Of a stretch of 64,000 nucleotides of DNA, positions 1 through 64,000 are shown piece after piece. The stretch is from Candidatus Micrarchaeia archaeon (GTDB lineage: Archaea; Micrarchaeota; Micrarchaeia; Anstonellales; Anstonellaceae): NCBI GenBank assembly GCA_041659465.1, contig JBAZYD010000009.1, forward strand, positions 4,279-68,278. The letters are read 5' to 3'. Under the pieces are notes generated by a model, which saw only the letters and a program-made list of their open reading frames with translations, was not told the DNA's origin and searched no databases. A program made the translations under genes and the position numbers. Numbering within the stretch: position 1 is the stretch's first letter; every line of letters begins with the position of its first letter.

Positions 1-713
1 AGCACCTTTGCCTTCAGGGGCATTTGAAGATGGCTGTCAAGTATGATGCGCAGCGGGTTCCTGCCGTTGCGCGCGCGGCATGTGAGGCGAGGGTTATCGG
101 CAAGCACTGTGCCGATGCCAACCAGTATACCATCGTAGCGGTTGCGCAGGCGCTGCGAGTATGAATCGAATGCTGAGCCGCTTATGCGCACATTCCTTTT
201 CCCGCGCACGCCGATTTTTCCGTCGCGCGTCTGCGCCATCTTGATGCACACGAACGGCATGCCAGTAGTGATGGACTTAAAGAATGCCTCGTTCTGCCGT
301 TCCGCCTCATCTGAAAACATGCCAACGTCAACCTTGATTCCCGCTGCCCTCAGCCAGGCAACCCCCCTTCCGCTTACCTTTGGGTTGCGGTCTTTTGCAG
401 CCACCACCACGCGCGAAACGCCTGCGCGGATTATCAAAGGCACGCAGGGCGGGGTCTTCTTCCCCCCGCCTGAATGCGAGCAGGGCTCAAGGGAAACGTA
501 AAGAGTGGCGCCTTTTGCGCGCGCACCTGCCCGCACAAGCGCATTAGCCTCGGCATGGGGGGAGCCGAATTTTTCATGATAGCCTTCGGAAATTATGCAC
601 CCATCCTTGACAAGCACCGCGCCCACAAGGGGGTTGGGGGACACTTTGCCCTCTCCTTTTTGGGCAAGAAGAAGGCAGCGCTGCATGAATTTTTCGTCTG
701 TGATCGGCATCAT
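1..713 (-). CDS. ribD: Bifunctional riboflavin biosynthesis protein RibD (pyrimidine deaminase/reductase), 3' end runs off the window
   Basis: Own translation of minus strand from ATG 713-711: MMPITDEKFMQRCLLLAQKGEGKVSPNPLVGAVLVKDGCIISEGYHEKFGSPHAEANAL..LEPCSHSGGGKKTPPC. This shows the HAE and PCx(9)PC zinc motifs of CDA-fold deaminases. The frame checked (positions ~421-713) is open. It is missing from the ORF track, presumably because there is no stop in the window. Confidence 0.85.
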   Translation of the reverse strand, partial: MMPITDEKFMQRCLLLAQKGEGKVSPNPLVGAVLVKDGCIISEGYHEKFGSPHAEANALVRAGARAKGATLYVSLEPCSHSGGGKKTPPCVPLIIRAGVSRVVVAAKDRNPKVSGRGVAWLRAAGIKVDVGMFSDEAERQNEAFFKSITTGMPFVCIKMAQTRDGKIGVRGKRNVRISGSAFDSYSQRLRNRYDGILVGIGTVLADNPRLTCRARNGRNPLRIILDSHLQMPLKAKV

Positions 714-718
714 ATCAA

Positions 719-1135
719 CTAGATTTCCAGCCTTGCCATGTAAAGCGCGGCGTCTATTGCGCGGCGCGCGTAATCCTTCACCCTTGCCTTTGCCGCACTT
801 TCCGTTGCGCCAGGCCCTATCACGCCCAAGCCCACGGGCTTTTCGTATTTCAGGGAAAGGGAGGAAAGGGACAGGCACACGGCGGGCATTATCGCCTCAT
901 CGTGCTTTGTGCCGCCCTTGATGACCGCGCCCACTGTCGCCACTGCATCGATGTCCCTGCGCGCAAGGAGCGCCGCAGCCGCAAACGGGATTTCATATGC
1001 GCCGGGCACTTCCACCACCTTCTGCACCTTTGCGCCCTTCATTTCCGCAAGCCTGATTGCCTCGCGCAGCATTGCCGAGGTTATCTTCAGGTTGAAGCGC
1101 GACATCACTATACCGAGTCTTATTTTCCCTGCCAA
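719..1135 (-). CDS. ribH: 6,7-dimethyl-8-ribityllumazine synthase
   Basis: 138-aa ORF. IRLGIVMSRFN..VEVPGAYEIPFAA..ATVGAVIKGGTKHDE is typical lumazine synthase. It sits in the rib operon, 6 nt upstream of the ribD start. Confidence 0.9.
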   Translation of the reverse strand: MAGKIRLGIVMSRFNLKITSAMLREAIRLAEMKGAKVQKVVEVPGAYEIPFAAAALLARRDIDAVATVGAVIKGGTKHDEAIMPAVCLSLSSLSLKYEKPVGLGVIGPGATESAAKARVKDYARRAIDAALYMARLEI

Positions 1136-1141
1136 AAAAAA

Positions 1142-1636
1142 TCACCTTTTTCGCGTCTTTATGGGCCCTGCATCCTGCCTTCCCTGCCGTATCCCCTTGC
1201 CCGCGAATTTGGAAAGCTCCTGCTGGGCCGATGCGAGAAGGAATGCGTTCATCGCGTGCTTGCGCGTGCGGTCTTCGAATATGGAACGGAGCTCGTTTTC
1301 GTCCTTGCCTTCCCATTCGTGGACGAACACTTCGATTATGTGCTTGCCCATTTTCATTTTCGCCATCTGTATGCCAATCGAGCCTTCGTGCCCGCACTGC
1401 GTGTCTATCTTCTCCTTCCCCACCATGCCAAGCGCAAGGTAGATGTCGCAATTCTCCTTCTTGTCAAGTATTACACATCCTGCTGCAAGGTCCTTCACGC
1501 CGGGCACTGTGCTGCGCACTATTTGCGCCTTTCCCGGGAAGCTGCGTGTTATCTCGTCGATTGCGAATGATGCCATGTCCACGCGCGCGAACATGGTATC
1601 CACAACTCCGATTTTGACAGCCTTTTGTTTTGCCAT
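1142..1636 (-). CDS. ribC: Archaeal-type riboflavin synthase
   Basis: KIGVVDTMFARVDMASFAI..VPGVKDLAAGC..LGMVGKEKIDTQCGHEGSIG..HIIEVFVHE matches the archaeal RibC family (M. jannaschii type). Start moved to ATG 1636 (MAKQKAVKIGVV). Confidence 0.88.
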   Translation of the reverse strand: MAKQKAVKIGVVDTMFARVDMASFAIDEITRSFPGKAQIVRSTVPGVKDLAAGCVILDKKENCDIYLALGMVGKEKIDTQCGHEGSIGIQMAKMKMGKHIIEVFVHEWEGKDENELRSIFEDRTRKHAMNAFLLASAQQELSKFAGKGIRQGRQDAGPIKTRKR

Positions 1637-1693
1637 GCCCGTCACCATGCCTTCCAAATCGGCGTTGTGTCCACGATGCCGATTTTGACCGTT

Positions 1694-2362
1694 TTATTTT
1701 CCTTTGCCATAATGCGCCTCAAGTACCTGCTTGCCCTCTATGAACGGGATTTTGTGCCGCCTTGCGTAGGATATCGCCTCCTGCTTGCTTGCGGCGCGCC
1801 CGGTGTCGGAAAGCATCTCGCAGAGCACCACTGCCTGCGTGCAGCCTGCCATCCTCGCAAGCTCGACCGAAAGCTCGGTGTGCCCGCGCCTTGCCTCAAG
1901 CCCCCTTGCGGCAAGCAGGAAGACGTGCCCGATTGCGCGGAAGCTTTTCGCAAACTCGCGCGCAGTGCCTCTGCTTTTCACAAGCTTCCCGAACTCGCGC
2001 ATGGTGAGCGCGCGGTCGTTGTCTGGTATTCCCGTGAATGTGCCAAGGTGGTTTATGGAGATGGTGAATGCCGGCATGTCGCCGTATTTCATGCGCGCCC
2101 TCCCCATCCTTGCAATTGTGGGGCTGCAGGACTTTGCAAGCATGTCGGTTGCGAACTCAAGCCCCAGCCTTTTCGCGGTCCCCTTGTCGGTGGCAAGGCA
2201 TATGAGCCCGCCCGCGTCCTTGCGGAGCGTGCGCACATGCGCAGGCGTGGCCTTTTCAGCCAGAAGCAGCAAGTCAGCCTCGTTCTCGCGGCCATCGCCG
2301 TCGTGCAGAAGCACGAATTTCCCTCCTTTCAGTGCCGACAGCGCATTTTGTAAAGTAGACAT
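1694..2362 (-). CDS. ribB: 3,4-dihydroxy-2-butanone 4-phosphate synthase
   Basis: MSTLQNALSALKGGKFVLLHDGDGRENEADLLLLAEKATPAHVRTLRKDAGGLICLA is a canonical RibB N-terminus. The ORF-track start at 2503 would add a 47-aa R/P/A-rich extension and is judged non-coding. Confidence 0.85.
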   Translation of the reverse strand: MSTLQNALSALKGGKFVLLHDGDGRENEADLLLLAEKATPAHVRTLRKDAGGLICLATDKGTAKRLGLEFATDMLAKSCSPTIARMGRARMKYGDMPAFTISINHLGTFTGIPDNDRALTMREFGKLVKSRGTAREFAKSFRAIGHVFLLAARGLEARRGHTELSVELARMAGCTQAVVLCEMLSDTGRAASKQEAISYARRHKIPFIEGKQVLEAHYGKGK

Positions 2363-2499
2363 AGGGGTAGGATGCCTGCGAAGCATTAAAACCCTTGCAA
2401 CCCAAAAAAAAGGAATTGTAGCACGTGGGACTACCCGTGCTTTTGCTTTTGGTTTACCGTTTTGAAAAAATTCTGGCGCCCTTGCTGGTGCGCGCCTGT

Positions 2500-3114
2500 T
2501 CATCTTTTTGAAAACAGGTGGCGCATCTTCGCCTTTTTCACGTCCAAGTAGCCGGAGTTGTATTTTGTCCTGCCAATCTGGAGCGGGATGCGCCTGGAAA
2601 CCAGTATGTTGTTTGACGCGAGCGCCTCCATCTTGTCAGGGTTGTTCGTGATGAGCGCCACGGATTTTATCCCGAGCGCGCGCACCATTTCCGCGGCGGA
2701 AGTGTAGTCGCGCATGTCGGATGGGAAGCCCAGCGCGTTGTTCGCCTGCACGGTGTCCATCCCCCTATCCTGCAGCGCGTACGCGCGCACCTTGTTGGTG
2801 AGGCCTATGCCCCTGCCTTCCTGGCGCAGGTAAAGGACCGCGCCGCGCGGCATCCTGCTTATTTTCCGAAGCGCGGCATCCAGCTGCGCATGGCAGTCGC
2901 AGCGGAGCGAATGGAAAACGTCGCCCGTGAGGCATTCGGAGTGCATGCGCAAGGGGACGCCCTTCCTGCCCCTCACGTTCCCTTTCACCACCGCGACATG
3001 CTCCTTGCCGTCGGAACTGTTGCGGAATGCTATAAGCCGAAAGTGCCCGTAGCGCGTCGGGAATTTTGCCTCCGCTGCGATTCTTGCCTTCCTTTCCTTT
3101 ATTGCCCCTGCCAT
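2500..3114 (-). CDS. ribA: GTP cyclohydrolase II
   Basis: FPTRYGHFRLIAF..PLRMHSECLTGDVFHSLRCDCHAQL..LYLRQEGRGIGLTNKVRAY.LQD.G.DTV.AN is the GCH II signature. Confidence 0.9.
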   Translation of the reverse strand: MAGAIKERKARIAAEAKFPTRYGHFRLIAFRNSSDGKEHVAVVKGNVRGRKGVPLRMHSECLTGDVFHSLRCDCHAQLDAALRKISRMPRGAVLYLRQEGRGIGLTNKVRAYALQDRGMDTVQANNALGFPSDMRDYTSAAEMVRALGIKSVALITNNPDKMEALASNNILVSRRIPLQIGRTKYNSGYLDVKKAKMRHLFSKR

Positions 3115-3235
3115 CCATGCACCTTATGGAAAGTGTGGGGAGTGACTGGATATAAGCTTTACTACCCGCGCGCACCGGCCGGAAATCCCGCTTGCAAGCA
3201 TACAATCTTAAAATTCCTGCTGCGTAGTTGGTACC

Positions 3236-3535
3236 ATGGATCCGATGAAGCGCCTGCTGTATTGGCTACTGGAGGGGACCAAGGGCGGCCCCACGCGCGT
3301 GCTTTTGCTCTCGCTCCTCTCGAAGAAGCCGATGAACATGCGCCAGCTCGCGCTTTCAGCGAAGCTGGACTACAAGACAGTGGAGCACCATGTGGAGCTC
3401 CTGCTGAAAAACTCGGTGCTGGAGCACAGCGGCAACGGGTATGGGCAGGTTTATTTCATTTCGGACATCGCATTGGCGCAATCCGAGCTGGGGAAACTGA
3501 TAAAGGGTGGTAGGAATGGCAAAAAGCAAAATTGA
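3236..3535 (+). CDS. Small winged-helix (ArsR/PadR-like) transcriptional regulator
   Basis: 99 aa. PTRVLLLSLLSKKPMNMRQLALSAKLDYKTVEHHVELLLKNSVLE is a wHTH pattern. It overlaps the downstream membrane-protein gene. Confidence 0.7.
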   Translation: MDPMKRLLYWLLEGTKGGPTRVLLLSLLSKKPMNMRQLALSAKLDYKTVEHHVELLLKNSVLEHSGNGYGQVYFISDIALAQSELGKLIKGGRNGKKQN

Positions 3536-4025
3536 CAGGCAAGGCAAAAGCGTGAAAAGCGAGAAGAAAAGCGCAAACGGCAGCAGCTTGCGCGCCATCC
3601 TTTACACTGCAGGGCTCATAGCGGCAGCGCTTGCAATCATAGTGGCATCCTCCTGGCTCATACCGAGCTTCGGCCCGGGCCCGCGCGGCGGCATGATGGG
3701 GGGAGGGTTTGGCGCGCCTCCGCCGGAGGATATAGGGAACGCGATTGAGAACTCATTCGCGCTGCGTTTTGTGCTTTCCATATTCAACGTGATAATCGTC
3801 ATCTACCTGCTTTACATCCACATCAAGGATTACCTGCGCCTGAAATCAACTTTCACGCTCGGGCTGATTGCATTCCTCGCTTCCTTCCTGATGTATGCAA
3901 TTTCCACGGTGCCGGCGCTGCACCTGCTGCTCGGAGCATACGGGAGGGCTGCGATGATTTCGTTCGTGCCCATGATGTTCTCGGCGATTGGCCTGCTCAT
4001 ATTCGCGAAGTTGAGCAACGAGTAA
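3516..4025 (+). CDS. Membrane protein (hypothetical), coupled to the wHTH gene
   Basis: ATG at 3516 (MAKSKIDRQ..). Several hydrophobic spans (LIAAALAIIVASSWLIP, VLSIFNVIIVIYLLYI, LIAFLASFLMYAI, FSAIGLLIFA). Overlaps the end of the 3236-3535 gene. Confidence 0.6.
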   Translation: MAKSKIDRQGKSVKSEKKSANGSSLRAILYTAGLIAAALAIIVASSWLIPSFGPGPRGGMMGGGFGAPPPEDIGNAIENSFALRFVLSIFNVIIVIYLLYIHIKDYLRLKSTFTLGLIAFLASFLMYAISTVPALHLLLGAYGRAAMISFVPMMFSAIGLLIFAKLSNE

Positions 4026-4092
4026 AGCCAGCAATGCCTGCGCAGGCATGCACGCATATGGGCTTACGCCGCAGGCTTTGCAAATGACATGC

Positions 4093-4131
4093 ATTGCCCA
4101 AATCAGGCGTAATTTGGGCAGAAGTTGGGCA
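4093..4131. promoter_or_regulatory. Candidate operator: TGCCCAAAT / ATTTGGGCA / TTGGGCA half-sites upstream of a TATA-like box (4149-4156)
   Basis: attgcccaaatcaggcgtaatttgggcagaagttgggca. The 26-mer 4106-4131 recurs at 4839-4864 with one mismatch. Confidence 0.5.
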
Positions 4132-4185
4132 CCATTCCGGGAAAACCACTTATAAGAAGCCAGCGCAGACTCTAGCGGTGATAGC

Positions 4186-4671
4186 ATGGACCAAAGGATA
4201 CTTGCTGTAATATTGGGCGTGGCAGCGCTTGCGCTCGCAGGCCTTGCGTTCGCAGCAGGCGGGCAGGGCATGGCGAGCGGCTGGCAAGGCAGTGAAAACG
4301 CAACTGGCTGCGGCATGATGCGCGGCGGAGCGGGAAACGGGACTTTTGCGCAGGCAGGCGCGCCCCGCTTCAACTCCACGGAACATGAGGCGTTTGAAGC
4401 GGCTGTTGAGTCAGGCGACTTTGCAGCTGCAACAAAGCTGCACGAGGAATACGGCTTTGGCGGCCCCATGTTCGAAAAGCTCAATGCCACCACGTTCGCA
4501 AAATTCTCCCAGGTGCACAGGCTGCAGTCTGAGCTTCAGGGCGAGCTTGGCCTGAACGCAACCAGCATGAGGCAAGGCATGGGGGGCGGACGCGGCATGA
4601 TGGAGCCTGAATTTGCCAAAGGCATGCGGCACGGATTCAGGCAGGGCATCACCCAAACAAGGCAGCAGTAA
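4186..4671 (+). CDS. Secreted/anchored hypothetical protein (Gly/Met-rich)
   Basis: 161 aa. N-terminal hydrophobic signal (ILAVILGVAALALAGLAFAAG). GGTGAT RBS at 4178-4183. Confidence 0.6.
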   Translation: MDQRILAVILGVAALALAGLAFAAGGQGMASGWQGSENATGCGMMRGGAGNGTFAQAGAPRFNSTEHEAFEAAVESGDFAAATKLHEEYGFGGPMFEKLNATTFAKFSQVHRLQSELQGELGLNATSMRQGMGGGRGMMEPEFAKGMRHGFRQGITQTRQQ

Positions 4672-4685
4672 CATCCCAACATGGA

Positions 4686-4725
4686 GGCTGGCACACGCAT
4701 GCCAGCCTTCTATTTTTTCTTTTTG
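4686..4725 (+). terminator. Hairpin plus T-rich tract
   Basis: GGCTGGCA-cacgca-TGCCAGCC followed by ttctattttttcttttt, directly after the 4671 stop. Confidence 0.55.
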
Positions 4726-4825
4726 CGGGAAGCGCGCGGGGCGGTTTTATGGAAAAATTGGCTGAAATAATCCTCATACTCCTGCTGGCCTTGGCAGTCG
4801 CAGGCATGATAATGATTGCAGGCTG

Positions 4826-4864
4826 ATTGCCAAAGCACGGCGTAATTTGGGCAGAATTTGGGCA
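4826..4864. promoter_or_regulatory. Second copy of the TTGGGCA operator block, upstream of the ABC operon TATA (4881-4887)
   Basis: attgccaaagcacggcgtaatttgggcagaatttgggca. 25/26 identical to 4106-4131 over the core. Confidence 0.5.
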
Positions 4865-4903
4865 TAACGCTGGGAATTGAATATAAAGGATGGCAGGGTG
4901 ACT

Positions 4904-5632
4904 ATGAATATGGGGGGCAAGATAGGAGAGTCGGTGCTGAGGCTGGACAACGTTTCCAAGCTTTACGATGGCGCCACGCCATTCCTTGCCTTGGACGGCA
5001 TCAGCCTGGACATAGCAAGGGGCGAGCTTGTCTCCATAATCGGCCCGTCAGGCAGCGGAAAGTCCACGCTCCTGCATTTGCTTGGCTGCCTAGACAAGCC
5101 CACGCGCGGCGAGATTTTCCTCGATGGCAGGCCGATTTCAGGTATGGGCAACGACGAGATTGCGGACGCGAGGCGGGACACCATCGGCTTTGTGTTCCAG
5201 GCGTTCAACCTTGCGCCCACGCTTACCGTTTTCAAGAACGTGGAGCTGCCGCTCATGATAAAGGGCATGCACAAGGCGGAAAGGGCAAAAATCGTGGAGA
5301 GGAACCTGAAGGCAGTGGGGCTGACGGACAAAAAAGACAGCCTGCCGTCGCAGCTGTCAGGGGGGCAGAAGCAGCGGGTGGCAATCGCCCGGGCGCTTGC
5401 CAACAGCCCCAAGATCATACTTGCCGACGAGCCCACTGGCAACCTGGATTCGCACTCCAGCGAGGAGATAATCGGCAACGTGGTGCGGCTCTGCCGCGAG
5501 GACGGCATAACTGTCATCATTGTCACGCACGACCCAAAGATTGCAGGGAGGACGGACAGGATGATTCGGATAATGGACGGGAAAGTGGAAAGCGACATCG
5601 CCAACAAGGCGTCGCGGAGGAGAGGGGAATGA
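4904..5632 (+). CDS. ABC transporter ATP-binding protein (MacB/LolD-like)
   Basis: Walker A GPSGSGKST, signature LSGGQKQRVAIARAL, Walker B ILADEPTGNLD. ATG 4904 preferred over the TTG start at 4877. Confidence 0.9.
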   Translation: MNMGGKIGESVLRLDNVSKLYDGATPFLALDGISLDIARGELVSIIGPSGSGKSTLLHLLGCLDKPTRGEIFLDGRPISGMGNDEIADARRDTIGFVFQAFNLAPTLTVFKNVELPLMIKGMHKAERAKIVERNLKAVGLTDKKDSLPSQLSGGQKQRVAIARALANSPKIILADEPTGNLDSHSSEEIIGNVVRLCREDGITVIIVTHDPKIAGRTDRMIRIMDGKVESDIANKASRRRGE

Positions 5633-5633
5633 C

Positions 5634-5658
5634 AAAATTTCCAGAGAAATTTTTCAGC
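5634..5658. repeat. 25-nt palindrome-containing repeat (AAAATTTC-CAGA-GAAATTTT)
   Basis: aaaatttccagagaaatttttcagc is identical to 51359-51383. It lies in the short gap between the ABC ATPase gene and the next gene. Confidence 0.7.
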
Positions 5659-5679
5659 AGTGGAGCGGGCTCCACTCCG

Positions 5680-7344
5680 ATGATAAATACGAAGTTTGCT
5701 GTTTTTGCGTTTGCTGCGGCGCTGCTGCTTTGCGGGGCTGCGTTTGCGGACCCGATACTGCAGATTACCAACTACACAACGCTGCCAACGGACGTCTATC
5801 CCGGCACTATCGGCTACCTGCAGATAAAGCTTGCCAACACGGGAGATGCCACTGCGCAGTCTGTCACATCGCACTATGTGATAAACGGGCTGGACAGGAC
5901 GGATTCGCTTGGCGAGATAAGCGCAGGCTCCAACGCCCAGGTGGCGGTGCCTTTCAAGATAAGCCCAAGCTCGGTGGGAAGCATACAGCTTGTCAACATA
6001 GACATATTCTACTCGATGCAATCGACCACCACAGGCAGCTCCAGCTCGAAAAGGACCTCGCTTTCAGTGCCGCTTCTGGTCAAGCAGTTCAAGCCGCTCG
6101 AGGCGAAGGTGGTCGAGATGAAAGGCCTCTCGATTGCCCCTGGCGAGAAGCTGCCGCTCATGCTCACCGTGAAGAACACGGGCGGAGTGGTGAACAACCT
6201 GGTGATAAGCATGCCGGACAATTCCAGCTTTTCCATAGACGGGGGTGCTGAAAAAAGCGTGGGCACGCTTTTGCTCAACGAGTCGGTGAATGTCTCACTC
6301 ACGCTTGCCTCGTCGTCGGACACCAAGACCGGCACTTACCCTGTGGGCGTGGAGTTCACCTACCAGGATGCCCTGAACCAGCCCACATCCGACATCATTT
6401 ATATCGGGCCGGTAAGCGTGCTGGAATCCTCCACGCAGTACAGGCTGACGTTTGTCCCCCTGGATGCGCCTGTCGAGATTGGCTCGCAGGAGCCATTCCT
6501 GCTCACGCTTGAGAATGCAGGCGGCTCGCCAATCTCAGGCGCCATAGACATCAACAGCACCGCCGTGTTCACGCCAATCGGCGCGCAGAGGCTTTACTTC
6601 GAGAATGTGCCGGTAGGCGGCAGCGCGAGCATGAACATCATTATAGGCATTGGCGCCACGCAAAGCGCAGGCTACTACACCCTCCCTGTCAGGCTCACGC
6701 CAAATGCCGGGCAGGCGGTCTCGTACAACATGGGGATAGCGGTGGCGGCCACGCCCGAAGTGACAGTGACTTTGGATTCGTCAGGCGCCGTGCCGTCGGT
6801 GCAGGTGGCAAACACGGGCAACTCGCAGATTCGGAGCGTGTATGCATCTGCAACTCCCGCAGGCTCGCAGACGGCAACCGAGAGCTTCATGGGCACGCTG
6901 AACGTGGATGATTTTGCCACCCTGACGCTAGGCTCAAGCGCAACAGGCAGGAGCGTGGATGTGGAGATACGCTTCAGGGACACTTCCAACCAGGAGCACA
7001 CGATATCAAAGACACTGAGTGCAGTTGCAGGCAATTCGTCCTTCGTGCAGGGCACGAGGGGCCAGGCAGGCGGAGCGGCAGCTGCAGGCAATGCAGGCAA
7101 CTTCGCAAACCGGAACAACAACCCATTGGGCTTCCTGTTCGGGGGAGCAAGCGGCAGGGCGGCATCAAGCGGCCCGGATATGGTGACAATCGTGGTGGTT
7201 GCGGCGGTGCTGCTCGTTGCGGCATACCTTATCTACCGCAGGTTCTTCGCAAAGAAAGGCGCGCCCAAGCAAAGCCCGCTTGAAATATTGGAAAGCCTGA
7301 GGCCGTCATCCGAGGCAGGGAAAAAAAAGGAGGCGCACAAGTAG
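5680..7344 (+). CDS. Secreted cell-surface protein with repeated beta-sandwich (CARDB/S-layer-like) domains and a C-terminal TM anchor
   Basis: Signal-like N-terminus MINTKFAVFAFAAALLLCGAAFA. Repeated motifs such as LTVKNTGG / LTLENAGG / VANTGNS. C-terminal TM VTIVVVAAVLLVAAYLIY. Such proteins commonly sit between the ABC ATPase and permease genes in archaea. Confidence 0.7.
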   Translation: MINTKFAVFAFAAALLLCGAAFADPILQITNYTTLPTDVYPGTIGYLQIKLANTGDATAQSVTSHYVINGLDRTDSLGEISAGSNAQVAVPFKISPSSVGSIQLVNIDIFYSMQSTTTGSSSSKRTSLSVPLLVKQFKPLEAKVVEMKGLSIAPGEKLPLMLTVKNTGGVVNNLVISMPDNSSFSIDGGAEKSVGTLLLNESVNVSLTLASSSDTKTGTYPVGVEFTYQDALNQPTSDIIYIGPVSVLESSTQYRLTFVPLDAPVEIGSQEPFLLTLENAGGSPISGAIDINSTAVFTPIGAQRLYFENVPVGGSASMNIIIGIGATQSAGYYTLPVRLTPNAGQAVSYNMGIAVAATPEVTVTLDSSGAVPSVQVANTGNSQIRSVYASATPAGSQTATESFMGTLNVDDFATLTLGSSATGRSVDVEIRFRDTSNQEHTISKTLSAVAGNSSFVQGTRGQAGGAAAAGNAGNFANRNNNPLGFLFGGASGRAASSGPDMVTIVVVAAVLLVAAYLIYRRFFAKKGAPKQSPLEILESLRPSSEAGKKKEAHK

Positions 7345-7416
7345 CAAACCGCGGTGACACCGTATGAATGATTTTGAGCGTGGCGCGGCACCGTGCGCCA
7401 GGAAAGGGGCAGCGTT

Positions 7417-8634
7417 ATGAACGATTTGGAGCTTGCGGAACTCGCCATGAATTCGCTGCGCTACCGCAGCCTGCGAAGCTGGCTTGCAGTGCTTGGGATA
7501 GTGATAGGCGTAGCCTCGATAATTTCGCTCATCTCCATATCCCAGGGGCTGAATGCGAACATACAGGGCAGCATCAGCGGGCTGGGCGCGAACATCATGA
7601 CCATAACGCCTGGCGCCCCAAGGGCTGACCGCGTGGGGTTTGGCGGGCCTGCGCAGGATTTCGGCAGGGCGGCTACCGACGTGAAAATCACGTTTGCAGA
7701 GGCAGACGCGCTGCGCAACGTTGAGGGGGTGGCAAAAGTAGATGCGCGCGTGTCCGGCAATGCGCACGTGAGCTACAAGATACGGAACACCTCGATTTCG
7801 GTGATTGGCACTGACCCGTCCGCCTTCCCTCAAAGCACAGGCACCAACCTGTCCATCGGAAGGCAGCTTGGCATCAGCGACACCTCTTCCGTGGTGCTGG
7901 GCTACTCGGTTGCCACGCAGACTTTCAATGACAGCAACATGATAAACAAGCAGATAAAGATAAACGGCCAGCCGTTCCGCGTGGTGGGAGTGCTGAACAC
8001 GTCGGGAACATCGTTCGGCGGCCCTGACAGGAGCATCTTCATAACGCAGAGGGCGGCAAAGGACATGTTCAACCAGACGGACAGGGCGAGCTCGGTGGTG
8101 GTGATTGCAGCGGATGGCTACAACCCTGACATCGTGGCCGCGAGCGTGACGGCCAAGCTGCTTGCGCTTCACAGGCTGAGCGTGGACAAGCAGGATTTCA
8201 CCGTGACCACCGCGTCCTCAACGCAGTCCGCGATAACTTCAATCACGAACACGCTGGGGCTGTTCCTCGGAGGCATTGCGTCCATTTCGCTCATTGTGGG
8301 AGGCATTGGCGTGGCAAATGCCATGTTCACGTCCGTGCTTGAGCAGACGCGCTACATAGGCATCCTCAAGGCGCTGGGCGCAAGGAATGGCGCCATACTC
8401 AAGCTTTTCCTTTACGAGGCGTGCATGGTGGGCCTCGTGGGCGGGACACTGGGAATCGCGCTTTCGTTCGTCGCCTCGTTCGTGCTTGCCTCCTTTGGCC
8501 TGCCTTCCAAAATCACGCCTGACTTGCTGCTGCTTGGCATGGGCTTTTCAGTGATAGTGGGCGCGGTTGCAGGCCTCATCCCAGCGCGCAATGCGTCTTC
8601 GGTTGCGCCAGTGGAAGCGCTGCGCTATGAGTAG
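7417..8634 (+). CDS. ABC transporter permease, MacB/FtsX family
   Basis: LRSWLAVLGIVIGVASII, a large extracytoplasmic domain, and C-terminal FtsX-type TM helices (RYIGILKALGARN, LIPARNASSVAPVEALRYE). Confidence 0.88.
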   Translation: MNDLELAELAMNSLRYRSLRSWLAVLGIVIGVASIISLISISQGLNANIQGSISGLGANIMTITPGAPRADRVGFGGPAQDFGRAATDVKITFAEADALRNVEGVAKVDARVSGNAHVSYKIRNTSISVIGTDPSAFPQSTGTNLSIGRQLGISDTSSVVLGYSVATQTFNDSNMINKQIKINGQPFRVVGVLNTSGTSFGGPDRSIFITQRAAKDMFNQTDRASSVVVIAADGYNPDIVAASVTAKLLALHRLSVDKQDFTVTTASSTQSAITSITNTLGLFLGGIASISLIVGGIGVANAMFTSVLEQTRYIGILKALGARNGAILKLFLYEACMVGLVGGTLGIALSFVASFVLASFGLPSKITPDLLLLGMGFSVIVGAVAGLIPARNASSVAPVEALRYE

Positions 8635-8727
8635 ATGCTTTTCTTTTCTTCAGGCAGGCACAGCATTTGCGCGCACAGAAGATAACTCCGCCCTAAAGTT
8701 TGCACGGAATCAAAGCAGCCATTGCAG

Positions 8728-9390
8728 CTACCCCAAGCGCTTTTTTACCTTGTCGGGCGCATTTGCGATTGCAACACCCAGTGCATTTCCCGCAGCCTCA
8801 ATGCGCGCGGCAAACACGACATAGTCATCGACTTCCTGCTTTACGTCTTCCACGCTGAGCAAGTACACGGCGCAAAGCTTCAAATTCAGCCTGAATGCCG
8901 CATCCCCCTCGGCGAATGGGCGTGCAGACACATAGCTATTCACTGCTTTTGAATAATCCCCTGCCTTGATATGGGCATTCCCCGCCAGTACATGATAATC
9001 GAGCTTCATGGTGCCTGACGCCGCAATGTCGTCGGCCGCGGCCCGTTTGCCGCTAAACTTGGCTTCCATGGCAAGCGCCCCCATGTTATAGGCCATTTTG
9101 TCATAGATATCGCCCGCTTTTCCGGGCTTGCCGGTTTTCATGTAAAGCTTTGCCAGCGACTCGGCGGCATTGAGCCATTTGAAATTGCGCCTTTCCTCTT
9201 TTGCGCGCCATCTGAGCTGGCGGTTGCTCCCGTTGGCGCTGTTTTTTGCAATCTCGCCCGCACGGATGGTGCGGAATTCGAAAAATTCTGATATTGTTTT
9301 CTGGAACGGCTGGGGCCAGGCGGTCTTTGCCAGCTTCAGGAAGGCTTTCTGAGAATCAGTGCGAGTTTCCGGTTTCACAATCTTGAGCAT
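8728..9390 (-). CDS. Hypothetical protein (possible TPR-like repeats)
   Basis: ATG 9390 preceded by GGTGG. The upstream part of the 396-aa ORF is R/P-rich and overlaps the next gene, so it was trimmed. Confidence 0.5.
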   Translation of the reverse strand: MLKIVKPETRTDSQKAFLKLAKTAWPQPFQKTISEFFEFRTIRAGEIAKNSANGSNRQLRWRAKEERRNFKWLNAAESLAKLYMKTGKPGKAGDIYDKMAYNMGALAMEAKFSGKRAAADDIAASGTMKLDYHVLAGNAHIKAGDYSKAVNSYVSARPFAEGDAAFRLNLKLCAVYLLSVEDVKQEVDDYVVFAARIEAAGNALGVAIANAPDKVKKRLG

Positions 9391-9506
9391 CCCACCACCT
9401 GCGCTTTTAGTGTGGGGAAGGATATAAAAACGTACTGGCAGACACAGCCGAAAGGGATTCTTCAGGCAGGCGGCTTTGGCTGTCCCTGCGCAGGCGGGGA
9501 GGGCGC

Positions 9507-9902
9507 CTATTCCTTCTTTTCCTGCTGTGGCGCAGATGGAGCGGGTTGCGCTGGAGAGGCAGGCACAGCCATCTTTGGTTTTTCTTTCGGCAAATACTGC
9601 TTGAAGTAGGGCATGTGCCAGAGCGCATGGCAGGCGCCGATGATGACGAACACTGTCCCGAATTCCACGTGCCAGAATATGACGTCTATCTGCCTTGGCA
9701 GGAGGTCCAGGCTGTAGTCCAGCATGAGAAGGTAGAAGATGGCCGAAATCGCAGTCAATACGAATGCGGTTACAAGGAGGGCGTTCCAAATCTTGCGGTG
9801 CAGGAGCACGTCCAGGTATTTGCCCTGGCGGGAAAGGAACAGGGAGACAAGATAAATTGCGATGAGCGCGCCTGCGATTGGCAGGGTGTTGTAGATTGCC
9901 AT
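9507..9902 (-). CDS. Integral membrane protein (hypothetical)
   Basis: Several TM spans, conserved His residues (WHVEFG..ACHALWHM), Pro/Ala/Gln-rich tail. Confidence 0.55.
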   Translation of the reverse strand: MAIYNTLPIAGALIAIYLVSLFLSRQGKYLDVLLHRKIWNALLVTAFVLTAISAIFYLLMLDYSLDLLPRQIDVIFWHVEFGTVFVIIGACHALWHMPYFKQYLPKEKPKMAVPASPAQPAPSAPQQEKKE

Positions 9903-9939
9903 GGGCGGAAAATGCCATGCAAGCATTTTATTCTTTCCT

Positions 9940-10203
9940 ATGCCATCTTTTCACATGGGAATTGGGCTTTATCTTGCGCTTGCAGCGTCCGTTTTCATAG
10001 CCTACATCCTGTTCCACATGACGCGCAGGTTCGTTACGCTCGTTTTCCACGGGATTTTCGGGCTTGTCGTTTTCTGGCTGTTCAACTACTTCGGCGTGCT
10101 CCGCGTGCCGCTTGACTTTGTCACGTTCATAATCGCCGCAATCGGCGGCGTGCTGGGCGTGGCATTGGTCGTCGTCTTCTCAGCAATGGGAATTCCGCTG
10201 TAG
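9940..10203 (+). CDS. Small membrane protein, BofA-like (tentative)
   Basis: 87 aa, three hydrophobic helices, GVLRVPLDFVTFIIAAIGGVLGVALVVV. The family assignment is tentative. Confidence 0.5.
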   Translation: MPSFHMGIGLYLALAASVFIAYILFHMTRRFVTLVFHGIFGLVVFWLFNYFGVLRVPLDFVTFIIAAIGGVLGVALVVVFSAMGIPL

Positions 10204-10295
10204 GCACGCCGCTTTTGCCCTCGTCGTCTTGTTCTCAGCATTGGGAATTCCGTTATAAATCTGACTGCGGAATATTGCCCGGAGAGGTGTATTGA

Positions 10296-11111
10296 ATGGC
10301 AGTTCTGGATTTTTGCCTTCCGGCAATAGTGGTAGGCGGGATTATACTCATCCCGATGGTAGTGCGCGTGATTTACCAATACGAGCGCGGCGTGATGTTC
10401 CAGCTTGGAAAGTACATCGGCATGCGCGAGCCCGGGCTTGTGATAGTCATCCCCATCCTGCAGGACATGCGCAAGGTGGACATAAGAATTCTCACGCTTG
10501 ACATACCGAAGCAGTCGGTGATGACAAAGGACAACGTCCCTGTTTCGGTGAACGGCGTGGTCTACTTCAAGGTGGCAAAGCCCGAGGACGCGCTCATCAA
10601 GATACAGAACTATGAGTACGCCATGAGCCAGTATGCGCAGACCGCTTTGCGTGACGTGGTGGGCGCAATGTCGCTTGACGATGTGCTTTCCGAGCGCACC
10701 ATGATTGGCAATAAGATTCGCGACACCGTGGACGAGGGCACCAAGGACTGGGGGCTGGACGTCACGGATATCAAGCTTCAGGACGTGGAAGTGCCTGACG
10801 ACTTGAAGAAGATGATGAGCAGGCAGGCATCCGCGGAGAGGGAGAAGCGCGCCACCATCATAAAAGCAGAGGGAGACAAGATGGCATCGCAGAACCTTGC
10901 GGACGCCGCGCGCACCATGAACTCGGTGCCGGGCGGCATGCAGCTGCGTGTGCTTCAGACGCTGGACGGGCTGGGACCGACCGCATCGAATACCGTGGTC
11001 ATCCCGCTGCCGCTTGACCTTCTGGACGGCTTCAAGCAGATTGCCGAAGCACTCAAGGAGGCGAACACGGCAAGGGACAGCTACAAGAAGGGCAGGAAGA
11101 AAATAGAGTAG
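10296..11111 (+). CDS. SPFH/band-7 (stomatin/prohibitin-like) protein
   Basis: N-terminal TM, YERGVMFQLGKY..VDIRILTLDIP.Q.VMTKDNV.V.V..VVYF.V, C-terminal ASAEREKRATIIKAEGD. Confidence 0.9.
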   Translation: MAVLDFCLPAIVVGGIILIPMVVRVIYQYERGVMFQLGKYIGMREPGLVIVIPILQDMRKVDIRILTLDIPKQSVMTKDNVPVSVNGVVYFKVAKPEDALIKIQNYEYAMSQYAQTALRDVVGAMSLDDVLSERTMIGNKIRDTVDEGTKDWGLDVTDIKLQDVEVPDDLKKMMSRQASAEREKRATIIKAEGDKMASQNLADAARTMNSVPGGMQLRVLQTLDGLGPTASNTVVIPLPLDLLDGFKQIAEALKEANTARDSYKKGRKKIE

Positions 11112-11117
11112 ATGCCC

Positions 11118-11160
11118 TTCTTTTTTTCTGTTTTTTTGTTTTCTTTATTTTTTGTTTTCT
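11118..11160 (+). terminator. Oligo-T terminator region
   Basis: cttctttttttctgtttttttgttttctttattttttgttttctt immediately after the stomatin stop. Confidence 0.55.
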
Positions 11161-11184
11161 TATCATTGAAAATGAGTGGTGAAT

Positions 11185-11661
11185 ATGGAATGGAAAAAAC
11201 CGGTTTGCAGGTTGTGCGATAAGGCTATCGAAAAGATAGCTGATGCCGTTTATTTGGGACCGACACTGCACGGAGACATCTACAGCCATGTTGCGTGTTA
11301 TGCCAAGAAACTCGAGGCGGAGGCGCGCGTCTCGCTGAAGTATAATGCCATCCCACTCAGAGGCGGTTTGGGCAGGGCGATTGCCAAACATGACCTTTTG
11401 GGCACTGTTGATGATGCGAAAAGCGGCAACCGAGAAAAGCTGCAGCGGCAGGCATCTAGGTTTTACCCTTATGGCATCGTGCTGGGACTAGTGCTATCAT
11501 GCCTGGGAGCAGCAGGGATTGCCGCAAGCAGGGCAAATGCAACAGTGCTTATGGCAGCAGCAGTTTTTCTATTGATGGGAATTCTTCTGCTTGCAGCAGG
11601 CACCATAGGCGTATTGAAGACACGGCAGCTTGAGAGGCAGGTGAAAAAGAATAACTCCTAA
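11185..11661 (+). CDS. Hypothetical protein: N-terminal Cys/His cluster (zinc-ribbon-like) plus C-terminal TM helices
   Basis: CRLCDKAIEK..HGDIYSHVACY, then two hydrophobic spans. GGTGA RBS before ATG 11185. Confidence 0.55.
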   Translation: MEWKKPVCRLCDKAIEKIADAVYLGPTLHGDIYSHVACYAKKLEAEARVSLKYNAIPLRGGLGRAIAKHDLLGTVDDAKSGNREKLQRQASRFYPYGIVLGLVLSCLGAAGIAASRANATVLMAAAVFLLMGILLLAAGTIGVLKTRQLERQVKKNNS

Positions 11662-11676
11662 GAAGAAACAGATTTT

Positions 11677-11847
11677 TTATTTTTTCTTTTTCGTGTATGG
11701 CACATAGCCCATAATGCTCAGTGAAAATAGGACAACTATTGTTATTCCGACTAGCAACCATTGATGAATAATCATGAATACACCAGTCATGATTGGCAAA
11801 AGGTAAACAAGGATTTTTCCAGCCTTTTCTTTTGTTTTTTCGTCCAT
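11677..11847 (-). CDS. Small (56 aa) two-helix membrane protein, not in the ORF track
   Basis: Own translation: MDEKTKEKAGKILVYLLPIMTGVFMIIHQWLLVGITIVVLFSLSIMGYVPYTKKKK*. GGTGAT RBS 4 nt (ttcc) upstream of the ATG. Confidence 0.4.
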   Translation of the reverse strand: MDEKTKEKAGKILVYLLPIMTGVFMIIHQWLLVGITIVVLFSLSIMGYVPYTKKKK

Positions 11848-11860
11848 CGGAATCACCCAC

Positions 11861-12259
11861 TTAGACTATTTCAGCATTCCCTTTCGTCCCGTCCACTCTC
11901 ACGCGCATGCCGCCTTTTATTTTCGCGTAAGCCCCATTTTCCAATTTGTCAACCATGGGAATGCGCGCGATGATTGCCCCCACCGCGATGATGGGCTCTG
12001 CCTCTTCATTGATGATGGCGACGGGCGCGCAATTGTTCTTTTTCAGCTGGAGCAGAACATACGAGCCCACAGTGGAGCCTTTGCCGCGCGGGAAGACGAG
12101 CACCTTTCCTGCAATGCACTTGCCTTCAAGCGCGTGTCCCTTGTCAATGACAATGCCCGTCTTTGGGTCCACGCCGCCGAAAAAGGAGATGGCATCGGCA
12201 CTAACCAAGGCTTCACCCTCACCAATTCCGCGGGAAATGCTTCTTGCCTTTATTTGCAT
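11861..12259 (-). CDS. AcnX-type (DUF126) small subunit, putative phosphomevalonate dehydratase small subunit
   Basis: GIGEGEALVS.D.ISFFGGVDPKTG.V.D..H...G....GKVLVFP.GKGSTVGSYVL is the DUF126 swivel-domain signature. Overlaps the large-subunit stop. Confidence 0.8.
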   Translation of the reverse strand: MQIKARSISRGIGEGEALVSADAISFFGGVDPKTGIVIDKGHALEGKCIAGKVLVFPRGKGSTVGSYVLLQLKKNNCAPVAIINEEAEPIIAVGAIIARIPMVDKLENGAYAKIKGGMRVRVDGTKGNAEIV

Positions 12260-13431
12260 ACAATATCCTCTACGTCACCATACACGACTTTCCTCTTGAA
12301 CATGTTTGTGTGATACTTGGCAGCCTTGCCCGAGTTGCACGCAGCGTGCCTTATGCCCATTTCCTCAAGAGGGCAGACCACCATGCAGGTGTCCGCCACC
12401 ACGTTTCCGCCTGCCTGCTCGATGGCGCGTGTGAAGCCTGCCTTGTCCGCTGCTTCCTTTGTCTTGCGCGCGGTGCAGACCCAGAGTTTTGTTTGCAGCT
12501 TCTTGCCGCGCACTTTTGCAGCCACTTCCTCAATCTCTGCAAGCGAGGCGTGCGGGCAGCCGATTGCAATGATGTCTGGCTTGCCGTCCCCTCCCATTTT
12601 TTCGCGCATTTCTGCAAGCTCCTTCTTGCCAAATGAGATTTCCTCAGCGCCGCTCGTCACATTCCATTCAGGAGTAATGCCTTTCATGAAATAGATTGCA
12701 GCCGAGCCCCAGGCAGCCATGGAGGCGCCCAGTGATTTTAGCCTGTCCTCTGACGCCGCCTTAACGCCCACAAAGGCAGGCGTCTTGCCTTTTGCCGCCT
12801 CGCTAATGTATGCGCCCATTGCGCCAAAGTCGGATGTTCCTTTAAGTGGCACGTCCACTTTCACGAGAAGATTCGCCACCCTGTTCTCGTCAAGATGCAG
12901 CCCATAATTGGGCGTGCAGCCACAAATCGCTGCTGCCAACGCAGATGGCCCTCCCTCGCGGTTGGTGCGCGCGCCAAGTACGGAGTTTGCAAATGAGATG
13001 GCTGAGCTTTCTGACCACGCTATATGTTCGCCAAGCATTGGGCGGATGCCCACTAAATACGGCGTGCAGGTGCAGGTGGAGGAAATGCCCATCTTGGAAA
13101 ACGCCGCGAGTATTTCCAGCTGCTTTTTTGCAAATGCAGGGGGCACTTTGAGCGCTTGCCACTGTTCCCTGTCCATGCCGGCAGGGTTAAGGAAGGTGGG
13201 AATGCGCACCTTTGCCCCGAGGGATGCGGCATCCTGCAAATATTCCAAGCCAGCCTCGCCGATTGTCTTGTAGGAGACGCCCGCCACCTGGGCGGATGTT
13301 ATGGGCACCATGTCGCGCGCGCCATAAATCTTGCCAAGCGCGGCTAGGATTTCCATTGACTGGCGGCAGGCTTCGCCTTGCTCGCCATTGAGCATGGATT
13401 GCTGTTCGGATGTAAGCTGCATAAATGTCAC
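12250..13431 (-). CDS. AcnX-type (DUF521) large subunit, putative phosphomevalonate dehydratase large subunit
   Basis: 393 aa. ..ITSAQVAGVSY..IPTFLNPAGMD..STCTCTPYL..IAWSESSAISFANSVLGARTNREGGPSALAAAICG.TP.YGLH is an aconitase-X family pattern. Confidence 0.85.
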   Translation of the reverse strand: MTFMQLTSEQQSMLNGEQGEACRQSMEILAALGKIYGARDMVPITSAQVAGVSYKTIGEAGLEYLQDAASLGAKVRIPTFLNPAGMDREQWQALKVPPAFAKKQLEILAAFSKMGISSTCTCTPYLVGIRPMLGEHIAWSESSAISFANSVLGARTNREGGPSALAAAICGCTPNYGLHLDENRVANLLVKVDVPLKGTSDFGAMGAYISEAAKGKTPAFVGVKAASEDRLKSLGASMAAWGSAAIYFMKGITPEWNVTSGAEEISFGKKELAEMREKMGGDGKPDIIAIGCPHASLAEIEEVAAKVRGKKLQTKLWVCTARKTKEAADKAGFTRAIEQAGGNVVADTCMVVCPLEEMGIRHAACNSGKAAKYHTNMFKRKVVYGDVEDIVCK

Positions 13432-15017
13432 TTCTTTTTTTTCTTCACAGGTATGTTAAAAATGGAAGCGTCAAGCCCTCCTTTTTCTTCAAGCTCGGAG
13501 TTTATGTGGTCGAGCAGTATTTTCTTGAGGCGCGCGTATTCCTCTTTCCCCACCTGCTCATTGCAGAATGCGTGCGAGAGCGCCTTTGTGTTGAAGCAGA
13601 ACATGGCGTCGCTCACGTTTTCGCAGTTGTGGCAGAAGAACGAGTTTCTTGACGAGTAGGAGCAGTCCACTTCAAAGCAGCCCTTGAGATTGGTGGAGTC
13701 GAATATGTTTATGCAGAACTGGGACTGCAGGAGCCTAAAAGCCCCGCCGAAGATGTGCTCGGACTTTATCACCCCGGAAGAGTATGCCGCGTATTTCGAG
13801 TCCGTGGTGTCCACTATCTTGTAGATTACGCTGCCGCCATACAGGTTGGGCGTATCCACGCACCTGTCATTCACGCCATCGATGAATTCCACGGAGAAGC
13901 GCGCCACTTTTGCCACGCGGGAAAGCGCCTCGCCAAGCGTAAGCTCCTCGCCCGGAGTTATTTCTATAGGGTGCTTTTCCGACCATTCGGCTGCGTCCGC
14001 ATTCGCCAGCAGCCTGTCCGCAGGCATGTCACGTATGATAGGGAACATGCCGACCTTGAAAGTGGGCGCGCCGTTCGCGCCTTTCACTTTCTTCACAGGC
14101 ATGGCGCGCTTCAGAAGCCAAGGCCCGAAGCGCCTGATGTTCTGGTGCTCCTTGCCAAGCACGATGCGCGCGGTGGAACGGAAAGCGTCCTCTATCTTTG
14201 GCGGCGGGGGGCTGTCAAAGGCGATTTCATCCTCCGGCACGTCTTTTTTGTCCCTGCCAAAGTAGGCGATGTCTGCAACCGAGAACAGGCGCTTCTTCCT
14301 GCGGAGCTCGTCCGCCATTTCGGTCACCAGCTTCTTTTTCAGGCGCATGAATTCGTCCTTGGGAAGCTCGAGATTGCCGATGACATGGCGCTTGGAATGA
14401 AGATTGAAAGCAAATATGCAATTCGAGCACCCAACGCAGTTGAAAGCATAGTACATGTCCGCAAGGTTGGTGCCGTAGTAGGTCTCGAAGCAGCGATTCG
14501 CCCCAACGCCATCGCACATCCTCATGCCGAATTGCGTCTTGGGAAAGCCGAACACGCCAAACACATATTCTGACTCGCGCAGTGTGGAGGCATAGGCTCC
14601 GTATTTCACGTTGAACAGGCTGTGGCTGTGGAAAATCGAGGCGCAGTCCACACAGCTGTCAGCCTCGAACACATCGGTGTTCCTGCCGAAAAGCTTGTTG
14701 CCGCAGAAAACCGCGCGCTCGGAAGCCGCCGCAAAAAGCGAGTCAATGTCCTTTATCTCGTTCACGGAAAGCGGCGCGAATTTCAGCATGCCGATTTCGT
14801 CCTGGGAAATGAATTTCGCGCCCTTCGGGTAGAAATGGTTTGAGAGCATGACTGGCTTGCCTGAGACGGATGAGCGCGCCATCTGGTATGGGAACATCAT
14901 TTCCTCAAAGTAGGGCGCAAACTCGTTCAGCTCGCCTATTTCCTCGCCGAAAATGACTTTAGAGGTTGCCTTGAATGCCTCGTTGAGGTCCATGAAATCA
15001 CAAATACTTTTCTGCAT
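13428..15017 (-). CDS. Uncharacterised Cys-rich repeat protein embedded in the mevalonate operon
   Basis: 529 aa. Repeated Cys motifs (CVDCASIF, NCVGCSNCIFAFN, CHNCENVSDAMFCFN). Start overlaps the UbiD stop by 20 nt and stop overlaps the AcnX start by 4 nt. No family recognised. Confidence 0.75.
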   Translation of the reverse strand: MQKSICDFMDLNEAFKATSKVIFGEEIGELNEFAPYFEEMMFPYQMARSSVSGKPVMLSNHFYPKGAKFISQDEIGMLKFAPLSVNEIKDIDSLFAAASERAVFCGNKLFGRNTDVFEADSCVDCASIFHSHSLFNVKYGAYASTLRESEYVFGVFGFPKTQFGMRMCDGVGANRCFETYYGTNLADMYYAFNCVGCSNCIFAFNLHSKRHVIGNLELPKDEFMRLKKKLVTEMADELRRKKRLFSVADIAYFGRDKKDVPEDEIAFDSPPPPKIEDAFRSTARIVLGKEHQNIRRFGPWLLKRAMPVKKVKGANGAPTFKVGMFPIIRDMPADRLLANADAAEWSEKHPIEITPGEELTLGEALSRVAKVARFSVEFIDGVNDRCVDTPNLYGGSVIYKIVDTTDSKYAAYSSGVIKSEHIFGGAFRLLQSQFCINIFDSTNLKGCFEVDCSYSSRNSFFCHNCENVSDAMFCFNTKALSHAFCNEQVGKEEYARLKKILLDHINSELEEKGGLDASIFNIPVKKKKK

Positions 15018-16320
15018 CTACCTTCATCCACTTTGCCTTTTCAAAATCCTTCCCGTGCGCGACCAATGGGCGCGTGGCGTCAATACCCATCTTTGCGGTT
15101 GCATATGTGTGCGCGTCAGCGGAGGGGTCAAGCGAGGAGCCTTTCTGCCCGCGTAGGATGGTCACATCTTTGTCCGCCTGCACGCGCGTGGCAATTGCCC
15201 ATTCCACCGAAGCGGGCGAGTAGATGTCAATGTCGTCGTCCACTACAACGACGTGCTTGAGGGACTTGTGCCCGGCAAATGCGGCGGTTATCGCGCGCTT
15301 GCCATCGTCCTCTTTCGCCTTTTTGATGCCAACGACCGCATGCAGCCAGGAGCAGCCGCCAGGTGTGATGTTCACGCCCGTGCAGTGCGCCACGTTGTTC
15401 ACTTCATTGTAAATGGTAGGCTCGCGGGGCATGCCCATCAGTATCTTGTGCTCCAATGCGCCTGGCAGCAGCACGTGCCAGATGGGGTCGCGCTGATGGC
15501 GTATGCGCGTTATCTTCATAACCTGCTGCTTGCGCACCACGTCATAAGTCTCGGTAAGGTCCACAAACGGCCCTTCATCGGCAAGCTCGCGCGTGATTTT
15601 GCCTTCGAAAACGAATTCCGCGTCCGCAGGCACTTCAATGCCGTTTTCAAGCTTCACGGTGCGGAGATGAGCAAGGGAGTTTGCGATTGTGGTTTCGTCC
15701 TTGCCTATTTCAATCGAGCATGCAGAGGCAAGCAGGAAGTTTATGGGTGCGCCGACCACGAAGGCAACGTCCAGCTCGCCCCCAGCGCGCTTGATGAATT
15801 CGTCAAGGTGCCGATGAAGTATTCTCACCACTACCCGGTCTTTGCCGATTACCATCATCCTGTGGAAGGAGCAGTTCTGCCCTAATTCCTTGTCGCGCGC
15901 AATCACCACTGCGGATGAAAAATATGCCCCGCCGTCCTTTTCAGCGTGCCAGGGGATGGGAAGCTTGCTCAAATCTACAGGCATATCCACCTCAAGAACA
16001 GGCGCATCATTTGCATCGATAAGCTCAGGCTCGGACGGCTTGTTTATTGCAGAGATGAGCGCAGGAATGAGTTCTTCGCGCGTGATGCCAAGATATTCGC
16101 AGATGAGCTCGCGCGTGCAAAATACATTGCCCGCCACCTTTGCGCCAGGAAGCTCTGCCACGCGCTCGGTGTAGACCGGCTTGCCATCAAATGCAGCCAT
16201 CACGCCTGCAAGCTCGAGCTTGAGCGAGGCAGGCTTTTTCAGCTCCACTGCCTTGCCCTCTTTCCTAATCGTTTCAATAAAATTGCGGAATGTCGCGCCT
16301 TGCCTCTTCACTTGCCCCAC
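14998..16320 (-). CDS. ubiD: UbiD-family decarboxylase, likely anhydromevalonate phosphate decarboxylase
   Basis: 440 aa. UbiD-like blocks (..CSFHRMMVIG.DR..VRI..RHL.., EGPFVDLTETYD, VVVVDDDIDI). The function is inferred from its context with UbiX, AcnX and IPK. Confidence 0.8.
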   Translation of the reverse strand: MGQVKRQGATFRNFIETIRKEGKAVELKKPASLKLELAGVMAAFDGKPVYTERVAELPGAKVAGNVFCTRELICEYLGITREELIPALISAINKPSEPELIDANDAPVLEVDMPVDLSKLPIPWHAEKDGGAYFSSAVVIARDKELGQNCSFHRMMVIGKDRVVVRILHRHLDEFIKRAGGELDVAFVVGAPINFLLASACSIEIGKDETTIANSLAHLRTVKLENGIEVPADAEFVFEGKITRELADEGPFVDLTETYDVVRKQQVMKITRIRHQRDPIWHVLLPGALEHKILMGMPREPTIYNEVNNVAHCTGVNITPGGCSWLHAVVGIKKAKEDDGKRAITAAFAGHKSLKHVVVVDDDIDIYSPASVEWAIATRVQADKDVTILRGQKGSSLDPSADAHTYATAKMGIDATRPLVAHGKDFEKAKWMKVDAEKYL

Positions 16321-16841
16321 CTCTTGAAAAGCTTGTTTGGAATGCCTGCTGAATCGAGCGTTTTGCCCACCACAAAGTCAATCAAATCCCCTATTTTCTT
16401 TGGCTTGTGGTAAAAGCCAGGCGAGGCAGGAAGCACTATGCCGCCTGCGAGCGTCACTCGCTCCATGTTCTTGATTGTTATGAGAGAGTAAGGCGTTTCG
16501 CGCACCACTAGCACGAGCTTCCTGCGCTCCTTAAGGCACACTTCAGCCGCGCGCGTAATCAGGCTGCTGCCAACTCCGTTTGCTATCTCGCCCAAAGTCT
16601 TTAGCGAGCAGGGGCAGATGATGAGAGCGTCGGCTGCGCTTGAGCCTGAGGCAAAGGAACAGGAAAAGTCATTTTCGGAATAGTCTACAGCCGGAAGCTT
16701 CGCCCCTTCCGCCTTTGCCACCTTTTTCGCGCCTTCTGATACGACAACCGACACGTTTTGCTTGGAGGCGCGCAGCGCCTCCACTAGCCTGCTGCCATAT
16801 ATTATGCCCGATGCCCCTGTGATTGCCACGAGAATGCGCAT
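16308..16841 (-). CDS. ubiX: UbiX-type flavin prenyltransferase
   Basis: MRILVAITGASGIIYGSRLVEAL..ICPCS.KTLGEIANG....LITRAAEV.LKERR.LVLV.RETP. Start trimmed to ATG 16841. Confidence 0.88.
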   Translation of the reverse strand: MRILVAITGASGIIYGSRLVEALRASKQNVSVVVSEGAKKVAKAEGAKLPAVDYSENDFSCSFASGSSAADALIICPCSLKTLGEIANGVGSSLITRAAEVCLKERRKLVLVVRETPYSLITIKNMERVTLAGGIVLPASPGFYHKPKKIGDLIDFVVGKTLDSAGIPNKLFKRWGK

Positions 16842-17045
16842 GCTTTTTTTCTGCCGCGCTGTTTTATAAAATGGTAATATCCGAAATCCGCGTTGTGTGG
16901 TTTGATGGGAAATAAGAGTGCTTTGCAGCCCCGAACAGATGGGGCTCGGCGCGTAGTAGTGGTGAATTTCGATAATGTTTTTCACAACAGCAGGAAGATT
17001 ACGGAGTTTGCCGCAGCCAATGCATTCGAGCACACGCGAAACACC

Positions 17046-18011
17046 ATGGCGCATGGGAGGAAGGGCATTTTCGGAAAAATCATCACCCCGGAAGAATTCG
17101 CTGAAAAACGAAGGAACGAGGGCAATGATGGTGAAAATTTTGCAATCCTTAGGGCGTTTAGCGCCCTCGCCCCGCTTGCAGAAAGCCCGAAAGAGTATTA
17201 CAGCCTCATGCTCGCAATCGAGGACAGGCCAGTGCTTGCCGCTGCGGCTGCCATAGGAGATAGGGGATCAATCACCGCACTGAAGCAAACACTGAACAAC
17301 TCGAAGGCGCGGAATTTGCCGGAAAATGAAGCGTTCGCAGCTTTTTTCCAATTCTTCTCAGGGGGGAGAGCATATACAAAGGAAACTGAGTTTATGGGAA
17401 TGGGCGCATTGGAGCTGACTGGCCAGTGTGAGCCCTTGATGAAACTGAACGAGCCCATTCCGGGGGCATACCGGTACCTGTCAACCCTGAAAAACAGCGC
17501 CACGATTTACTTCTCGACCCAGGGAAGCCCTGAGTTTGCAGAGATGGTTTGCTTTGCGTGGGAGATATGGATCAAAATCTCGTTTGCCCTCAAATCCCCG
17601 TTCCAGGAGATGCACAAGAATGGGATTCTGGATGCCCAGATTAACGGCCCATTCCCGATAAACATCCCGACGGATTTGAGCCTGCTTTTAACTGAAGATG
17701 GAGACGCCAAGCTCTTTTCCAACAATCAGACTGAGAGGATAGTCTCATCCGTGGATGGAGATAAAGCGAAGCATATGCGGCTTGTAGCGGAAAGGGAAAA
17801 GCTCCCCTATGAAAACATTTGGCTGCTTGAAGGGAGCTACAACCGCCAGGTTTTTGCGGCGCTGCGCGAAAGCGGCTTCCGCAACATCGCAGTCGTTGAA
17901 AACAATCCTGGTTTGTTGAAGTGGAACTATGAAGAGGCAAGGCGCGATGGCGTGCCTGTGCTGAAGATGGATGACTCACCTGCTGATACCGGCCGCCTTT
18001 TAACCAAATAG
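17046..18011 (+). CDS. Hypothetical protein (C-terminal half faintly HAD-like)
   Basis: 321 aa from ATG 17046. The earlier ORF-track start overlaps ubiX. No confident family. Confidence 0.5.
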   Translation: MAHGRKGIFGKIITPEEFAEKRRNEGNDGENFAILRAFSALAPLAESPKEYYSLMLAIEDRPVLAAAAAIGDRGSITALKQTLNNSKARNLPENEAFAAFFQFFSGGRAYTKETEFMGMGALELTGQCEPLMKLNEPIPGAYRYLSTLKNSATIYFSTQGSPEFAEMVCFAWEIWIKISFALKSPFQEMHKNGILDAQINGPFPINIPTDLSLLLTEDGDAKLFSNNQTERIVSSVDGDKAKHMRLVAEREKLPYENIWLLEGSYNRQVFAALRESGFRNIAVVENNPGLLKWNYEEARRDGVPVLKMDDSPADTGRLLTK

Positions 18012-18054
18012 CCAGGCAAAAGACTTTTAAGCCCCTTCAGGCACAGCCTTGGCT

Positions 18055-18807
18055 ATGCAGCTTTTGAAGCTAGGGGGGAGCGTGCTCACGAAGAAGCATG
18101 GCTTCATGGAGGCGGATACTGCCAGCATAGCAAAGCTCGCCGCTGCCGTGGGCAAAGCGTACAAGGCAGGCGTGCGCGACCTCATCATCGTTCACGGGGC
18201 AGGCTCGTTCGGGCATGCGCCGGTGCTGAAGTACAAGCTCAACGACGGCGTGAAAACGAAAAAACAAACATGGGCATGCGCGCTCACGCACTCGGCAAGC
18301 TCGCATTTCTCCTCGCACGTCACCGACGCGCTTATCAAGGCGGGCGTGCCGGCAATGTCGGTTCCGCCTGCGGACATTGCCAAGTCGAAAAACCGAAGAA
18401 TCGTCTTCATGGACAGGAAAGTCGTCTTCAACTGCCTGAAAAGCGGCTATGTGCCAGTTCTTTTCGGGGACATGATACCGGACTCCAAGCTCGGATGCTC
18501 GGTGTGCTCAGGCGACCAGATTGTGTCCTATTTCGGCAAATACGCCAAGAGAGTGGTGATGGCTACAAACGTGGACGGCGTGCTTGCGTGCGGGAAGCTG
18601 GTTCCGAGGATTACGCGCAAGAATTTTGCTGAGGTAAAGCGCCACCTCAAATGCTCAGGCGCGCCGGACGTGACAGGCGGCATGGAAGGGAAGATTCGCG
18701 AGATAATGAAATGCCGCACGCCCGCATACATCGTGAACGCGAGGAAGCCCGCGCGCGTGCTTGCGCTACTTATGGGGAAGAAGGCTATTTCTACAAGGAT
18801 AAATTAG
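18055..18807 (+). CDS. ipk: Isopentenyl phosphate kinase
   Basis: LKLGGSVLTKK..LIIVHGAGSFGH..GD.I..D....C.V.SGDQIV..ATNVDGV is the amino-acid-kinase-fold IPK signature. Confidence 0.85.
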   Translation: MQLLKLGGSVLTKKHGFMEADTASIAKLAAAVGKAYKAGVRDLIIVHGAGSFGHAPVLKYKLNDGVKTKKQTWACALTHSASSHFSSHVTDALIKAGVPAMSVPPADIAKSKNRRIVFMDRKVVFNCLKSGYVPVLFGDMIPDSKLGCSVCSGDQIVSYFGKYAKRVVMATNVDGVLACGKLVPRITRKNFAEVKRHLKCSGAPDVTGGMEGKIREIMKCRTPAYIVNARKPARVLALLMGKKAISTRIN

Positions 18808-18831
18808 GCGCCGCCATCAAACGCATTTTGA
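18750..18831. repeat. Copy 1 of the duplicated IPK 3' end (23-nt identical core 18760-18782) plus 19-nt repeat 18813-18831
   Basis: cttgcgctacttatggggaagaa recurs at 19899-19921. gccatcaaacgcattttga recurs at 19376-19394. Confidence 0.8.
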
Positions 18832-18877
18832 AGCATCAATATAAACATTTGTCAGCATAATGAGGCATGGTGATTGG

Positions 18878-19315
18878 ATGTTCGTTTTCCAGACCAGCAA
18901 AGTGATGCCAACGGATGCAAACTTTCAACAGAGGCAGGAAGATGCCTCGAAGAAAGCTAAACAACAGGATAAAATGAAATATATACCTGTGCAGACAAAA
19001 AGCACAAATGTGTCGCTTGATGATGTAAAAAAGATTTTGGGCGATGATTACAAGAATTGGCGCGTGTTGTATCAGTTGAATACAAAGTCCATGGAAAAGA
19101 ATGAGACTCTGAGTGGCGGGGACTATGATGTTGGTGGGTTGGCCCGCAATTACGAGCTATTTAGCCAAGTCTATACAAAGGGAAATTACGACAAGCTTAC
19201 TGCTGTTTGTGACAAGCTGGATGCCCTGACAAAGACGAATCAGGACTTGCTTGCGACGAATAAAGCCCTGCTTGCGGCAACGAAGGAGCTGGTCGAGCTT
19301 CAGAAGAAAAAATAA
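18878..19315 (+). CDS. Hypothetical protein with coiled-coil C-terminus, in an A+T-richer insert
   Basis: GGTGAT RBS then ATG 18878. The C-terminus DKLDALTKTNQDLLATNKALLAATKELVELQKKK is heptad-like. Confidence 0.55.
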   Translation: MFVFQTSKVMPTDANFQQRQEDASKKAKQQDKMKYIPVQTKSTNVSLDDVKKILGDDYKNWRVLYQLNTKSMEKNETLSGGDYDVGGLARNYELFSQVYTKGNYDKLTAVCDKLDALTKTNQDLLATNKALLAATKELVELQKKK

Positions 19316-19598
19316 CAGCTCCCAGAGAAGGAAACCCGCGGCATGCCATGGGGAGCCCTGATGCCCGTTCAGGCTGCCATCAAACGCATTTTGAGCCATG
19401 ACCAAGGCGCATGCTGCCAGGGCAATCCCAGCGCACTTGCGCAAATCAATTGTTCACGTACATAAACAAACTAGGCTGCCTTTAATACGTGGCAAACAGT
19501 CATTTTACGTGTATATTTATAAGCTTATCACGCCATAATACATGCTGCAGGCAGGCGAACAGCAGTATTTGGGAAAATACTAGTGGGAGGGGATTGGT

Positions 19599-19946
19599 AT
19601 GAACGTTCTAGATTCCGTGCCATCGTTTCCGAATGATGGGGAATATTTATATTCGCATTCAGCCCTAATCAGAGCCATGGCAAACACACCTATTTCCCCT
19701 GAAACGCAGAGCATGCTTGCATCCCTTACGATTGAAAGCCTGAGAAGCAACCACCCTGACCTTGCCGAGATGGTGCAGGACATCGTGCTTGATTTGCCAG
19801 ACGAGCATGCCGAGATTTTCGGCGCAGAGGAGTCGCTTTATTCGCTTGTGAAAATCGCCGAGAAGCTGGGAGGCGGAAGCAACAGGAAGGAGCGCGCGCT
19901 TGCGCTACTTATGGGGAAGAAAGCGGTTTCCACTCGCATAAATTAG
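19599..19946 (+). CDS. Hypothetical protein whose last 17 residues duplicate the IPK C-terminus
   Basis: 115 aa. GGAGG RBS. Ends ..RALALLMGKKAVSTRIN*, versus IPK ..RVLALLMGKKAISTRIN*. Confidence 0.55.
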   Translation: MNVLDSVPSFPNDGEYLYSHSALIRAMANTPISPETQSMLASLTIESLRSNHPDLAEMVQDIVLDLPDEHAEIFGAEESLYSLVKIAEKLGGGSNRKERALALLMGKKAVSTRIN

Positions 19947-19950
19947 GCGC
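19892..19950. repeat. Copy 2 of the duplicated IPK 3' end
   Basis: gcgcgcgcttgcgctacttatggggaagaaagcggtttccactcgcataaattaggcgcc. Downstream of the identical core, 6 codons differ from copy 1 (5 synonymous, 1 Ile/Val). Confidence 0.8.
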
Positions 19951-20049
19951 CCAGGCATGCGGCAGCTTTCCTTGTTTTTCCCAGGCAGCAACGTCGGTGC
20001 ATATGCATTTATAAACACTTCCTAACATATTATACAACAGGTGATTGAT

Positions 20050-21315
20050 ATGGCGGAAATTATGACCCAAAACAGGCGCAACGAGCTAGGGATCACCGGG
20101 CAGGTGCAGGAACGCGCAAAGAAAGAGGGTGTGCGTTCGAGGTGCATTATTTCAGATAAGGATTTCAGCAGGCTTCTTCAGATAAGGGACGCGATGGCTG
20201 AGAAGGCTGTGGAAAAACCCACTCCCAGCGGGCCGAGGGCTGAGGAAAAGAAGGCGGCGGAAAAACCCACCCCCAGCTGGCCAGTGGAATATGCGAACGA
20301 GGACTATGCAGCCGAGCTGGTTGCCCTCGGCGCCGCGAGGTGGACTACATCCCAGGCGCATTATTCGAAAGGCGGGTCCCACCTTGGCGGAGGAGGCAGG
20401 ACCCTGAAAGTGGTGGGCGGCGGCGGAGATGAATATATGGCCAAAGGTTCCAAGTCTACTCGCTGGATCCCGTCAAGCGTCCATTATGAAGCGTGCGAGG
20501 ACATGCTGTCCGCCAAGACCCCAGAGGAGCAGGTAAGGCTTGGCAGGGAGTACGTGGATCTCCTCAAAAAGGATGAGTGCCCAAACAAACTCAGCTTTTT
20601 GGCAGGATACAACAATGAAAAGATGGCCGTTAAGATAGCGCCAGAAGTGATTGAATATGCGGGCAGGGAAATCCTCCCATTGCTGTACAAGGAAATGGCT
20701 GACTTGGGCAATCACGGCTGGGAAGCAGTGGAATCAGGCGAGGCATATGTCCGCGCAGTCGTGAATGCCAAGGGCGTGCCATTGGAGAAAAAGCAGGAAC
20801 TGCTCGGAGCCATGGCAAATGCTGTTCCCTCCACTGAGTACAGCCCAGTTCCCTGCTTGATGCTGCATAAGGAAAGCATCAGGCTGGCAAAGCTTGTATT
20901 GGGCGGGCTCAAGCTCGGGGTGGATTTCAAGAGCCTGATGCCTGAAGAATGGAATATCGGCATCTGGATAATCGAAAATGACGGTCCGGCAATGCCATTC
21001 CCCACTCCAATCAATGTGAATGCGCGCCCCGAGTCATTTGCCAAGTCCCTCTCTAGCCTTGTATCCCTCAAAGCGGGGGATGAATTGCTGTATGGCATGT
21101 GCAGGCTGATGGTCGAGGCAAAGGACACCCAGCAGCAGTTCGTATTCGGCAGGGAATATGTCTGGGCGCTTGCAGCGGGCAGGCGGCTTGATTTGCTCAG
21201 GAATCTGGCGGCATACTCCAATGCAGGGGCGGATGTGAAGATAGCTCCGTATATCATAAGCCATGCAAAGGGCTACATCCCAAAGGAGATTCCAAAGGAA
21301 GCAGTGCAGGCATAA
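20050..21315 (+). CDS. Hypothetical protein with internal duplications
   Basis: GGTGAT RBS then ATG 20050. Repeats EKAVEKPTPSGP/KKAAEKPTPSWP and ..GREYVDLL..LSFLAGYNNEKMAVKIAPEVIEYA.. / ..GREYVWAL..LRNLAAYSNAGADVKIAPYIISHA.. Confidence 0.6.
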   Translation: MAEIMTQNRRNELGITGQVQERAKKEGVRSRCIISDKDFSRLLQIRDAMAEKAVEKPTPSGPRAEEKKAAEKPTPSWPVEYANEDYAAELVALGAARWTTSQAHYSKGGSHLGGGGRTLKVVGGGGDEYMAKGSKSTRWIPSSVHYEACEDMLSAKTPEEQVRLGREYVDLLKKDECPNKLSFLAGYNNEKMAVKIAPEVIEYAGREILPLLYKEMADLGNHGWEAVESGEAYVRAVVNAKGVPLEKKQELLGAMANAVPSTEYSPVPCLMLHKESIRLAKLVLGGLKLGVDFKSLMPEEWNIGIWIIENDGPAMPFPTPINVNARPESFAKSLSSLVSLKAGDELLYGMCRLMVEAKDTQQQFVFGREYVWALAAGRRLDLLRNLAAYSNAGADVKIAPYIISHAKGYIPKEIPKEAVQA

Positions 21316-21328
21316 AAACCGCTTTGCT

Positions 21329-21364
21329 GGATGCAACATCCTTTTTATTTTTCTTTTATTTTTC
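21329..21364 (+). terminator. Hairpin plus T-rich tract
   Basis: GGATG-caa-CATCC followed by tttttatttttcttttattttt. Confidence 0.55.
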
Positions 21365-21484
21365 CTTAGTGGCAGCTAGTGGCTGTTACACCGGCATCCT
21401 ACCGTCTCCGACTCTTTATATACCAGCGAAAGCCCGTGTGTAGATGCCAAGGCGAAAGATGAAAAGCCCGGCAAGGTGACCAAC

Positions 21485-21673
21485 ATGAAGATAAACATCG
21501 AGGAACTGTCGTACGAGGAGATAAAGGACGTGGTGGACCGCTTGCGCGCCATGAAGATTGAGAGCAAGTTTTCGCGATTGGGCTCGAGCATTGTGCTTCA
21601 GACCGAGCAGGGGCCCATGGTGATTGCGCGCAACGAGGCAGTGGAGCTTTTCGGCATCCCTGCCGTGTTTTAG
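21485..21673 (+). CDS. Small hypothetical protein (62 aa)
   Basis: AAGGTGA RBS then ATG 21485. MKINIEELSYEEIKDVVDRLRAMKIE.. Confidence 0.45.
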   Translation: MKINIEELSYEEIKDVVDRLRAMKIESKFSRLGSSIVLQTEQGPMVIARNEAVELFGIPAVF

Positions 21674-21887
21674 CAGGTTGAACGAGGTGGCATTCATGCA
21701 ATACGAAACTGCGAAGATAGCAAGCGGGGCATGGCGCGCTAGGCGAGAGCGCGACAGCTGGTCGCTCAGCAGAGCGAGCGGATGGAAGCTGCGCATTGAC
21801 AGGTACATTGCGCTGCAGGCTGCTTTCGAACGGCGGAGGCTAGGGTGAGAAGGCAGATATATAAATGTATATGTATACATATACATT

Positions 21888-22136
21888 ATGAGCAGGCTGA
21901 TAAACGTGTCCGACTCCGTGTACGAGCAGCTGACGCGCATAAAGCGCGCAAAAGGGCAGAGCTACAGCGAAGCGATTGCAGGCATGCTGCCAAGCGAAGG
22001 CGCCAGCACTGCAAAAACGGACAATTGGGACGACCTGATTGCCTGGATTAAGGAAAACGACAAGAAATTCAAAGGGAAGAAGGTGAAAATAGACCACGAC
22101 CAGATATTGTACGGTGACTCCGATGATGGTTCTTGA
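21888..22136 (+). CDS. vapB: Antitoxin (VapB-like) of a type II TA pair
   Basis: 82 aa. N-terminus MSRLINVSDSVYEQLTRIKRAKGQSYSEAI is RHH/antitoxin-like. Overlaps the PIN gene by 14 nt. Confidence 0.6.
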   Translation: MSRLINVSDSVYEQLTRIKRAKGQSYSEAIAGMLPSEGASTAKTDNWDDLIAWIKENDKKFKGKKVKIDHDQILYGDSDDGS

Positions 22137-22500
22137 CACTTCTTTTTTAGTTTCACTTTTTCTTCCGGAAGATGACAACCATGCCAAGGCATTGGAAATG
22201 TTCGAGAATCACCGCAACGAGGAAATGCTGCTGATTGACACTATCCTTTTTGAGACTCTTTCTGTCCTGAATCGCAGGCACGGGGTTGAAGCCGCGAAAA
22301 GCGCATATGAAAAGCTTGTTGCGAACACCAAGCTGCAGGTCCATTACCTTACTGATGCCCAGCGCAAGGAGGTGCTGGAGCAGTTCCTTTCGCAAAAAGG
22401 CAGGCTGAGCACGGCAGACATGTCCGTTGTCCACGCATGCAAGACAGCGCTTGCAGCGCCATTGGCATTCGACAAGGAACTGCTCAAGCATATCGGATGA
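22123..22500 (+). CDS. vapC: PIN-domain ribonuclease toxin VapC
   Basis: MMVLDTSFLVSLF (first Asp), ..LIDTILFETLSVL (Glu), ..LSTADMSVVHAC (Asp) form the PIN acidic triad. Confidence 0.75.
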   Translation: MMVLDTSFLVSLFLPEDDNHAKALEMFENHRNEEMLLIDTILFETLSVLNRRHGVEAAKSAYEKLVANTKLQVHYLTDAQRKEVLEQFLSQKGRLSTADMSVVHACKTALAAPLAFDKELLKHIG

Positions 22501-22534
22501 CGCCGAGGGAAATTGCAGGATTTAAGAAAAAAAA

Positions 22535-23683
22535 TCAAGCCGGGCCGCTGGTTTCCCGCGGGATAACGGCTTCGATGGACAGCAGCATCTCTTTTTGGTA
22601 GCCGATGAGCTGGCCCGCTCTTTCCCTCTCCTGAATAATTGTTCTTGCCTGCTTTAGCGCTTCGATGATTTTTGCTTTCGAAGGCTTCCTGTCGGCTGTT
22701 GCATCCAGGAAACAGCAGAGGATGCCAAAGCATGCGAATGCGCCGTAGATTCTCATGCCTTCTTTCAGCCTTGCCGCCTCATTCATGCCTTCTTCCGCAC
22801 CATATTCCGCAGTCATATGCTTCACGAGCATGGGCAGGATTGGCGACATGCCCACGCCCTGGCGATAGGCTGCGCCAAGCACGATATGGATTCCGTCGAA
22901 AAGGCATTTTCCGCCGCCATCGGCGTCCGCGCCCTTGCTCATGGTTGCGTCAAGTGCATCTTGGATTGCATCGGATAGGCGTTTTGTGTCATAGCCAGGG
23001 TAATTGCTATTGCCCAGGAGGGCCATATTTTGCCTGTTGAAATGGTTTTTTGCTTTGCCGACAAGGCAATTGCCATCCTTGCTGATGGCTGCGCCAAGCG
23101 CAGCCTGGATTGCATCGGATAGGCGTTTTGTGTCATAGCCTGGGTAATCGCTATTGCCCAGGAGGGCCATGTTTTGCCTGTTGAAATGGTCTTTTGCTTC
23201 GCCGATGGGGCAATTGCCGTTTTTCAGGAGAGCCTTGTAGTGCTTGAGAAGCCTTGGCCGCTCAATGAGGGAGAAAATGAGCCCCATCATCCCTTTTCCC
23301 CGGAAAAGCGAAGTATGGATTTCAAGCCTGTCGCGGATTTCCACGCCCAAAAGTATGCTGTCGGCGGTTTTTTTCGAGTAGGAGCCCTTTTCGCTGTTGC
23401 GCGAGATTTCGGCGATGATTCGCTGCGCGCATTCGAAGCGCAGTTCGCTTTTCCTGTCCCCCGCCATGTCCTTCATCTGGGGAAACAGCTCGCCCAGGTC
23501 AGCCCCGTACGCGCATGCCTGGCAAAGCACGTCGGTTGCGTATTTCAATGGCAGCCGTTCCTCTGTTTTCAGCATTGCCGAATAGTTGGCGAGCAGGCTG
23601 GGATTTTTAGATAGCTCCCATGCGAGAAGCCTGCGTTCAGCCGCCCCCTTGCCAATCTCGTTTTTTATCATTCCATATTCCAT
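22535..23683 (-). CDS. Hypothetical protein with a 48-aa tandem repeat
   Basis: ATG 23683 (MEYGMIKNE..). An upstream GTG at 23800 is possible. The repeat is ..GNC.(I/V)G.AK.HFNRQNMALLGNS.YPGYDTKRLSDAIQ.AL.. x2. Confidence 0.55.
   Translation of the reverse strand: MEYGMIKNEIGKGAAERRLLAWELSKNPSLLANYSAMLKTEERLPLKYATDVLCQACAYGADLGELFPQMKDMAGDRKSELRFECAQRIIAEISRNSEKGSYSKKTADSILLGVEIRDRLEIHTSLFRGKGMMGLIFSLIERPRLLKHYKALLKNGNCPIGEAKDHFNRQNMALLGNSDYPGYDTKRLSDAIQAALGAAISKDGNCLVGKAKNHFNRQNMALLGNSNYPGYDTKRLSDAIQDALDATMSKGADADGGGKCLFDGIHIVLGAAYRQGVGMSPILPMLVKHMTAEYGAEEGMNEAARLKEGMRIYGAFACFGILCCFLDATADRKPSKAKIIEALKQARTIIQERERAGQLIGYQKEMLLSIEAVIPRETSGPA
22963..23225. repeat. Tandem 144-nt intragenic direct repeat (about 1.8 copies)
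   Basis: ggattgcatcggataggcgttttgtgtcatagcc.. starts at 22963 and again at 23107, with few substitutions. Confidence 0.85.
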
Positions 23684-23816
23684 CTGCGAGAATCCGCGCT
23701 TGGGAGGGCGGGCAAACGGCGCGCGCCCGCTCTGGTTGTAGAACTGCTGCAGGCTGGGCCAGCTTCGATTCCAAGTCTGCCGTGTTTTCTGCAAAGCCAC
23801 ACCGGCACTTATCAGT

Positions 23817-23841
23817 GGCAAAACGAATTTAAAGCAGTAGC
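23817..23841 (-). promoter_or_regulatory. Shared promoter block with TTTAAAT TATA box (copy 1)
   Basis: Minus strand GCTACTGCTTTAAATTCGTTTTGCC, 25/25 identical to 28337-28361. Weaker similarity continues upstream. Confidence 0.6.
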
Positions 23842-23945
23842 CATAAGTGGAAAGATGGAAAAAAGGTTGCAGGAATGCGCAGACCACCTCAGTTGGGCGG
23901 CGGCACTGCGGGCTCCTTGCGGGCGCTCAGGCATATCCTGCGTGG

Positions 23946-26507
23946 TTAGTTGGAAACCGGCACGGTGGACTCCTTTTTCCTTGCCTTTTCCAGCATGAGC
24001 TGCTTTGCGGCTTCGACAGGCATGTAAGTGCCATTCTCCCTCGCAGCCTTTATGGCATTGTTGTAGCCGTCCTGGCCGGTGTACCATGGGTAGTTGGGAT
24101 AGAGCGAATAGCGCTCCTCCATTGTCCCGAACGCAGGCACCACTTTTTCCGCCAATTCCTCCACGCCTGCCACGCCGGGCGAGCTTGGCAATCTGACCAC
24201 AGTCACGCGCGCGTTTTTCGGCATGCCCTTGAAATCCTGGACAGAGTGCCTGTAGTCCAGCCAAGCGGCCGTGCGGCTGTAAAGCCCTGCCGAGAGGAAG
24301 CCGTCCCTCATGATTCCGCTCAGGTCCCTCATAGTCCCAACCGTCACGGGCGTCCCTTCGGCAGCCCCGACTTCCCAGAAGGCAAGCCCGAGCGGCACGC
24401 CGCCCGATTCGCTTTGCAGGAATTTCATGCCCCGCTCAGACGCCAGGTCTATTTGCACGTACCTCAATTTGGGCGCCACCGAAAGCCCAAGGCTCCCGTG
24501 GAACAGCAGCCTGCCCCAGGTCAGCGAGACCATCCCCGGGCTTTCCTGGTTCACAGGCTCGGTTTCCAGCACGAAGTATTTCAGCTTGTTGCCGGAAATG
24601 GGCGTCTTGTATGAAGCGCTTATCCCGATTTTATTGAATGACTGCTCCGCGGCATGGGCCATCTCGTTGCCCAGGTCAAGCGTGGAAGAAAAGAGCAGGG
24701 TGGCGATGCCGCGCCTCCGCTCCACCTCGGGGACAGCAACGTGCGCCCAGTACATTGCGTTGACCTTTTTCGCCCCTATGAAGTTGCCATCGCACACGCC
24801 GATTATCTTGCCTTCCTTGTCCTTTGCCACGACGAGGTAATAGCGCTGGTAAAGCGGCGCTTTAAGGTCGGGAGCCACTTTTGAAAAGCTCTGGCTGCAG
24901 AGCTTGGCATAGTTCCTGCCGTTCTGGAATTGCATTTCCACGATGTCCGTGGCAGGGTCGAGCTCGTCGCTCGGGAAATACCTGCGCAGCATGGCGTAGG
25001 CTTCCTTGAAGTCGCGGGAGTTGATGTCGTTGAGCCGCTCGCAATACACCCCTTCCTTCACCACTTTGATGAGCGCGTCCTTGTTCGCGCCTGGCTGGAG
25101 GAGCTTCATTTCGGTTTCCAGCCTCTCGTTCGCAGGCGCAGGCCTGGAAGCCATCGCTGCGACATTGCGCTTGCCTGACTGCTGCCTTTCCCAGTCCAGC
25201 ATGCGCCCGAAATATTCTTCAGCCTCGGCTCGGTTGAGTTTGCCCCTTGCCAGCAAGTCAATGACCCATGCGGCATATGCCTCCCGCTCGGCTGCGAACA
25301 GCGATTTGAGGTTAAGGAGCGCATCTGCCTGCTTTTTCGCAGCAGGGCCTGTTTCTGCATTGGCAGCCGCTGTTTTGAGCGCGGAGATTTGCGCCTCCAT
25401 GCCTGCGTCGATTTTGGCAATGGCGCCTGCCTGGCTTTTGGAAAGCCCCGCCTTCACGACGGGCCATGCCTCGGCTGGCATTGCCTTGGCTTTGGAGATT
25501 TTTTGCTTCAATATATCCGGCTTGCCTGCGGCTTTCGCAGGCTTGAAGAAGCCCAAGCCGGCATCCATGATGAAAAACTGCAGGAATGTTTCGAGGAAAT
25601 AGCCGGCTATTGCCCCGGTATCCGGGCTGTAGGACGGGTCGGCCTTGATTTGGCGCCGAAGCTCCGCCCGCGCATTGTCCACCGCAATGGCAAGCTTTCC
25701 AAGCTCCCCTCCGTCGCCTACGGCAGGCTTTCCTGCGCCATGGAGCAGCAAGGAAAGCTCGTCAAGCGCGCCTGCGGCGTCTGTGTTTATGCGGGCCATT
25801 GCCTTTGAGAGCTTGTTGAACGAGTAATATTCCGAGCCAACCCCGAGGGCCATGAAGAACGTTGCGCCCTTGTATGCGCGGTCGGCAGTCTCCCATGCGC
25901 CGCCTTTTGCCATGAACCGCTCCACTGCCATGGCAATGCCCTTGCGGGTGGCGGACGCCATGCCGCCTGCGACCGTTACAAGCCCTGCCGCCATTGCCAT
26001 GTCCAGCGTGAAATCAAGCACTGATTTTGCATAGCCCACGCCGCGGATATCATAGTCGTTCAGGAGCTGCGCATATTTTGCCTGCGAGCCCAAAAGATTG
26101 AAATAGGTGCGTGAAATACCCTCAAGCGCGCTTGCGATTTTCTGAGAGTCGCTGCTTCTGAGGGCTGCCTTGAGCGAATTGTATTTGCCCTTGAAATCCG
26201 TGAAATCGGCATTGTATGCTGATCCAGACTTGATAAGGGCTGACGCCTTTTCGTCGAACCCCCGCCCCATGCCCACAAGCGCCCCGGCTTTATGAATGGT
26301 GCTCGAGTTTGAATACATCTGAAGCTTGGTGATGCCGCGGAACTGGCCTTCAAGCTGGTCAAATGCAACCTCGGTGCGCACATAGAGCTGGTCCAGCTTC
26401 TTGTTGAGCTCCTGCGAAGAAAAAGCCTTGGCCTGCTGCGCGGTTTGGGCGGATGCGGTTTTGGCAGTGGTCTGGAAAAGGAACATAACGCATTTTCCAT
26501 TAATCAT
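23946..26507 (-). CDS. Large (about 850 aa) hypothetical protein with a C-terminal-half GNAT acetyltransferase-like domain
   Basis: YYLVVAKDKEGKIIGVCDG..AHVAVPEVERRRGIATLLFSSTL resembles the GNAT motif A (R-x-x-G-x-A). The N-terminal ~480 aa are unknown, with hydrophobic segments. An alternative start is ATG 26486. Confidence 0.65.
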   Translation of the reverse strand: MINGKCVMFLFQTTAKTASAQTAQQAKAFSSQELNKKLDQLYVRTEVAFDQLEGQFRGITKLQMYSNSSTIHKAGALVGMGRGFDEKASALIKSGSAYNADFTDFKGKYNSLKAALRSSDSQKIASALEGISRTYFNLLGSQAKYAQLLNDYDIRGVGYAKSVLDFTLDMAMAAGLVTVAGGMASATRKGIAMAVERFMAKGGAWETADRAYKGATFFMALGVGSEYYSFNKLSKAMARINTDAAGALDELSLLLHGAGKPAVGDGGELGKLAIAVDNARAELRRQIKADPSYSPDTGAIAGYFLETFLQFFIMDAGLGFFKPAKAAGKPDILKQKISKAKAMPAEAWPVVKAGLSKSQAGAIAKIDAGMEAQISALKTAAANAETGPAAKKQADALLNLKSLFAAEREAYAAWVIDLLARGKLNRAEAEEYFGRMLDWERQQSGKRNVAAMASRPAPANERLETEMKLLQPGANKDALIKVVKEGVYCERLNDINSRDFKEAYAMLRRYFPSDELDPATDIVEMQFQNGRNYAKLCSQSFSKVAPDLKAPLYQRYYLVVAKDKEGKIIGVCDGNFIGAKKVNAMYWAHVAVPEVERRRGIATLLFSSTLDLGNEMAHAAEQSFNKIGISASYKTPISGNKLKYFVLETEPVNQESPGMVSLTWGRLLFHGSLGLSVAPKLRYVQIDLASERGMKFLQSESGGVPLGLAFWEVGAAEGTPVTVGTMRDLSGIMRDGFLSAGLYSRTAAWLDYRHSVQDFKGMPKNARVTVVRLPSSPGVAGVEELAEKVVPAFGTMEERYSLYPNYPWYTGQDGYNNAIKAARENGTYMPVEAAKQLMLEKARKKESTVPVSN

Positions 26508-26548
26508 ATTAAAAAATGTGCAGTCCTGCAGGTGCAGTGAAAAACAAT

Positions 26549-27322
26549 TCAGAGGTCGATGGCATCGCCGGAGCGTATCCGGATGACGTTGAGGGACTTG
26601 CCCATTTCATCAATCACTGCATCGCATACGCAGTGGGACGGGTAGATTTTGGCGATTTTCTCCTTTTTGAAATAATCGATTGTCTTGTGCGCGGCTTCGT
26701 TGTTCTCAAGCAGATGGAAGCCGCCGATTACCGCATGGACTTTTTTCATTCCGCTCGCCAGCTTTGAATATTCCATTATGTTGCATATTCCTGCGTGCGA
26801 GCAGCCTGCGATTACAACGAGCCCTTTCTTTGTTTTTATTGCCAGCGCGGAATCGCCCATGATGAAGTCGTCAGCGCCGCCATCGAGATAGAACTCGGTT
26901 GTTTTGGCTTCAAAGCCATTGAGGCGCGGTATTTCGCCAAGGAAGATGATGCCATCGCTGAGTTTGTAGGGTTTTTTGGTCAAGACAAGCCGGAACTGCT
27001 TTTTTGCCTCTGCAAGCGTTATCGGAGTGCCGTTGTATTGGTTGTCATTTTTCCTGAACCGCTTGGCAAAGCAGTCAGGGTGGCAGATTAGTTTCTTGCC
27101 TTTGATGAACTTCAAGCCATTGGTATGGTCCCAGTGCCCGTGGCTGAGAGCGATTGTGCCCACGCCACCCAAGTCAATGCCAAGCAAAGCTGCGTTCTTG
27201 GCAAATATGTCAGACGGGCCAACGTCAAAGAGTATTTTCTCCCCATCTTCTATCAGGAAGGAAAGCCCGTGCTCTGAGGGGCAAATGCCAGGCTTTTCAT
27301 CGTTAAGCACTGTGATGCGCAT
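26549..27322 (-). CDS. Metallo-beta-lactamase-fold hydrolase
   Basis: ALSHGHWDHTNGL (HxHxDH motif), ..IAGCSHAGI. Confidence 0.8.
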   Translation of the reverse strand: MRITVLNDEKPGICPSEHGLSFLIEDGEKILFDVGPSDIFAKNAALLGIDLGGVGTIALSHGHWDHTNGLKFIKGKKLICHPDCFAKRFRKNDNQYNGTPITLAEAKKQFRLVLTKKPYKLSDGIIFLGEIPRLNGFEAKTTEFYLDGGADDFIMGDSALAIKTKKGLVVIAGCSHAGICNIMEYSKLASGMKKVHAVIGGFHLLENNEAAHKTIDYFKKEKIAKIYPSHCVCDAVIDEMGKSLNVIRIRSGDAIDL

Positions 27323-27379
27323 GAGTAAAACTAGGAGGGGAAGAAATAAAAAGAAAAGTAAAAATGAAACATCATCGCG

Positions 27380-28315
27380 CTACTTCTTGGACATGCCATT
27401 AAGGAGCTTCTGAGCCGTGAATGGCAGCTTTTTTGTTTCCGAAAACATGGGTGGCGCGCCGGTCCGCTCCTTGTATTCATGCTCAAGAGAATGGACGATT
27501 TTGCCAAATTTGTGCTGGACATCATAATATGGGTCAAGAATGTCCATCACCGCATCCTGGTCTCTCCAAAGGGGAGTCTTTGCCAGCATGTTTGCCTTTT
27601 CAGCTACGCCTTTTTTCACAATAAGGTCTAATGGCCTGAGATTCTCCAAGAGAGAAAGGATGCTTCCATCTGAAACCATATCTTCGCCGAAATGCAGGGA
27701 TTCCAGAAGCCCAACCGCGCGCTTGAGCCGCCCAACATCCCCGGATTTTATCTCCGATATCACTTTTCGCATCATTTCTTCCGTTGCAAGCCCAGCGGGG
27801 TTGCTTGCATTGGCTTTGCCGCTGCCATTGGAATCGGCATAATAATGGCAATAATTCCTGAGGCAAACATCAAAAGACGGCATTTTGCCGTCATAGTCTA
27901 TGAAATTGCCTATGACATCGAACTCGGACATGTCCCCCTGCTTCAGCATGGTTTCAACCAGCAGTTGGGACTTGCCAAACCTTCCTTGCAGGGCGCCAGC
28001 GCCATCCATCTTGAACCAGGCATCTGTCAGCACGCGGTGCGCGCGCAACGATACAGTCTCATCGCCTGAAAAATAGATGTTGAGGATGTATTGCAGGTTG
28101 AATGGGTTCTTCCGGACAAGCGCCACCAGTTCGCGGTGATGCAGCGAGAACCATTTGTTGTCGCCCATGCGCAGCATGTTGTGCAGTTTCTCCTCCATTT
28201 CTTTTGAGTATTCGAATTGCGGCGCTTTTTGAAGCGCGCGGAGAAACTTGTCTTTTTCATCCCGTCCGAGAGAGTTAGCGCAGTTTTTGATGATGCGCTT
28301 GTTTGCCCCGCCCAT
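27380..28315 (-). CDS. Hypothetical protein
   Basis: 311 aa. GGTGGAT RBS and a TTTAAAT box about 40 nt upstream. No family recognised. Confidence 0.55.
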   Translation of the reverse strand: MGGANKRIIKNCANSLGRDEKDKFLRALQKAPQFEYSKEMEEKLHNMLRMGDNKWFSLHHRELVALVRKNPFNLQYILNIYFSGDETVSLRAHRVLTDAWFKMDGAGALQGRFGKSQLLVETMLKQGDMSEFDVIGNFIDYDGKMPSFDVCLRNYCHYYADSNGSGKANASNPAGLATEEMMRKVISEIKSGDVGRLKRAVGLLESLHFGEDMVSDGSILSLLENLRPLDLIVKKGVAEKANMLAKTPLWRDQDAVMDILDPYYDVQHKFGKIVHSLEHEYKERTGAPPMFSETKKLPFTAQKLLNGMSKK

Positions 28316-28336
28316 ATATCCACCGCATTTTTCTGG

Positions 28337-28361
28337 GGCAAAACGAATTTAAAGCAGTAGC
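28337..28361 (-). promoter_or_regulatory. Shared promoter block with TTTAAAT TATA box (copy 2)
   Basis: Identical 25-mer to 23817-23841, 22 nt upstream of ATG 28315. Confidence 0.65.
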
Positions 28362-28370
28362 TGAAGGTGG

Positions 28371-28420
28371 AAAATAAAGAAAAAGTAAATAAAAAATAAA
28401 GAAACTGGCTGTTGTCAGCC
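28371..28420 (-). terminator. Hairpin plus long T-rich tract after the ribosomal-protein operon
   Basis: Minus strand: GGCTG-acaa-CAGCC then agtttctttattttttatttactttttctttatttt, starting 3 nt after the P1 stop. Confidence 0.6.
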
Positions 28421-28422
28421 AA

Positions 28423-28731
28423 TTAACCAAAGAGCGAAGCAAGCCCCTCTGCCGCTGCAGCCTCCTGCTTGGCTGGGTCCTCCTTCTTCTCTTCCTTCTT
28501 GTGCTCGCCTGCGGGCGCTGCTGCCGGGGCCGCTGCCACCGGTGCCACCGCTGCCTTGAGGAGCTCCTCGAAGTTCACGCCCTTCACCGCCTCGACAAGC
28601 ACGGTTGCCTTCGCCTCGTTGGCGTCGGCGCCTGCTGCCTTGAGGACAGAGAGGAGCGAATCCTTGGTTATTTCCTTGCCTGCTCCCTGAAGGAGAAGGG
28701 CTGCGTGCAGATACGGGTCAATTTTCGTCAT
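28423..28731 (-). CDS. rpl12: 50S ribosomal stalk protein P1 (L12e)
   Basis: Ala/Pro hinge plus acidic tail ending ..EEKKEDPAKQEAAAAEGLASLFG. Confidence 0.92.
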   Translation of the reverse strand: MTKIDPYLHAALLLQGAGKEITKDSLLSVLKAAGADANEAKATVLVEAVKGVNFEELLKAAVAPVAAAPAAAPAGEHKKEEKKEDPAKQEAAAAEGLASLFG

Positions 28732-28750
28732 ATTATTACCTCCTACATTC

Positions 28751-29692
28751 TCACTGTTTTCCAGCTGGCGCAGCCGCGGTAGAAGCGTCCGCGGGTGCGT
28801 TTGACTGTGACTCTAAGTTCCCGGCTTTTGTGCCAAGCATGTTGCCAAGCACCACGGCCTGCGTCAGAAGCAACTCGGTCGATGCGGCCGAGTACACGCC
28901 GCCGTTTATCGCCATGTTCCTGCTCTGCGCGTAGGCGTTTGACAGGAGCGCGTCGATGTTCTGCGAAGTCGGGAAAGATGCGTTGTATGACACGTTGAAA
29001 CTCTGCGCGAGACTCTCCACGAGGTCTGCGTGAAGCTGGTGCTCGTCGATGTCCAATATGGTGCCGGTGTAGGTGAACTTGCCGTCGTAGGCAGCCACCA
29101 TATTGACCATTGCCTCGAAAGGCAGGACGTTTAGCTTCTGGAGCGCCTTGCAGACGTTCTCGGTGATTTTTGCGCCCTTCTTGGCGACCACCGAGTCCTT
29201 TGCAATGATGATTTTCCCGCCCTTTATCTGTGCGTTTATACCGGCGCCTTTCAGCTCGGACAATGCGGGGCCTGGCATGAGGTCGGTTTCGCCCTCGTGC
29301 ACTATGATGTCAAAGGTCGCTATCTGCCCTGGCTTTGCCGCAACGGAAGTCTTGTTGTCCTTGAAGAACTTGAACAGCTGGTAGGGGGACATGCTTGTGA
29401 AGACCAGCGCCGTCGGGAAGTCGATGTGCCCTGAAAGCTCCTTGCTTTTCTTGGAAGCGTCAAGCGCGCGGATGAGGGTGGAGTTCCTTGCCACCAGGAA
29501 TTCAGCCTGGCCGCGCAGCTGCTTCTTGCTCTTCTGGAGTATCCTGTCAGGGAGGTTCCTGATGTTCAGGAGCGCTACATTGGGGTACTTGCCTGCGACT
29601 TTGGTGATTGCAATCACGTTTTCCTTCTTTCCCGCGATTGCAACGCTTTCCTTCTTCTCGCGGACTGCCTTCAGTTTTTTCTTTGTCATCAT
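28751..29692 (-). CDS. rplP0: 50S ribosomal stalk protein P0 (uL10)
   Basis: Position between L1 and P1. ..YPNVALLNIRNLPDRILQKSKKQLRG.AEFLVARNSTLIRAL.. ATG 29692 is preceded by GGGTG. Confidence 0.88.
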   Translation of the reverse strand: MMTKKKLKAVREKKESVAIAGKKENVIAITKVAGKYPNVALLNIRNLPDRILQKSKKQLRGQAEFLVARNSTLIRALDASKKSKELSGHIDFPTALVFTSMSPYQLFKFFKDNKTSVAAKPGQIATFDIIVHEGETDLMPGPALSELKGAGINAQIKGGKIIIAKDSVVAKKGAKITENVCKALQKLNVLPFEAMVNMVAAYDGKFTYTGTILDIDEHQLHADLVESLAQSFNVSYNASFPTSQNIDALLSNAYAQSRNMAINGGVYSAASTELLLTQAVVLGNMLGTKAGNLESQSNAPADASTAAAPAGKQ

Positions 29693-29700
29693 AAACACCC

Positions 29701-30333
29701 TTATGCGACCTTGATGGGCGCGCCCATTGTAAGCTTCACATATATTGATTTTATGCTGGGCTCTGTTGCCTTTGCCTGCACCTTGTCATACACTGCGTTG
29801 AAGTTCTCCACGAGGTCTGCTACCGGCATTGCCTCGCTGCCTATGAGGCACTGCGCAACAGGGAGATATTTTCCCTTGGAAACCATGCGCACACGGCTCC
29901 TTGCCTGCGCGATTGCGTCTTTTACGTTGCCAACCACCGGGCGGGGAAGCCTTCCTCGGGCGCCCAGCACCTGCCCGAGCGACTTTCCGACCTGTATCAT
30001 CAGGCTGGGCTGTGCTATGAATTCGCATGATTTTGACATTATTGCAAGCTTGCCCTTGTCGGATGCCAGCTTGGCAATGCCTGCGCCATCTATCACTTCG
30101 GCTGCGCCGCCGTTCTTGGCATCAAGCGCCATTTGCCCGTCGGCGAATGCGATGACTTTTTGCTCCTTGCCCTTGCCCTTTGGCAGTATGATGTCAAGGT
30201 TCAGGCGGTTTTCGGCCTTGGTGAAGTCAATGCCGCGGAAGTTCACTATCATCTCTAGGGATTGCGTGAACTTGCGCTTGCCCTTTGCCTCCAGGGCTTT
30301 GTTTATCGCTTCCGTTATCGTCTTCTTGTCCAT
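29701..30333 (-). CDS. rpl1: 50S ribosomal protein L1 (uL1)
   Basis: ..KRKFTQSLEMIVNFRGIDFTK..NRLNLDIILPKGKGKE.KV..F. Confidence 0.9.
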   Translation of the reverse strand: MDKKTITEAINKALEAKGKRKFTQSLEMIVNFRGIDFTKAENRLNLDIILPKGKGKEQKVIAFADGQMALDAKNGGAAEVIDGAGIAKLASDKGKLAIMSKSCEFIAQPSLMIQVGKSLGQVLGARGRLPRPVVGNVKDAIAQARSRVRMVSKGKYLPVAQCLIGSEAMPVADLVENFNAVYDKVQAKATEPSIKSIYVKLTMGAPIKVA

Positions 30334-30433
30334 TTAAGTCCCTCCCAATTCATCAAGAATTGGTGTACGGCGGGAAAAGCCGTTTGTAATCGTCTGTGGC
30401 TCTCATTAAACATGGAAATGGTTAAAAAGGTTG

Positions 30434-31579
30434 CTAATTTCCCTGCAGCAGCCCGCCCACAACCCCATTCACTTTCCGAAACGCCTGGTCCAGGCGGGCA
30501 AGCTCAGCAAGCATTTCCTTTTCAAGCTCCTCCCTTGGCCAGAAGCCAGGCAGCGGGGCGGCAGAGGCATATTGCACAAGCTCCGATGGCTTTTCCAGGA
30601 GGCCTGCGCTGGCTTCAGAGAGCATTTTGGTGGATTTGAGAAGGCTGGAAAGGAGCGCCGGGCTTTCGCCAAGGAAGCCGAAGCTCTGGTATATTTGGGT
30701 CAGCCGCTGCCTCTTCGCTTCCAGCAGCGCAGCCAGCCTGGAAACCGCGCTGTCAAAAGCTTCCTTGGGGACAGTTGCCCAGTTTCCGGCATGTTCGCCC
30801 AGGAATTTTTGCAAGCCCCGCATGATCGTTCCATCCGTATCCGCCTGGCGCAGGATATCCAGGGAATATGACACCGCCGCTTTTTGGTTGGGATTGCTGG
30901 ATTGGCTGCCGCTTATTTTCAGGATGTTCCTTATGAAATCGCTGGGAAAGTCGCGCGCGGTGATGGCGTATGCGTGCCTCTCGGTAATCCTCATCACGGC
31001 GTCCGGGACGCGGCTGCTGGAAACGCCCGGGATTGATTCCGGGAAAAACGAGAGCGTGTTGTGCAGCTCGTACACGCCGATTGCGCGCTCGAACTCCATG
31101 TGGGTTTTCTCATGCGCCATCAGCCCTTCCTTGGTGTGCCGGCCTTCTTCCCTAAATACCCTGTCGGAAGCCAGGTAAATCCTGTCCAGGTAGCCCTTGC
31201 CAGTATAGGGCAGCCCTTTTTTGAAGATGGGATTGACCGGCTCGGCTATGAAAACCCCGCCATTGCCGCCCAGCGGAGGGAGTATCCTGAAAACCTGCTT
31301 TACCTCGACCCCTTTCCTGCTCACCTCGGGCGCGAATATGTCGACATCCGCCCTATAGGCATTGCCAAGTATGGTGTGGTGCGCGATGCAGGCCCTCTCG
31401 CGGTATTTTTCCCCCAGCTGCCAGAAAATGGCGATTGCCAGTGGCTTGCCGGGGTTTTTGTGCGCATCCAGGCTGTAAAGAAGCTCGTTCCTCATTGATT
31501 TCAAAAGGGAGGATTTCCTGAATTCCGCCGTGCGAAGCGCCCTTGCCCTTATTTCGCGCTTGAGGTATGGCAGCAGCAT
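30434..31579 (-). CDS. Hypothetical protein with an HExxH motif (possible metallopeptidase)
   Basis: 381 aa. ..EGLMAHEKTHMEFERAIG.. No other family features recognised. Confidence 0.55.
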   Translation of the reverse strand: MLLPYLKREIRARALRTAEFRKSSLLKSMRNELLYSLDAHKNPGKPLAIAIFWQLGEKYRERACIAHHTILGNAYRADVDIFAPEVSRKGVEVKQVFRILPPLGGNGGVFIAEPVNPIFKKGLPYTGKGYLDRIYLASDRVFREEGRHTKEGLMAHEKTHMEFERAIGVYELHNTLSFFPESIPGVSSSRVPDAVMRITERHAYAITARDFPSDFIRNILKISGSQSSNPNQKAAVSYSLDILRQADTDGTIMRGLQKFLGEHAGNWATVPKEAFDSAVSRLAALLEAKRQRLTQIYQSFGFLGESPALLSSLLKSTKMLSEASAGLLEKPSELVQYASAAPLPGFWPREELEKEMLAELARLDQAFRKVNGVVGGLLQGN

Positions 31580-31590
31580 GGGGAATCGCC

Positions 31591-33777
31591 TCAGCGTTTC
31601 CTCTTTGCCTTCTTCGCCGGTGTTTTTGCCGCAGGCTTCCCTGCCCTGGCGGGCGCCTTTTTGGCAGGGGCTCTTGCCAACGCCTTGCGCGCAGGCGCTT
31701 TTGCAGCTGGCTTTGGCTTTTTCGCCATCTTCGCCTTGCGCGCCGCTTTTGCCGCGCGCTTCCTTGCCCGCGAGCGCGCGATGATTTTCGTGATGCCTAT
31801 CGGCGAAGGCTCGGATGCCTTCTGATTAGGGGCTGAAAATTGCGTGCGCGCGGGAAGGCTTTCTGCCCTGCCGCCGATGACCTGCGCAATCATTTGCGCG
31901 ACCTGCGAGCGGTTGGACGAGATGTCGGAGAGCGCGGTGAACGTCTCCATGCGCTGCTCGAACTTGCCGGCGTTCTCAGGCGCGCGCGATTGAGTTTCAA
32001 AGAGGTAGGAAATCTTCTTCCCTTCCTCGAAGAGCGACTCGAGCTTCTTCCTCTCCTCTGCGATGCGCGCGTCTATGTCGCCTTCAGCCTTCCTTGCCTG
32101 GCCGAACTCGAACGAGTAGCTTTCCGTAAGGCTGCGAAGCTCTCTGAGGTAGCGGCGCACGAAAGAAGCCTCCACGGATTCGCGCAGCGTCTCGAATTCC
32201 GTGTTGCCGTTCTTGATGTAATCGTCAATCTCCAGCATCCTTGCGTCATAGTCCTTGCGTATGCCGTTTGCGTATTCCTCAATCTGGCGCATGGAGCCCA
32301 TCTGGCGCTCAAGGTCGGAAAGCACGCGCTTGGCAGACGCCACCTCGCGCTTCATCTCGCCGATGCTCTCGCCTATCTCGCCGCGCAGCGCGCGCAGGTC
32401 GTTTGCATGCGCTTCGGCGGATGCCAGCCTTTCAGCCTGCTCTGCAAGCGCAGCGCGGGCGGCTGAGACGCTGCTTGCGGCCGCGCCCTCCATCTCCCCT
32501 ATCCGCTTCATGGTGTCGTGAAGCTCGCCTGACATTGAGGAGTGGCGCGAGAGTTCCTCGCGGCTCTGCTCGAGTATGAGCTCCATCTTTTCCCGCTCCT
32601 CGGCAAGCTGCCTGCCCGATTCCTCAAGGAGCACGCACGCCTCGTCGTAGGCGCGGCGCATCTCGCCGTGCGCCTTTATGGACGATATCTGCACCTTCTC
32701 GACCGAGCCTATCTTCGCAGGCAGGTCGGCGGCGTTTTTCTGCAGCGCCGCCACCTTGCTTTGCACGTGGAGCACGCGGTCGGAGATTGTCTCAAGCTCG
32801 GACTCGAGCCTGTTCTGTAAGGGAATATAATGGTCTGAAAGGAGCTTTTCCTTTTCCTGCCGCAGCGCGTCTATCTCGCGCGCCTGGCGCTCTATCCGCT
32901 TCATCTGGCGCTCGATGCGCTCGGAGAATTGGAGCGTGACGCCGGTTATTTCGAGAGGCGCAGGCTTTTTCAGCTTTTCGAATTTGACAGGCTTGGCGCC
33001 AGCATGGCGGAACTTGGGGCGGATGGCGCTTTTTGACGGGAATGAGATGCGCCCGCGGGAAGCCTTTTCCTCGCCGCGCCAGCTTTCGCGCGCGGCGTCT
33101 TCGCCTTCGCTTTCCTGCTCCAGCCGCCATTTCTCGCGCACTTCTGCATCCGGGGCGAGCTTTCGCGCCTCTTCCTCAATCTCCTGCGCGCTGATGGCAG
33201 CCCCCTCGCTTTCCTCGAGCGGCTCGCGCTCAAATGCCGCCGCCTTGGGGGAGATTTCGGTTGCCACTGTTTCCTCGGACTCGGCCGCCCTGCGCCTTGC
33301 CGCGTTGATGATGCTCTCCTCTTTCCTCGCCTTAAGCTCGCCAATCATCCTGTCCACGCGCTCAAGGCGCGCATCTGCAACGTCGACGGCGGCTGAAACC
33401 GGAACCTCGCTTTCGGCAATGGGCGTGCCGCTTTTCTTTTTTACTGGAATCCCTGCGGCATCGTCCTCGCGCTGGTGCGCAACCTCGATGTCCGCCTCAA
33501 AAGCAGCCTGCCTGCCCACGTCGATTGCGGTCGGGGAAACTTCCTGGGCGCTTTTCTTTTCTTCCGCCGCGCCCAGCCATGAAGCGTGGATGCCGTTGAA
33601 GCGGTTTTCAATTTTAACCTGCCCGGATTTCTCAAGCACGTGGAGCCACTTCACGACCTCGCGCTCCTGCATCCCGCAAATCGAGGCTATCCGGGCTGCG
33701 CTGAGGGGCTTGCTTGCATCCTTCAGGGTTGAGAGGAGAACGTCGAAATGCGTTTCTATGAAGTGTTCCTCTCCCAT
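31591..33777 (-). CDS. wHTH / long coiled-coil / Lys-Ala-rich basic-tail protein
   Basis: N-terminus ..LSAARIASICGMQEREVVKWLHVLEKSGQVKIE (wHTH-like). About 500 aa are heptad-rich. The tail is ARSRARKRAAKAARKAKMAKKPKPAAKAPARKALARAPAKKAPARAGKPAAKTPAKKAKRKR. Confidence 0.7.
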   Translation of the reverse strand: MGEEHFIETHFDVLLSTLKDASKPLSAARIASICGMQEREVVKWLHVLEKSGQVKIENRFNGIHASWLGAAEEKKSAQEVSPTAIDVGRQAAFEADIEVAHQREDDAAGIPVKKKSGTPIAESEVPVSAAVDVADARLERVDRMIGELKARKEESIINAARRRAAESEETVATEISPKAAAFEREPLEESEGAAISAQEIEEEARKLAPDAEVREKWRLEQESEGEDAARESWRGEEKASRGRISFPSKSAIRPKFRHAGAKPVKFEKLKKPAPLEITGVTLQFSERIERQMKRIERQAREIDALRQEKEKLLSDHYIPLQNRLESELETISDRVLHVQSKVAALQKNAADLPAKIGSVEKVQISSIKAHGEMRRAYDEACVLLEESGRQLAEEREKMELILEQSREELSRHSSMSGELHDTMKRIGEMEGAAASSVSAARAALAEQAERLASAEAHANDLRALRGEIGESIGEMKREVASAKRVLSDLERQMGSMRQIEEYANGIRKDYDARMLEIDDYIKNGNTEFETLRESVEASFVRRYLRELRSLTESYSFEFGQARKAEGDIDARIAEERKKLESLFEEGKKISYLFETQSRAPENAGKFEQRMETFTALSDISSNRSQVAQMIAQVIGGRAESLPARTQFSAPNQKASEPSPIGITKIIARSRARKRAAKAARKAKMAKKPKPAAKAPARKALARAPAKKAPARAGKPAAKTPAKKAKRKR

Positions 33778-33785
33778 AATACCCC

Positions 33786-34322
33786 CTAGGATGACCGTGG
33801 CTTAAACGGAGATTGGCGGATGGTGAAGCTCCCGCACATCTTGAGCTTGGCGCGCCTGAATGCGTCCATGAGGAAAGGCACGTTCGCCTTGGCTATGTCG
33901 ACAGTGAAGACTTCCTGCCCCTTGTGTATCCTTGCAGCGCGGTCTGTCGCCCTGCCGTATGCCTTGCGCATGCCTTTTTGGAGACGGTCGGCGCCTGCGC
34001 CGGCAATCATCTTGTTCTCGCGGATGACGTTGTGCGGGTACACCCTCACCTTGAAGAAGTACTGGTTCAGGATGGTTTTCTCCAGGTACTTGTTCGCAGC
34101 CTGGCGCCCGGCCTCGAGCGAGTTGTCGCGCAGCTGGATGTCGTAGTCAGCCACCATGTCGTAGGTGTAGTCGTACTTGCCCTTGCGGTCCCCCATCTCG
34201 TAGACGAGGAGCGACAGGTGGGGCATTGCCTTGACAAAGGATTTGCGCGGCCTTCTCTTCGAGTAGCGCGCCCATGGCTGCTTTGCAAGCGTCCTGCATG
34301 TTTTTGCCGGTCTAAGTCCCAT
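33786..34322 (-). CDS. rpl10e: 50S ribosomal protein L10e (uL16)
   Basis: ..RVYPHNVIRENKMIAGAGADRLQKGMR.AYG... Confidence 0.9.
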   Translation of the reverse strand: MGLRPAKTCRTLAKQPWARYSKRRPRKSFVKAMPHLSLLVYEMGDRKGKYDYTYDMVADYDIQLRDNSLEAGRQAANKYLEKTILNQYFFKVRVYPHNVIRENKMIAGAGADRLQKGMRKAYGRATDRAARIHKGQEVFTVDIAKANVPFLMDAFRRAKLKMCGSFTIRQSPFKPRSS

Positions 34323-34450
34323 AATGACACCTCAGTGAACTCCACGTGCGCGCATTTGCAGCGCATTTGATAAGTAGGAGTGTCTGAGATACTTACGAAC
34401 TGTTTAATAACTTTTCTCCCGCACGGGCTGTAATGTGTACAGAAGTGTAT

Positions 34451-34765
34451 TTAAACGCTTCTTCCACTCTTGCCCATTTCTTTCTTCAGAAGCAGCCGTT
34501 TTCTCTTTGTGCCCCCTATTGCCGAGTAGCCGCCAAGCCCGCCGTCGCTTCGGAGCACGCGGTGGCACGGGATGATGGGTGCGAGCGGGTTTATTGCAAG
34601 CGCATTGCCCACAGCGCGCGCTGAGCGCGGCTTGCCAATCCTGCGCGCAAGCTCGGCGTAAGTAATTGTCCTGCCTTTCGGGATGCGCGCGCATTCAAGA
34701 AGAACTGCGCGCTGGAAGGGAGTGAGGCGAGCAAGCTTTGCCTTTTGCTTTGCGGTAAGTTCCAT
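34451..34765 (-). CDS. ogt: Methylated-DNA-protein-cysteine methyltransferase (C-terminal domain only)
   Basis: ..IPKGRTITYAELA...G.P.SARAVGNALAINPLAPIIPCHRVL has the PCHR active site. Start trimmed to ATG 34765. Confidence 0.85.
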   Translation of the reverse strand: MELTAKQKAKLARLTPFQRAVLLECARIPKGRTITYAELARRIGKPRSARAVGNALAINPLAPIIPCHRVLRSDGGLGGYSAIGGTKRKRLLLKKEMGKSGRSV

Positions 34766-34767
34766 GC

Positions 34768-35676
34768 TTATCCCTCCACCCTCAAGTGATAAAAACCGTC
34801 GTCCTCCACTATTGCGTCGTTGCTTTTCTTTTCCACGTAGTCCAGCTTTCCAGCCTCGTCCGTAAATTCCAGCGGCATGCCCATCACGCGCTCGCAGTAT
34901 GCTTTTTGCGGCTCGACCTGCGAGGAAAAGCCGGAGGCGGCAAGCGCGGAGGAAAGCTGCAGGAAGTTCAGGTCGACCGTTATTTGCTCTCCGTACTTTC
35001 GCGCGACAAGGCGGTTCCACTCCTCGATATCCATGGAGAAGATGTCATCCGCGGTGTAGAAGCCATAGTCGAATATGTCCGCGCAAAAGCCGGGTTTTCC
35101 GCAGCTGCAAAGCGAGCGCAGGAATTTCTCTGCAACAAATGAGAACGGGATTTGCCTGCCGTCCTCTATGCGGGAAAGGAATTTCTGCACAAAGACGTTT
35201 GAGGTGGGCGCGCTGTTCCCTTTGCGCGCGTAAATCTCGGCAGGAAGGTCTGAGAGGAGCTCGTTTATCCGGCAGTAGTCAAATGGCATAGATGGAAGCT
35301 CGTGCACGGCATCGAAAATGTGGAACTCGCAGATGCTTTCGTGCTGCGCAAGGTTCCTGCGCGCGTCCGCAATCATTTTTTCGGAAATGTCAAACAGGTG
35401 GTAGCGTATGCGGCTGTAAAGCGATGGTGCGCGCGCCTTCACCTCAGACAGGAAGTTTTTTGCAAAGTCGCCCCTGCCGATGCCGTATTCGCAAACAACG
35501 ATTTCGCCCCCCATGCCTTCAAAATCGCGCGCAAACTCCATTGCATTGCACGTTGCGAGGGACCTGCCTTGCGCGAAGGTGGAGAAAACGCCGTAGATAT
35601 CCTTGCCCTTGGAAGAATAGTATTCCCGGTTCGCATCAGCCATGCTGTTTTCTGCATTTTTGCTTTTTGCGGACAT
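34768..35676 (-). CDS. Class I SAM-dependent methyltransferase (substrate unknown)
   Basis: IVVCEYGIGRGDF glycine-rich motif I and an acidic motif II (HLFDIS). Confidence 0.6.
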   Translation of the reverse strand: MSAKSKNAENSMADANREYYSSKGKDIYGVFSTFAQGRSLATCNAMEFARDFEGMGGEIVVCEYGIGRGDFAKNFLSEVKARAPSLYSRIRYHLFDISEKMIADARRNLAQHESICEFHIFDAVHELPSMPFDYCRINELLSDLPAEIYARKGNSAPTSNVFVQKFLSRIEDGRQIPFSFVAEKFLRSLCSCGKPGFCADIFDYGFYTADDIFSMDIEEWNRLVARKYGEQITVDLNFLQLSSALAASGFSSQVEPQKAYCERVMGMPLEFTDEAGKLDYVEKKSNDAIVEDDGFYHLRVEG

Positions 35677-35691
35677 TGCAACCAGCCCGAA

Positions 35692-37248
35692 TCAAAGGAC
35701 GTCTTTCTTCACTTTTTCGATGCCGATTGCCTCCACGAGCTTGCCAAGCTTTGGCCCGCGCGGCTTGCCAAGAAGGCACAGGTAGCATTCCTCGAACATT
35801 TTCGCAGGGGGGATGCCCCTTTCCTTTGCAATGGAAAATGCAAGGTTGTGGATGTCAAGCGCAGGCACGCCATTCTCCAGCTTTCCGAAGAATGCCGCGG
35901 CGTTTTCGCCGGCTTTTTGCGGCTTGTAGGCAAATGCATATTCTTCCGGGATGAACTTCTTCTGCTCCCATGCCTCGATGTAGGGCTGGAGCTTCACCAC
36001 TGCGGATGCGTCGCCTGTTGTGGAAACAATCTGGTCCCAGCTCCACTGCAGGTTGCGGTAAAGTATGAGGTCGATGAACGGCGTCTTCCAGCCCCTGCCG
36101 CCTGCAGCGCCTTCGGACGAGAGCTTTGCCGCAAGCGCGCGCTTCCTGTCAGCGCGCGAGAGGGATTCGGATTTGCCGGATGAGAGGAGCGCAAGCGCGT
36201 TCTCATAGTCGCCGATTGCGCGAAGCACGTTTTCAGGCGTGGGGCTGATGTCCACGTTCTCCTGGATGTCCGGCTTGAGGAGCATGTACTTGAGCACCTC
36301 GGCAGGGATGAGCTCCATCAATTCCTTCACGCCCATGCCCGTGCCCTTGCTCTTGCTGTATTTCTTGCCTTCGAACAATATGAACCCGAACTTGTAGCCG
36401 ATTGGCGGCTCTTTCTTGAAGATTTCCTTGAAGACAGAAAGCAATGTGTCCCAGCTTCCGCCCCGTGTGTGGTGGTCCACGCCAGCCCCTTCCGCAGACG
36501 TGCCGAAATGGTCCATCCATGCAGGCCAGTGCAATCGCCAGGTGAATTTGTACTTGTGGTCCGATATTTTCGCCTTGCCGGTAAAGCCGCAGCCCTTTGC
36601 GTACTTCACGTCCCTGTCGCAGGCATATTCGTAGCTGTCGCCGTCATGGGAAACCACGCGCGTGGTGGAGACTTTGCCGCATTTTTCGCATACAGGCATT
36701 ATGGGGGACCACCAGCCAGGGAGGGAATCGCGAAGCGAGGATTTTGCAACGATTTCCCGCACCTTTGCCTCATTCTTCAGGAAGAGCTTGGCATACTTGT
36801 CCATTGCGCCGCCTGCGTAAAGCTCGTTCGCGCGCACTATCTCGGGCTTGACGCCGAACCTGTCCATTGCCGCCTTTGCGTCGGCAAGGAAATATTCGCC
36901 GAATGACGCTGTTTTGCCGGTCGGGTCGGGCACGTCGGTGAGCGGCTTGCCCAGGTGCGGCTCGAGCACCGCGCGGTACTGCTCGAAAACGGAGGGCACG
37001 CCGTCAAATGCATCGTAAATGTCCGCCACGAAGATGTATTTTGCCTCCTTCTCAGCATAGCGGAGCGAGTCCACTATTGCCTGGGGGAAAAGGAATTCGC
37101 ACACCGTGCCCAGGTGCGTGGGCCCCGACGTGGTCATGCCGCCGGAGATGACGTATGGCTCGCGCTTCTCAGCTATGATGCGCTGCGCAAGAAGCTCGGA
37201 CCAGTGGAGGGACTTCTTTGCCTCGTCATCGTTCTTTTCGTCTGCCAT
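35692..37248 (-). CDS. lysK: Lysyl-tRNA synthetase, class I
   Basis: ..ISGGMTTSGPTHLGTVCEF.. (HIGH-like), ..KYSKSKGTGM (KMSKS-like). Typical archaeal class I LysRS layout. Start at ATG 37248. Confidence 0.88.
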   Translation of the reverse strand: MADEKNDDEAKKSLHWSELLAQRIIAEKREPYVISGGMTTSGPTHLGTVCEFLFPQAIVDSLRYAEKEAKYIFVADIYDAFDGVPSVFEQYRAVLEPHLGKPLTDVPDPTGKTASFGEYFLADAKAAMDRFGVKPEIVRANELYAGGAMDKYAKLFLKNEAKVREIVAKSSLRDSLPGWWSPIMPVCEKCGKVSTTRVVSHDGDSYEYACDRDVKYAKGCGFTGKAKISDHKYKFTWRLHWPAWMDHFGTSAEGAGVDHHTRGGSWDTLLSVFKEIFKKEPPIGYKFGFILFEGKKYSKSKGTGMGVKELMELIPAEVLKYMLLKPDIQENVDISPTPENVLRAIGDYENALALLSSGKSESLSRADRKRALAAKLSSEGAAGGRGWKTPFIDLILYRNLQWSWDQIVSTTGDASAVVKLQPYIEAWEQKKFIPEEYAFAYKPQKAGENAAAFFGKLENGVPALDIHNLAFSIAKERGIPPAKMFEECYLCLLGKPRGPKLGKLVEAIGIEKVKKDVL

Positions 37249-37383
37249 GCGCTCACTTTGGGGGAAAGGATAAAAAAGAGTGACGTTTGCTGGTTTATCT
37301 GAGCATCCGCCCTTCGGGCGTCTGTTTAGGTTCGTGCGCTCACCTAAACATCCAGGCTTCGCCTGTCTGTTTCGCTTCATTCT

Positions 37384-38514
37384 TCAGCGAAACATCCCCT
37401 CGAAACCGCCCTTCTTGAAGTCCCCGTCGCCAAGGTCTGCAAGCGCTTTCTTCTGCTTGTCGCTCAAGTTGGTGGGCGTGCGCACGGTTACCCTGATGAG
37501 CTGGTCGCCTTTGCCCCTGCCGCGCACGTGCGGCATGCCTTCGCCTTTCAGGCGGAAAACCGTGTTTGTCTGCGTGCCTGCTGGGACTGTGAACTTTGCC
37601 TTGCCCGAAAGCGTGGGAACCTCTATCTCCGCGCCAAGCGCGGCCTGCGAGAAGCCGATTGGCGCCTCTATGAATATGTCGTCGCCTTCGCGCCTGAAAA
37701 CTGGGTGCGTCTTTACTGAGACAAATACGTACAAATCGCCGTCTGAAGCAGGGCCGTGCTCGCCCAGGCCTTCCAGCCTGAGCTGCGAGCCAGTGTCCAC
37801 GCCCGCGGGAATGTCCACCGAGAATTTTTCGTCCGTTTGCGCCATGCCGCTGCCCTCGCATGCCTTGCATGCCTTCGAGGGGCGCGCGCCTTTGCCATTG
37901 CATGCCGGGCAGATGCCAACGGAAGTGAAGCTTCCGAATGCGCCCATGCGGCGCACAGTCCTCACCTGCCCCTGGCCGCCGCATTTTGAGCATGTCGCGA
38001 CCTTGCTGCCCGGCTCTGCGCCGCTTCCCTTGCATGCGCTGCATTTCGCGTTGCGCCTGAATGCAAGCTCCTTTGAGGCGCCGTGCGCGGCCTCTTCCAG
38101 CGTGATGTGGAGGTCGTAGCGGAGGTCCGCGCCCTTGCCGCTCCTCCGCCTGTTGCCGCCCATGCCGCCGAACATGGAGGAGAATATCATGTCCTCGAAT
38201 GGCGAGCCGCCCCCGAACGAGAAGCCCGAGCCGCTGAAAATGTCGTCGAAGTTCGCATTCCTGAAGATGTCCTCCTGGGAGTAGCGCTGGTCAAACCCGG
38301 CATGCCCGTACTGGTCATAGGCCGCGCGCTTGTCCGAGTCGGAGAGCACCGCGTATGCCTCGGAGATTTCCTTGAAGCGGTCCTCCGCGCCAGCGTCCTT
38401 GTTCTTGTCAGGGTGGAATTTCATGGCAAGCGTGCGGTAGGCGTCCTTGAGCTGCTCCGCTGTTGCATTGCGCGCAACGCCGAGTATTTCGTAGTAATCC
38501 CGCTTGGCGGCCAT
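37384..38514 (-). CDS. dnaJ: Chaperone DnaJ
   Basis: J domain DYYEILGV...A....K.AYR.LA.KFHPDKN, G/F region, four CxxCxGxG zinc motifs. Confidence 0.95.
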
Positions 38515-38562
38515 GGTCTTGCCTCTAGTGGACGTAGTGCTATTATACGCGCATTTAAGTTT

Positions 38563-38586
38563 ATAAATGTTAATACGGTGTTAACA
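38563..38586 (-). promoter_or_regulatory. Candidate heat-shock operator/promoter element (copy at dnaJ)
   Basis: Plus strand ataaatgttaatacggtgttaaca, 22/24 identical to 50546-50569. It lies 49-72 nt upstream of the dnaJ ATG. Confidence 0.6.
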
Positions 38587-38623
38587 GGTAAACGCTGTTC
38601 GCGCCACCATCGCCACGCGCCTG

Positions 38624-39268
38624 CTACTGCGCCTCGATGCCCTCGAGTATTTTCCTTTTCAGCCCGACAACCGGATAGACGATAAGGAGGTAGAACACTG
38701 GCACCAGCACAAGGCCCTGGAGGATGCCGTAATCCATGACCATGCGCGTGTATGTGGATGTCTGGGGAACGAACGTGATAGTGCCGGATATGTTTGAGTC
38801 TGAGCTGATTTGAATCTGGCTGAGCTTCCACTCATATGAATACTGCCCGCCCAGGACGATTTGCGTGCAGTTCGTGGAAAACGGCCGGACGCCCACGCTG
38901 GTCTGGTTGTTGAAGACGACATCCCACCTGTAGTTCGGGGTTGTTGTGGAATTGTCAGGCAGTATGACAGTGCTCCCGTTGTCCGCAAAGCATATTGTGG
39001 GCGAGCCGTGGTTGACAAACGGGGGGAAATCCAGGTATTCTGCAAGCGGGAACAGGGAGTTTATCTTGTTTGTGACAAAGGAATCCGCGCCGTTGTGCAC
39101 GAATGCGTAGGTCACTGCCCGCGGCGAGCCGCCCTGCGCGTCGTTTGGCGTGTTGAGCTCCTGCCCCACGATGTATTGCGTGTGCGGAAGCACAAGGGCG
39201 CCAAGCATGAAAGGCAATAGCACGAGCAGGGCAAACCTCAATGCATAGGAAATGAATTTGCGGTCCAT
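38624..39268 (-). CDS. Hypothetical membrane-anchored extracytoplasmic protein
   Basis: N-terminal TM (ALRFALLVLLPFMLGALVL) and C-terminal TM (LVLVPVFYLLIVYPVV). Start at ATG 39268. Confidence 0.55.
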   Translation of the reverse strand: MDRKFISYALRFALLVLLPFMLGALVLPHTQYIVGQELNTPNDAQGGSPRAVTYAFVHNGADSFVTNKINSLFPLAEYLDFPPFVNHGSPTICFADNGSTVILPDNSTTTPNYRWDVVFNNQTSVGVRPFSTNCTQIVLGGQYSYEWKLSQIQISSDSNISGTITFVPQTSTYTRMVMDYGILQGLVLVPVFYLLIVYPVVGLKRKILEGIEAQ

Positions 39269-39359
39269 GATATTACCTATTATTACCCGTCGCCAATTCC
39301 TTATAATCCTATTCCGCAGCCAGCGTGCCAGCCGCATCCTGCGCCATCGCAGGGGCGCC

Positions 39360-39800
39360 TTACTCTGCGACAAGCACGCCCCTGCACATGTTCATGCCGC
39401 AGTGGTAGGGGTAATTGCCAGGCGTCGGGGGCGTGAATGTGGCATCCACTGCCTGCCCGTTCCTTGAGACGAGCTGCACCCCCACCCTGTCGATGAGAAG
39501 CTGCGCGCAGCAGCCGGCGTTGTTCGCGGTGAATGTGAAGTGCACGGGCACGCCCGCCTTTACGCGTATCTCGTTCTTGTCATAGCCCGAGCCAGTGGCA
39601 GTGAGGGAGACTTCCTGCGTTGCGCCCGAGCCAGGAGGCGCGCCGCCCGCCCCGCCTTGCGGCGGCTCGTAGGTCGGCTTTGCATTTTCATCTATCGGGT
39701 GCGAGCTTATGCCCTGCGCATTGCTGCCCATCAGCATGAAGCCGAAAAATGCAATTGCTATTACAACTGCCGCGCCAAACATTAGTTTTTCATTTCCCAT
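39360..39800 (-). CDS. Cupredoxin-like domain protein (membrane anchored)
   Basis: ..EIRVKAGVPVHFTFTANNAGCC....GNYPYHCGMNMCRG. Paralogue of 42824-43408. GGTGG RBS. Confidence 0.7.
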   Translation of the reverse strand: MGNEKLMFGAAVVIAIAFFGFMLMGSNAQGISSHPIDENAKPTYEPPQGGAGGAPPGSGATQEVSLTATGSGYDKNEIRVKAGVPVHFTFTANNAGCCAQLLIDRVGVQLVSRNGQAVDATFTPPTPGNYPYHCGMNMCRGVLVAE

Positions 39801-39810
39801 TTTACCACCC

Positions 39811-40587
39811 TTATTGCCCGGAATACTTGCAGTCCGCAGAGACAATGTGCATCATGTCAAGCGGCGTGTTGGTCTTTTCAAGCACAGCCGCAACCACCAC
39901 GTCGTTGCCGAAGAAGCCGCTTATCTGGTCGCCAGGCTTTGTGAACTCCTTTTCGGAGCGCATTGCCGCAGCCTCGTCAGCTCCGAATGCCATTGGGCAT
40001 AGGCGCTTGCCATAAATGTCCCTTGCCTTGAAATCATTCATGCTGCCCTCAGCAATCTTCAGCTTCATGGGCGGCGGCGAGTTTTCATTGTAAACCATGA
40101 ACATCCCCGGCCCGTCATCCTCCGCAAGCGCGAAAATGAGCTTGCTTCCATTTATCTTGTCAAACTGAGGCTTGGAGAGGAAGTGGAACATGTCAAGCGG
40201 TGCGCCCGTCTTGCCAAGTATGCCCTCTACAGTGGTGTCTATGCCGAAGAAGCCCTTGAGGGAATCGCCTGGCTTTGAGAAAAGGGATTCCCCGCGCATC
40301 ATTGCCGCCTCTGAGGCGCCAACCACCATGCTGTTGTCTTCAGGGATGGGGTTGCCCTCTGACGCAGAAAGCTTGGCAAGCGCGTTGTTGGGGGCGAGGG
40401 CGAAAATCTTCAGGTTCCCGTCCGCAAAGCCTGCCTTGTACTCCGCGGCTGTATAGAATGACGCGTCGGATTTTGCCATGCCGGAGCTTCCGCCGTATGC
40501 AAAATACGCGCCTGTCCCCAGCAGCATCACCGCCAGCGCGAAGATTGCCGGGTACTTGTTTTCCGAAATGAAAGAGATTATTCCCAT
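39811..40587 (-). CDS. Hypothetical membrane-anchored protein with two ~50-aa internal repeats
   Basis: VVGASEAAMMRGESLFSKPGDSLKGFFGIDTTVEGILGKTGAPLDMFHFLS versus AFGADEAAAMRSEKEFTKPGDQISGFFGNDVVVAAVLEKTNTPLDMMHIVS. Confidence 0.6.
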   Translation of the reverse strand: MGIISFISENKYPAIFALAVMLLGTGAYFAYGGSSGMAKSDASFYTAAEYKAGFADGNLKIFALAPNNALAKLSASEGNPIPEDNSMVVGASEAAMMRGESLFSKPGDSLKGFFGIDTTVEGILGKTGAPLDMFHFLSKPQFDKINGSKLIFALAEDDGPGMFMVYNENSPPPMKLKIAEGSMNDFKARDIYGKRLCPMAFGADEAAAMRSEKEFTKPGDQISGFFGNDVVVAAVLEKTNTPLDMMHIVSADCKYSGQ

Positions 40588-40598
40588 CAAAAACACCC

Positions 40599-42761
40599 CT
40601 ATAATTTTATCCACCTAAGCGTGAGCGCGTTTGTCACCACTGACACGCTTGACATCGCCATTGCCCCGCCAGCCATTATGGGCGAGAGAAGGATGCCATA
40701 CGTTGTGTAGAGCAGCCCTGCGGCAATAGGTATGCCCACCACGTTGTAGATTAGCGCCCAGAACATGTTCTGCTTTATCTTGTTCATGGTTGCCCTGCCA
40801 AGCTTGATGGCGCGGGCAACATCCTGCGGGTCCGAGCGCATGAGCACCACGCTTCCGGATTCCATGGCAACGTCCGTGCCTGAGCCCATTGCGATGCCGA
40901 TGTCGGCCTGCGCAAGCGCCGGCGCGTCGTTCACGCCGTCGCCCACCATGACCACGTGCTTGCCTTGCGCCTGCAGTTTGCGCACATAATCCGCCTTCTG
41001 CTCGGGCAGCACGCGCGCAAAGTAGGAGCCTATGCCTGCCTTTTGCGCAATCGCCTTGGCTGTAAGCTCGTTGTCCCCTGTGAGGAGATAACTAACAATT
41101 CCGAGTTTTTTGAGGTCGGAAACCGCCGCGACGGAAGTGGGCTTCACGTCGTCGGCAACCGCGATTATGCCGAGCAGTTGCTTTCCCTTGCCTACAAACA
41201 TCGCGGTCTTGCCCTGCGCCTCAAGCGCCTCGGCGGCTGTTGCCACCTTGCCGCTTTGCTCGCCGAACATCCTGAAGCTGCCGATGCTGTACGTCGCCGC
41301 CCCAATCTTTGCGCTCACGCCCTTGCCCGCGTGCGCCTTGAATGCGCCCACCTTGGCAAGCTTTATCCCGCGCGTCTTTGCCTCGTTCACGATGGCGTCG
41401 GCAAGCGGGTGCTCGGACGGTTTTTCAAGCGATGCGGCAATGAAAAGCAAGGTGTCGGCAGGCACATTCAGGAGAGGCACCACGTCTGTGACTTTTGGCT
41501 TGCCCATTGTGATGGTGCCGGTCTTGTCGAATATCACCGCATTCACCTTGTGCATGGTCTCAAGCGACTCGGCGTTCTTTATCAGTATCCCCTTCTGCGC
41601 GCCAATGCCTGTGCCCACCATTATGGTGGTCGGCGTGGCAAGCCCTAGCGCGCATGGGCAGGCAATCACGAGCACCGAGACTGCAAGGATGAGCGCAAAT
41701 GAGAATGCCTGTGCTGCGATGAAGTACCAATAAACGAATGTGAGCGCTGCGATTACTATAACAACAGGCACGAAATATGCGCTCACCGTGTCAGCGAACC
41801 GCTGGATGGGCGCGCGGCTGCCCTGCGCCTCCTCCACCAGCTTCACAATCCTCGCAAGCGTGGTTTCCGCGCCCACTTTGGACGCCTTGAAGGTGAAGCT
41901 TCCGTGCTTGTTTATGGAGCCGGCAATCACCATGCTCCCTTTTGTCTTTTCCACAGGGATGGATTCGCCTCTCACCAGCGACTCGTCCACTGCGGAATCG
42001 CCTTCCGTCACAATGCCGTCCACAGGTATGCGCTCGCCTGGCTTCACCACCACCCTGTCGCCCACGAGCACTTCAGACGAGGGGATTTCAAGCTCCTTTC
42101 CGTTGCGGATGACGTGCGCCATCTTTGGCGAGAGGTCCATGAGCTTTTTTATCGCCTCGCTTGTCCTGCCCTTTGCCACAGCTTCAAGGTATTTTCCAAG
42201 TATGACCAGCGTGATGAGCGATGCCGATACCTCGAAATACTGCTCGGACACCAGCCCGAAAAGCGCGGCAAGCGAGTAGAAATAGGCCGCGCTTGTGCCC
42301 ACTGCGATGAGGGTGTCCATGGATGCCGTGCGGTTCCTGGCGGCTGCGAAGGCGCCGCGGTAAAAGTCCGCGCCGATTATGAACTGCACCGGCGTGGAAA
42401 GCAGGAAGAGGAGAAGGATGCGATAGGGGAAGTCCATGAGGAACATGCCAAGCGCTACCGCCGGGATGGCAAGGATGGCGCCTGAAACCAGCTTGAGCTT
42501 GAGCGCCGATATTTCATGCGCGCGCTCATTTTTCTCGCGCTGCGCGTCAAACCCTGCCGAAGCAGAGTAGCCCAGTGACTTTACCCGCTCGATTATCTTT
42601 TCTGCGCTTTGCTGCGACTCGTCGTATTCCACCTGCGCGCGCGCCGCAGCGTAGTTGACGTTGGCGGATTTCACGCCCGGGAGGCGCGAGACGCCTTTTG
42701 TGATGAGCGCGGCACAGCTGGCGCAGTGCATGCCGTTTATGGTAAAGTCCTCTTTTTTCAT
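40599..42761 (-). CDS. copA: Copper-translocating P1B-type ATPase
   Basis: N-terminal HMA GMHCASC, CPC in TM6 (ACPCALGLATP), DKTGTIT, GDGVNDAPAL. Start trimmed to ATG 42761. Confidence 0.93.
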   Translation of the reverse strand: MKKEDFTINGMHCASCAALITKGVSRLPGVKSANVNYAAARAQVEYDESQQSAEKIIERVKSLGYSASAGFDAQREKNERAHEISALKLKLVSGAILAIPAVALGMFLMDFPYRILLLFLLSTPVQFIIGADFYRGAFAAARNRTASMDTLIAVGTSAAYFYSLAALFGLVSEQYFEVSASLITLVILGKYLEAVAKGRTSEAIKKLMDLSPKMAHVIRNGKELEIPSSEVLVGDRVVVKPGERIPVDGIVTEGDSAVDESLVRGESIPVEKTKGSMVIAGSINKHGSFTFKASKVGAETTLARIVKLVEEAQGSRAPIQRFADTVSAYFVPVVIVIAALTFVYWYFIAAQAFSFALILAVSVLVIACPCALGLATPTTIMVGTGIGAQKGILIKNAESLETMHKVNAVIFDKTGTITMGKPKVTDVVPLLNVPADTLLFIAASLEKPSEHPLADAIVNEAKTRGIKLAKVGAFKAHAGKGVSAKIGAATYSIGSFRMFGEQSGKVATAAEALEAQGKTAMFVGKGKQLLGIIAVADDVKPTSVAAVSDLKKLGIVSYLLTGDNELTAKAIAQKAGIGSYFARVLPEQKADYVRKLQAQGKHVVMVGDGVNDAPALAQADIGIAMGSGTDVAMESGSVVLMRSDPQDVARAIKLGRATMNKIKQNMFWALIYNVVGIPIAAGLLYTTYGILLSPIMAGGAMAMSSVSVVTNALTLRWIKL

Positions 42762-42823
42762 GAAATCCCCCTCTGCCCTAACATCGCATTGCCCATTTCT
42801 TATCGTGCCACGAACCAAATCAT

Positions 42824-43408
42824 TCATCCGCCGCAGCCGCAGCCGCCACCTGAGCCGCCGCATGAGCCCGCTGCCGCCTTTGGCGCATTGCCTGTGAATG
42901 CTGCCACCGAGCCGTCGGCTTCCTCCACCACTATGGTGCCGCGGTACATGCCCATGGAGCATGAGAAACTGAAAGTGCCTGATTGCTGAGGCGTGAATTC
43001 TATCACGTTGTCATTCGCGCTCAGCACTTTCCTCACCCCGAAGTCAGGCATCACTATGCTTTTCGAGCAGCCAGGCATGCTATTGATGTCTGCCACCAGC
43101 TTTACGGGAATCCCCTTTTTCACGCGGATGGGATTGGGATAGTAATTTGCGCCCTGAACGGAAAGGGTTACTTGCTGCACCCCTCCCTGCACTGCCGCAA
43201 GCGCGCCTGCCTGCTGCTGCCCCCCGGCCTGCTGCGCTCCGGATGGAGCCGCTGCCAATTGGGCTGCCCTTGCCCCTCCGCAGGAGGTTGCAGACAGCTG
43301 GCCCTGCTGCGCATAGACTGGCGACACCAGGGCGCCGAACGCCATGAAGGCGAACGCCCCTACCACCACTGCCACGACCAATGCCCAGAATATTTTCTCG
43401 GTTTCCAT
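42824..43408 (-). CDS. Cupredoxin-like domain protein with a Cys/Gly-rich C-terminal tail
   Basis: ..PIRVKKGIPVKLVADINSMPGCS...SGTFSFSCSMGMYRG.., tail GSCGGSGGGCGCGG. Confidence 0.7.
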   Translation of the reverse strand: METEKIFWALVVAVVVGAFAFMAFGALVSPVYAQQGQLSATSCGGARAAQLAAAPSGAQQAGGQQQAGALAAVQGGVQQVTLSVQGANYYPNPIRVKKGIPVKLVADINSMPGCSKSIVMPDFGVRKVLSANDNVIEFTPQQSGTFSFSCSMGMYRGTIVVEEADGSVAAFTGNAPKAAAGSCGGSGGGCGCGG

Positions 43409-43417
43409 ATTATCACC

Positions 43418-44317
43418 TCAATATGCCAGCCCGCTTGCAAAATGCGGCGCAAACAGGATCACTGCCACTGTCAATGCCAGGAGAACAAGGGCAAGGGCAA
43501 AGAAGTTCAATGGCTGCATGAACTTCACCTCGCCGCGCTTTCCTGCATAATAGTATATCATGTATTTCAGGCCTGCGAGCACAAGCAGGTTGGAAGCCAC
43601 GAACAGCGGCATGAACTCGCCTAGGTGGTCAAACTGCATCATCACCGTGAGCATGGCGCCCATGGTGCCACCCATTATCCCGGCCATCAGCCCCTCCATT
43701 GCGCCCATTATGCCGCATGCCTTGCCGACGTAATAACCGAGTGCCATGCCGATAAGCATGCCAAACACGCTGCCCACGAACATCCCGTTCGTGGCACCCA
43801 CTATGGCGCCGAAAAGGAAGCCTGCGGACATCCCGACAGTCATGCCCACCATCATGCCTTCCATGCAGTTGAAGTGCGACTTGTACGCGCGCGCAAGAGC
43901 GACCGCCCCGCCCACAGCCACAGCAGAAAGTGCGGAATAGACCATGTAAAGCGCGTATTTGTTCGGCGTGCCGAAAACAAAGTAAAGCGCGGCGCAGAGA
44001 ATGAAAAAGGATGCTACGGAGTATGTGAAGCACTCGCGGAGAGCCTTTGTGGCTGGCTTTCCTGCAATGAAGTCCGACATGAATGTGGAAAGCTGCTTCT
44101 CAAGCGGCGTGCTGGGAGGGAGCTCGTCAAGGGAATAGCCCGCCTTTTCTATTGCAGATTCGATTATGGACTTGTCGCCATCATAATCTATTATTGCAAA
44201 ACCCTTGCTGGCACTGATTTCTTTCACGCTTGCGCCTGCTTTCTCGACTGCGCGCGTGATGAGCTTCTCGCACGTCTCGCAGGTCATTCCGCTTATCGCT
44301 ATTTTTTCGGTTTTCAT
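43418..44317 (-). CDS. HMA-domain protein fused to a Gly/Met-rich polytopic membrane domain
   Basis: N-terminus ISGMTCETCEKLITRAVEKAG (MxCxxC), then MEGMMVGMTVGMSAGFLFGAIVGATNGMFVGSVFGMLIGMALGYYVGKACGIMGAMEGLMAGIMGGTMGAML. Confidence 0.7.
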   Translation of the reverse strand: MKTEKIAISGMTCETCEKLITRAVEKAGASVKEISASKGFAIIDYDGDKSIIESAIEKAGYSLDELPPSTPLEKQLSTFMSDFIAGKPATKALRECFTYSVASFFILCAALYFVFGTPNKYALYMVYSALSAVAVGGAVALARAYKSHFNCMEGMMVGMTVGMSAGFLFGAIVGATNGMFVGSVFGMLIGMALGYYVGKACGIMGAMEGLMAGIMGGTMGAMLTVMMQFDHLGEFMPLFVASNLLVLAGLKYMIYYYAGKRGEVKFMQPLNFFALALVLLALTVAVILFAPHFASGLAY

Positions 44318-44326
44318 GTCAACACC

Positions 44327-44536
44327 CTATTCTGCCTTGTAGCCTGCGCCGGCAATTGCTTTCTTCACCGCGCCTGCGTCTATTTTGTCCCCTTCAACGT
44401 CCACTGTTCCTTTTTTCCAGTCTGCCTTCACCGACTTGACGCCGGCTATGTCGCCTATGTCCATCTGCAGCAGCTTCTCGCATGAAGGGCAGTGCATGCC
44501 CTTTACCTTGAATGTTTGCTTCGCCATATTAGCCAC
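44327..44536 (-). CDS. copZ: Copper chaperone, HMA domain
   Basis: 69 aa, VKGMHCPSCEKLL. Confidence 0.85.
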   Translation of the reverse strand: MANMAKQTFKVKGMHCPSCEKLLQMDIGDIAGVKSVKADWKKGTVDVEGDKIDAGAVKKAIAGAGYKAE

Positions 44537-44651
44537 CTCACCCGATAAATTTGCAAGCAGCCCTGATTTAAAGCAGGTTACCCGCTCGCGGGGCAGCTGC
44601 CTTGCGGCTCACAGTCTATGCCGCAACAGCAACGCTTAATTAATATACCCT

Positions 44652-44685
44652 TGAAACTAGTTTCAGGCTGTGAAACGGGTGAAAC
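44652..44685 (+). promoter_or_regulatory. Candidate operator: perfect palindrome TGAAACTAGTTTCA plus two further TGAAAC half-sites
   Basis: Lies between the TATA-like ttaattaatata (44637-44648) and ATG 44687, in the divergent copZ/regulator intergenic region. Confidence 0.55.
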
Positions 44686-44686
44686 A

Positions 44687-45208
44687 ATGGACTTTTCTCG
44701 GAATAAAACCATGATGGGAGTGGTGGCAGTGCTGCTGCTTCTTTTCGTTGTTGCGATATTTTTCTACAACCGGACCCTAAACGACCTTGCCGCAAGCAGC
44801 TGCACAGAGGATGCCAGCATCTGCCCGCATGCAAAGGTGGTGGACACGCAGAACCTTGTGATTGGCGTGCTTGCGGTGGTGATTGCCATAATGGCGGGAT
44901 GGCTGATGTACAACGCTTATTTTGCAAAGCCAGCGCCATCTGACGCCGCGCCCGCAGCGCAGGCAGGGCAGGAAGCAAAGGCAGCACAGGGCAAGAAAAG
45001 GAAAATCGCCGCGGCAGAGCTTGATTCCGACGAAGCGCGCGTGGTCGCCTTCATCAATGAAGGGAACGGCTCGGTTTACCAGTCCGACATCCTGAAAAAG
45101 ACAGGCTTCTCAAAGGTGAAAGTCTCGCGCCTGCTTGACAGGCTGGAGCAGAAAGGCCTGCTTGAGAGGAAAAGGCGCGGGATGACGAATCTTGTGGTTG
45201 CAAAGTAA
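44687..45208 (+). CDS. Membrane-anchored winged-helix transcriptional regulator (putative metal-responsive)
   Basis: N-terminal TM, Cys pair SSCTEDASICPH, second TM, then C-terminal wHTH ..VYQSDILKKTGFSKVKVSRLLDRLEQKGLLERKRRGMTN. Confidence 0.7.
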   Translation: MDFSRNKTMMGVVAVLLLLFVVAIFFYNRTLNDLAASSCTEDASICPHAKVVDTQNLVIGVLAVVIAIMAGWLMYNAYFAKPAPSDAAPAAQAGQEAKAAQGKKRKIAAAELDSDEARVVAFINEGNGSVYQSDILKKTGFSKVKVSRLLDRLEQKGLLERKRRGMTNLVVAK

Positions 45209-45253
45209 ACTTCTTAGCATCCGAACCAGCTATCCGGAGACACGGTGGACATT

Positions 45254-45880
45254 TCAGCACCCGAACTCGCCGCCCAATGACGGGTCGCACGTGAAGGGGT
45301 TGATGGTCTGATTTGCTGAAAGGGTGCCGGGCGTGGTTCCGTTCACCACGTAGTCTGAGTAGTCGCGCGCGATTTCAAGCCAGCCAGCGGTGAGGTGCTT
45401 TGCATGGATTTTGTTTTCCGCAAGCGCGAGGCCCACGCTGCGCGAGAGCATGCAGTAGCTGCTGTAGCAGTAGTTGATTGCCGTTGCGTTCTTTGGAAGC
45501 TTGGAGTACGCTGCAAGAAGCTGCGCGGTGTCCATCTGCCCCGCAGGGATGTTCACCGCAGTCACCATGTGCCCTGCCGCATACTCGGAAGGAGTGCGGA
45601 GGTCGACCAAAATGCCTGGCTGCTTGCCTGTGCGAAGCTCGTACAAGTAGTCCGAAGGGCTAATGCTTACCGCGGTTTCCGCTGCATAGAAGTCAAGGAA
45701 AACGTCAGTTGCAGGGCTCGGTGCGGGCAGGCTCGCCGGAGGGGCCAGCAATGCAGATGCCGCCCCGAACGCGATGATGCCCACCATTGCGCCGATGAAG
45801 CCGCAGGCGAGGAATAGTTTTTGGCTTGGGTTCATGGAATCGTTATACCTTTTTGCAGTCAGCATCATAAACGTTTCCAT
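45254..45880 (-). CDS. Rhodanese-domain protein with N-terminal anchor
   Basis: ..ILVDLRTPSEYAAGHMVTAVNIP..AINYCYSSYCMLS is a rhodanese active-site-loop context. Confidence 0.65.
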   Translation of the reverse strand: METFMMLTAKRYNDSMNPSQKLFLACGFIGAMVGIIAFGAASALLAPPASLPAPSPATDVFLDFYAAETAVSISPSDYLYELRTGKQPGILVDLRTPSEYAAGHMVTAVNIPAGQMDTAQLLAAYSKLPKNATAINYCYSSYCMLSRSVGLALAENKIHAKHLTAGWLEIARDYSDYVVNGTTPGTLSANQTINPFTCDPSLGGEFGC

Positions 45881-45970
45881 TGCCGCCCTGCTGATGCACG
45901 CGTCTCTGGAAATATCAGTTGTAAGAAATAGTAGAATATGCCTATTTTATAAAATGTTCTGAACAGGTAA

Positions 45971-47134
45971 ATGCCCATGAAACCGTTCTTGCTTCAGCGC
46001 ACCCCAACCAGCCTTAAATGCCAGGTGGTTTGGAAAGGAAAATCGCCAATTGTCATTGAGAATAAGCCGGTGCAAATAGCAGCAGTCCCCTTGAATGGGA
46101 ACAGCAGGCAGTTAAGGGACGGGAAAATTTCCGGGGACGTGCTCAGGGATTGCATAATAGTGCATCCGCGCTACGTCGAAAAATACACCGAACATAAGAT
46201 ACTTGAAGTTCGCGGGCTGAGGCTGGGCCGCACTATAGACGTCTTGCTTGATGAGCCTTTTTCCATTGCAGGTGAGAACCACTGGGTGATGAATTTCAAA
46301 GGGGTGGGAGCTGATGCAGATGCCCCCATGGCCATACATCCGACCCAATGGTGGTGGATTAGCGGGTATGTGGCGGATCACTGGGCTCCCAGGGAAGATT
46401 GCGACAAGTTCGGCCGCAGGTGGGGGGTCGTTCAGGATAAGGAAGCCTGGTCGGAAATGAACGAGGACGTGATGCAGCCCCTAGGAATAGACATGGTAAT
46501 GCATGTGCAGGCGAACAAGATGCCGTGGAAAGTAATCAGGCAGATAGAGCAGGTGACAGGATTTGGAAATGAAGACCTCGAGCTTTCCCAGGTAGTGCGG
46601 TCATGCAAGACAAACATGCGCATGATATCGGCCTACGCGCTCGGGGCATTCAACAGGTATGGCGTAAACGCAGAGAGGATTGCAGAGATTGATGCAAAAA
46701 TACTGTCTGCCCAAATCCGGCTTGCGCAGCAGCAAAAAATGTTTGGCTCCAGCGGGGACATACTTTCCAACCGCTATGTAGATGGCACCTTGACCGATTC
46801 TGAGAATTTTGCCTTGCGGAAATTTGAGATATACAACTGCATGAAATTCATTGCACTAGTGATACATTCAAGCATATCGGTGCTGGAGGAGACGGCAATA
46901 CCTTGGTATCTCGAAACCCTTGCCAAAAAGACAGGGATTCCATTCGACAAAAAGCCGCCGGTCGAATATTATTTCAATTATCCTGGGAAAACCCCAATGT
47001 GGCTATCATCCTATGAAACGCCACGCGTGCCAGTAATTGTTGAGAAAAGCGAGAGGCTCGTAGAACGCACTTGCAGGGATATGATGAAGAGGTTCGGCGA
47101 GGCGTTCGAGGAGTGGGTTGGCGGGCGGATCTGA
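45971..47134 (+). CDS. Hypothetical protein (387 aa)
   Basis: Long ORF in a visibly A+T-richer stretch. No recognised motifs. Confidence 0.55.
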   Translation: MPMKPFLLQRTPTSLKCQVVWKGKSPIVIENKPVQIAAVPLNGNSRQLRDGKISGDVLRDCIIVHPRYVEKYTEHKILEVRGLRLGRTIDVLLDEPFSIAGENHWVMNFKGVGADADAPMAIHPTQWWWISGYVADHWAPREDCDKFGRRWGVVQDKEAWSEMNEDVMQPLGIDMVMHVQANKMPWKVIRQIEQVTGFGNEDLELSQVVRSCKTNMRMISAYALGAFNRYGVNAERIAEIDAKILSAQIRLAQQQKMFGSSGDILSNRYVDGTLTDSENFALRKFEIYNCMKFIALVIHSSISVLEETAIPWYLETLAKKTGIPFDKKPPVEYYFNYPGKTPMWLSSYETPRVPVIVEKSERLVERTCRDMMKRFGEAFEEWVGGRI

Positions 47135-47144
47135 TTGCATTCCA

Positions 47145-49046
47145 TCAGACTTTCTTGTAATCCGCGTCGTAGACATTCCCATTCCCGCCTGGGTCGCCTG
47201 AGCCTGCGCCTCCTTGCGGCCCGTAGCCCGTGGGCCCGTCATCGCCTGGCGCGCCTGCGCCGCCCTGTCCGGGGCCGCCCGTTCCCTGACCGCCTGCGCC
47301 CTGCCCCTTGTACATCGAGGCGCCTGCGTCCTGGAGCACTTTCTTGAGCTTGTCAACTGCGAGCTTGAGCGCCGCCATGTCGTTCTTGGGAAGGGTGTCC
47401 TTCACTTCCTTTGCAGCCTCGCGCACCTTGTCGGCAAGGGACTTGTCAAGCTTGTCGCCCAAGTCAGCAAGCGTTTTTTCGCTTGTGTAGACCAGGGACT
47501 CAGCCTCGTTTTTCAGCTCGGCTTCCTCTTTCAGGCGCTTGTCGGTCTCTGCAAATTCATCCGCCTCGCGCATTTTCTTTTCAATCTCGGACTTGTCCAT
47601 CTTGTGGGGAGCCATGATTTGCATTTTCTGCTCCTTGCCAGTGCCCATGTCCTTTGCGGTCACGTGGATGAGGCCGTTGGCGTCGATGTCGAACGACACC
47701 TCTATCTGCGGGATGCCGCGAGGCGCAGGGGGGATGCCCATCAGCTGGAATTTTCCGAGCTCCACATTGTCCCTCGCCATTGCGCGCTCGCCCTGGAGCA
47801 CGTGTATTTCCACCGAGGTCTGCGAGTCGGCGTCCGTTGAGAATATCTGCGACTTCTTGGTGGGGATGGTGGTGTTCCTTTCAACGAGCTTGGTGAAGAC
47901 GTTGCCCCTGGTTTCGATGCCAAGCGAAAGGGGCGTGACGTCAAGCAGCAATATGTCCTTCACGTCGCCGGAGATGACGCCCGCCTGTATGGCTGCGCCC
48001 ATTGCCACGCATTCCATGGGGTCCACGCCGCGCTCCACCTTCTTTCCGAAGATGCCTTCCACGAACCTCTGCACGATTGGCATGCGGGTGGGGCCGCCCA
48101 CCATTATCAATTTGTCAATCTGGGAGGGAGAAAGCTTGGAGTCTGATAATGCGCGCTGCACAGGCACCTTGCACCTGTTCACTATGGGCTCCACTATCTC
48201 CTCAAGCTTTGCCCTCGTGAGCTTGTATGTGAAATGCTTTGGGCCTGTCTTGTCCGCTGAGAGGAAAGGCAGGTTGATGTCGCTTTCAAGCAATGTGGAA
48301 AGCTCTATCTTTGCCTTTTCGCCTGCATCGCGAAGCCGCTGCATTGCCTGCTTGTCAGTTTGGACATCCAGGCCTGTTTCGCGCAGGAACACGCCTGCGA
48401 GATGGTCCACAATTGCGTTGTCCATGTCGGTGCCGCCTAGCGCAGTGTCGCCTGAAGTGCTTTTCACCTCGAAAACGCCCTTGCCGAAGTCCATTATGGT
48501 GACATCAAGCGTGCCGCCGCCCAAATCGAAAACGACTATCTTTTGGTCCTTTCCCGCCTTGTCAAGCCCGTATGCAAGCGCTGCCGCAGTGGGCTCGTTT
48601 ATGATGCGGACGACCTCAAGCCCTGCGATTGCGCCGGCATCCTTTGTCGCCTGGCGCTGGTTGTCGTCAAAGTATGCAGGCACGGTGATTACCGCCTTTT
48701 CCACCTTGTCGCCAAGGAACATTTCAGCGTCCTGCTTTATTTTCTGGAGAAGGAAAGCTGAAAGCTCCTGCGGGCGGTACTCCTTGCCGAATGCCTTGTA
48801 GCGGAAGTCCGTGCCCATCTTGCGCTTGAATGCGGAGAACGTGCCGTCGGTGTTGGCTATTGCCTGCCTGCGCGCAGGTTCGCCAACGAGCTTGAGCCCT
48901 TCCTTTGTGAATGCCACGTAGGAAGGGAATGCCTTGCCGTACTGCGTCGCGCCTTCGGCTGACGGGAGTATGGCTGCCTTGCCGCCTTCCATCACTGCCG
49001 CTGCAGAGTTGCTTGTTCCCAAATCTATTCCGATTATTTTTGCCAT
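47145..49046 (-). CDS. dnaK: Chaperone DnaK (Hsp70)
   Basis: [36 protein letters not shown] before ATG 49046. Confidence 0.96.
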
Positions 49047-49086
49047 TTGTCTCACCTTTTTAGTTTGCCAATATCAATTTGTTTCG

Positions 49087-49422
49087 TCAGTATACGTTGA
49101 GCGTAGAAAGCACCACGCATTCATTCTGCCCGGATTTGCTGCTGAAGCACACCGCTGTGCCTTCATCCCCATCTGCGGTTTTCGCCGAGGATATGCCGCT
49201 TATCTGGTAGCCGGACGAGACAAGGAAATTGCCGAATGCCTCGATTGCCGCAGAGCTTGCAACCGCCTTTTCATTGTAATCCACGCGGAAGTACCCGTCG
49301 CGCTCCGTGACGAACGAGAGCGCGTGCGTGCGCGCGTTCATGTATTCGTTGAAGTGCGGCAGTATATTGTCAGCGACCGCTGTCTGGTCGGCAACAAGGT
49401 GCACAATTGCGTATCCGTTCAT
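49087..49422 (-). CDS. Hypothetical 111-aa protein between grpE and dnaK
   Basis: Its ATG overlaps the grpE stop (ATGA). No recognised family. Confidence 0.55.
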   Translation of the reverse strand: MNGYAIVHLVADQTAVADNILPHFNEYMNARTHALSFVTERDGYFRVDYNEKAVASSAAIEAFGNFLVSSGYQISGISSAKTADGDEGTAVCFSSKSGQNECVVLSTLNVY

Positions 49423-50048
49423 GCTCCCACCTCTTTCTCATCGGTTTTTTTCACTGGTTCGCCTTTCTTCCCGGATGAAACTGAAACCATCGCGTGCTGC
49501 AGAACTTCACCCCTGAAAAAGTACCCCTGCCTTATCACGCGCACAATCGCGCCTTCCGGCGCGCTTGAGTCCTCGCGCAGCGCGACCTCGTGCCTGAAAG
49601 GGTCGTACTTTTCGCCTTCAAGCTTCATTGGCTGCAGGCCCTCGTTCTCGAATGACGCGCGGAGCTTGGCAAGCACCATCAGGGTGCCTGCGCGCGCCTG
49701 CCCTTCGGGCAGCTTGCCGACTTCCTTTTCCGCGAAGCCAATTTCCTCGTAGATGGGAAGCAGGCGCAGCATCACCTTTGCCTCAGAATGGAGGCAGAGC
49801 GCCTCCTTTTCCTTTGCAGTCCTTTTCTTGTAATTGTCAAACTCGGCGGTCAGGCGCAGCAGCCGATCAGTTAGCTCGGAGAATTCCGCCTCGAGCGCAT
49901 CCTGCGCCTGCTCGGGCGCGGACGGCCCAGTTGCCGCCTCTTCAATGGGCAGCTTCTTATCCGCCTCCACGCGCTTTTGCGTTGCGTCGGCCTTCGCCCC
50001 GGCAGGTTTTGCAGCCGGCTCGGTGTTGGGGTTGCTGTTTTTTTCCAT
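49419..50048 (-). CDS. grpE: Nucleotide exchange factor GrpE
   Basis: ..LTDRLLRLTAEFDNYKKRTAKE.., ..G..P....GE.YDP..HEV is GrpE. Start trimmed to ATG 50048. Confidence 0.88.
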   Translation of the reverse strand: MEKNSNPNTEPAAKPAGAKADATQKRVEADKKLPIEEAATGPSAPEQAQDALEAEFSELTDRLLRLTAEFDNYKKRTAKEKEALCLHSEAKVMLRLLPIYEEIGFAEKEVGKLPEGQARAGTLMVLAKLRASFENEGLQPMKLEGEKYDPFRHEVALREDSSAPEGAIVRVIRQGYFFRGEVLQHAMVSVSSGKKGEPVKKTDEKEVGA

Positions 50049-50059
50049 AAGAACCACGA

Positions 50060-50500
50060 TTAGGGCAGCCTTCTGCGGCGCTTGAACTGCTCGTCGAACT
50101 CGCGCTCCATCTGCGCAAACTGCTCGTCGAATTCGCGCGCCATCTCGTCCATTTCCGCAAAATTCCGCTCCATTTCCTTGCGGAACTCCAGTATCATGTC
50201 CTCGGCGGAGCGCACGCGCAGTATGTACTTGCCTTCCTCGCGCCTCACAAAGCCTGCGCCCTCGAGGCGCTTCATGTGATGTATTATAGTGATGCGGTTT
50301 ATGCCGGAAAGCTCGGACAGCTCCGAGCCGCCGACCGGCTGGCCGCGCGAGTGCACCATCATGACGCGCAGCACCTGGGGCAGCGTGGCGTCGGTGTCGC
50401 GCTCGCTCATCAGGCGCATCTTCCTGCAAAGCTCGACAAGCTCCCCTTCCTGGCCGGCTTCCTTCTTCGCCGTCATCAATTCTGTTTTTGGTTTGGGCAT
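50060..50500 (-). CDS. Winged-helix regulator heading the grpE-dnaK operon (putative heat-shock regulator)
   Basis: ..GGSELSELSGINRITIIHHMKRLEGAGFVRRE is wHTH. The C-terminal acidic helix carries the tandem AREFDEQFAQ/EREFDEQFKR. Confidence 0.7.
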   Translation of the reverse strand: MPKPKTELMTAKKEAGQEGELVELCRKMRLMSERDTDATLPQVLRVMMVHSRGQPVGGSELSELSGINRITIIHHMKRLEGAGFVRREEGKYILRVRSAEDMILEFRKEMERNFAEMDEMAREFDEQFAQMEREFDEQFKRRRRLP

Positions 50501-50545
50501 TTTTGCTCACCGTCTCAACTGTTAACTTGTTATGAACAAAGGTTA

Positions 50546-50569
50546 ATAAATGTTAATATGATGTTAACA
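50546..50569 (-). promoter_or_regulatory. Candidate heat-shock operator/promoter element (copy at the wHTH-grpE-dnaK operon)
   Basis: Plus strand ataaatgttaatatgatgttaaca. It lies 46-69 nt upstream of ATG 50500. Extra GTTAAC/GTTAAT copies occur at 50521-50547. Confidence 0.6.
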
Positions 50570-50644
50570 CTGTCAAGCATATGTTGACACAGGCACGCAA
50601 GCGCGGCTAAGCTATGGCAAACCAGCAGAGAGCTGGTTTGCTAG

Positions 50645-50733
50645 ATAGCAGTCGATGTGCATTTTGCTGATGCAAAATGCATCAGACATTTTCGCTACGG
50701 CGAAAATGCCGAGCATCTCTGCGAGACTGCTAT
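50645..50733. repeat. Multi-hairpin structured element, same family as the tRNA-Arg-linked units
   Basis: ATAGCAGTC-GATG-[TGCATTTTGC/tgat/GCAAAATGCA]-TCAGAC-[ATTTTCGC/tacg/GCGAAAAT]-..-AGA.. closing with GACTGCTAT. Preceded by a perfect 10-bp hairpin at 50617-50641. Confidence 0.75.
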
Positions 50734-50757
50734 ATGTATAAAAAGGGGAGGGCTGAA

Positions 50758-51336
50758 ATGCCAAACATGCGCGGAAATATTGCCCTTATAGCATTAGTCT
50801 CGCTTGCGCTGCTGTTCGGCTGCACCGGAAGCAGCGTGCCGCAGGAAAAGTACGACGAGCTTGCAGCCTCGTGCAGCAAGGCGAAGGCGGACGATGCGTC
50901 ATTGCTTGCATCGGAGATTGCAAAGACCAGCGCGGCAAATGCGAAGGTTTCCTCCTGCACTGCGGAAAAGCAGTCGCTTGAGTCGCTCCTGGCCGTGAGG
51001 GAGCAGGAGAACGGTGCGCTGCGCGCAGAGGAGGCGGTGCTTGCAAAAGCAAGGGCGAAGATGGACCTTGCCGTGCAGTACAACGCGACAATAGGCTATT
51101 ACATGGAGGCATTCGGGCCGGGAAGATTGCCCAACACCGCGCGGCTCAAGAAGATAGACACGCAGGTGGATTCGCTCAATGACAGCGCGCTCCGGCCGCT
51201 TTGGCTCGGAGTGAAGGGCTGCCAGGGGATTACCGGCTGCGACACTGCGAAGGCAAAGTTCCTTGCGTATATCGACGGCAGGATGGCGGCGCTTCGGCTC
51301 GAGGCGGCCGCCATTGTGGGGACAACCCCGGGCTAG
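50758..51336 (+). CDS. Putative lipoprotein (coiled-coil rich)
   Basis: GGAGG RBS. N-terminus MPNMRGNIALIALVSLALLFGCTGS is lipobox-like. Confidence 0.65.
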   Translation: MPNMRGNIALIALVSLALLFGCTGSSVPQEKYDELAASCSKAKADDASLLASEIAKTSAANAKVSSCTAEKQSLESLLAVREQENGALRAEEAVLAKARAKMDLAVQYNATIGYYMEAFGPGRLPNTARLKKIDTQVDSLNDSALRPLWLGVKGCQGITGCDTAKAKFLAYIDGRMAALRLEAAAIVGTTPG

Positions 51337-51356
51337 CAAAGGCACGGGCAGGCAAT

Positions 51357-51505
51357 GAAAAATTTCCAGAGAAATTTTTCAGCTATTGGAAATTGCGCAA
51401 GCAATTTACAATACAAGGACAAATTTCCAGAGAAATTTGTCCGCATATGGAAATCCGATAGGATTTACATATACAAAAAAAAGCCCGCGCGCAACACGCG
51501 GGCTT
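51357..51505. repeat. Array of five tandem hairpins/palindromes upstream of lon
   Basis: Five hairpins. 51357-51380 GAAAAATTTC-caga-GAAATTTTTC. 51390-51407 AAATTGC-gcaa-GCAATTT. 51417-51442 GGACAAATTTC-caga-GAAATTTGTCC. 51451-51466 AAATCC-gata-GGATTT. 51481-51505 AAGCCCGCG-cgcaaca-CGCGGGCTT. Confidence 0.8.
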
Positions 51506-51511
51506 GCAACG

Positions 51512-53560
51512 ATGGTGAACAACATGCGCAAATTCACAACCACCGAGGAAATCCCTATCCCTGCAAAGCTCATAGACCAGGTGCTGGGGCAGGACGAGGC
51601 GGTCAAGCTTGTCAAGAAGGCTGCAGTGCAGAAAAGGAACGTGCTCATGATAGGCACGCCAGGCACGGGGAAATCCATGCTTGCGCAGGCAATGGCCGAG
51701 CTCATGCCGGCCACCTCGCTTGAGGATATCCTGGTTTACCCGAACCCTAATGACGAGAACCGCCCCATCGTGAAGGCAGTGAAGACATACCCGAGCGAGG
51801 ACGAGATAAAGAAGGACCCCGGGCTTTTCCAGATGTATAGCTCGTTCCGCCAGATGAGGCGGGCGTTCGCGCAACTGTCAGGTGCAGCCGCCAAGTCAAC
51901 CAAGAAGGAAAGGGAGGAGGAGGAACTTGGGCAGGGCAGGATGCTCCAGCAGGCAATGAAGAACCGCGACAATGCCGCGCAGGCAAGGGGAGGCAATGGC
52001 GGGATGATGTTCCTTTTCATCATGATTGCCGCGATAATATTTTTCTATGCCACAGGCGCGCTGAACAACGACAACAAGTGGTTCGTGCTTGCGGTGCTTG
52101 TGGCGATAGGCATGATGTACCTGCTTTACCGCTTCACCAATACGTTCGGCAGGCGCATGGGGGTGGGCATGTTCGACTACAACGACCCCAAGCTCATCGT
52201 GGACAATTCCGGGAAGAAGAACGCGCCGTTCGTGGACGCCACCGGCACAAGGGCAGGGGCGCTTTTGGGCGACGTGAAGCACGACCCGCTGCAATCCGGC
52301 GGGATGGGCACGCCAGCGCACCTGCGCGTGGAGAGCGGCGCGGTGCACCGCGCGAACAAGGGGGTGCTTTTCATAGACGAGGTCGCATCGCTCAAGATTC
52401 GGAGCCAGCAGGAGCTCCTCACCGCGATGCAGGAGAAGAAGTATTCCATCACCGGCCAGAGCGAGAACTCGTCCGGGGCGATTGTGAAGACAGAGCCCGT
52501 GCCATGCGACTTTGTCCTGGTGGCGGCAGGCAATTACATGGACATGCAGGGGATGCACCCGGCGCTGCGCTCGAGGATTCGGGGCAACGGCTATGAGGTT
52601 TACGTCCAGGACAGCATGCCCGACACGCCCGAGAACGAGGACAGGTATGTCCAGTTCGTGGCGCAGGAAGTGAGGAAGGACGGGAAAATCCCGCACTTCA
52701 CCCATGCTGCTGTCCAGGAGATAGTGGACGAGGCGCGGAGGAAGGCAGGGAGGAAGAAAAGGCTTTCCTTGAACCTGCGCGAGCTTGGCGGCCTTGTGAG
52801 GGCGGCAGGCGACATTGCCAACGAGGAAAAGGCTGTGCTAGTGGACGAGAAGCACGTGATGACAGCGCGCGGGCTTGCCCAGACAATAGAGCAGCAAGTG
52901 AGCAGACGCTTCGTGGAAAGCAGGAAGGATTACCCTGTGTTCGGCACCGAAGGCTCAAGCGTGGGCAAGGTGAACGGCCTGGCAGTGCTTGGCGATTCCA
53001 TGGCAGGCCTTATCATGCCCATTGTGGCTGAAGTCACGCCTGCGTCCTCGAAAGCAGAGGGCAAGCTGATTGCAACTGGGAAGCTTGGCAAGATTGCAAA
53101 GGAGGCCGTGGAGAACGTCTCGGCGATAATCAAGAAGCATATCGGCAAGGACGTTTCGCAATACGACATGCACGTGCAGTTCCTGCAGACCTACGAAGGC
53201 GTGGAGGGGGACTCTGCTTCCATTTCCATTGCGGTTGCCATCATTTCCGCAATGGAAGGCGTGCCTGTGAGGCAGGACATTGCGATGACAGGCTCCCTTT
53301 CAGTGCGCGGCGAGGTGCTGCCAGTGGGCGGCGTGACAGGGAAAACCGAGGCTGCAATCGAGGCAGGCCTTAAGGCGGTCGTGGTGCCGCGCAGCAACGA
53401 GGACGACATATACCTTTCCAGGGGCCTGCGCGGGAAGATAAAGATAGTGCCCGTTGACAACTTCGTGGACGTGCTCCAGTACGCGCTTGTGGATTCGCAG
53501 AAAAAGCGCGCGCTCATACGGAAGATGGCGGGCATACTGCACTTCAAGAAAAAGCGATAG
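51512..53560 (+). CDS. lon: Archaeal membrane-bound Lon protease (LonB)
   Basis: Walker [11 protein letters not shown] insertion ([30 protein letters not shown]) within the AAA+ module, C-terminal protease domain (..[15 protein letters not shown]..). Confidence 0.92.
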
Positions 53561-53587
53561 GGCAAAAGGAAAAGATAGGCCCGGGAA

Positions 53588-54172
53588 TCAGCGCGCAAGC
53601 GCGATGAAAAGCGTGGTTTCCTCGCCCGTCTCCTTGCCCTTGGATTTGCTTTTTAGCGGAAGCTCGGCGGAAATGACCTCCATTGATTTTCCATGCTTTT
53701 CCTCGAGGCTTGCCATGTCATTCTTTACGACGATGTCAAGCATGGCCTTGGTTTGGCAGACCCACAGGTAAGCGTCAGGGTCTTTGATGGACTTGAACTG
53801 CGCGGACGTGGCGCTTATCTTCTCGTGCTGGCCTGAGAGGCTGCGCACTATCCTTCTCACGCCCATGCGATATGAAACGTTTTGGTCCGCGCATAGCATG
53901 GACAGGTAGAGGGCATCGCCCTTGACAAAGCCGCGCATCGGCGCGCTTGCTGCCCTTGAGAGCCCGCTTGCGTAAAAATTCTCGAAATTGGCGCGCAGGG
54001 CGAACAGGACATTTTTCCTGATGAGAAGGAGCCTTGATGCTGGCTGTGCCAGCTCGCTGGACGGTAGCAGGTCCGCGCGCGCAAGCGCGGCAGGCGACGT
54101 ATCCGCTATCAGCTGCTTGGCAGGGGGCGCAGCATCCCTTTTGAATGGGTTAAGGAACAGCTCTTTTGACAT
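53588..54172 (-). CDS. Hypothetical protein
   Basis: 194-aa ORF. No family recognised. Confidence 0.5.
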   Translation of the reverse strand: MSKELFLNPFKRDAAPPAKQLIADTSPAALARADLLPSSELAQPASRLLLIRKNVLFALRANFENFYASGLSRAASAPMRGFVKGDALYLSMLCADQNVSYRMGVRRIVRSLSGQHEKISATSAQFKSIKDPDAYLWVCQTKAMLDIVVKNDMASLEEKHGKSMEVISAELPLKSKSKGKETGEETTLFIALAR

Positions 54173-54247
54173 GATGATTGATTGATTACCATTAATTTAA
54201 TAAGCCATCGATGCATTAAATGGAATGCAGAGCAGACAGGTGATCGC

Positions 54248-54802
54248 ATGAAACTAGGCTTGGAAAAGAACCGAGTCAGCACTATAACTGGCAGCGGATG
54301 CCTTGTTTTTTCAAAGCTGCGCAAGGCGTTTTGCAGCTTTAGGGTGAAAAGGGAAGAGATTGCGGGCAGCGCCGCGCTTGCAGATACCCACAGGAAAAAG
54401 GCAAGGGAGCTTGAAAAGGGCGCAGATGGCTGCAGCGACCAGAAATGGGCTCTTGCCGCGGCTGCCCGTTGCGACGAGGCAGGTGAGTGCAACAGGCTGG
54501 CAGGGGAACTTCGGAACATTGGCAACGAGGAAGCCGCCATTGGGATGGAGGAAAGGGCGGCATGCGCAATTGCCCGCGCGGCAGCCATGACAATGAATAT
54601 GGGAAGATATGATGAGGCGCTGGCGCTCTTCCAGAAGGCAGAGGCGCAGCTGGGCAGCGTAGTGAAGGGATATATCCAGGCGGGCAACGCAGAAAAAGCG
54701 AAGATGGCGGGCAGTGTGCTGGTGCATGTGCAGAACATAATCCGGGACTACAATGGGACATTCCTGCTGATGGTTGATTTGCCCGCGACTTTCCCCTTCT
54801 AG
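54248..54802 (+). CDS. Hypothetical protein
   Basis: GGTGAT RBS then ATG 54248. Ala/Cys-containing helical repeats. Confidence 0.5.
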   Translation: MKLGLEKNRVSTITGSGCLVFSKLRKAFCSFRVKREEIAGSAALADTHRKKARELEKGADGCSDQKWALAAAARCDEAGECNRLAGELRNIGNEEAAIGMEERAACAIARAAAMTMNMGRYDEALALFQKAEAQLGSVVKGYIQAGNAEKAKMAGSVLVHVQNIIRDYNGTFLLMVDLPATFPF

Positions 54803-54936
54803 CGCGCGCACCATAACAATATGCACCCCAGCCGTGCGCACTACAAGTTGTAGTACGCCCCAACAGTACCCCTTTTTTTGTTCAATTTGAGGGAGATGGA
54901 GATAAATATATAAAACGCCATAAGCAATAATCTCGT

Positions 54937-55494
54937 ATGAGAAACTGTAAATTTGCTTGTTTTGTATTCATAGTTCTGATGCTTCAGTTAAGCGCGAATA
55001 TGACCGACAACAGGACGTTAAACAGCGGTGAAGGTGTTTGGGAAGGCAGCTGGGGCCGATTGTGGAATGGCCCAGAATGCAACGAGTCATTTTACTACAA
55101 ATATGCGGAAGTGAACGTTAGTTTCTGCGAATCGATTCCTGACAACTGCCCTATTAACTACGGGGTAGGAAACACGATTTTTGGAAGGAGAGACTGGTGT
55201 TTTATGACTGTTGCAGAAAAAGAAGGAAATCAGTCATTATGCGCTAAAATTGTTGATAACGGCACAAAATACGGTTCTGTTTTTGGCACTAGAGGCGGGC
55301 CCGCCTATATACAGGGATGCTACGGAGACATAGCAATATCAAAAAATGACAGTGCACTTTGTGATAATATCTCAGTTGAAACTCTCAGGGAAAGATGTAA
55401 GGCTGCGATTGCTCTGAATACGGCTACGATTACTGCTTGCGGAATGCCTGTCCTAATGCTGCTGCTTATTATCGGGATTGCGCTTGTTAGATGA
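54937..55494 (+). CDS. Secreted Cys-rich protein with C-terminal TM anchor, in an A+T-rich patch
   Basis: Signal-like N-terminus, 13 Cys after the signal region, several N-x-S/T sequons, C-terminal PVLMLLLIIGIALV. Confidence 0.6.
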   Translation: MRNCKFACFVFIVLMLQLSANMTDNRTLNSGEGVWEGSWGRLWNGPECNESFYYKYAEVNVSFCESIPDNCPINYGVGNTIFGRRDWCFMTVAEKEGNQSLCAKIVDNGTKYGSVFGTRGGPAYIQGCYGDIAISKNDSALCDNISVETLRERCKAAIALNTATITACGMPVLMLLLIIGIALVR

Positions 55495-55534
55495 AAAAAA
55501 TCGGTTTGGTCGGGGAGTTATACTGCTTGCAGCA

Positions 55535-55630
55535 CGCCCCAGCCGATGTGCATTTTGCACGAGCAAAATGCATCAGACATCGAGCGAAGCTCGATGCTGA
55601 TCGACGCCGAAAGGCGGCGAGACTGGGGCG
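55535..55630. repeat. Structured unit A (closing helix CGCCCCAG/CTGGGGCG around three hairpins)
   Basis: See the finding at 55535-55841. All stems verified by eye as perfect complements. Confidence 0.8.
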
Positions 55631-55645
55631 CGAAGTGAAACGGAG

Positions 55646-55706
55646 CGCCCCAGCCGATGAACGCGGAGCGTTCAGATTTTGGCGCGCAGCGCCAAAAGGC
55701 TGGGCG
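55646..55706. repeat. Structured unit B (closing helix CGCCC(C)AGCC/GGCTGGGCG around two hairpins)
   Basis: AACGC-gga-GCGTT and TTTTGGCGC-gca-GCGCCAAAA. Confidence 0.8.
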
Positions 55707-55723
55707 TCGAACTGAAAGTGAGA

Positions 55724-55768
55724 CGCCCCAGCCGATGGAGCAGACGCAGTCTGCGACAGACTGGGGCG
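55724..55768. repeat. Structured unit C (closing helix CGCCCCAG/CTGGGGCG around one hairpin)
   Basis: GCAGAC-gca-GTCTGC. Confidence 0.8.
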
Positions 55769-55780
55769 TCGAGCAGCAGC

Positions 55781-55841
55781 GATGTGCATTTTGCAAGAGC
55801 AAAATGCATCAGACATTTTCGCAAAGCGAAAATGCTGAAGA
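55781..55841. repeat. Structured unit D (two-hairpin module abutting the tRNA 3' end)
   Basis: GATG-[TGCATTTTGC/aaga/GCAAAATGCA]-TCAGAC-[ATTTTCGC/aaa/GCGAAAAT]-GCTGAAGA. Near-identical to 50654-50709. Confidence 0.8.
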
Positions 55842-55913
55842 CGCCCCAGCCGAGATTCGAACTCGGATCAAAGGCTTCGGAGGCCCTCATTCTATCCATT
55901 GAACTACCGGGGC
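55842..55913 (-). tRNA. tRNA-Arg (anticodon CCG), no encoded CCA
   Basis: Manual cloverleaf. Acceptor GCCCCGG/CTGGGGC, D arm GTTC-AATGGATA-GAAT, anticodon arm AGGGC-CTCCGAA-GCCTT, T arm CCGAG-TTCGAAT-CTCGG, discriminator G. 72 nt. Confidence 0.9.
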
Positions 55914-55954
55914 GCAGTTGAATTGGTGATTTTGTTTAACAGAATAAGTTTTAA

Positions 55955-56036
55955 GGGGGGAGGTCAGGAGCAACCCTCGAACCAGGAGGGGGCGGAGCCC
56001 CCTCGGGGTTTTGGGATTGAACTACCGGGGCGCAGT
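55955..56036 (-). pseudogene. Degenerate tRNA-Arg-like copy / duplicated 5' fragment
   Basis: The 21-mer attgaactaccggggcgcagt (56016-56036) duplicates 55898-55918 (leader plus tRNA positions 1-16). It is followed by an anticodon-arm-like GAGGGGG-CTCCG-CCCCCTC and GGTTCGAGGG, but there is no 3' acceptor strand. Confidence 0.45.
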
Positions 56037-56100
56037 CTGATTGTATTTCGGTGAATGCAACTTTTATTAATGGTGCGCGCGAATTATGCGCGGTGGGATC

Positions 56101-56310
56101 ATGGCAAAGGAAGAAAAGGACGGAATCAGGCGCGTTTACCGCTCGAAGAAGAACAAGATGCTCGCGGGCGTTTGCGGCGGCATTGCGGAATATTTTGAAA
56201 TCGACCCTGTGCTTGTACGCCTGCTGTTCGTGCTGTTCACGCTCATGGGCTTTGCGGGGATAATACTCTATCTTGTGGCGTGGCTCATAATGCCGGAGAA
56301 CCCGAACTGA
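56101..56310 (+). CDS. PspC-domain membrane protein
   Basis: ..LYRSKKNKMLAGVCGGIAEYFEIDPVLVRLLFVL.. Confidence 0.8.
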   Translation: MAKEEKDGIRRVYRSKKNKMLAGVCGGIAEYFEIDPVLVRLLFVLFTLMGFAGIILYLVAWLIMPENPN

Positions 56311-56315
56311 AAAAA

Positions 56316-57323
56316 CTACCCGCCCACGATGTTCTGCGGCCTGCCCGAGAGGAAGCCCTCAATGTTATCCGCAGTGGTGGCAAGGATGCGCTGCAGCGCC
56401 TCGCTTGAGTTGAAGGCGTTGTGCGGCGTGATTATCACGTTCGCATGGTTGAGCAGTATGTGGTCTGCAAGCACGGTGCGCAGGTTGCACTCGCCTGCAA
56501 AGTCAGGCGCAAGGAGCTGGCGCTCCTCCTTGATGCCGCATTCCTCCTCAAGCGCGTCAAGCCCTGCGCCGGATATTTTGCCTGAGTCAAGCGCTTCTAT
56601 GAGGGCGCGCGCATCCACAAGGCCTCCGCGCGCGGTGTTTATTAGGATGGCTCCTGTTTTCATCTTCGCCATTGACTCCTTGTTTATCATGTGGAAATTG
56701 CCCTTGTTGAGCGGGCAGTGCAGGCTCACTATGTCCGACTGCTGCAGAAGCTCGTCAATGCCGACCAGGCGGACGCCCTGCGCGGTTGCAGCATCGATAT
56801 CGGTGTGCGGGGAAAAAGCGATGACTTTCATGTTGAACGAGCGCGCCATTTTTGCAAAGTGAGAGCCTATCCTGCCCAAGCCCACTATGCCCACTGTCTT
56901 GCCCTCCAAGTCAAAGGTGCGCAAGCCTGCAAGGGTGAAGTCTCCGCGCCTTGTCTTTTCCATGCACTGCGGGATTTTTTTTGCAAGGGAGAGCATGAGC
57001 GCCATTGTGTGCTCCGCCACTGTTTCAGAGCCGTACTCTGGCACGTTGCATGCTGCGACGCCCTTTGCCTTGCAGTCGGCAACCTTCACATGGTCAAAGC
57101 CGGTGGAGCGCGTGGCTACAAGCTTCACACTGGGAAGCGCCGCAAGCTCTTGCGCGCCCACTTTCGAGTAGATGAAAACGGAAAGGACGTCCGCGCCGGA
57201 CGCCTTTGCAAGCTTTTCCTGCGAAAGCGCGCCATCGATGAAAACAAGCTCGTGCCCTTTCAGCCGTTTCGTGAAATACTCCTGTTCCCACTTCTCAAGC
57301 TCGAAGAATGCGAGTTTTGCCAT
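56316..57323 (-). CDS. D-isomer-specific 2-hydroxyacid dehydrogenase (D-lactate/glycerate dehydrogenase-like)
   Basis: NAD-binding VGIVGLGRIGSHFAKM, catalytic-region R..G..VD and H (ITPHNAF). Confidence 0.85.
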   Translation of the reverse strand: MAKLAFFELEKWEQEYFTKRLKGHELVFIDGALSQEKLAKASGADVLSVFIYSKVGAQELAALPSVKLVATRSTGFDHVKVADCKAKGVAACNVPEYGSETVAEHTMALMLSLAKKIPQCMEKTRRGDFTLAGLRTFDLEGKTVGIVGLGRIGSHFAKMARSFNMKVIAFSPHTDIDAATAQGVRLVGIDELLQQSDIVSLHCPLNKGNFHMINKESMAKMKTGAILINTARGGLVDARALIEALDSGKISGAGLDALEEECGIKEERQLLAPDFAGECNLRTVLADHILLNHANVIITPHNAFNSSEALQRILATTADNIEGFLSGRPQNIVGG

Positions 57324-57390
57324 GTAAGCTAAACGGGCGCGGAATTGATAAATGTTGCTACCTTGGTCAAGAGGCAGCGCGGCTCATTCA

Positions 57391-57421
57391 CATATCAACT
57401 TTTTTAAGCACTTCCATGCAC
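57391..57421 (+). promoter_or_regulatory. Shared promoter block (copy 1), TTTTTTAAG TATA-like box
   Basis: catatcaacttttttaagcacttccatgcac starts exactly 50 nt before ATG 57441. 31/31 identical to 58151-58181. Confidence 0.65.
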
Positions 57422-57440
57422 TTTTCGTGCGGGTGGCGGG

Positions 57441-57980
57441 ATGGCTAATGCAAAAGTGAAAAGGGAAGCGGTAAAAACTGATGCAATAACCAGCCAGGCA
57501 AGGTCATTGAGCGCTTTTTCCAGGAGGCTTGCGGGCAGGGGGCATGCCAAGGATTCGGAGAAGAATGAATACAAGGATCTTGCCTGGAACTTCGGGCTGG
57601 CGCTTGCAGCAGAAGCCAGGGAACCCATCCTGAAAAGCAGGCATGCGAAGGAAAGCGGGCCGCTTCGGATTGAATTTGCGGTGCTGGCAAATGCAGGCGA
57701 GGACTTCATGAAACCGGTGAGCACGGACGGCATGTGCGATTGCCCGGGGGGCTACACGATAGGCGAAACGGCCCGCATAGACGCGCGCGGGAATGGAAAA
57801 TTCACATTCACAATTCCGAGGCTGATGGGCAGCGGGCCCATCACTGACATAGGGGGAATGGAAATCGACTTGAAAGAGGGGAAAGTGTCAGTGACCTACC
57901 CGAACAAGGAAAAGGAGGCCGGCGCCCTCGCAGATATCGGGCAGGCATTTGCGAAATATATTGAAGCCCTGGTCGGCTGA
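57441..57980 (+). CDS. Hypothetical protein (paralogue pair, member 1)
   Basis: 179 aa. GGTGG RBS. Its C-terminal region loosely resembles that of 58201-58824. Confidence 0.55.
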   Translation: MANAKVKREAVKTDAITSQARSLSAFSRRLAGRGHAKDSEKNEYKDLAWNFGLALAAEAREPILKSRHAKESGPLRIEFAVLANAGEDFMKPVSTDGMCDCPGGYTIGETARIDARGNGKFTFTIPRLMGSGPITDIGGMEIDLKEGKVSVTYPNKEKEAGALADIGQAFAKYIEALVG

Positions 57981-58150
57981 CCCGCCCGGGCAGGCGGATG
58001 CCGCGCTCTCCGAGTATCTGGCTTCCATCAGGAACGCCAGATATTGGCTTACATCTCCACTGTGCCGCTGGTGCGCGCGCCGGGCTTGCGCCCGGGGCAT
58101 ATCCTTGCGCCAGCTTAAATCGCCACCGCGTCGGAGCGAGGGCGCATCCG

Positions 58151-58181
58151 CATATCAACTTTTTTAAGCACTTCCATGCAC
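58151..58181 (+). promoter_or_regulatory. Shared promoter block (copy 2)
   Basis: Identical 31-mer, starting exactly 50 nt before ATG 58201. Confidence 0.65.
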
Positions 58182-58200
58182 ATTTTGCAAAGGTGGTGGG

Positions 58201-58824
58201 ATGGAATCAGTTGCAGAAGTGAAAAGGGCGGGCATGAAGACTTCGAGCCTGTTCGGGCGGGTCCACGGTTTGGGCTCTTTTTATTTCAGGTTAATGGGAG
58301 AGAAGGCCATTCAGGCTCAATTCCAGGATAGGCAATTCCAGCTGAGCGAATCCAAACTTGAGAAATACGCAGAAAAGGCGAGAAACACTGCCATCTTGCT
58401 TGCGCAACAGGTCAAGAAGGCGGTCGCAGGGAACATGCACCTGATGGCTGAATATGATGACGGCATGTCGCTGGATTTTAAGGTAAATATCGTTGGTAAA
58501 GGCGTCGGCAAAGGCAAGGACGGGAGTTCGATTTGGTGCGGGGTGTGTGGCCCTGATTTTTTTCAGAAATTCCGCATGTGGGGATATTATGAAGCATTCA
58601 AGAATGGGAATTTGGATGCGGATTTTTCAATCGCAAAACTCTCCCATAGGAAAAAAATGACTGTGGGCTCGATTACCGTAGACTTGGGGTTCGGCTTGGC
58701 AACAGTGGTTTTCCCGAATGGCACGAAAAAGAAATACAGATTTGAGGATATATCCGAAGCCAGAAATGACTTCTGCAGGGCAGTGAAGGCGTTCGTGCCT
58801 GAAACCGCCAAGGCAAAAGCCTAA
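58201..58824 (+). CDS. Hypothetical protein (paralogue pair, member 2)
   Basis: 207 aa. GGTGG RBS. Confidence 0.55.
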   Translation: MESVAEVKRAGMKTSSLFGRVHGLGSFYFRLMGEKAIQAQFQDRQFQLSESKLEKYAEKARNTAILLAQQVKKAVAGNMHLMAEYDDGMSLDFKVNIVGKGVGKGKDGSSIWCGVCGPDFFQKFRMWGYYEAFKNGNLDADFSIAKLSHRKKMTVGSITVDLGFGLATVVFPNGTKKKYRFEDISEARNDFCRAVKAFVPETAKAKA

Positions 58825-60080
58825 ATCTCCATCGAGTCGCCAAGCGCAGGCGCGGTTGCGTCAAAGCCTTCCAGCGCAAGCTCGTCAGCGAACTTCTGGC
58901 AGCTGTCGCCGTGTATGCAGTACACCTTTTTCGGCTTGAGGGACTCCACCAGCCCGAAAAGCTCGGTGCGCCCTGCGTGCGCTGAGAAGTCAAGGTAGCT
59001 CCATGGGGCTTTCGGCTTGATTTTCACGCCGTCGTATTCCACATAGCCCTTGTTGATGAGGTTGTGCCCGTTGGTGTCCTCCACGCAGTAGCCTGTGAAG
59101 ATTGCGCGCGATTCGGGAGTCATTTTCAAGAGGTAGCCCAAAGCAGGCCCGCCCTGAAGCATGCCAGCGGTCGCGATTATCACGCCCGGGCGCTTGAGAA
59201 CTTTCCCGCGCTCGCTCGGGTGGCGGATGGGCTTGCAGGTGTCATAGTCCATCTTGAAGCGCTTGAAGTCCTTCACGTAATGCGAGTGGTGCGAGAGCGT
59301 CTCGGAGACGCGCGCGCCCATGCCGTCCAGCCAGATGTCGCAGTCGCGGTCGAACGAGCGCACTATCCTGATGAGCTCCTGCGTCCTGCCTATCGCGAAT
59401 GCGGGAAGCAGCACCGTGCCGCCCTGCCCCAAAGTCTCCTCGACAAGCGCCTTCATCTTTGCCTCAAGCTCCTTCCTTGGGGGGTGGTCGCGGTCAGCGT
59501 ATGTGCTTTCAATGATGAGGGCGTCTGGGTTGGGGGGAGGCGGCTCGGATGCGAATGTCGTTTTGGTCTCCTCGCCCTTGAAGTCGCCGGTGTACACCAC
59601 GCGCTTGCCGCCGGTCTCTATTTCCACGAACGACGCGCCTGGGATGTGGCCTGCCTGGTGGAGAGTCACGGACGAGTCGCCGATTTCATACCATTTCTTG
59701 TAAGAGAGAAGGGTGGTGTTCTGGTGGAGCTGCTTTATCTGCGCAGGGCGGTAGGGGAACTCGCCGCGCTTTTCCATCAGGCGCATGGAATCGTCGATTA
59801 TTATCTCCGCCATCGCCGCGGTAGCAGGCGTGCATATCATCTCTGGGGCGTGGTGGCGGTAAAGAGCGGGCGTGAAGCCGGAATGGTCCAGGTGCGCGTG
59901 CGAGAGCACCACATAATCGGGCTGCGCGGGCGGCTCGATAGGATAGGGCGTGTCGGTGTGTATCTTGAGCCCGCAGTCCAGCATTATCTCGTCCTCGCCG
60001 GAAAGCAGTATGCAGCTCCTGCCCACTTCGCCCGCGGCGCCCAAAAAGGTAATCTTGTTTTTTCCAGACATTTCCATCAT
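58821..60080 (-). CDS. Beta-CASP metallo-beta-lactamase RNase (aCPSF2/RNase J-like, no KH domains)
   Basis: VLSHAHLDHSG (HxHxDH), ..HQAGHIPGA.., ..ESTYADRDH.., ..IHGD. Confidence 0.85.
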   Translation of the reverse strand: MMEMSGKNKITFLGAAGEVGRSCILLSGEDEIMLDCGLKIHTDTPYPIEPPAQPDYVVLSHAHLDHSGFTPALYRHHAPEMICTPATAAMAEIIIDDSMRLMEKRGEFPYRPAQIKQLHQNTTLLSYKKWYEIGDSSVTLHQAGHIPGASFVEIETGGKRVVYTGDFKGEETKTTFASEPPPPNPDALIIESTYADRDHPPRKELEAKMKALVEETLGQGGTVLLPAFAIGRTQELIRIVRSFDRDCDIWLDGMGARVSETLSHHSHYVKDFKRFKMDYDTCKPIRHPSERGKVLKRPGVIIATAGMLQGGPALGYLLKMTPESRAIFTGYCVEDTNGHNLINKGYVEYDGVKIKPKAPWSYLDFSAHAGRTELFGLVESLKPKKVYCIHGDSCQKFADELALEGFDATAPALGDSMEI

Positions 60081-60184
60081 CTCGCGTGGATGAATTGCGC
60101 GGCTAGATTTATGAAGTGATGCATGGCATGCGCGCGTCGGAGGCAGGGGAGAGTATATAAAAGTTAGCGGCGAAGGGGAGGAAT

Positions 60185-61123
60185 ATGAACGAACTAACTT
60201 TCCTGGACCTGGTCATCCTGAAGAAGATTGATGCCAATTCATCGGTCGAGAATTTTGGCAGCGCGATAAACACCTCATTTTTCGAGACCGCCAACCTGCT
60301 GGGCACCGTGAAGATAAAGGGCTATGTGAACATCGAAACGTCGATAGGGGGCATAAGCAAGGTGGCCATCACCGACGCGGGGATGGGGATACTTACGCTT
60401 GCGGAAAAGAAGGCGGCAGAGCCCCTTGAGCCCCTGGACAATGCGCTCCTTCATGCGCTTGCAGGCGGGGCAAAGGACCCGTCGGCGCTGCAGGCGCAGC
60501 TCAACATCAGGAGCGGCGACCTGGCATACCACATAAACAAGATGGTGGTGCAAAGCTTCATGGACTACGAGGTCCGCTCGGGAAAGGTGGGCCTCATGCT
60601 CACCGAGCAGGGCTTCAATTCCACAGGCGGGGTCAAGGTGCAGGGAGCGCCAACTTCGGCAGAAGTTGGTGCGCAGTCGAGCCGCAGCTCGACTCAAGCT
60701 CCCGCGGCACAGGCTTTGCCTGCCGCGGACGAGGCGAAAAAAGACGGGAAGGCACCTGAAGGCGATGCCGCGAAGACCGAGGGGAAGAACGTAAAGGAGG
60801 ACATATTCCACATATTGCACGGCGGGGACAAGGAGGAGAAAAAGCCAGAGCACCGCGCGCATCACGAGCAGGCAAATGAGGGGGCCGCCCATCATGAGCA
60901 TGCGCCCCGCAAGGAGCATGAGCACGCGCACGCCGAGAAAAAGCGCGAGGAGCCGCCTGCGCCCCAAAGCCCGGAGGAGGCGAAGAGGCACGAGCATGCG
61001 CGCAGGATGGCGTCCAAGCTCCGGTACTACGTTGCCGAGTATTGGGCGTGGATATTGCTGCTTATCATCGCTGCCGTGGTCTTCGCAGGCGCAGTTTACT
61101 CCATGATGCAGAAAGTTGTGTAG
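60185..61123 (+). CDS. Hypothetical protein: two wHTH-like modules, His/Glu/Lys-rich linker, C-terminal TM anchor
   Basis: GGAGG RBS. Linker ..HILHGGDKEEKKPEHRAHHEQANEGAAHHEHAPRKEHEHAHAEKK.. C-terminal WAWILLLIIAAVVFAGAVY. Confidence 0.55.
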   Translation: MNELTFLDLVILKKIDANSSVENFGSAINTSFFETANLLGTVKIKGYVNIETSIGGISKVAITDAGMGILTLAEKKAAEPLEPLDNALLHALAGGAKDPSALQAQLNIRSGDLAYHINKMVVQSFMDYEVRSGKVGLMLTEQGFNSTGGVKVQGAPTSAEVGAQSSRSSTQAPAAQALPAADEAKKDGKAPEGDAAKTEGKNVKEDIFHILHGGDKEEKKPEHRAHHEQANEGAAHHEHAPRKEHEHAHAEKKREEPPAPQSPEEAKRHEHARRMASKLRYYVAEYWAWILLLIIAAVVFAGAVYSMMQKVV

Positions 61124-61131
61124 TTGATACC

Positions 61132-61746
61132 ATGGATTTCCCGCTGCTTTCAAAATACGGCATAAGCTACCCCAAGACAGAGGTGGCGCCAACGCGCGTG
61201 CGCGCAGCTGAGGCCGCGGAGAAGATGGGGTACCCTGTTGCGCTCAAGATATCGTCACGCGCAGTGCTCCACAAGACCGACAGGGGCGGCGTGCTTTTGG
61301 GGCTGAAGAACAGGGACGAGGTGCAAAAGGGCTATGACCTGCTTATCGCGCGCTTCTCGCACGTGAAGATAGAGGGCATAATTGTCCAGAGGATGGCAGG
61401 CAAGGAAGCCGTGGAGCTCATAATAGGGGGGAAGCGCGACGCGCAGTTCGGGCAGCTCATCATGCTGGGCATGGGCGGCATTTTCGTGGAAGTGATGCGA
61501 GACGTGTCGTTCCGCGTGTGCCCCATCACGAGAAAGGACGCGGAGGAGATGGTTTGCGAGCTTCGCGCCTACCCCATACTTGCAGGCGCAAGGGGGAGGA
61601 AGCCCGTGAACAAGGCCGCGCTTGTGGATGCGCTTGTCAAAGTCTCGCAGCTCCTGCAGAAGGAAAACCCTTCCGAGTTCGACATCAACCCGCTCATGGC
61701 GGACGAGAAGGGTTGCGTTGCTGTGGACATGAGGATACTGAAATGA
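61132..61746 (+). CDS. acdB: Acetyl-CoA synthetase (ADP-forming), beta (ATP-grasp) subunit
   Basis: ..GYPVALKISS..VLHKTD.GGV.LGL......KGYD.L.......IEGI.VQ.M. Confidence 0.8.
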   Translation: MDFPLLSKYGISYPKTEVAPTRVRAAEAAEKMGYPVALKISSRAVLHKTDRGGVLLGLKNRDEVQKGYDLLIARFSHVKIEGIIVQRMAGKEAVELIIGGKRDAQFGQLIMLGMGGIFVEVMRDVSFRVCPITRKDAEEMVCELRAYPILAGARGRKPVNKAALVDALVKVSQLLQKENPSEFDINPLMADEKGCVAVDMRILK

Positions 61747-61829
61747 GAAGAGGGATGCTGAAGTGGAATGAGGCGGAAGACAGGCATGAGGATGCTGAAG
61801 TGATTATTCCGATTGGGTTTGTGGTTTGC

Positions 61830-63236
61830 ATGGCTGGAAAAACATCCAAGAAAGTGAGGAACCTGGATTCCGTCTTCAATCCCAAAAGCATTGCCGTCAT
61901 CGGCGCAAGCCGCGAGCCCAATAAAATCGGGCACGTCATCGTGAAGAACTTCGTGGACGGAGGCTTCGGCGGGAAAGTGTACCCGATAAACCCCACTGCA
62001 GATTCCATACTGGGCCTGAAGGCCTACAAGAGCGTGCTTGACATCAAGGGGAATGTGGACACCGCGGTGATTGCGGTTCCTGCCGCGGCAGTGGCAGGCG
62101 TGCTTTTGGAGTGCGGGAAAAAGGGCGTGCCAAGCGTGGTGCTCATCACAGGCGGCTTTGCAGAGGTAGGGAATGTGGAGGGCGAGAGGGAGATAGCCGC
62201 GATTGCCGAGAAGTACAATATTGCGCTCATAGGCCCCAACTGCATGGGCGTGCTCACGCCTGCAACGCGCGTGGACTCGGTGTTCCTGCCCATTTACAAG
62301 CTGGGCAGGCCGCGAGTAGGGAAAATAGCGTTCATATCGCAGTCAGGCGCAGTGGGCGGCTGCATAGTTGACCTTGCCGCGCGCGCAGGCATAGGCATGA
62401 GCAAGTTCGTCTCATACGGCAACGCGGCTGTGATAAACGAGTGCGACCTGCTTGAGTACCTCGCGGACGACCCTGAGACGGACATCATCGTTGTTTACCT
62501 GGAGGGCGTGAAGGACGGCAGGCGGTTTTTGGAAGTCGCAAGGAAGATTACCCCGAAAAAGCCCATTGTTGCGATAAAGGCGGGAAAGAGCGCGGCGGGC
62601 GCAGAGGCGGCGAAGTCGCACACAGGCTCGCTTGCAGGCTCGGCAGAGGCGTACAGGGCGGCGTTTAAGCAGGCGCGCGTCATCGAGGCTGACACGCTGG
62701 ACCAGCTGTTCGAGTTTGCGAAGATTTTCGACCAGCCGCTGCCGCGCGGCAACAGGGTGGGCATAATCACGAACGGAGGCGGCATGGGCGTGCTTGCCAC
62801 CGACTCGCTGGAATACGAGAAGCTCAAGCTTGCAAAGCTATCTGACGGGACAAACAGCCTGCTCAGGCTTTCGCTCCCAGCGTATGCGAACGTGAGGAAC
62901 CCGCTGGACATTGTGGGGGACGCGGACTCGCACAGGTACGAGGTTGCGTTAAACGCCATGATGAAGGACGACAATGTGGACATCATACTGCTCATCATAC
63001 TTTTCCAGACAGCGGCGATTGACTCGGGAGTGGTGAACGTCGCCATACGCGCGTCCGACCTTGGGAAAAAGCCCATAATCGCAGTCTGCACGGGTGGGGA
63101 ATACACCGAGATGCACCAGAGGATACTGGAAAGCTACGGAGTGCCCACCTACGACTCGCCCTCGTCGGCCATGCGCTCGATTGCGCGCATCGCGGAGTAT
63201 GCCGCGCACAGGGCGGAAAACACCAAGAAAAAATAG
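61830..63236 (+). CDS. acdA: Acetyl-CoA synthetase (ADP-forming), alpha (CoA-binding/ligase) subunit
   Basis: ..LDSVFNPKSIAVIGASREPNKIGH.I..N...GGF.GKVYPINP.., ..SHTGSLAGS. An alternative coupled start is ATG 61743, overlapping the beta stop. Confidence 0.85.
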   Translation: MAGKTSKKVRNLDSVFNPKSIAVIGASREPNKIGHVIVKNFVDGGFGGKVYPINPTADSILGLKAYKSVLDIKGNVDTAVIAVPAAAVAGVLLECGKKGVPSVVLITGGFAEVGNVEGEREIAAIAEKYNIALIGPNCMGVLTPATRVDSVFLPIYKLGRPRVGKIAFISQSGAVGGCIVDLAARAGIGMSKFVSYGNAAVINECDLLEYLADDPETDIIVVYLEGVKDGRRFLEVARKITPKKPIVAIKAGKSAAGAEAAKSHTGSLAGSAEAYRAAFKQARVIEADTLDQLFEFAKIFDQPLPRGNRVGIITNGGGMGVLATDSLEYEKLKLAKLSDGTNSLLRLSLPAYANVRNPLDIVGDADSHRYEVALNAMMKDDNVDIILLIILFQTAAIDSGVVNVAIRASDLGKKPIIAVCTGGEYTEMHQRILESYGVPTYDSPSSAMRSIARIAEYAAHRAENTKKK

Positions 63237-63240
63237 AACG

Positions 63241-64000
63241 CTATTTCTTTTTCCGCATGAAGAGGTATCCCCCTATTGCAGCAAGCACGAGGAACACTCC
63301 GCCCCCAATTATCGCGAGTGAAATGGCTGGAGGGGCAATTTCCTTGGCTGCTGGCGGAAATTCAATGGAAACCGCTTGCCCTATGCCGGGCGCGGATTGG
63401 GGCGCGGCAGGCTTTGCCTGGGCAAGCTCATTTGCCTTCTTTGCAAGCTCAAGCGCCTGCGCATAGTTTCCGGAATTGTATTCCAGCAATGCCTGCGCAA
63501 GTGCGCCGGAAGCTGCAGATGTGTCTGCGCCTTTTGCAGATGCCTGCTCAAGCGCCGCCCGTGCCGAGGCTAGCGCGCCGAATGCCTGCTTTTCAAGCGC
63601 TGTTTGGTTGATGGCAGGAAGCCCGGATTGGTTTGCCTGCGGCAAAGTGGCGTTTGCCTGAAGGGCAGGAGTGGGCGGTTGCTGCTGTGTTTGGTTGGCT
63701 GGCGGCTGGAGTTGGCCATTGTTGCAGAAAGCAAGCGAAAATGCGCCAAGATATGCCTGCGAGTAGGCAGAGGTTTGCGCGCTTTCCGCTGAATACCTGC
63801 CGCTGTTTGCTATTGCGAATGACGCGATGCCGGATGAGCCGGTGGTGGCGGAGGAGAGGTACCCTGCCTTTGCCGGGTCTTTGAGGCGCACGGATAGCCC
63901 GCTGACCGGGGAGCCTCCTGTCTTTGCAGATATTGCAAGCAAGCCCGAAGTGCAGTTGAAGGAATAAACAAGCTGCGGCGTGATTTGGCTTGAGCCTCCG
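63241..64000 (-). CDS. Secreted protein with C-terminal TM anchor; 5' end runs off the window
   Basis: The frame stays open upstream of the TTG at 63942 to the window edge. Gln/Pro/Ala-rich linker. C-terminal ISLAIIGGGVFLVLAAIGGYLFMRKKK. Confidence 0.6.
   Translation of the reverse strand, partial: GGSSQITPQLVYSFNCTSGLLAISAKTGGSPVSGLSVRLKDPAKAGYLSSATTGSSGIASFAIANSGRYSAESAQTSAYSQAYLGAFSLAFCNNGQLQPPANQTQQQPPTPALQANATLPQANQSGLPAINQTALEKQAFGALASARAALEQASAKGADTSAASGALAQALLEYNSGNYAQALELAKKANELAQAKPAAPQSAPGIGQAVSIEFPPAAKEIAPPAISLAIIGGGVFLVLAAIGGYLFMRKKK

Follow-up and report, generated by a model that had tools for sequence, protein, structure and literature searches.

Nested palindromic repeats beside a tRNA-Arg gene of a Micrarchaeota archaeon: probable mobile DNA in two layers

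The IS200/IS605 elements and PATEs have no terminal inverted repeats, make no target duplication, carry a hairpin just inside each end, insert directly 3' of a short specific sequence and are strand-asymmetric; IS200/IS605 elements are reported from >65% of Micrarchaeota genomes (PMC13343696). The two-hairpin module described here, from a 64-kb window (the whole stretch of DNA that was analysed) of a Micrarchaeota genome, and hence of a DPANN archaeon, resembles these elements in each of these respects, with a left flank and a right end that both finish in GA and in a host phylum in which the family is common. It differs from them in that it is only ~55 nt long (54-65), that no cognate TnpA was found, and that its single-strand mechanism is one that we infer. 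REP sequences, BIMEs, and REPINs with their RAYT, offer a second comparison: they too are short extragenic palindromes, present in tens per genome, with stems kept and loops free, and the arrays of BIME-2, like those described below, alternate a unit with its inverted copy through two kinds of linker, a host function being possible. Unlike the REP/RAYT system, ours has an archaeal host and carries no GTAG or CGTC tag (the module flanks are (G/C)ATG and TCAGAC or GCTGA); the module has two hairpins and precise insertion sites, and the arms of the array copy the neighbouring tRNA end, not a family consensus.

Integron attC sites and the CTX-phage attP are likewise imperfect palindromes that keep structure over sequence and form arrays at one fixed chromosomal site. 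Their closing helix reproduces the attachment-site duplex, and the order t-core-t'-spacer-t found here (t and t' being direct and inverted copies of a tRNA 3' end) is what insertion of a folded circle should produce. The resemblance to attC is nevertheless one of layout only: the loci have no R/L boxes (RYYYAAC/GTTRRRY), no link to IntI or Xer and no cargo genes, and the closing helices of the cassettes are tRNA-end copies, e.g., CGCCCCAG/CTGGGGCG, that vary from tRNA to tRNA. Archaeal integrative elements and casposons at tRNA genes also repeat a 3' (or 5') tRNA segment while preserving an intact tRNA; the cassette inserts differ in being 40-110 nt long and gene-less, in having an extra inverted copy of the site, and in being stacked several together. 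Among RNAs, the archaeal box C/D sRNAs and k-turn RNAs are of comparable size (~55-60 nt), and tandem sheared G.A pairs could arise from GAUG...CUGA or CAGA, but the units lack RUGAUGA and C'/D' boxes, are self-paired at the "guide" positions, have a 2-nt bulge, tolerate no G.U in their stems, and behave as mobile DNA. On balance, the region is probably mobile repetitive palindromic DNA in two layers that is recognised as a folded single strand, and not a gene.

Layout of the locus

The original prediction placed four palindromic units (A-D) in tandem over the 307 nt next to the tRNA-Arg(CCG) gene and a fifth (E) 5 kb away. All five are found with the positions and sequences claimed for them, and E was picked up again in a scan of the whole 64 kb for GATG, a perfect hairpin and CAGA, which returned these five units only, every one of them on the + strand; the - strand gave none. 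The 24-nt palindrome of hairpin 1 occurs three times in the window, against 0.02 expected. The tRNA gene has no encoded CCA; its last 12-13 nt, made up of the 3' strand of the T-stem, the 3' strand of the acceptor and the discriminator, are the segment (t) that is copied in the cassettes, and the four copies of the tRNA-end complement previously described are indeed present, with CGCCCCAGCCG exact at 55535, 55646, 55724 and 55842.

The reading of these repeats has to be amended in other respects. The positions of the four tandem units are right, but D differs in kind, being a module inserted in the spacer that separates unit C from the tRNA. The units exist, but their boundaries are not unique: the array alternates a tRNA-end copy with an inverted copy, and a global fold of it favours the other register, t'(i)-spacer-t(i+1). 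The closing helix, which had been likened to an acceptor helix, is an inverted copy of the T-stem and acceptor 3' strand rather than an acceptor stem. Cassettes A, B and C have one layout in common: t, a hairpin core with GA-rich junctions, t', and a purine-rich spacer (Table 1). Related hairpins, which the original prediction did not mention, lie at 51353-51475 and 5633-5680.

Table 1. Features of the window (t, direct and t', inverted copy of the tRNA 3' end; hp, hairpin; ^, insertion point; L and a number, our handles for sequences compared)
Feature	Position	Strand	Composition	Support and counterparts
tRNA-Arg(CCG)	55842..55913	-		ARAGORN; Rfam tRNA, 63 bits; sequence
Cassette A	55535..55630	+	t = CGCCCCAGCCGA (55535-55546); inserted module (55547-55600); TCGA; hairpin CGCCG/CGGCG (55605-55619); AGA; t' = CTGGGGCG (55623-55630)	sequence, folds; orthologous cassette in L133
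Module copy 1 (in cassette A, at CCGA^TCGA)	55547..55600	+	TG; hp1 55549-55572; TCAGAC; hp2 55579-55595; GCTGA	R1 covariance model, 78 bits; empty/filled logic
Purine-rich spacer S, A-B interval	55631..55645	+	CGAAGTGAAACGGAG	sequence; related spacers at other tRNAs
Cassette B	55646..55706	+	t; TG; hairpin AACGC/GCGTT; CAGA; hairpin TTTTGGCGC/GCGCCAAAA; t' = GGCTGGGCG	sequence, folds; counterparts in L183 (same, without second hairpin) and L020 (same architecture, at tRNA-Thr)
Spacer S, B-C interval	55707..55723	+	TCGAACTGAAAGTGAGA	sequence
Cassette C	55724..55768	+	t; core TGGA-GCAGAC/GTCTGC-GACAGA, paired GA-NN-GA junctions; t' = CTGGGGCG	sequence, folds; in L174 and L210 with module inserted at CCGA^TGGA
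Spacer split by module copy 2	55769..55841	+	TCGAGCAGCAGCGA^AGA	uninterrupted GAGCAGCAGCGA before tRNA-Val in L170, L194
Module copy 2 (unit D)	55783..55838	+	TG; hp1 55785-55808; TCAGAC; hp2 55815-55833; GCTGA	R1, 74 bits; present in L088; same position without module in L133
Unit E	50645..50733	+	closing helix ATAGCAGTC/GACTGCTAT around module copy 3 (50656-50712); 12-nt tail	R1, 69 bits; not adjoining any tRNA
Unoccupied insertion site	51445..51472	+	atatggaaatccga^taggatttacatat	100% identity, 28/28 nt across junction; module at ^ in four contigs of MAG SO_2016_LW1_44
tRNA 5'-end direct repeat (20-28 nt) and insert	55898..56043	-	copies 55898-55925 and 56016-56043; insert of ~98 nt with GGGGGC/GCCCCC hairpin	insert missing in related genome L088

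The two-hairpin module

The module has the consensus TG-(TGCATTTTGC/GCAAAATGCA)-TCAGAC-(AT..AT)-GCTGA over 54-57 nt, and three copies lie in the window (inside A, as D, and inside E). A pattern scan with one genome per species, followed by a second scan anchored on hairpin 2, puts the family at well over 100 copies in at least 12 Micrarchaeota MAGs and in metagenomes: the R1 covariance model takes in at least 60 full copies in 53 loci, and the hairpin-2-anchored scan adds 89 distinct metagenome copies. Density is at least 8-18 copies per MAG, and all copies are intergenic. Among the matches listed, the extended consensus is found only in Micrarchaeota MAG copies, and a scan of 2.9 million viral contigs yielded 0 matches. 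No description of the family was found in the Micrarchaeota and DPANN literature on repeats, MITEs and tRNA-linked hairpins, and it appears to be undescribed.

Removing the module (TG...GCTGA) and joining its flanks generates a sequence that exists intact elsewhere for ~25 of 95 distinct copies (BLAST), several of these matches being 100% over 24-28 nt, the vacant site in the window at 51445-51472 among them. The left flank has A as its last base in 93 of the 95 (GA 59, CA 19, AA 10, TA 5). There are no terminal inverted repeats (the ends are TG... and ...CTGA) and no target duplication beyond 1-2 ambiguous nt (A or GA). The hairpins are subterminal, hairpin 1 beginning 2 nt from the left end and hairpin 2 stopping 5 nt from the right end, and both covary; the module is often found within a hairpin loop already in place or in a spacer rich in purines. 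No excised circle or transposition intermediate turned up. The rejoined-flank sites, the A-specific insertion, and the lack of inverted ends and of duplication thus establish the module as mobile in the style of IS200/IS605 or REP. Precise filled and empty sites, >100 dispersed intergenic copies in many genomes, and the presence or absence of elements in close relatives support one of the three explanations initially offered, that of REP/MITE-like palindromes tied to the tRNA end. For one copy (L086), the search for an orthologous empty site was uninformative, homology stopping at the stop codon. Sixty-four different loops occur among 92 copies with exact hairpin-1 stems; most copies must therefore be old, even though their stems stay perfect, which suggests that copies are selected individually (a host-level function) or that some other process is at work, rather than recent copy-and-paste.

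A Y1 transposase does exist in Micrarchaeota (L216; Pfam Y1_Tnp, E = 8e-29; 103 homologues), and one truncated TnpA (in L046) lies 39 nt from a module, the sole TnpA that a module adjoins. The recovered transposase was rejected as a partner: the 21 TnpA loci fetched have different ends (right end ...ATTTAT), a TTT target and no flanking modules, and no Y1-encoding parent element with the module's own ends is among them. The strand bias of the modules relative to GC skew is weak (mean skew on the module strand +0.02; 59 vs 44 loci of incomplete genomes). What we envisage is a module that travels as folded, single-stranded DNA under the action of an enzyme of the HUH/Y1 type (IS200/IS605- or RAYT-like), which would recognise both subterminal hairpins and cleave each end 3' of GA. 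Conservation and covariation of the stems would then reflect the needs of folded-strand recognition, and the GA-rich, strand-asymmetric junctions would mark the strand that is read; GA-rich junctions are equally typical of RNA motifs.

Cassettes at tRNA 3' ends

Downstream of a tRNA gene, the array reads (t - core - t' - spacer)n, with t a copy of the last 12-18 nt of the tRNA, a period of 53-128 nt, and hairpins as its only content. The t direct repeats, at tRNA-Arg(CCG), Arg(TCT), Thr, Val and others, begin at the border of T-stem and T-loop and run 1-3 nt beyond the discriminator. A downstream direct repeat of at least 9 nt of the tRNA's own 3' end is found at 8 of the 27 tRNAs in the fetched loci, 7 of the 8 having an inverted copy as well. 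The core GATGGA-GCAAACC..GGTTTGC-GACAGA is common to tRNA-Arg(CCG) and tRNA-Val(GAC), as are the spacers GAGCAGCAGCGA and TTGAGCGAAGCGARA, with arms that match the local tRNA; cores and spacers are found also at tRNA-Thr, with arms matching tRNA-Thr. The inverted copy is distinct from the 5' strand of the tRNA: at tRNA-Val it pairs with CCCACG, spanning the T-stem, and at tRNA-Thr positions -1 and +6 set it apart from the 5' strand, both differences being toward perfect complementarity. A pseudo-tRNA origin of the closing helix was rejected on the pairing of t' with T-stem bases at tRNA-Val and its mismatches to the 5' strand at tRNA-Thr and tRNA-Arg.

Close relatives differ in what they have at the tRNA-Arg locus. 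The order is A-B-C-D here, C'-D in L088, and A-B'-C without D in L133; L183 has one minimal cassette, and L210 has C with an internal module. The number of cassettes per tRNA ranges from 1 to 4 among close relatives, and L170 has one extra, tRNA-proximal cassette relative to L221 and L153. The tRNA 5'-end repeat and its insert represent an event of this same type at the opposite flank of the tRNA. No hairpin of the naive form t-NNGA-t' was seen among the arrays looked at. To our knowledge, no REP, MITE or att site has been described in which one core and spacer recur at different tRNAs while the arms are rewritten to fit each local end, and we know of no transposition chemistry that explains a locus-specific t' between a conserved core and a conserved spacer; the rewritten arms point to an undescribed step of copying or recombination.

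Cassettes may come and go at the tRNA 3' end through recombination or fold-back copying, the tRNA end serving as the site, with modules landing inside them afterwards; the two layers together would make the nest. A more far-reaching proposal, which we put forward tentatively and consider unlikely, is that the cassettes constitute a new site-specific array-building system in DPANN, in which hairpins are added at tRNA 3' ends and arms are re-templated on the local tRNA through fold-back copying or folded single-strand recombination. If true, this would also explain the Watson-Crick-only stems and randomised loops; it would amount to an integron- or CRISPR-like stacking (in layout) of gene-less structured DNA units, and the 55-nt module would rank among the smallest autonomous-looking insertion units known.

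Folded DNA against RNA, host function and att sites

Every unit folds as originally drawn, as RNA or as DNA and on either strand, with z-scores of -3.6 to -8.8 that 0 of 200 shuffles equal (either strand), the minus strand folding equally well; for the whole 341-nt region, z = -12.3. Double changes occur in 8 of the 11 pairs of hairpin 2, whose observed covariation was reached by 0 of 500 shuffles; hairpin 1, where the search imposed no constraint, has 748 Watson-Crick pairs out of 770 and numerous compensatory variants. The covariation of stems that had been claimed is thus real in the family alignments only; the hairpin differences among units A-D within the window are mostly those of different inserted hairpins. 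Junctions covary as well (GATGGA/GACAGA seven times, GAAGGA/GACTGA twice, GATCGA/GAGAGA once), keeping G.A, A.G, two Watson-Crick pairs, G.A and A.G, and are purine-rich on the + strand only. Mismatches among 1209 pairs of the module helices comprise 7 G.U (0.6%), 14 A.C and 13 others.

A rival reading is that each unit is a new small RNA: transcribed from the + strand, it would have a closing helix and tandem G.A junctions (k-turn-like and L7Ae-binding), with its 5' arm antisense to the 3' end of the tRNA. The strong z-scores suit it, as do the purine-rich junctions confined to the + strand and covarying so as to keep the G.A/A.G pattern, and the module's 5' GAUG and 3' CUGA could form a box C/D-like G.A/A.G/U.U/G-C motif. 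We consider it very unlikely all the same. Rfam finds only the tRNA, both for the window as a whole at the gathering threshold and for 50400-56400 at E up to 10, where the best other overlap with the units scores 18.8 bits against a gathering threshold of 73.5. G.U pairs are rarer than A.C; flanking protein genes show no preferred orientation (same/same 13, same/opposite 9, opposite/opposite 9, opposite/same 8); by eye, no conserved promoter-like sequence lies upstream of the copies; and the elements insert and are absent in the manner of DNA transposons. The junctions are conserved and covary as in k-turns, but the 40-sequence alignment speaks against a k-turn proper, the bulge being CC (2 nt, where a k-turn has 3) or a symmetric loop, and the many copies with CAUG in place of GAUG losing the G.A pair. 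In the same alignment (consensus nnGCGAUGUGCA...GCUGA), the inter-box regions are perfect hairpins and not guides, which argues against box C/D. By inspection, a hammerhead-like CUGAUG of the minus strand was discarded, stem II not being followed by GAAA, as was a bulge-helix-bulge intron at the borders of the module, for which a central helix of 4 bp cannot be drawn. The region does not look like a structured RNA gene, and the undescribed small RNA that headed the initial list of explanations is not supported, in view of the missing Rfam match, the G.U intolerance, the lack of orientation bias relative to protein genes, the 2-nt bulge and the nature of the closing helix.

There are two further readings. 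Units in the tRNA 3' trailer could be host-function elements, their hairpins, in which the 3' arm repeats the tRNA end, serving as terminators, processing signals or stabilisers and kept as useful, as bacterial REP elements are kept for their usefulness. Modules beside a tRNA nearly always converge with it, adjoining the 3' end (8 of 9, with further cases); a T-rich run usually follows the outermost tRNA-end copy on the tRNA strand (T8 in L183, T7 in L090, T5 in L133); and random loops with kept stems, together with an orthologue of unit E in MAG DeMMO2_7 (L036) in which loops are altered and stems kept, suggest selection on each copy. A.C on the + strand, which is G.U on the tRNA strand, outnumbers G.U by 14 to 7, a ratio that is not significant. 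We think this reading unlikely, most copies not being near a tRNA and lying in every gene orientation (unit E sits between divergent genes), the conserved junctions on the tRNA strand being pyrimidine mismatches of no known motif, and the cassette number varying as it does among close relatives. The remaining possibility is that larger elements were integrated by an integrase at the T-loop border and decayed to attL/attR remnants. The 10-18-nt direct repeats have the geometry of a tRNA att site, and the extra cassette of L170 and the 5'-end repeat with its ~98-nt insert are in keeping with it. For the cassette layer, the att scars initially proposed do hold to the extent that the tRNA 3' end is directly repeated as far as the border of T-stem and T-loop; what lies between the repeats, however, is a conserved 50-110-nt architecture common to different tRNAs and genomes and not random decay, with an extra inverted copy of the site in each cassette, unlike att scars. 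Within the arrays, neither an integrase gene or remnant nor any ORF was found between the tRNA-end repeats, and the viral contigs gave no match; this origin is quite improbable.

The favoured reading, mobile palindromic DNA in two layers, has consequences for the host and for those who study it. Micrarchaeota genomes are small and streamlined, and dozens of structured mini-repeats per genome are for that reason unexpected. If an HUH/Y1 enzyme moves the module, then the module, with its two hairpins packed into ~55 nt and cleavage 3' of GA, is among natural substrates a very compact one and would be useful for the study of archaeal single-strand transposition. Module and cassette repeats break assemblies and create spurious ORFs, and in the annotation of DPANN genomes such hairpin repeats can be mistaken for small-RNA genes or tRNA pseudogenes.

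An array of tRNA-end copies

The five palindromic units of the original prediction, four (A-D) lying in tandem between a Cys-rich gene and tRNA-Arg(CCG) and one (E) about 5 kb away, were borne out in sequence on re-checking. Each folds as it had been drawn, as RNA or as DNA and on either strand (z -3.6 to -8.8), and a scan of the 64 kb for GATG, a perfect hairpin and CAGA finds these five only, all on the + strand. The proposed comparison with Rfam placed no known RNA family on the units: at E up to 10 the array region matches tRNA only. The sequence CGCCCCAGCCG, the reverse complement of the T-stem, acceptor and discriminator end of the tRNA, occurs exactly four times within 55535-55852, and the 24-nt palindrome TGCATTTTGC-N4-GCAAAATGCA three times, against 0.02 expected. 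Over the whole array, the alternative register t'(i)-spacer-t(i+1), in which t is a direct and t' an inverted copy of the tRNA 3' end, folds even better. Thus, the array is best seen as alternating inverted tRNA-end copies with two kinds of linker between them, much like a BIME-2 array. When the 54-57-nt two-hairpin modules described below are taken out, it reads (t - core - t' - spacer) three times, and then the tRNA.

The genes near the array are archaeal (LonB-type protease, GrpE, beta-CASP nuclease), and the window is related at 77-94% identity (BLAST) to LacPavin_0419_WC90_MAG_54_17, whose orthologous tRNA-Arg lies in locus L088 (L numbers denote loci and contigs fetched from other MAGs and metagenomes). 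A direct repeat of the tRNA 5' end (20-28 nt) surrounds a ~98-nt insert, absent in L088, that includes a GGGGGC-gga-GCCCCC hairpin and, immediately upstream of the intact tRNA, A/T-rich sequence. This hairpin is similar to a G/C-rich repeat family of L037, L058, L029 and L152. Another hairpin family (TGAAAAATTTC-caga-GAAATTTTTCA; GGACAAATTTC-caga-GAAATTTGTCC; GGAAATCC-gat-AGGATTT) makes up a composite that directly precedes the likely LonB start (~51513) and finishes with an A-rich, TATA-like run. In other MAGs, too, genes are preceded by this composite (L003, L028, L109, L112), possibly a promoter or operator cassette that occurs repeatedly.

Features of the window and of fetched loci (^, insertion point of the module)
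Feature	Coordinates	Description
tRNA-Arg(CCG)	55842-55913	minus strand; CCA not encoded
Repeat and insert at tRNA 5' end	55898-56043	
Unit A		cassette with module inserted at CCGA^TCGA
Unit D		module inserted in spacer TCGAGCAGCAGCGA^AGA
Unit E	50645-50733	module enclosed by a hairpin that has no relation to a tRNA
Empty site	51445-51472	ggaaatccga^taggatttac; occupied by a module in another MAG (four contigs)
Second hairpin family	51353-51475; 5633-5680	
636-aa ORF	47145-49055	beside the GrpE-domain ORF; may be DnaK
GrpE-domain ORF	49419-50510	
Cys-rich 185-aa ORF	54937-55494	no Pfam match
Nuclease ORF	58821-60080	beta-CASP/RMMBL (aCPSF-like)
IS200-like sequence	L216 2694-3170	158-aa Y1 transposase; also L222-L242
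Cassette in L174	~190-330 (rc)	as in L210
Predicted tRNA-His	L037 7282-7525	ARAGORN intron mode

Cassettes built on tRNA ends

In each cassette, t copies the 3' strands of the T-stem and acceptor and the discriminator with 1-3 more bases, t' is its inverted complement beginning 4 nt from the t/core junction, and the spacer is purine-rich and 12-17 nt long. Eight of the 27 tRNAs assessed are followed by a direct repeat (10-18 nt) of their own 3' end, seven of them with the inverted copy as well; at tRNA-Arg(TCT) (L090, L026), a module and spacer lie between the repeat copies, and the inverted copy is absent. Cassette sets differ among six related contigs at tRNA-Arg(CCG), and the same grammar recurs at tRNA-Thr (L020), at tRNA-Val(GAC), with up to four cassettes, and at others. 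The closing helix, originally taken as acceptor-like, is not the acceptor stem: the tRNA-Val helix pairs CCCACG with CGTGGG, spanning the T-stem, and the tRNA-Thr and tRNA-Arg helices depart from the tRNA 5' strand at just those positions that make the complement perfect.

The core GATGGA-GCAAACC..GGTTTGC-GACAGA and the spacers GAGCAGCAGCGA and TTGAGCGAAGCGARA are common to the tRNA-Arg and tRNA-Val loci, with arms matching the local tRNA; judged from these sequences, core and spacer appear to travel between tRNAs while the arms do not. The junction is strand-asymmetric and covaries (GATGGA/GACAGA seven times, GAAGGA/GACTGA twice, GATCGA/GAGAGA once), keeping G.A, A.G, two Watson-Crick pairs, G.A and A.G on the + strand. 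We know of no chemistry by which a conserved core and a conserved spacer would come to enclose an inverted arm that is specific to the locus; the candidates are recombination of a folded single strand, for which attC/CTX offers a comparison, fold-back copying, and tandem amplification with compensation.

An inserted two-hairpin module

The module consists of TG, hairpin 1 (hp1), TCAGAC, hairpin 2 (hp2) and GCTGA. The hp1 palindrome is present in at least 12 Candidatus Micrarchaeota MAGs (pattern scan, one genome per species), always within (G/C)ATG, hp1, TCAGAC, AT-stem-loop-stem-AT, GCTGA. Unrelated repeats in bacteria also contain this 10-bp palindrome (L009, L011, L012, L052, L067, L091, L104, and Pseudanabaena loci such as L007 and L016), including a 75-nt tandem unit of a Ruminiclostridium MAG and a GTT...AAC-flanked repeat of Pseudanabaena, both lacking the archaeal flanks. 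A covariance model built from the Micrarchaeota copies, where the original prediction had proposed one from its five units, recovers units A, D and E (78, 74 and 69 bits) and at least 60 full copies at 53 loci; a second scan anchored on hp2, with hp1 left free, adds 89 further distinct copies.

The stems were said to covary and the loops to vary freely, and the family alignments agree on both counts. Double changes affect 8 of the 11 hp2 pairs (40 copies, 98.4% paired), covariation that none of 500 shuffles reached. In the hp2-anchored scan, hp1 stems are exactly consensus in 46/77 copies, 748/770 pairs are Watson-Crick, and variants are mostly compensated (e.g., TGCATTTTCC/GGAAAATGCA, TGCTTTTTGC/GCAAAAAGCA, TGCAAATTGC/GCAATTTGCA); 64 different loops occur among 92 exact-stem copies. 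The hp1 loop is nearly random, 3 to 8 nt long, on an invariant 10-bp stem (copies L002-L221), a hint of selection on individual copies or of a process that remakes hairpins. The hp2 loop is most often GAA, of the stable C-GAA-G type; GAA is also a favoured insertion target.

The decisive result is positional. With the element defined as TG...G(C/T)(C/T)GA and deleted from 95 distinct copies, the joined flanks of ~25 constitute sequence that is uninterrupted elsewhere, in many cases with 100% identity along 24-28 nt spanning the junction. In 93 of the 95, the last base of the left flank is A, and 59 have GA there. The module ends have no inverted repeats, and there is no duplication beyond a 1-2-nt ambiguity that arises because flank and element share A or GA. 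The usual targets are GAA/GAT loops of other hairpins and purine-rich spacers, and insertion explains the original 'nest' of units: the spacer interrupted in unit D is uninterrupted before tRNA-Val in other contigs, unit C carries a module at CCGA^TGGA in L174 and L210, and the DeMMO2_7 orthologue of unit E keeps its stems with changed loops. Modules adjoining tRNAs are convergent with them in 8/9 cases, as is explained if they land in oriented cassettes and spacers. In L174, what follows the cassette is a tRNA-end copy, CGCCCCAGCCGAG, and beyond it comes unrelated sequence in place of the tRNA body; the tRNA there has been lost or rearranged, or the assembly is wrong.

Folded strand, mobility and relatives

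That the units function as + strand structured RNA is disfavoured. In structured RNAs, G.U is normally much better tolerated than A.C, whereas both module helices, unconstrained by search, contain 1175 Watson-Crick pairs, 7 G.U, 14 A.C and 13 other mismatches, which counts against it. Module copies, all intergenic, have no orientation preference relative to protein genes, and the units fold equally well on both strands. Two details weigh against the proposed k-turn-like junction: the GATG that a k-turn requires is CATG in many copies, and the bulge is 2 nt. On the other side, the asymmetric junction shows that one strand matters, which is as compatible with a folded single strand of DNA being recognised as it is with RNA.

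The module probably moves by IS200/IS605-type single-strand transposition, because it shows the signature of those elements: duplication and inverted ends are both lacking, each end has a hairpin just inside it, insertion is 3' of a short motif, and left flank and element finish with the same dinucleotide. A GC-skew strand test is weak (59 vs 44). The IS200/IS605 family is present in >65% of Micrarchaeota genomes according to a 2026 survey (PMC13343696). Module-bearing contig L216 encodes a Y1 transposase (Pfam Y1_Tnp, E = 8e-29) with 103 homologues, several named as Micrarchaeota, and a truncated TnpA copy lies 39 nt from a module in L046. In intact Y1 copies, the left end is multi-hairpin, the right end finishes in ...ATTTAT and the target is T-rich, all unlike the module, and no modules were found flanking them at those loci; the HUH mechanism is therefore one that we infer. 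The IS200-like sequence itself inserts after T-rich sequence; at its left end, a closing helix encloses two hairpins, the mini-hairpin GCGAAGC and GCCGCC-ttca-GGCGGC, and at its right end a hairpin precedes ATTTAT. It breaks assemblies, as most copies are on contigs <2 kb.

A literature search found no description of module or cassettes, and Rfam has none. The module is filed as a variant of the REP/PATE kind, and the cassettes as an unusual variant of tRNA-linked repeats. A module also lies within the 160-nt intron of the predicted tRNA-His; should the prediction hold, tRNA introns can harbour modules without harm.
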